Shown piece after piece: positions 1 to 34,313 of a stretch of DNA of 34,313 nucleotides. The translations under genes were made by a program, and so were the position numbers. Position 1 is the stretch's first letter, and each line of letters opens with the position of its first letter. Below the pieces are notes generated by a model, which had not been told where the DNA came from, did not search any database, and worked only from the letters and a program-made list of their open reading frames with translations. This DNA comes from Eledone cirrhosa (lineage: Eukaryota), in assembly GCA_964016885.1 (NCBI GenBank), contig CAXHJY010000839.1, positions 1 to 34,313 of the forward strand, given 5' to 3'.

Positions 1-248
<248 letters not shown>

Positions 249-251
<3 letters not shown>

Positions 252-1718
252 ATGAAATATAAGAATCAAAGAACTGTTCAAAACATTATTGTGCTTACAG
301 CTGTTTCCTCCAAACCGAGGTTTGGATTCTTCGGAGCAATTTATTAATGCATGGACAGTTATATGACCTCCTTTTCAGCCGAGAGACATACCAATACATA
401 TTCAAACATTGATACATATTCAAACATTGTGGGTCAACATTCATTACAGAATTTAGAGTGGCAGTACACACTTCGAGATTACATTTATATTAATAGGTAC
501 AATCAAAAATCAAAGATATAGGTTAAAGTACAACATGAAGATAAGTGGTTATATAGTGCAAATGTTATATGTGTGGCACGCATGTGCGTCTTGTTTATAT
601 AGTGTGGCAGAGAGATATGTGTGGTAGAGGCACTTAGGTAGGTAAATAAGAGTGTTAGGTTGGTAGATCTGGTGGCAAAGTCTTTATATGATTGATATAG
701 TCTGTGTGTGGAGAAATATTATAAGCATTAAAGATAGTGCAAGCATTAAAAGTGTTATAAGTATTGGAGATGCACAGCGCAGGGATGTCAAGTAATTCAT
801 GTACTTCGGTATTTTCATGGTCAAGGGAGTGTATATTTCGATTATATGCCTTTCACATAATCCAGGACAATCCAGTTAGAGATCGTAGTCTGGTGTTCTT
901 TAGTTCGATACAGGAGGGTGTTACGTTTCGAGAGACGCCATTGAATACCGGAAGTGTGTGTGTGGCTAAGGGGAGTTAATGCATGCGGGGAGGTAACTCT
1001 GGGGTTTCTATATCTAGCCATTAAAATGTGTCTCAATATAGACCCTAAATTCTATGGTGAGGTGCACCTTCCAAGAGAGACTTTTAAAGCATAAAGTGTA
1101 CTAACTATAGAGTAGTTTAACTAAATTATGCTGAAGGTGATCATATTATTATTAGGGTGGATTAACCCATCTTAAGGTGCTACAAATGGAAATTATAGAT
1201 GATGAGCGAGGATTCTAAATTAATGATCTCTATGGTTGTAGTCTGCTCATATGACCAGGCGCGGTGATTGCAGGATTGCTTCAGGACCCAATGATCTCTG
1301 GTAAGATCTGGGTCATCGCTTGCTACATTGGATGTCGAAAGATAATCATCCCCAGGCAGGCCAAAGGTCTATCCGCAGTCCTCGCGACCCCTCTCTGACC
1401 GTCAGATCATCCATATACGTACAACCCGCACGGCAGTTGCACTGCATTCACTCACTGCGTTCAGCAGCCTGGTCCTACTGGTCAACAGCGCTACTCGATT
1501 AAATCATTTTACATCTGTCTAAGGAAGGTGTTTCCTCTGCCCAACACCATCCAACCGATCAATTCATGCTCAAATTACCCTTAGAGCGGTGTAGTGCCGT
1601 CCAGGTGGGTGGATGTTGTCACACCTGCCGTAGAGGTATAAATGGGTATTTTCCTGCGAAGGGTTCCAGAGGGATGTCGTTGTTTGTGTTATAATGGATC
1701 AGCTAGTGTTGGGTATGT
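249..1718 (-). repeat. Inverted copy of the PLE 3' region (equivalent to 5652-7122)
   Basis: Reverse complement of 5652-7122 with one 1-bp indel near 1652 and one substitution. Mirrored small ORFs in the track (1320-1502+ vs 5869-6051-; 842-1036- vs 6335-6529+) confirm the mapping. Confidence 0.95.
292..339 (-). ncRNA. Minimal type I hammerhead ribozyme (inverted copy)
   Basis: Reverse complement of 2833-2880. Confidence 0.78.
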
Positions 1719-3087
1719 GAGTGAATGCAGTGCAACTGCCGTGCGGGTTGTACGTATATGGATGATCTGACGGTCAGAGAGGGGTCGCGAGGACTGCGGA
1801 TAGACCTTTGGCCTGCCTGGGGATGATTATCTTTCGACATCCAATGTAGCAAGCGATGACCCAGATCTTACCAGAGATCATTGGGTCCTGAAGCAATCCT
1901 GCAATCACCGCGCCTGGTCATATGAGCAGACTACAACCATAGAGATCATTAATTTAGAATCCTCGCTCATCATCTATAATTTCCATTTGTAGCACCTTAA
2001 GATGGGTTAATCCACCCTAATAATAATATGATCACCTTCAGCATAATTTAGTTAAACTACTCTATAGTTAGTACACTTTATGCTTTAAAAGTCTCTCTTG
2101 GAAGGTGCACCTCACCATAGAATTTAGGGTCTATATTGAGACACATTTTAATGGCTAGATATAGAAACCCCAGAGTTACCTCCCCGCGTGCATTAACTCC
2201 CCTTAGCCACACACACACTTCCGGTATTCAATGGCGTCTCTCGAAACGTAACACCCTCCTGTATCGAACTAAAGAACACCAGACTACGATCTCTAACTGG
2301 ATTGTCCTGGATTATGTGAAAGGCATATAATCGAAATATACACTCCCTTGACCATGAAAATACCGAAGTACATGAATTACTTGACATCCCTGCGCTGTGC
2401 ATCTCCAATACTTATAACACTTTTAATGCTTGCACTATCTTTAATGCTTATAATATTTCTCCACACACAGACTATATCAATCATATAAAGACTTTGCCAC
2501 CAGATCTACCAACCTAACACTCTTATTTACCTACCTAAGTGCCTCTACCACACATATCTCTCTGCCACACTATATAAACAAGACGCACATGCGTGCCACA
2601 CATATAACATTTGCACTATATAACCACTTATCTTCATGTTGTACTTTAACCTATATCTTTGATTTTTGATTGTACCTATTAATATAAATGTAATCTCGAA
2701 GTGTGTACTGCCACTCTAAATTCTGTAATGAATGTTGACCCACAATGTTTGAATATGTATCAATGTTTGAATATGTATTGGTATGTCTCTCGGCTGAAAA
2801 GGAGGTCATATAACTGTCCATGCATTAATAAATTGCTCCGAAGAATCCAAACCTCGGTTTGGAGGAAACAGCTGTAAGCACAATAATGTTTTGAACAGTT
2901 CTTTGATTCTTATATTTCATATAACTGCTCTGTAAATCATCTGATGTTTTTACATTGAGCTACTTAACTTACTGGTAATAAGGTAGTAATACATTACTGC
3001 CTACCACTATTTAGGGTGTGTGTAAAATACTTACAACTGCTTAAGGTTTTGTGTTTACATAACCATAAGTAGTATAACTAATACTAT
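1717..3087 (+). repeat. 5' pseudo-LTR (5'-truncated upstream tandem copy of the element's 3' end)
   Basis: Matches 5916-7286 at offset 4199; by eye I see two substitutions (near 2188 and 2223), which agree with the paired 64-aa ORF translations. Confidence 0.95.
2833..2880 (+). ncRNA. Minimal type I hammerhead ribozyme (5' pLTR copy)
   Basis: TGCT - CCGAAGA (variant of CUGANGA) - A - TCCAAAC/CTCG/GTTTGGA stem II - G - GAAA - C AGCT G - TA - AGCA. Stem III lies in the palindrome ACAGCTGT. Predicted cleavage after 2876. Confidence 0.8.
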
Positions 3088-3129
3088 TAACTGCTCCATA
3101 TCGTTGAGCTGACATATAATATTGCCAAT

Positions 3130-5589
3130 ATGCTAATCAAAGACCAACTCCCCATGTCAACCAAGAACATACCAATACCATCCAGGAATACATATGAGAA
3201 ATTGCTGATCAACAGTGTAAATTCATTTATCAATAGAGTGAGATGGAGGACATTCCATTATGATAGAAACAAATCTAACAACTTGAATAATACTAACAAT
3301 TTTGACTCCTTCGGCTTTAAAACCTTTAAAAGCCCCCCTCATAACACTCTACTTAACTCCTTTGAAAATGACCTAGTTAAACTAGTTAAGAACATTAAAT
3401 ACAATAAGCACCATATTAGAAGCAACACCTTCTTAAACAAACTTAACACTTCTATTAGTGGATTCAAAACTAGTAATAAAATTATTGTACACGCAGATAA
3501 AACTAATAACATATACAGCCTAGATTATATTACTTATAGAAAGTTTATATATAATGAACTACATAAAAGCTACAAAAAAACCACCTTGAAAAACTTAGAA
3601 GATATTAATGTAGAGGGTTATAATATAGTGTCTAAACTAGGACTACAGAGGCATACACAACCTTTCACTCCGAACCCCCCTAGATTCTCTCTGAAGGACC
3701 ATAAGGAGAACTTCATCAGCAACCCCACGATAAGACTTATCTGCCCTTCCAAGTCCGACATTGGTATTATCAGCAAGAAGATTTTGGATAAAATCATCCC
3801 ACAAATTAAACACAAGATACACCTTAAACAATGGGGAAATACGGGTGAAGTAATTGAATGGTTTAAGGATATCAAGAATAATAAGAACAAAAAATTTATT
3901 CAATTTGATATCAATTCATACTACACCTCTATTTCCCCTATCCTATTAAATAAGGCACTTATCATGGCCATGACCAATAGCGACCTGACTAGAGCCCAGG
4001 TTGATGTCATCCTTGCGGCCCGTAAAACCATAATCACCTTCGAGGACCAACTATGGACACGCAAGGATACGCACAACAACTTCGACATAACCATGGGATC
4101 TAGTGACTCGGCGCAGGTCACTGATTTGGTCGGCCTATACCTCCTCAATGAAATCCATAAAGACCTCCCTTACCTCAACGGTGGTTTGTACCGCGATGAT
4201 GCACTTCTACTCATAGAATATAAAAAATTTAATATAGAAAGAACTAGAAAACAACTGCATAAGACATTCAAAAACTTTAACCTTAGTATCACCATGGACA
4301 AAAACACTAAAAATGTTAACTTCCTAGACGCCACACTATACCTAGACTCAAAAATATATACACCCTTCCATAAGCCTAATGAGAAACTTATTTACGTAGA
4401 TACCAAGTCTAATCACCCTAGATCAATATTAAACTCTATCTCTAAGGGGGTGTCCAATAGAATCTCTAGTCTGTCCTATGACGCAAACATATTTAGCAAA
4501 AACTCACAATATTACAATCAAGCATTAGCTAGCTCCGGCCATAATATAGAAATTGAGTTCCTACCTAAGAAAACACATAGCTACAACATCATCTCGCACA
4601 ACATGTCCATGAGGAAATCTAATAATAGGAATAGCAACCACAAGTACACCAAAGTGGAGGGTGCCACCGGAAGTAACCATTACCATGGAAACTACTGTGA
4701 GGCCTTAGGAGGAAGCAACACACCAAACACTAAAAGCAAAAATAGAAGAAGAAATAATACATTTTTCAACCCTCCTTTCAACCTAAATGTCTCCACCAAC
4801 ATACCTAGGGCTTTCTTCTCACTACTAGATAAAAACTTCCCTCTAGGACACAAGTACCACAACCTCTTAAACAAAAACACCATTAAAATCTCATACTCCA
4901 CGACGCCTAACTTAGCATACCACATAGCTAGCAGCAATAATAGTAAAATTAGTTCTTACTTCCAACAAACAAAATCGCAACGGGATGCAAACCCTCTAAA
5001 TACCACTGTAGCAAGCAACAATAGCAACGGCAGTAACAATAGAAATAACACTAGTATAAGTAATAACACCAGGGTTGTCAACCTGAACACCCAAAATCCT
5101 ATACCCACCACACAGACTTCCGCATTGCATTATAACCAGCGGACTAACGCACAGAATAATTGTAACTGTAGAACTAATAGAACCTGCCCTTTAGATAAAA
5201 AATGCCTAACCAAGGATGTCATATACTCATGCACAGTCACGACTAATAACTCTTCAGAAACCTATGTAGGCTCCACTTCTAACTGCTTCAAAATTAGATA
5301 TAACTCGCACATCCACTCGTTCAAAAAGCACAGCCTAGCCAACTCCACCTCACTTTCTAGCTACATTCACTATCTAAAATCTAAAAATAAACCATACACA
5401 CTCAAATGGGAAGTGATAGGCAGCGCGACCTCGTACAAACCACCTAATAAATTCTGTAACCTCTGTATACTAGAGACACACAATATTATCTTCTCCAACC
5501 GTAACCTACTTAACAAAAAATCTGAGGTGTTTGCAACTTGCCAGCACCGCCTCAGACATTCCTTCCAAAACTTTAAGCCCCATATATAG
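3130..5589 (+). CDS. PLE polyprotein: reverse transcriptase + Cys-rich linker + GIY-YIG endonuclease (819 aa)
   Basis: Uninterrupted ORF. RT motifs: IRLICP, FIQFDINSYYTSI (A), ITMGSSDSAQVTDLVG (B'), GLYRDDAL (C), NFLDATL (E). Thumb/linker FFNPPF...KISYS; CNCRTNRTC; GIY-YIG as VIY...YVG followed by FKIRYNSH, LETHNI and LLNK; terminal CNLC...CQH. Confidence 0.95.
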   Translation: MLIKDQLPMSTKNIPIPSRNTYEKLLINSVNSFINRVRWRTFHYDRNKSNNLNNTNNFDSFGFKTFKSPPHNTLLNSFENDLVKLVKNIKYNKHHIRSNTFLNKLNTSISGFKTSNKIIVHADKTNNIYSLDYITYRKFIYNELHKSYKKTTLKNLEDINVEGYNIVSKLGLQRHTQPFTPNPPRFSLKDHKENFISNPTIRLICPSKSDIGIISKKILDKIIPQIKHKIHLKQWGNTGEVIEWFKDIKNNKNKKFIQFDINSYYTSISPILLNKALIMAMTNSDLTRAQVDVILAARKTIITFEDQLWTRKDTHNNFDITMGSSDSAQVTDLVGLYLLNEIHKDLPYLNGGLYRDDALLLIEYKKFNIERTRKQLHKTFKNFNLSITMDKNTKNVNFLDATLYLDSKIYTPFHKPNEKLIYVDTKSNHPRSILNSISKGVSNRISSLSYDANIFSKNSQYYNQALASSGHNIEIEFLPKKTHSYNIISHNMSMRKSNNRNSNHKYTKVEGATGSNHYHGNYCEALGGSNTPNTKSKNRRRNNTFFNPPFNLNVSTNIPRAFFSLLDKNFPLGHKYHNLLNKNTIKISYSTTPNLAYHIASSNNSKISSYFQQTKSQRDANPLNTTVASNNSNGSNNRNNTSISNNTRVVNLNTQNPIPTTQTSALHYNQRTNAQNNCNCRTNRTCPLDKKCLTKDVIYSCTVTTNNSSETYVGSTSNCFKIRYNSHIHSFKKHSLANSTSLSSYIHYLKSKNKPYTLKWEVIGSATSYKPPNKFCNLCILETHNIIFSNRNLLNKKSEVFATCQHRLRHSFQNFKPHI

Positions 5590-5915
5590 CAATGTTGGAC
5601 TGGAACCTAACACCACATCTAGCATCAAACACCAGAGACACACCCTATACTACATACCCAACACTAGCTGATCCATTATAACACAAACAACGACATCCCT
5701 CTGGAACCCTTCGCAGGGAAAATACCCATTTATACCTCTACGGCAGGTGTGACAACATCCACCCACCTGGACGGCACTACACCGCTCTAAGGGTAATTTG
5801 AGCATGAATTGATCGGTTGGATGGTGTTGGGCAGAGGAAACACCTTCCTTAGACAGATGTAAAATGATTTAATCGAGTAGCGCTGTTGACCAGTAGGACC
5901 AGGCTGCTGAACGCA

Positions 5916-7286
5916 GTGAGTGAATGCAGTGCAACTGCCGTGCGGGTTGTACGTATATGGATGATCTGACGGTCAGAGAGGGGTCGCGAGGACTGCGGAT
6001 AGACCTTTGGCCTGCCTGGGGATGATTATCTTTCGACATCCAATGTAGCAAGCGATGACCCAGATCTTACCAGAGATCATTGGGTCCTGAAGCAATCCTG
6101 CAATCACCGCGCCTGGTCATATGAGCAGACTACAACCATAGAGATCATTAATTTAGAATCCTCGCTCATCATCTATAATTTCCATTTGTAGCACCTTAAG
6201 ATGGGTTAATCCACCCTAATAATAATATGATCACCTTCAGCATAATTTAGTTAAACTACTCTATAGTTAGTACACTTTATGCTTTAAAAGTCTCTCTTGG
6301 AAGGTGCACCTCACCATAGAATTTAGGGTCTATATTGAGACACATTTTAATGGCTAGATATAGAAACCCCAGAGTTACCTCCCCGCATGCATTAACTCCC
6401 CTTAGCCACACACACACTTCCCGTATTCAATGGCGTCTCTCGAAACGTAACACCCTCCTGTATCGAACTAAAGAACACCAGACTACGATCTCTAACTGGA
6501 TTGTCCTGGATTATGTGAAAGGCATATAATCGAAATATACACTCCCTTGACCATGAAAATACCGAAGTACATGAATTACTTGACATCCCTGCGCTGTGCA
6601 TCTCCAATACTTATAACACTTTTAATGCTTGCACTATCTTTAATGCTTATAATATTTCTCCACACACAGACTATATCAATCATATAAAGACTTTGCCACC
6701 AGATCTACCAACCTAACACTCTTATTTACCTACCTAAGTGCCTCTACCACACATATCTCTCTGCCACACTATATAAACAAGACGCACATGCGTGCCACAC
6801 ATATAACATTTGCACTATATAACCACTTATCTTCATGTTGTACTTTAACCTATATCTTTGATTTTTGATTGTACCTATTAATATAAATGTAATCTCGAAG
6901 TGTGTACTGCCACTCTAAATTCTGTAATGAATGTTGACCCACAATGTTTGAATATGTATCAATGTTTGAATATGTATTGGTATGTCTCTCGGCTGAAAAG
7001 GAGGTCATATAACTGTCCATGCATTAATAAATTGCTCCGAAGAATCCAAACCTCGGTTTGGAGGAAACAGCTGTAAGCACAATAATGTTTTGAACAGTTC
7101 TTTGATTCTTATATTTCATATAACTGCTCTGTAAATCATCTGATGTTTTTACATTGAGCTACTTAACTTACTGGTAATAAGGTAGTAATACATTACTGCC
7201 TACCACTATTTAGGGTGTGTGTAAAATACTTACAACTGCTTAAGGTTTTGTGTTTACATAACCATAAGTAGTATAACTAATACTAT
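5916..7286 (+). repeat. 3' pseudo-LTR
   Basis: Direct repeat of 1717-3087; runs directly into (TA)n at 7287. Confidence 0.95.
7032..7079 (+). ncRNA. Minimal type I hammerhead ribozyme (3' pLTR copy)
   Basis: Identical to 2833-2880; predicted cleavage after 7075. Confidence 0.8.
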
Positions 7287-7530
<244 letters not shown>

Positions 7531-7742
7531 CGTTTCTGAATTTGTTTAGCAAGATTCTTTATCTGAAATCGTGTGTTGAAACCGATATTGTTATACTTTG
7601 GGAGGGTCATGTTGCCAATAAGAAACACACGCACCAGTTGCTTTCACTTCAATTTATTATATATTTATAAATTTACAAATTTACAAACTTATAAATTTCT
7701 GGTTGGTTGGTTGGTTCCACAACCAGATAGTTGTTTATATAT

Positions 7743-7787
7743 AGTCATAGTCCTTTCGTCACACACTCTGTGACCTCTTCAGTGACT
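7743..7787 (-). ncRNA. Minimal type I hammerhead ribozyme (family 2, inverted arm)
   Basis: Reverse complement of 7984-8028. Confidence 0.72.
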
Positions 7788-7983
7788 GGGGATTCCTTTC
7801 TTTGTTTCTGTGCCTTTCCTTTCTTCTATCCTACGCCATTTTGTTTCTGAAAAAGTGGAGAATAACATGGTCAACAGTACAAAAAAAGGGGATTTATTTA
7901 CAGTCTAACAATTGTTTCACTGATAAACAAAATGGCGTAGGATAGAAGAAAGGAAAGGCACAGAAACAAAGAAAGGAATCCCC

Positions 7984-8028
7984 AGTCACTGAAGAGGTCA
8001 CAGAGTGTGTGACGAAAGGACTATGACT
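7984..8028 (+). ncRNA. Minimal type I hammerhead ribozyme (family 2)
   Basis: AGTCA - CTGAAGA - G - GTCACA/GAGTG/TGTGAC - GAAA - GGAC - TA - TGACT: perfect 5-bp stem I and 6-bp stem II. Confidence 0.75.
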
Positions 8029-8154
8029 ATATATAAACAACTATCTGGTTGTGGAACCAACCAACCAACCAGAAATTTATAAATATATAATAAATTGAAG
8101 TGAAAGCAACTGGTGCGTGTGTTTCTTATTGGCAACATGACCCTCCCAAAGTAT

Positions 8155-8200
<46 letters not shown>

Positions 8201-8794
8201 ATACTTGGGGAGGGTCATATTTGTGTAATATTGCCAGAATTAATAACAGAACACGCTCACTGTTTGGTTGGTTTTCGCTTTTCGCTTCTGTGTCTTTTAT
8301 ATCGGCAATCTAATTTATTCGGTCCTCAATGTTGCCATTGACTGACCGACGGTCAAAAATAATACAGATACAATATAGACACAAACACATATATATAGTT
8401 TATCAAAGTATAACAAGTATAACAATATTTGTTTCGACACACGATTTCATATAAAAAACCTCGCAAAACTAATTCATCGCCGTTATATATATATCATTTA
8501 TCTCACTAATTCTGAACTTACAACGTTCTGAGTAAACTCATTGAGCCAATATTGTAATTGATGGATAATTCTTTGTATGTATATATATATATGTTTATAT
8601 ATTTATATATAAAGGATAACAAAATATCGTTATAGGTAATCCAGTTAGAGGTTGTGAATACTTCTTATTATGGATAGTTTTAGCAGTATTCGGCAATTTT
8701 GAGACATCTTTATCAGTGAAACAATTGTTAGACTGTAAATAAATCCCCTTTTTTTGTACTGTTGACCATGTTATTCTCCACTTTTTCAATTTTA

Positions 8795-8831
<37 letters not shown>

Positions 8832-9138
8832 GTGTATATAAAGCAAGTTTATTTTGAAACACCGAGCCAAGTTTGAAATTTAGTAGAAATATAAGCTTTC
8901 GCCGTATTTTTTGACAAAAAAAATTTCAGCCTGATTGTGGTGTTTAAAAACCCTCTAAATAATGGGAAAAGGATAAGTATTGTATTGAGAAATGTATATA
9001 TAGAGATTAGATATATAGTAGGATACCTTAATACGTTTTTCCAATTATATCTTTTGTTAAACGATATACCACCATTATTGTATTGTAAGGTTCTTGTTTT
9101 AATTTCTTTGGCTGACGTTTCTTACACACACAAAAAAG

Positions 9139-9832
<694 letters not shown>

Positions 9833-10336
9833 TCAGAAAACATTTTCACACAAGTTTGATATATTTATATATATATATATATGTGCTTGTGTATGTCTGT
9901 ACGTGTGTGTGTGTGTGTGCCTGTGTGTCTGTGTGTGTGTGTATGTATGTCCGCATATTCAGACATGTCGGTGAGTGGTGCCAATGTTTGGTGCGCAAAG
10001 GTCGTGTGAAAAGCCCTCCTCCTCACAGTGATGTTACCTACACAAATGACAGGGGTTGTACCGTCTGATATTGTGACCCGCTTTCTTCTGATCCTATCCG
10101 ACATCTGCCTAGGGCCTGCTGTACTTATTGGTTAATAAATATATTGTTGGACTGGTTTGTGTGAACCTCCTCAGTAACAACTACAGCGACAACAACAACA
10201 AGAATGCAACTTAAAACAATACCACGAACAATAACAACACCCCCCACCCCAACACCAACCAACACCACAACTACAACAAAAGCACCAACAACAGTTAAAG
10301 AACCAACAAGCCTTATATGAGCACCTGTTCACCGTG

Positions 10337-10396
<60 letters not shown>

Positions 10397-10505
10397 TATA
10401 TATATATATATATATGTAGAAGTTATATTTAATTTGTTGGGATACAACAAGCAAATATTTTTATAACTGATATAAAGCACTCAACAAATCTTTGGAGTAA
10501 AAATA

Positions 10506-10760
10506 CGATATATTAACAAATGGAAACTATATTTATTAAACCATATTTATTTCATTATACATATTTCAAGGACACCAAGTTAAATTATGGTGTGCTTTCA
10601 TCAGATAAAATATAATATAGATCAGCTTTATAAATAAATATTGACATACCCTTAAAGAATGCGACCATTTCTGTTGGGAACTCCCGGGAGCTTCCAACTT
10701 GGTGTCCTTGAAATATGTATAATGAAATAAATATGGTTTTATAAATATAGTTTCCATTTA

Positions 10761-10768
<8 letters not shown>
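10506..10768. mobile_element. Self-inverted short element with a hammerhead-like motif (family 3)
   Basis: Minus arm ~10506-10668 reads TTAT-CTGATGA-AAGCACACCA...TGGTGTCCTT-GAAA-TATGT-ATAA; plus arm 10696-10768 is a truncated reverse complement ending in (TA)n; homologous to 17601-17781 and 22821-23095. Confidence 0.7.
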
Positions 10769-10805
<37 letters not shown>

Positions 10806-11091
10806 TACTAAAACTCTGTGCTTGCCTGCTTGTCTGTAATGTAATACATCCAAAAGGGAGCATAATAGGAAAATACTTTGAAAGGAAGTTGACTCTGAAA
10901 TGGGAATACACATGGAATAAAATAAGTTTCGCGTAAATAGGGGCACGGTTTCCCGAGATGTGGGGATTTTCCGGGTACCTTCATAAACACAGAGAGAGAG
11001 AGAGAGGAAAAGATAGTGGTTGTGACAGAGTAGATTGAAATAGAGACAGGGAGAGGAGAAGGAGAATGGAAGAGAGAGCTGGTGGTGGTGT

Positions 11092-11135
<44 letters not shown>

Positions 11136-11287
11136 AGTGCGTGTATGTATGTGTGTGTGTGTCTATGACCAGTGTATATAGATCACAGACACCCAAATAT
11201 ACATATACACACACATATCTACATCATAATATAATAAATATATTTTTTTATCCCGTTTGTAAAATAAGTTGGATTACTTTCAAAAAA

Positions 11288-11478
11288 TAATTGTTTCTAC
11301 TTTTGGCACAAGGCCAGCAATTATCCCAGTGCATTACTGGTACTTTATTTTATCGACCCCGTAAGGATGAAAGGCAAAGTTAACCTCGGCGGGATTTGAA
11401 CTCAGAATGGCAAGGGACGTAACTCTATGCGTCAAAGCATGGCGTCCGACCCTCTACCGATACTGCCAATCCACCACC
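11288..11478 (-). mobile_element. tRNA-derived SINE (family A)
   Basis: Minus strand has A-box-like TGGCAGTATCGG and B-box GAGTTCAAATCC; similar copies at 31079-31266 and ~32195-32408. Confidence 0.85.
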
Positions 11479-11599
11479 CTCAATGAATGAATATTACATA
11501 ATCTATGTACTAAATTTCGTAACACTATATTAAATATAAATAATTTTATTGCTTATTTCAAGATTCACTTCTTTTAAAATTTTCAAATGTCAATACTTC

Positions 11600-12385
11600 A
11601 ATACTACTACTACCACTATCACCATCATCCACCACTGCCAATATTAAAGCCACTACCACCATCATCACCACTAACACTACTGCCACTACCACCATCATCA
11701 CCACTAACACTACAGCCACAACCACCATCAGCATCATTACCACCACCATCACAACCACCACTACCATCACCATTACTACCACAACCACCACTACCATCAC
11801 CATTACTACCACAACCACCACTACCATCACCATTACTACCACAACCACCACTACCATCACCATTACTACCACAACCACCACTACCACCACCATCACTACC
11901 ACAACCACCACTACCACCACCATCACTACCACAACCACCACTACCACCACCATCACTACCACAACCACAACCACCATCACCATTACTACCACAACCACCA
12001 CTACCACCACCATCACTACCACAACCACCACTACCATCACCATTACTACCACAACCACCACTACCATCACCATTACTACCACAACCACCACTACCATCAC
12101 CATTACTACCACAACCACCACTACCACCACCATCACTACCACAACCACCACTACCATCACCACAACCACCACTACCACCACCATCACTACCACAACCACC
12201 ACTACCATCACCATTACTACCACCACTACCATCACCATTACTACCACAACCACCACTACCATCACCACCATCACCACCACTAACATCATCACCACCACAA
12301 CTACATCCTCATCATCATCATCATCACAACTACCACCCCCACCACCACCACCATCATCACCACCACAACCACCACCACCACCATG
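11600..12385. repeat. (ACC)n-derived ~27-bp minisatellite
   Basis: Unit ACCACTACCATCACCATTACTACCACA repeated with variants. Confidence 0.93.
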
Positions 12386-12982
12386 TACAAAAGACATTTA
12401 ATTAAATTCCAGTAGGTTGTCAGTTGTGGTTACATTAGATGTGGGCTGGCGAAGGGGGGGACAGAGGGGGGTGGGTGTCAGTGTGGTGTTAGTGGGAGGG
12501 GGAGGGTGGTGGATGGGGAAGTATGGTGTTAGAAGGGAGGAGTGATGGAGGAGTGGTATGGTGTTAGTGAGAGAGGTGGTGGAGGAGTTGGTGGAGGGAG
12601 TGGTATGGTGTTAGAAGGGAGGGAGAATAGAGAGGAGGGTGGTGCAGTGCGGTGTTAGCAGGGAGGGGGAATAGAGAGGAGTGTGGTGTTAGCAGGGAAG
12701 GGGAAATAGAAAGGAGGAGGGTGAGTATAGTGTTAGAAGGGAGGGAGTTGAAGGGGAGGGATGGGTTGTGATCATTATGGTGTAATGGGGGTGTGGGTTG
12801 ATATAGTGTCAGTAGGGAGGGTGCGGGGTAGTGGCGGAACTAATAGGGTGGGAGGTGGTGGAGAGGGACAACAACATTATTATCAACAACATCAACAGTT
12901 TGTGGTGGTGGAGATGTTGTTAATGGTGATGGTGGTGGTGGTGTGGTGATGAAGGTGGTGGTGGTGGTGGTAGCGATGTTGT

Positions 12983-13710
12983 GGATGGTTGACGGGATGG
13001 ATGGTTGACGGGATGGATGGTTAGATGGTTGTGATTAGAGGAATGGTTATATAAATGGATGGTACGATGGGTGGTTGTATGGTTAGATGAATGGTTAGCA
13101 GAATGGTTGTATTTTTGACTGGATGGATGGTTGGATGAATGGTTAGAGGGATGGTTGGATGGTTGGTTCGATGGCTGGTTCGATGGTTGGTTCGATGGCT
13201 GGTTCGATGAATGGTTCGATGAATGGTTCGATGAATAGTTAGAGGAATAGTTAGAGGAATGGTTAGATTGTAGTATAGATGGATGGTTGGATGGTTCAAT
13301 GGTTAGATGGATGGTTTGAAAAATGATTAGATGGTTAGATATATGGATGGTTTGAGGAATGGTTGGATGGTTAGATAGATGGATGGTTTGAGGAATGGTT
13401 GGATGGTTAGATGGTTAGATAGATGGATGGTTTGAGGAATGGTTGGATGGTTAGATAAATGGATGGTTAGATATATGGATGGTTTGAGGAATGGTTCGAT
13501 GATTAGATGGTTAGATATATGGATGGTTTAAGGAATGGTTGGATGGTTAGATATATGGATGGTTTGAGGAATGGTTCGATGATTAGATGGTTAGATATAT
13601 GGATGGTTTGAGGAATGGTTAGATGGTTAGATAGATGGATGGTTAAAGGAATGGTTTGATGGTTAGATAGATGGATGGTTTGAGGAATAGTTGGATGACT
13701 GTATGGATGG
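12983..13710. repeat. GGAT/GATGGTTA-based compound satellite
   Basis: Recurring GATGGTTAGATA.ATGGATGGTTTGAGGAATGG units. Confidence 0.9.
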
Positions 13711-14172
13711 AAGTATAGATGATGTAATGGTGTGAGTGGATGGTTTAATGGATGGGCGGATGTGTAAGAGGTTTCTTAAACAATTCACTTAACGCAGGAC
13801 ATAACATCAACACGGCTCTAACCCTATCGCCATTGTCATCACCCATCACTACAATTCACTCAACCAATCAGATGATAGATCGGTCGGTCGGTCAGTTAGT
13901 CGGTCGGTGAATCGTTGGGGTGACGGAAGTGGATGGAAGGTGACAATGTTTCTTCGGTCGTGGTCGGGCGCTGTCGGGCGTCATCGGGTATTATCGTTGG
14001 CTGTTGATCTGCTGCCGGCCACCAGTATTAGAACGTCATTAAGAGAAGTAAAAGAATAGGACCAATATCTCTCTCTCTATATATATATATAGTGAAAAAT
14101 TGAACGGGAACAAAACAGAGAGGCAGTACGAACAAAGGTTTATTAGTTTCACGCTCTTGAGAGTGGGGTGGT

Positions 14173-14211
<39 letters not shown>

Positions 14212-14212
14212 G

Positions 14213-14648
14213 TCTCTCTCTCTCTCAACTCTCTCTCCATCTCAACTCTCTCTCTCTCTCAACTCTCTCTCCATCTCAACTCTCTCTCTCTCTCTCTCAA
14301 CTCTCTCTCTCTCTCAACTCTCTCTCTCTCTCTCTCTCAACTCTCTCTCTCTCTCTCAACTCTCAACTCTCTCTCTCTCTCAACTCTCTCTCTCTCTCTC
14401 TCTCTCAACTCTCTCTCCATCTCAACTCTCTCTCTCTCTCTCTCTCAACTCTCTCTCTCTCTCTCAACTCTCTCTCTCTCTCTCTCTCTCTCAACGCTCT
14501 CTCTCTCTCTCAACTCTCTCTCTCAACTCTCAACTCTCCCTCTCTCTCTCAACTCTCCCTCTCTCTCTCAACTCTCCCTCTCTCTCTCTCTCAACTCTCC
14601 CTCTTTCTCTCTCAACTCCCCCCTCTCTCTCTCTCTCTCTCTCTCAAT
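14213..14648. repeat. (CT)n microsatellite punctuated by AA
   Basis: Direct reading. Confidence 0.95.
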
Positions 14649-14781
14649 ATATATATATAGATATATGTAATAGGAACGAGTAGGACCCCAACGACTGAGC
14701 TCAAGCCGTTTCGACGGCTAATTCTGGACTATATATATATATATATATATATACACGTCTCTCTCACTTTCTCTATCTCTC

Positions 14782-14812
<31 letters not shown>

Positions 14813-15037
14813 CTCTCTATATATATATACGTCTCTCACTCTCTCACACAACTCTCTCTCTCTCTCTCTGTTTTAATGGTCGACAAATTAGAGTTTCGCT
14901 TAATAAAATCAACGAAAGACCTCGCCAGGAGTCAAAACATATTTAATCACGCGTTTAAAACATCTTTTCACTGCTTCTTTTCTAAATACATTTGTGTTCT
15001 GCTAAATGGGTGGACATTGGTAGTCCTTAAATATAGA

Positions 15038-15423
15038 GTGGTGGTGGTGGTGGTGGTGGTGGTGGTAGTAGTGGTTGTGGCGGTGGTGGTACTGATGGTG
15101 GTGGTGATGGTAGAGGTTGTGCTGATGGTGGTGGTGATGGTAGAGGTTGTGATGGTGATGATGGTGGTGGTTGTGATACTGGTTGTGGTAGTGGTGATGG
15201 TAGTGGTAGTGGTGATGGTGGTGGTTGTGGTGGTGGTGATGGTAGTGGTAGTGGTCGTCGTTGTGGTGGTGGAGGTGATGGTGGTGGTGGTCGTCGTCGT
15301 CGTCGTTGAGGTAGTGGTGGTGGTTGTAGTTGTGGTGGTGGTGGTTGTAGTTGTAGTGGTGGTACTGATGGTGTGGTGGTGGTGGTGGTGGTGGTCATCG
15401 GCGTTGTAGTGGTATGGTGGTGA
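15038..15423. repeat. (GGT)n-type trinucleotide array
   Basis: Direct reading. Confidence 0.95.
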
Positions 15424-15446
15424 TACTTTTAATATATTCACTATCA

Positions 15447-16766
15447 ACACCACAATCACTACCGCCACCACCCCACCATGAAACCACCGCTACAGCACCA
15501 CTACTATCAACCCTACGATTGTACCACCACCACCACCACCATCACAGCCTCCACCACTATCACCAGCGCCACCACCTCAACTACCACCATCAGCACGACA
15601 ACTATCGCCACCACCGCCACAACTATCGCCACCACCGCCACAACTATCGCCACCACCACCACAACTATCGCCACCACCACCACAACTATCGCCACCACCA
15701 TCACAACTATCGCCACCACCATATCCACTACCACTAACACCACCACCACCTGCACAATCACTACATCCGCCACCTACACCACCACCACCACTACCACCAC
15801 CACTACCACCACCACCATCGACACCACCCTCACCACCACAACCTCCACCACTTGCACAATCACTACAACCGCCACCACCACTACCACCAACAGCACCATC
15901 ACCACTACCAACACCATCATCAACACCACTACCACCACCACCATCAACACCACCATCAACACCACCCTCACCACCACATCCTCCACCACTTGCACAATCA
16001 CTACAACCGCCACCAACACTACCAACACCACCACCACTACCACCACCCTCACCACCACCACCACCATCAACACAACCACCTCCACCACAATCACCACCAC
16101 TACAACCACCACTACCACCACAATCACCACCACCACTACCACCACAATCACTACCACCACTACAACTACCACCACTACAACTACCATCACCACAAAGACC
16201 ACCACCACAATCACCACCACAACCACCACAACCACAACCACCACCACCACCACCACCACTATCACTACCACAACCACCACCACCACTACCACTACAACCA
16301 CCACCACTACCACTACCACCACCACCACTACCACTACCACCACCACAATCACCACCACCACCACTACCACAACCACCACCACCACTATCACTACCACAAC
16401 CACCACCACCACCACTACCACTACCACCACAACCACCACCACCACCACCACCACTACCACCACCACCACCACCACCACCACCACCACTACCACCACCACC
16501 ACCACCACTACCACTACCACCACCACCACCACCACTACAACCACCACTACCACCACCACCACAACCACCACCACCACCACTACAACCACCACTACCACCA
16601 CCACCACCACCACCACAACCACCACCACCACCACTACCACCACAACCACCACCACCACCACCACTACCACCACCACCACAACCACCACCACCACCACTAC
16701 CACCACCACCACCACCACTACCACTACCACCACCACCACCACCACTACAACCACACCACCGCCACA
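15447..16766. repeat. (ACC)n-type trinucleotide array
   Basis: Direct reading; open in several frames on both strands. Confidence 0.95.
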
Positions 16767-17552
16767 CTAGTTTTTCTGCCGTAGGCACCATAACTATTAA
16801 ATTGAAGACGTCAGTTTTTATTTGTAAATGAAGTTAAAAGATTAAATTAGAGAGGGGGGTGGAAGGGTAAGAGGGGGAGGAGAACAGAAAGAGAGAGTGG
16901 GTGAGAGTTGTGGGGTGAGGTATTGTGAGACAAAATATTGAGTGGAGGCAGACAGTGAGAGGAAAGAGGGTAGTGGGATGAGGAGAGGGAAAGTTAAGTC
17001 GGTATGGAGGTAGGTAGGTAGGGAGGGAGGTTGATAGATAAGTAGATAGATAGATAGGTAGGTAGTGAGCGAGGGAGGCAGGGGGTAGATAGATAGAGAG
17101 ATAGGTAGTTAATTAGATAGATAGGTAGGTCGATAGATAGGTAGGTAAATAGGTAAGTAGGGAGGGAGGGGATAGAGAGATAGATAATTAATTATCTAGA
17201 TAGATAGATAGATATATTTCACAAGGGCGCACAAGGAAAGGGGACAATACAAAGACATGGCGGAGAATTTACATACAATCGTGTAAAAAATGTTCAGATA
17301 GATAGATATATAGATAGATAGATAGATAGATAGGGAAGGAGGGGGGTAGATGGATGGATGGAGGTAGGTAGATAGGTAGATAGATAGGGTTTCATTAAGA
17401 GGATTCCCGGGATAAAACTGTTGACATGAGTGGCAGATGGAAGAAACTAACACGGTATAAAGCGTGTGGTGAGGGTTGATTGTTGATGAGATAGGGCAGC
17501 AAGACAAGTAGCCCGCAGGTTCAGTAGTTCAAATTCTGTCAGTGATGCAATG

Positions 17553-17600
<48 letters not shown>

Positions 17601-17603
<3 letters not shown>

Positions 17604-17780
17604 AAAGATTTATTTAAAGTAATGGTTCTATTTTAAAAGGGTACGTCAAAGCTATTTGTAAAACTGTTATATATTGTATTTTGTCTGATGAAGGCATACC
17701 ATAATTTAATATGGTATCCCTGAAATATGTATAATGAAATAAATATGGTTTTATAAATATAGTTTCCATTTATTAATATC

Positions 17781-17781
<1 letters not shown>
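17601..17781 (+). mobile_element. Short element with a hammerhead-like motif (family 3), single arm, embedded in (TA)n
   Basis: TTGT-CTGATGA (17685-17691)-AGGCATACCA...TGGTATCCCT-GAAA (17722-17725)-TATGT-ATAA; pure (TA)n on both sides. Confidence 0.72.
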
Positions 17782-17831
<50 letters not shown>

Positions 17832-18329
17832 TAAAGTTAGTCCTTCATCAGTGATATTCCAACTTTCATTGGTATTTCATCGCTTTAAAGGCCATATACC
17901 TCTGGCTGGTGCGAGCAGCGGCTAAAGAAAGTCGTTGGGACACTTAAATAGGGGGAACGAGCGAGACAGTAAACAAACAAAGATGGTAATGCAACGAAAA
18001 GTGAGGAAGAAGGAGTCAAGTCCCTGAAATCGATGAACATAAGTTCTGTGAAATCGTAGACGAGAGATAATAAAGACCATCCGACCTGGTCGAAGTGTGA
18101 GTGAGGAAAGAATCTCGCACAGGTCAAACGGGAGGAAGTAGGAGAGGGAGTAGCAGAGAGTGAGTGAGTGAAAGTGTGAGGAAGAGGCTAACAGAGAGAG
18201 TGACTGGTAGAGGGGGTAAAAGGAAGTGAGAGATACAGAGAAAATGGGAAACAGTAAGAAAGAAACAGACGGGTCACAGCGGAGGAAAATATATATGAAA
18301 AATATATATATATACAGCGTGTAGTTCCC

Positions 18330-18650
18330 AAATCTGTTTTGATATATGCTGTTGAGTTGGTGTAAGTTTCTTTCAATAAGTTGATGTATTTTTTTGTTAA
18401 TTGAGGTCTTGTTTAAGAGTTGCCACAAGCTGGGTAATTGTCAAAAGCTTTTGTGAAATCAATGAAGGTGATGTGCACAGGCTGTTGAATTCTATTGATT
18501 TCTCAATGGTTTATTCAATAGCTAGGATCTACTCAATGGTGTCTCTTCCAGGTTGATAGGCGGCTTGTGTTTCAGGAAATGAGGCGTAAAGGTCTGACTT
18601 CACACGTGCTGCAATCACAACGAGGAGCGATTTTAGTGAGAAGTTATCAT
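18330..18650 (-). pseudogene. Decayed non-LTR (LINE, RTE/CR1-like) reverse transcriptase fragment
   Basis: My minus-strand translation gives PETQAAYQPGRDTIE*I...EKSIEFN, then after a frameshift PVHITFIDFTKAFD (FIDFTKAFD = 18466-18440), matching the LINE RT Q.GF..GR and D..KAFD motifs; stops and frameshifts present. Confidence 0.85.
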
Positions 18651-18679
18651 ACAAGGTGGATCCTCCAAACTTAACTCAC

Positions 18680-19290
18680 AAGAGAGTTTGGAAGAGGAAA
18701 ATAAACTGGTTTAATCCTCCGTTTAATCTAAATATCTCTGTGATCATAAACAAAAAATGTTTATCTCTAATTAAGCAGTACTTCCCAAACACATACAAAT
18801 CCCACAGGCAAGTTAATATATATGTTATTTATTCTTGCATAGACATCAACGCTTCAGGCATTGTACATTACAGCAGAAAAAAAACCATATATATGCAGGC
18901 GTTACAATAGACACATACTGAACGGGAAAATTCAATTTTCCTATGTAAGAAAATTCTACTTTCCCAATGTTGTTCTCTAAAATAAGGCTTATCTCCCTCC
19001 ATACTATATCAAGGAATGACACGAAACATGCAGCCAATTGGTTTAAAAGAATATTCAACCTGCATATACAATCTTTCTGGTCAAGGAACATGAAAGAGTA
19101 TCTCTCCCTGTCATCTAATAACTTGGAAACCAGGACAATGGACTGCTTGGGAAAACCTGGAATATTGTCAGCAGATATCTCCTCTCTACGTATCCTTCTC
19201 TTGAGAGATAAAATACCACGTGGGCAATCATGTAAAAACATATCACTCTATTGTATATAAGAGCATAGAGAAACTCTATTCAAATATATC
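18680..19290 (+). pseudogene. Decayed second PLE (linker + GIY-YIG region) related to the intact element
   Basis: KRKINWFNPPFNLNIS...CLSLIKQYFP...VIYSC aligns with RRNNTFFNPPFNLNVS...FFSLLDKNFP...KISYS; ANWFKRIFNLHIQSF...SLSS aligns with SNCFKIRYNSHIHSF...SLSS; frameshifted. Confidence 0.85.
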
Positions 19291-19464
19291 ACTTTTCAGC
19301 ATAGGCTCTCACACAGACGTGCGTGCAAATAGATGGATAAATAAATATATATATGTGTATATATATATATATATATATAAATATATATATATACGTGCAT
19401 ATACATACATGTATATGCACGTTTTTATGTCGGTATGTACACATATATGTATATGCGAGTGGTT

Positions 19465-19498
<34 letters not shown>

Positions 19499-19549
19499 AT
19501 ACACACATATCTGTGTGCGTGTATATGTAAATACACATATCTATATGTG

Positions 19550-19601
<52 letters not shown>

Positions 19602-19663
19602 ATACACATATCTATATCTGTGTGTGTATAAATACATATATCTATATGTGTGTATATATATAC

Positions 19664-19697
<34 letters not shown>

Positions 19698-19713
19698 AAT
19701 ACACATATCTATA

Positions 19714-19747
<34 letters not shown>

Positions 19748-19833
19748 AATACACGTATCTATATGTGTGTATATATTTATATATTTACTTGCCTGTATAT
19801 ATAAATATACATATATATATATATATATGTGTT

Positions 19834-19889
<56 letters not shown>

Positions 19890-20069
19890 GGAGTGTGTGG
19901 ATATTGTAGTGTTTGTAATTAATTCAACAATGATAATAAGAATCCTCTGATGAAACCAAATGATAGAATAAGCGGAATAGGTTGCTATGGTAACCATTAG
20001 TTTGAGTTAATTACACTGGGGGAAAAAAGCTTCTTTTATAGAACCCATAAAAATTCATTTCATCTGTCA

Positions 20070-20450
20070 TCTATCTATTTATATCTACCTGTCTATGTCT
20101 ATCTATCTATCGCTTTGTATCTATATCTATCTATCTACCTATCTAATCTATCTACCTATATATCTATCTATCTATCGCTTTATATCTATCTATCTATCTA
20201 TCGCTTTATATCTATCTATCTATATATATATCTATCTATCTATCGCTTTATAGCTATCTATCTATATATATATCTATCTATCACTTTATATCTATCTATC
20301 TATCACTTTATATCTATCTATCTATCTATCTATCTATCGCTTTATATCTATCTATCTATCTATCGCTTTCTATCTATCTATCACTTTATATCTATCTATC
20401 ACTTTATATCTATCTATCACTATCTATCTATCACTTTATACCTATCACTC

Positions 20451-20487
<37 letters not shown>

Positions 20488-20670
20488 ATATCTATCTATC
20501 ACTTTATATCTATGTATCTATCACTTTATATCTACCTATCTATCTATCTATACATACATATATCTATCTATCTATCTCTACCTGTCTATCTATATATCTA
20601 TATATCTATTTATATCTACCTATATATCAATCTATCTCTTTATATCTACCTGTCTATCTATCTACCTGTC
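20070..20670. repeat. (TATC)n-based microsatellite
   Basis: Direct reading. Confidence 0.93.
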
Positions 20671-20690
20671 TTTTATATATATATAAAAGA

Positions 20691-21033
20691 TGGAGGCACA
20701 TGGCTTAGTGGTTAGAGGATTGGCCTTGCAATAGAAAGGTTGTGAGTTCAATTCGCAGACCGGGTGATGTGTTGTTTCCTTGAGTAAGACACTTTATTTC
20801 ACATTGCTCCAGTTTACTCAGCTGTAGAAATGAGATGATAGGGACTGGGGTCCCTATCATTCCACTGTAAAGTGGTCGTGGAGGTGCCACGGCAAAAAAG
20901 CACCCAGCACTCACTGTAAATGAGGTTGGTGTTAGGAAGGGCATCCAGCTGTAGAAATCAAGCCAGAACCAGTTCCCGTCCCACCCTTGCAAGCAGGGAA
21001 AAGCGGACGTGAAGTGATGATGATGATGATGAT
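20691..21033 (+). mobile_element. tRNA-derived SINE (family B) with (GAT)n tail
   Basis: A-box TGGCTTAGTGG, B-box GAGTTCAATTC, central CCTTGAGTAAGACACTT, (GAT)n tail; the 5' part matches the minus-strand copy ending at ~32095. Confidence 0.82.
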
Positions 21034-21051
21034 ATATATATATATATATAT

Positions 21052-21141
21052 ATAGGAACGAGTAGGACCCCGACGGCTGAACTCAAGCCGTTTCGACGGC
21101 TAATTCTGGAGCTCAGCCGTCGGGGTCCTACTCGTTCCTAT
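21052..21141. repeat. GC-rich foldback (29-bp perfect arms) with inner UUCG hairpin
   Basis: 21052-21080 is the reverse complement of 21113-21141; inner AGCCGT-TTCG-ACGGCT at 21086-21101; half copy at 14667-14729. Confidence 0.9.
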
Positions 21142-21246
21142 TACCCACTCTACTACTCTAAGTATTGAGTACTTTGGTGCGTTATGGTCCATCTGGTTCC
21201 TTACCACATTTCCTTCGTTATATATACATATATATATATTCTGTCT

Positions 21247-21300
<54 letters not shown>

Positions 21301-21483
21301 CTACCTATATATCTATCTACCTGTCTTTTATATATATATAGATGGTTCCCCAGCATGGCCTCGGCCGGATGGCTGGAACGAGTAAAAGAGTATATATATA
21401 TTTGTATCTACCCTGTCTATCTATCTACCTATATATATGTATATTTATGTCTACCTGTCCATCTATCTATCTATTTGTCTATC

Positions 21484-21525
<42 letters not shown>

Positions 21526-21704
21526 ATATGTCTATCTGTTTGTCTCTCTCTGCCTATCTAACTGTCTCTCTCTCTCTATCGTCTCTCTCGCTATCTATAT
21601 ATATATATGTCTCTTTATCTATGTATCTATCTATCTGTCTGTCTGTCTATATATTCACATACACACACCCTCGCACACACACACACACCCTCGCACGCAC
21701 ATGC

Positions 21705-21748
<44 letters not shown>

Positions 21749-22029
21749 ATAGAGAGAGAGAGAAACGAAATGTTACTTCTTAAGACCAATATTTTCATTA
21801 TTCAAATCAGTACTCCATTCACACACATGTGTGTGTGTGTGTGCGTGTGCATGTATGCATATATGTGTATGTGTGCATCTATGAATGTGTTTGTGCATAT
21901 TTATGTCCATGTGTGTATGTGTGGTTGCATATATGTGTGTCCAGCCGCGACCACCTCTATATATTATTACTATTGTTAATATTATTATTGTTAATATTAT
22001 TACTGTCATTGTCGTTGTTGTTGTTGTTG

Positions 22030-22125
22030 TTGTTCTGAGTTTAAATCCCGCCGAGGTTAACGTTGCCTTGCCCCCTTACGGGGTCTATAAAATGACGTAC
22101 CAGTAATGTACTGGGGTCGATATTG
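22030..22125 (+). mobile_element. Partial SINE (family A)
   Basis: TTCTGAGTTTAAATCCCGCCGAGGTTAAC matches the reverse complement of 11380-11407. Confidence 0.7.
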
Positions 22126-22216
22126 TTGTCATTTTGTATGTGTGAGAAAAAGAAAGGAAGTGTGTGAGTGTATGTGTTTGTCTGTGAGAGAGAGTGTTTG
22201 AGTATGAAAGAAAGTA

Positions 22217-22247
<31 letters not shown>

Positions 22248-22550
22248 AAGAAAGGAAGTGTGTGTGTGTGTGTGTGTGAGTTCGTGGGGGGCGAGAGAGA
22301 GAGAGTGTAAGAGAGAAAGAGTGTGTCTGTGTGGATATGAAAAAGAAAGTGTGCTTGTGGATGTATTTGTGAGTTAGAAAGAGAGAGAGTGTGTGTGTGT
22401 GCGTGTGTGTTCGTGTTACTTTAAATATGGCAGACGACACTGCTAGGTGACTCACGGGAGGTAACTACGTACGCCAAGCATGTAGGATAAGAATTGATGT
22501 TCAGGGGGGGTAACTTCAGTTTACTAGCTCAGACAGATGAACAGATTTAA

Positions 22551-22618
<68 letters not shown>

Positions 22619-22786
22619 GTGAAGATCCGCATAAGGTGAAACAATTGTTCTCGGTATGGTGAACTAACTGTTGTGCTACTACTTATATATATAGTTATGT
22701 AATAAACAACATAAGATAATTATTTCATTAAAAGCTCTGTCACCTACATAGAGCACTCTCTTTTCCTTTACCTTTCCTACGGAAAT

Positions 22787-22820
<34 letters not shown>

Positions 22821-22821
<1 letters not shown>

Positions 22822-23095
22822 GATATTAAATAAATGGAAACTATATTTATAAAACCATATTTATTTCATTATACATATTTCAGGGATACCAAATTAAAAT
22901 ATGGTCTGCCTTCATCAGACAAAATACAATATATAAACAGTTTTATAGATAATTTTGACGTACCCTATTAAATGCAACCATTATCTATAAAACTGTTTAT
23001 ATATTGTATTTTGTCTGATGAAGGCATACCATATTTTAATTTGGTATCCCTGAAATATGTATAATGAAATAAATATGGTTTTATAAATATAGTTT
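22821..23095. mobile_element. Self-inverted short element with two hammerhead-like motifs (family 3)
   Basis: Arms 22838-22953 and 22980-23095 are near-perfect reverse complements; CTGATGA at 23015-23021 (+) and 22918-22912 (-); flanked by (TA)n and (CA)n. Confidence 0.75.
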
Positions 23096-23323
23096 ACACA
23101 CACACACATACACACATACACACATACACACATACATACATACATACATACATACATACATACATACATACATACACACGCACACATACACGCACACACA
23201 CATACATACATACATACACACATACACACACACACACACACATACATACACACATACACACATACACACACACATACATACACACACACATACACACACA
23301 CATACATACACACACACATACAT

Positions 23324-23362
<39 letters not shown>

Positions 23363-23626
23363 ATAATGGCTTCTACAGGACTAGAACTGTTTCATTCGAG
23401 AGAAATCATCAGTACCTTACTTACTGTGGTTACCACCGACTTAACCCTGGATATACCTATATATATATATATATAAATACTTGTCTAATACTAGAGTTGA
23501 TTCTTCCTCTATATCTCTTTCTCATTGCCTCTCTATCACTCTCTCTCTATATATATATTTTTTTTTTGGGGGGGGGGGAGTTCAAGCCCGGAGAGAAGAG
23601 GGGCTTGCCATGTGCTAAATAAATGC

Positions 23627-23916
23627 TCAAGAGATGCTGTATGTCACTACGGCACCCCTACTTTTCCATTGTGAGTTACGGGTCCATACGTATGTATATT
23701 TAGAACAGAGATGTTGTAGGTCCAGTGAATAAGTTGCATCCTGGTTTAATGTTATATTTTCATGGGGGAAAATGCGATTTATACGCCGGTATATTCTGTT
23801 TATCCAGCTTCGTCTTATAATCCTGGGCCCCAAAACTTCAAACAGAATCGTAGGGGCACTTTCGTGTCCAGGGATATATTTTGGACAATTAAAATTGAAT
23901 ACAAATCTCAATACAG
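23627..23916 (-). CDS. Candidate terminal coding exon of an unidentified host gene
   Basis: Non-repetitive ~96-codon open frame directly preceded on the minus strand by CTAAC (23971-23967), a pyrimidine tract and CAG (23919-23917). No recognisable domain. Confidence 0.3.
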
Positions 23917-24669
23917 CTGAAGAGAGAGAGAGAGAGAGACGGAAAGAGAGGGGGGAGATGCAGATAGTTAGAGAGAGAGAGGTGCGTATTTTTATTGGTA
24001 CATTTCTTCTGTTTGGAAGACCCCCGGATGAACTGTGCCTTTAATACAAAGGGCTAGTCTTGTTACGTACTGTATCGTACTGAACCTCCCTACAAATTAC
24101 GTTACAGGTACACGTGTCTGTGGAATGCTCAGTCACTTGCTCGTTAATTTTGCGAGCAGGCTGTTGTTCCGTTGATCGAACAACTTGAACGACTCGTCGT
24201 CGAAACCTACGGAGGTCCATTCTATTACTTAGTAGAGTTGTATGTTGAAGTCGTGTCAGTGGCTTGTTGTGTACTTTAGTGTGAGCATCTTCACGTAAAC
24301 ATTTGGTGACAACTCGCTGCTTCATAGCGAAAACAATGCCCTCTGCTGGCGTCATGGATTGATGGAATAATAAGGTCACATAGAGGAATAATAAGGTCAC
24401 GTTAGGGGAATGTATGAGACAATTAATAGAAGACAGACTACTGAGAGCATCACATTAACAGTGATTGATAGTATAATTATTTTCTTTTTTCTTTTTTTAT
24501 ATGTTATTCTTTTCTGAATTAATAAACTCTAAATCCTTCTCCTTGGGATACAGATTTCGAAAATCAAATCAAATCCGTTCTTCTCTAGGACACACCGTTT
24601 TGGAGGCTTTCGGCGACATACAGACATACACTTTCAAATGTATGGTAGATTATATGACTCTCATTGATA

Positions 24670-25272
24670 GCTGAAATATGAAAATATTTATATATATATA
24701 TATATGTGTGTGTGTGTAATATAACATGGTCATATGTGGTTACAAAGATATGAAATATTTGATAATTAGAATATAACATGTCCTTTTATGATGTCAGAGA
24801 TATGGAATATTTGATATATAGAATATAACATGGCCTTCTGTGATGTCAGAGATATGGGGTATTTGATAATAGAATATACCATGCCCTTCTGTGATGTCAG
24901 AGATATGGGGTATTTGATATATAGAATACAGCATGGGTTTCTGTGATGTCAGATTTGGAGTATTTGATATCTAAAATACAGCATGGGTTTCTGTGATGTC
25001 AGAGATATGGGATATTTGATATATAGAATATAACATGGCCTTCTATGATGTGAGATATATGGGATATTTGATATATTGAATATAACATGGCCTTCTGTGA
25101 TGTCAGAGATATGGAATATTTGATATATAAAATATAGCTTGTCAGAGATATAGATATTGGATTTATAGATAGAATACAACATGACCTTCTTATAGCAGAA
25201 ATATGGATCATTTGATATACATAATATAACATGGCCTTGCTTCTTTAAGGGCAGAGATATAGGATATTTCAA
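24670..25272. repeat. ~52-bp minisatellite, about 11 copies
   Basis: Unit starts (GATGTCAGAG or a close variant) recur at 24790, 24842, 24893, 24945, 24995, 25047 and 25099; edges are degenerate. Confidence 0.93.
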
Positions 25273-25389
25273 TATGCCCTTGGCTGGAATAAATTTGATA
25301 TTCCATTTTGAAGAATAGAGATGTTTTTTATGAAAATACTACACCAATATAACTTGTGAAAACTCTATCTATCTATATTTCCCTTTGTG

Positions 25390-25451
<62 letters not shown>

Positions 25452-25470
25452 ACACACACACACACACACA

Positions 25471-25525
<55 letters not shown>

Positions 25526-25755
25526 GTGTGTACGTATGATATGTATCTATCTATCTATCTATATATGTATATATCTATCTATCTATCTATCTCTATATAT
25601 ATACATATGTATCTTTCTCTCTCTATATATATATATGTGTGTGTGTGTATACATACGTATGTATCTATCTACATTCATATATGGCACACACATACACACA
25701 TATTTATATATATATATATATACATATATACACACACATATATATATATATACAC

Positions 25756-25786
<31 letters not shown>

Positions 25787-25860
25787 TACACACACATATA
25801 TATATATATATACATATATACACATATATATATATACACATACATATATATATACACACG

Positions 25861-25930
<70 letters not shown>

Positions 25931-26209
25931 ATTACATTTCTCAGAACAAAAGCAGGAAATATATAACTTCCTTGAGATTAAATAAACTGAATTTCAAACT
26001 TAAGAAACAACAATAACAACAACAACAGCAACGACAACAACAAGAATATACCAATTATTTTGGTGGCTTCAAAAAAATGTACAAGGTGGGGGAGAGAAAT
26101 AAAAAGAGAAGACTCCTTAAGGCTTTATTACATTAAACATGATGAATATTTTGGTTAAAACCGACATTCATGGAAACAATGTATGTATATATTTGTGCAT
26201 AAATTTCTG

Positions 26210-28965
<2,756 letters not shown>

Positions 28966-29199
28966 GGGTGTATGTGTACACGTCTGTGTATATGTATGTC
29001 ACTGATAAATGGTGCTTACAGTTTACCAAAATCTAACGTCCTTCTTCTTCTTCTCCTTCTTTTCCTTCTTCTTCTCCTCCTCCTTCTTCTTCTTCTTCTT
29101 CTTCTTCCAGTTGTTGTTGTTGTTATTATTGTTCATCCTATCGTTAATCTCTTTATTCCTTTGACGGATTCTATTAAGGAAAAGAACAGTAAATAATGA

Positions 29200-29663
29200 G
29201 GTAGTGGTGGTGGTGGTGGTGGTGTAGTGGTGGTGGTGGTGTAGTGGTGGTAGTGTAGTGGTGATGTAGTGGTGGTGTAATGGTGATGTAGTGGTGGTGT
29301 AGTGGTGTAGTGGTGATGTAGTCGGTGGTGGTGGTGGTGGTGGTGTGCTGGTGGTGATGTAGTTGTGGTGTAGTGATGGTGTAGTGGTGGTGTAGTGGTG
29401 ATGTAGTGGTGGTGGTGGTGTATAGTGTTGTAGTGGTGATGTAGTGGTGGTGGTGTAGTGGTGGTGGTGGTGTATAGTGGTGTAGTGGTGATGTAGTGGT
29501 GGTGGTGGTGGTGTAGTGGTGGTGGTGTAGTGGTGGGGTGGGGTTAGGGGTGGCGATGTAATAGTGGTGGAGGTGGTGGTGGTGTAATAATGGTGGTGGT
29601 GGTGGTGGTGGTGTAATAGTGTTGGGGGGGGGGGGTAATAGTGGTGGTGGTGGTGGTGGTGGT
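29200..29663. repeat. (GGT/GTA)n array
   Basis: Direct reading. Confidence 0.93.
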
Positions 29664-29754
29664 GAGAGCAGCAATCTTTGTTTTAAGAAGACTCAATCTC
29701 TCATCTTTAACTTGATAAGGGAAAGAGAGAGAGAGTGTGTGTGTGTGTGTGGAA

Positions 29755-30102
29755 GAAATAGAGGGAGAGAGGGAGAGGAAGAGAGATAAGGGAATAGAGG
29801 GAGAAAGAGAGATAAAGGGAGAGAGAGATGGGGAGGCAAAGAGAAAGAGATATAAGCAGAGAGTGGGGGAGAGAAAGAGAGAGAGATAAAGGGAGAGAGA
29901 GATGGGGAGGCGAAGAGAAAGAGATATAAACAGAGAGTGGGGGAGAGAAAGAGAGAGAGATAAAGGGAGAGAGAGATGGGGAGGCAAAGAGAAAGAGATA
30001 TAAACAGAGAGTGGGGAAGAGAGAGAGATAAAGGAGAGAGAGAGGATGGGGAGGCGAAGAGAAAGAGATATAAGCAGAGAGAGGGGAAGAGAGAGAGAGA
30101 GA
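29755..30102. repeat. GA-rich ~70-bp tandem repeat
   Basis: GATAAAGGGAGAGAGAGATGGGGAGGC.AAGAGAAAGAGATATAA.CAGAGA recurs four times. Confidence 0.88.
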
Positions 30103-30249
30103 TTCTTGAAGGACTCCAAAAAAAATTGGAAGAGGGGAAAAATCAAAATAATTTGTTGTGATGAATCTGTGTGTGTATTTATATGTATGTTTGTGTATAT
30201 GCATGTGAACATATATATGTGTATGTGTATTTGTATGTATATGAATATA

Positions 30250-30737
30250 CAGTGTACCTCCGGCATTCGCGTTCCCGGTTATTCGCGGAATTTTCCTTAG
30301 TATCTAACTAATAATTGTTCGTGGAAATCACAGCATACTCGCGGAATCGTAAATATGAATATACAGTGTACCTCCGGAATTCGCGTTCCCGGTTATTCGC
30401 GGAATTTTCCTTAGTATCTAACTAGTAATTGTTCGTGGAAATCACAGCATACTCGCGGAATCGTAAATATGATCCACGATTTTTTTTATGGCTTTTTTCG
30501 TGGCAATATGTGTATATATATTTTTTAAAGCTAAATTATTAATAACAATATCCCGTCTTTGCTGGCCTATAGGGCGCCCCTTCGCATAAGACGCTTCCTC
30601 ATTTTTTATTATATTTTACGTTATATTTTTGACGTTTATAGGCATTTTTATGGACCACAAACATTTAATATTCGCGATTTTTCGCTCTTCGCGGTTTTTC
30701 GCGGAACGTAACGCCCGCGAATACCGGGGGTCAACTG
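30250..30737. mobile_element. Tc1/mariner (Tigger/pogo-like) non-autonomous DNA transposon with duplicated left end
   Basis: TA|CAGTGTACCTCCGGCATTCGCG ... CGCGAATACCGGGGGTCAACTG|TA: imperfect TIRs, CAG...CTG termini, TA target duplication; left 114 bp tandemly duplicated (second TIR at 30364). Confidence 0.82.
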
Positions 30738-31078
30738 TATATGTGTGTATGTGTGCGTGTATCCCTGTGCATGTGCTTTGTGTGTGCGTGTGTGTCAGCC
30801 TGTGCTTGTATTTGTTTGTCTATATGTGTGTGTGTGTAGGTACGTTTGTTTGCATGTGTGTATGTGTGTGTTTACGTGTGTTTATTTGAATGTGTATGTG
30901 TGTGTTTGCGTGTGTGTGTGTGTGTGTGTATACGTGTGTATGTTTGAATGTGTGTGTGTGCGTGTGTGTGTCTGTGTTTACGTGTGTTTGTTTGAATGTG
31001 TGTGTTCATGTGTTCATGTATGTGTGTTCATGTGTTTTTGAGTGTATGTGTATGTGTGCATGGTATAGGTTATACTAA

Positions 31079-31266
31079 TAATTGTTTCTACTTTGGCACA
31101 AGGCCAGCAATTACCCCAGTGCATTACTGGTACTTTATTTTATCGACCCCATAACGATGAAAGACAAAGTCAACCTCGGCGGGATTTGAACTCAGATCGT
31201 AAAGGGACGTAACTATGCTGGAAAGCATGGCGTCCGACCTTCTACCGATACTGCCAATCCACCGCC
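31079..31266 (-). mobile_element. tRNA-derived SINE (family A) with target-site duplication
   Basis: Close copy of 11288-11478; TAGGTTATACTAATAA at 31066-31081 and 31269-31284. Confidence 0.88.
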
Positions 31267-31469
31267 ATTAGGTTATACTAATAATAGGTTATACTAATAA
31301 TACTAATATTTCTGGGCACAGGTATGTCTGAATATTTAAGGATTTCGCTTTGGAACCTTAAGGTCCCACGTTCAATCCTATCATTTACCGTCCTGTACAA
31401 GTATCATTTATCACAACGACATTTAAGAAAACTGACACCCTGCCCCCTATTCATGTCCCATTTGAGCCC

Positions 31470-32095
31470 TCCAAAGACTCCTTCGGTCACGAATGAACAT
31501 GGGTTTTGAATCTAGAATGTTCTCCTCCGAGACACAACTCCGGGCAAGGTTGTTTGTGGAAGACCAACAGTCGCCCATGCATGACAGTCTCCCCTCTCCA
31601 CACCACCAAGGGAAAGGCAATGGCCAATATAGCTTGGTACCAGTGACGTCACAACTCATATATATTATATATACAGTGTGTACAGTATATATACATGATG
31701 TATGTTGTCTAAAGGAAAGGCAATGGCTAATACAGCTTGGCACCAGTGACGTCACCGTCACAACTCATATATATTATATATACACTATGTACAGTATATA
31801 TATATACACCATGTATGTTGTCCAAGGGACACTATCTACAATATGTTGTATGTACAGTATGTTGTACACTATGTACAGTATGTTGTCCAAGACACTATGT
31901 ACAGTATATATATACACGATGTATGTTGTCCGATATAGCTTGGCACCAGTGACGTCGCAACTCTTTTCTTAGGCTGAGTAAACTGAAGCAACGTGAAATA
32001 AAGTGCCTTGCTCAAGGACACAACACATCACCCGTTCCGAGAATTGACTCACAACCTTCCGATTTCAAGCCCTAACCCCTAAGCCATGCGCCTTC
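31470..32095 (-). mobile_element. SINE (family B head) interrupted by internal duplications
   Basis: 31972-32095 is the reverse complement of the head of the 20691 SINE; AGCTTGG.ACCAGTGACGTC occurs three times (near 31631, 31734, 31937). The left boundary is approximate. Confidence 0.65.
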
Positions 32096-32194
32096 ACACG
32101 CACACACACACAGATAGATAGATAGATGTGTGTAGAGGGAGAATTGGTCCCGGTATTGAACTGGTAATAAATATATCAACCTCTTAAAATATGG

Positions 32195-32530
32195 TTTCTT
32201 ATATAGACACAAGGCCAGCAATTTTGGGGGAGGGGAAAGTCGATTAAATCGATCTCAGTGCGTGACTGGTACTTCATTATATCCACCCCCGTAAGGATGA
32301 AAGGCAAAGTTAACCTCGGCGGATTTGAACTCAGATCGTAAGGGGCCGTAACTCTACGCTGCACAGCATGGCGTACGACCCTCTACCGATACTGTCAATC
32401 CACCGCCCTCTTAAATTATGAAAGACAAAGCTGACCTGGGCAGGAATTTGAACTAGGAAGAAACAGAGCCGTAAGAAATATCGCAAATCATTCTCTCCGA
32501 CGTTCTAATAACTCTACCACTTCGTTGCCT
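32195..32530 (-). mobile_element. Family A SINE followed by a more diverged partial copy
   Basis: GGATGAAAGGCAAAGTTAACCTCGGCGGATTTGAACTCAG at ~32295-32335 and a degenerate repeat at ~32418-32456; CCTCTTAAA.TATG flanks the first copy. Confidence 0.8.
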
Positions 32531-32791
32531 CAAGACTATAAGAAAAAAAACACTAAATAGTCAAGCTATACATTATTCCTCATTAGTGAAATATCCATTA
32601 TGTCTCTTAACTGTCTCCCTTTCCACTACCCTGCACTACCAATATCAACGCCATTACTGTCAACAAACCTTTCCGTTTTTTTCTGTAAATTTTTTTTTTT
32701 CTTTCTAGGTTTTCCTTTTCTGTTATTTGAAAATCGTCACTAATAACAAAGGAATATATAATTGTTTTGTACGTGCCTATATATATATGCG

Positions 32792-32836
<45 letters not shown>

Positions 32837-33240
32837 TTAAAGATTATATATATATATATATATATACATACATATATATCTTTACACACACTCATATATA
32901 CAGAGTGATAGATAGATAGATAGAGAGAGATTTGAATCTTGAACTATATACATACATACATACATACATACATAAAAAAAAATCAGTATTTACGTGTTGT
33001 TTTAAAAGATATAACGGGGAAAAATCACACAAAAATACGCAACAAACTTTTTCAACAACAAAACAAGCTAAGTAAAAACAATACAAAAAGGTAAAGAAAA
33101 AAGAAAATTAGAAAGAATAACAAAAGAAATACAAACAAAACAGAACAAAATATACCAAAGAATCCATTAAGTAAACTCATGGTCAAGAATCAGAGACGAG
33201 AGAGAAAAACTTGCACTAAAAAAGACAGATAGAAAATAAT

Positions 33241-33505
33241 CAAAATGGCTGATATTTTGTCGTTTGATCTATAGATGATGGACGCCATTTTATTTTGGTT
33301 TGTTGGTGAAATTTTTTGGGGGTAATTTTTTCTACTTTTTATTTGTTAAACTAGGGAAATGGGCCGTGTGCAAAGTATGGCTGACATTTTAACACCATTA
33401 GAAACGCTGCGAAGTGGCTTCGGTTTCACAGGAAGCTTGTCACATCGAACTGTCTTGAACTTGTCAATCAAAATAAAAGATGAAGTCTAAAAACAATGGC
33501 TGCGT
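33241..33505. promoter_or_regulatory. Cluster of YY1-like motifs; possible promoter or 5' exon
   Basis: AAAATGGCT (33242), CGCCATTTT (33283), AAGTATGGCT (33373) and AACAATGGCTGC (33492) in unique sequence. Confidence 0.3.
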
Positions 33506-33546
33506 CGTTCGTATATAACAGCGAGAAAACCGAAACGAAAAAAAGA

Positions 33547-33618
<72 letters not shown>

Positions 33619-33833
33619 GTTAATCTCTTTATCTTGATAGGAGGGTTTTGTTGTTTTTATATAAGGTTGGAGGGGTTATTTTTACTTCTCTGTTTAACTG
33701 TTAGTGTGTTAGTAGTTTATTTGGTTATCTCTTCGCCTGTCTGTCGTGATATCTATCCTATCCTATCCTATACCTCCATCGTATATCCTATACCTCCATC
33801 GTATATCCATTTCTCTCACTCTCTCTCTCTCTC

Positions 33834-34313
<480 letters not shown>

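Follow-up and report, generated by a model that had tools for sequence, protein, structure and literature searches.

An intact RT and GIY-YIG element, probably of the Hydra clade, inserted between (TA)n arrays in Eledone cirrhosa, with twin bulged hairpins beside its termini

The window, which is the whole stretch of DNA analyzed here, comprises positions 1 to 34,313 (34,313 nt, forward strand) of contig CAXHJY010000839.1 in the Eledone cirrhosa assembly GCA_964016885.1. It contains an ORF of 819 aa at 3130–5589 (+) that is translated without a stop or frameshift and is composed of an RW[KR] N-terminus, a DKT motif, an RT core, a thumb, a CxCx5C linker, and a GIY-YIG nuclease with CxxC/CxH residues. 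A preliminary description, made from the sequence alone, had set the element equal to this ORF; the ORF stands as described, while the inverted and tandem architecture around it, a variant hammerhead, and twin hairpins at the ends had been missed.

Aligning the window protein with 99 relatives shows the RT residues D260, D356, and D357 and the nuclease residues Y699, Y712, G714, R723, and E782 in every one of the 100 rows and N795 in 99 of them, the window protein being among its carriers. The RT aspartates and the Y, R, E, and N residues of the nuclease named in the preliminary description are thus all present and invariant or nearly so. The linker CNCRTNRTCPLDKKC, recognized by motif and alignment as CxCx5C…C, spans residues 678–692 (5161–5205, +), and the GIY-YIG domain, delimited by the fold of the C-terminal piece, spans residues 695–806 (5212–5547, +), with CNLC at 776–779 and CQH at 804–806, as had been described for the region before the nuclease and for its end. 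Relatives have a median length of 710 aa, and the window protein is longer because of two low-complexity insertions (residues 483–531 and 615–668), which are predicted to be disordered. It also departs at 22 columns, none of them catalytic, that are conserved across 90 or more of the 99 relatives, and several of these departures are common to its nearest relatives, P0001–P0003.

Pfam gave no RT match for the window protein and a sub-threshold GIY-YIG match (E 0.019) with the C-terminal piece only, and a sequence search of PDB gave no match. The predicted model of the 819-aa protein has a mean pLDDT of 86.6, and the top four Foldseek rows were telomerase RTs (E 1.5e-8 to 4.4e-8). The C-terminal 150 residues (670–819) folded alone reached a pLDDT of 93.6 and resembled the GIY-YIG domain of I-TevI (Z 9.2, rmsd 2.4, 89 aligned), followed by T4 EndoII and UvrC, while the ESM Atlas neighbors of the protein are PLE-type clusters. 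With its catalytic and Cys/His residues intact, the element is probably autonomous, and its intactness and youth mark it as potentially active.

The Hydra clade of PLEs has been defined by RWK, DKT, a divergent RT4, the CxCx5C linker, and CxxC plus CxH without CCHH, and at the RNA and DNA level by canonical hammerheads, (TA)n insertion, and a size generally below 3 kb (Craig et al., 2021, PMC8557442). The CxCx5C motif and the (TA)n bias, named as Hydra hallmarks in the preliminary description, appear as such in section 11 of that paper. A total of 304 relatives of the window protein were found at E 0.001 or better, with 31–44% identity among the 120 listed. As in Hydra, a single ORF carries the RT plus a GIY-YIG at the C-terminus without an N-terminal nuclease, unlike Naiad/Chlamys, in which the GIY-YIG is N-terminal. 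RWR occupies residues 38–40 (RW[KR] in 108 of the 120 listed homologs); GFKT at 62–65 agrees with the lack of a conserved GxKF/Y in Hydra; DKT is at 123 (DK[TS] in 118/120, [AP]DKG in 0/120); and CxCx5C is at 678–686 (kept in 107/120). The Hydra-type CxxC and CxH are represented by C776/C779 and C804/H806, which flank the catalytic E and N, and CCHH is absent, there being a single, unconserved Cys between VIY and YVG. None of the traits of Neptune, Nematis, or Penelope-Poseidon (CCHH, DKG, or the Cx2-5CxxC linker of Neptune and Nematis) is present in the window protein, and the published Hydra rows (Fig. S7 of PMC8557442), compared by eye, match it closely in RT4/RT5, YRDD, and the nuclease.

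Canonical PLEs contaminating bacterial assemblies, typed by motif as Neptune/Coprina or Poseidon, served as outgroups for RT-core trees; they reach only 20–45 bits against the profile of the window family. In these quick IQ-TREE runs without bootstrap, an SH-aLRT of 100 divided 40 Hydra-type from eight canonical rows in one tree and 32 Hydra-type from nine canonical rows (two Poseidon-type and seven Neptune/Coprina-type) in another, the sampling of both ending short of the published Hydra references, Nematis, Naiad, Chlamys, and Athena. The window RT falls in a subgroup with P0001, P0002, P0003, P0005, P0218, and P0038 (support 99–100), the last of which was recorded from Argonauta hians and would, like the microsatellite-rich DNA, point to an octopod host. 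The Hydra placement put forward earlier is therefore upheld by the protein hallmarks and by an RT that groups with Hydra-type sequences, apart from Poseidon- and Neptune-type RTs. Short motifs of the published Hydra references identified no relative in the protein set as one of them, P0098 being another protein; viral contigs yielded neither Hydra relatives nor canonical PLE motifs, and a weak search for a fused form longer than 1,434 aa found none. Judged by its sequence, the element is almost certainly a Hydra-clade PLE: it is Hydra by every protein feature read here and departs from the published description in two RNA-level features, the canonical core and the size below 3 kb. It is like Hydra-1_Obim and Hydra-1_Ajap in its protein motifs, 3′ hammerhead, and (TA)n target (PMC8557442). 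In a profile search, 5,460 clusters (50% identity, fragments included) reached E 1e-30, and the clade is seemingly far larger than the 27 published Hydra families (PMC8557442), with Pfam mostly missing its members.

The ORF is part of a composite insertion at 249–7283 composed of an inverted arm, a pseudo-LTR (pLTR), a unit of 4,199 nt, and a tail of 161–164 nt, a layout known from PLEs (PMC8557442). The inverted, 5′-truncated arm (249–1718, −) is a copy of 5652–7122 that is 1,470 nt long, stops 3 nt short of hairpin 1, and differs from the unit by one substitution and one one-base gap. Sequence comparison places its head-to-head join with the second arm at a 2-nt microhomology (1717–1718), where the direct 5′-truncated copy (pLTR; 1717–2923, +), a copy of 5916–7122, begins; together with the tail, this direct copy has two differences from the unit over 1,371 nt. 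The full unit, delimited by repeat comparison, occupies 2924–7122 (+) and is followed by the one-sided tail (7123–7286, +), a copy of 2924–3087 that contains hairpin 1 (7126–7159) and stops 5 nt short of where hairpin 2 would sit. The three repeated copies carry one private difference apiece (three in total), and the insertion is thus very recent. At the left end, the terminal nine bases of the element are reiterated at 240–248 (−), likely by slippage or a second priming event as copying began. In run X2, one contig has a loose end at 2922 that resembles this reiteration and may come from the same locus.

The 3′ UTR, which extends over 1,533 nt up to terminus 1 (5590–7122, +), is joined to the ORF in contigs of X1, X5, and X7 as well. 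The unit of 4.2 kb compares with 1.1–3.0 kb in the 27 published Hydra families, the tail of 161–164 nt with 30–40 nt in described PLEs and Hydra, and the 3′ UTR of 1.5 kb likewise departs from the described Hydra elements (PMC8557442). It has no ATG-started ORF of 100 aa, and a search for its origin gave no match in phages or in related loci. The segment 5701–5803 was considered as a vestigial hammerhead and hairpin of an ancestral 3′ end, which its position would fit, but this reading was not supported, models R1 and R2 giving no match there at E 5. Rfam had no match over 200–7400 and one unrelated weak match across nine related loci.

Runs under four species labels (X1, X2, X5, and X7) yielded contigs of the window family at 90–99% identity or better, which may reflect close kin or transfer. 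Among the best 40 of 147 rows, 18 ORF differences from other copies are listed and 10 of them are silent, where 29% would be expected. The evidence from runs leaves aside those with small shares (X8–X18), and contig depth was not taken as copy number. Read pile-ups of X19 at 2834, 2995, and 3130 were likewise set aside; X19 consists of restriction-site reads, and these positions were taken as library cut sites.

A repeat scan places (TA)n target arrays at 1–253 and 7284–7528, i.e., directly at both ends of the 7-kb composite insertion and 2.9 and 1.7 kb from the ORF. The presence of (TA)n on both flanks, claimed earlier for the ORF, is confirmed for the insertion, and (TA)n insertion is a Hydra trait. 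Arrays outside the element cover 12% (perfect) to 15% (near-perfect) of the window, and the two flanks represent one event, so the window alone speaks against chance at about 1 in 7. Among the loose ends listed, the sequence continues from 2923 into TA in at least 12 contigs of X2 and at least one of X7, and 3087 is where contigs of X1 and X5 end. For the clade at large, 78 related loci were drawn from metagenome assemblies and 11 termini were mapped, of which four enter (TA)n (L002, L012, L019, and L073), one enters (TTTA)n, and six enter other AT-rich DNA; short-read contigs tend to break at TA arrays, and this sample is therefore likely biased against TA. The (TA)n bias that the flanks of other copies had been expected to reveal is thus seen in copies of the same family, which enter TA at 2923, but in only 4/11 termini clade-wide, where the preference is better called AT-rich or TA-leaning. 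A target duplication is not readable within (TA)n.

A type I hammerhead motif with the core CCGAAGA (U4C) and a 7-bp stem II is found at 2834–2880 (+), with a predicted cut after 2876; it recurs as a 3′ copy at 7033–7079 (+), with a predicted cut after 7075, and, by motif scan, in the inverted arm at 292–338 (−). In all three copies, it lies 47 nt before terminus 1, in keeping with the 3′-end hammerhead of Hydra. Helix III is self-complementary and forms an 8-bp duplex (−11.1 kcal/mol), as expected for dimer-type PLE ribozymes (PMC4209133). All three copies have CCGAAGA in place of the canonical CUGANGA, whereas all Hydra motifs listed in PMC8557442 have CUGA, and U4C is a trait of the family because contigs of X1 and X7 cover the core without a difference. 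A downstream hammerhead was found in 36 of the 69 related loci with a mapped nuclease end, with CUGA in 36/36 though any base was allowed. In these 36 loci, it follows the stop at 48–516 nt (median 120), against 1,448 nt in the window; the other 33 loci often end early, so long UTRs may be under-counted. U4C is a natural viroid variant with cleavage that is much reduced yet sufficient (PMC3088659).

A few bases behind each terminus of the element is a bulged hairpin. Hairpin 1 (2927–2960, +), with a GCUC/GAGC stem, a 2-nt 3′ bulge, and an extended inner stem, lies 3 nt behind terminus 1 (2923), and hairpin 2 (3093–3109, +) lies 5 nt behind terminus 2 (3087), 20 nt upstream of the start codon and 46 nt before the conserved STKNIP codons, a distance within the main cluster of 42 relatives. 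In the window, the left arm stops 3 nt short of hairpin 1 and the right arm 5 nt short of hairpin 2, both at UA-rich template bases. Relatives carry the motif GCUC-stem-loop-bulge-GAGCAC behind the hammerhead, mostly twice. Its strict form was found on the sense strand of 52/78 related loci, two of them chance matches inside ORFs that were later dropped, compared with five on the antisense strand and 0–5 in shuffled sequences (20 shuffles, 78 loci).

The pair spanning the 2-nt bulge persists in 74/75 distinct sequences (C-G in 48 and U-A in 26), other 3′-bulge registers pair in 0–24 of 69–75 sequences, and the inner pairs that follow hold in 53/69 and 35/47 with several pair types. Two-sided changes numbered 86, compared with 36.6 ± 4.6 in shuffles (74 rows, relatedness uncontrolled), and slid registers of the same 74-row alignment paired in 21–56% of cases against 91% in the proper register. 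The outer GCUC/GAGC stem was itself the search pattern and carries no readable covariation; a model search of the window also found ACUC/GAGU forms of it. Counts of G-U versus A-C do not discriminate between the RNA and the other strand. In five assemblies with many canonical PLEs, the hairpin model found no match among the 150 candidates scored per assembly. Many hairpin-bearing non-coding stumps also lie near the window element.

The window hairpins are weak matches when taken alone (E 3.2 for hairpin 1 and E 2.6 for hairpin 2), and the fold of hairpin 2 is no better than shuffles (z −0.04), while a combined model of the hammerhead and hairpin 1 reaches E 6e-7. They are divergent and without the usual GAGCAC end, so their identity rests on position. 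In relatives, 8/11 termini stop 2–4 nt and 3/11 stop 8–12 nt before a hairpin, as read by the first mismatch, and L022 has one terminus-like break at no clear hairpin. The two hairpins are 55–83 nt apart in 28 pairs of relatives and 166 nt apart in the window, and the tail follows this spacing, measuring about 61 nt in the L019/L016/L055 family and 161–164 nt in the window. No description of twin hairpins was found in the available parts of open papers, including the text and supplement text of PMC8557442, PMC7229834, PMC4209133, and bioRxiv 10.64898/2026.07.22.740005.

The locus, with two arms set head to head that end 3 nt before hairpin 1 and 5 nt before hairpin 2, respectively, is best read, at a probability of roughly 60%, as the product of a very young intact Hydra PLE whose RT-nuclease likely nicks both TA strands and starts internally, 5′ of the hairpins. 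The nuclease would nick AT-rich DNA on both strands, and each 3′-OH would prime reverse transcription, as suggested by the biochemistry of GIY-YIG and by Poseidon in vitro (PMC11167929). The protein may bind a hairpin and dock the TA primer on UA bases immediately upstream of it, which would make the tail length equal to the hairpin spacing. The long arm would start at hairpin 2 and run 1.33 units across two hammerhead sites, and the 2-nt microhomology at 1717–1718 would join the two cDNAs. The TA preference may then be partly a preference of the nuclease and partly primer–template pairing.

The closest biochemical parallel is Poseidon of Anolis carolinensis (PAc), in which the tail is set in vitro by the distance between two internal RT start sites (Frangieh et al., 2024, PMC11167929). 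In PAc, both strands of AT-rich DNA are cut and extended and an RNA stem-loop is involved, and a similar course may be supposed for the window element. PAc differs in belonging to another clade, with a CCHH nuclease and without the linker, and its start lies in an AC-rich stem-loop of the ORF and uses no target homology (PMC11167929), whereas the putative starts in the window lie just 5′ of twin bulged 5′-UTR hairpins, where UA bases could pair with a TA primer.

Tail ends that are RT start sites in Poseidon in vitro (PMC11167929), an element/new-target junction that sits exactly where priming must occur, and a left-end 9-nt reiteration that resembles an initiation event all argue against the quite unlikely alternative that the hairpins act in DNA. 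The nuclease would then recognize the hairpins in the cDNA or donor strand and cut just upstream, resolving the intermediate and fixing the ends after copying; PLE tails have been ascribed to nuclease-mediated resolution (PMC8557442), recognition by the nuclease of D. virilis required tail DNA (according to PMC11167929), and the wobble pairs do not favor RNA. Two fixed termini at a distance equal to the spacing would equally arise if the hairpins were terminator or nuclease signals that set the transcript ends, with the RT priming at RNA 3′ ends in a LINE-like manner. This is decidedly improbable because the hairpins are 3′ of the ends and would be cut off, hairpin 2 is close upstream of the start codon, and internal initiation is documented for a related clade (PMC11167929). 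Very improbable is a young Hydra-type copy that is non-autonomous and moved in trans by a related family, its TA flanks mirroring a TA-rich genome, for, although the U4C ribozyme, divergent hairpins, 22 departures and two long insertions, 12–15% TA cover, and many nearby stumps would suit it, no catalytic or Cys/His residue is lost, P0001–P0003 share several of the departures, silent changes exceed expectation among the listed differences (best 40 of 147 rows), and TA is entered at a single fixed point by at least 13 contigs of two runs.

Under internal initiation at the hairpins, each generation of a single-pass linear cycle would cost the element one 3′ hairpin, and the 3′ end of the present copy is already without hairpin 2; a circle, a multimer, or a template jump would therefore be needed. 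The template of the long arm could be a hammerhead-cut and ligated circle, for which the odds are a little under even, or an uncut multimer from a longer tandem, which is a tentative but serious possibility; a template jump is improbable. Metazoan non-LTR retrozymes provide the precedent for a circle (PMC7229834), their circles being made by an RtcB-type ligase (PMC7229834, PMC4209133, bioRxiv 10.64898/2026.07.22.740005), and they share with the PLE hammerhead the type I form, a palindromic helix III, and expected action as a dimer (PMC7229834, PMC4209133). Retrozymes are non-coding and 170–400 nt long, whereas the window holds a 4.2-kb coding unit with a hypothetical circle. In Poseidon, uncut RNA is the main substrate, hammerhead cleavage is unneeded, and initiation proceeds without homology to the cut DNA (PMC11167929), which, together with the lowered cleavage reported for U4C, weakens the circle step.

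It is unlikely that Hydra elements replicate by way of a circular RNA of 4.2 kb, made by the hammerhead, with the two bulged hairpins serving as telomerase-like template-boundary signals. Each hairpin would dock the RT, with the nicked (TA)n end paired to UA and one hairpin for each target strand, and the pseudo-LTR would be made by rolling past the ligation point. If this were true, the pLTRs, the one-sided tails and inverted arms, and the targeting of microsatellites would all follow from one RNA code, which would be shared in trans with the non-coding stumps.

The formation of tandem-plus-inverted ends and the microsatellite preference of PLEs are named as open in section 13 of PMC8557442, and the one full-length PLE protein for which in vitro work was found belongs to a different clade (PMC11167929). 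The locus offers an unbroken Hydra enzyme together with its own candidate RNA signals, and it preserves the two ends of a single fresh insertion. The hairpin spacing of 166 nt, an outlier that the tail follows, makes it a natural test case.

The hairpins of the main element, a Hydra-clade Penelope-like retrotransposon (PLE), flank a GT..AG stretch of 94–97 nt (2975–3068/3071), and the hairpin spacing computed without this stretch is 69–72 nt, within the range of relatives. The stretch is possibly a retained intron of the 5′ UTR, of the kind present in other PLEs. Behind the ORF, 110–200 nt past the stop codon, the interval 5701–5803 carries a third GCTC..GAGC along with a hammerhead-like hairpin, in the place where relatives have their own; these two features are scored by neither the hairpin model nor the hammerhead plus hairpin model and are possibly a vestige.

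A second Hydra-type ORF is represented by a decayed fragment (18545–18890) covering the thumb and WFNPPF region, which scores 30–41% to relatives and contains stops. This fragment sits inside a stretch bounded by TA arrays.

The palindromic insertion at 7585–8162, which adjoins a TA run and to which the pieces at 8415–8501 and 8709–8788 belong, has two outward-facing hammerheads, at 7989 (+) and 7782 (−), both with the canonical core, and is of a family other than the main element.

The non-coding stump at 22612–22790 has a degenerate hammerhead. Its hairpin, at 22734, is of textbook form (E 2.5e-6 in the model search), and the stump's (TA)15 end lies approximately 35 nt past this hairpin. The short palindrome at 21057–21219, with TA runs on either side, precedes a hairpin of the ACUC/GAGU form (E 2e-4). 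The inverted arm of this palindrome terminates approximately 5 nt ahead of the hairpin, resembling that of the main element, and no hammerhead was seen here. Small hammerhead-bearing repeats lie between TA arrays at 10416–10763 (−), with related pieces at 17601–17781 and 22821–23095, and at 23330–23419 (−); the 10416–10763 repeat has an ACUC/GAGU hairpin (10473–10506).

Neptune, EN-less and Poseidon PLEs of animal type were also found in assemblies filed as bacterial genomes (loci and contigs L079–L162 and G001–G007), most likely reflecting host contamination. The relative protein P0038, recorded from Argonauta hians, is a Hydra-type RT that is misleadingly annotated by its source as "GATA zinc finger domain-containing protein 14-like".
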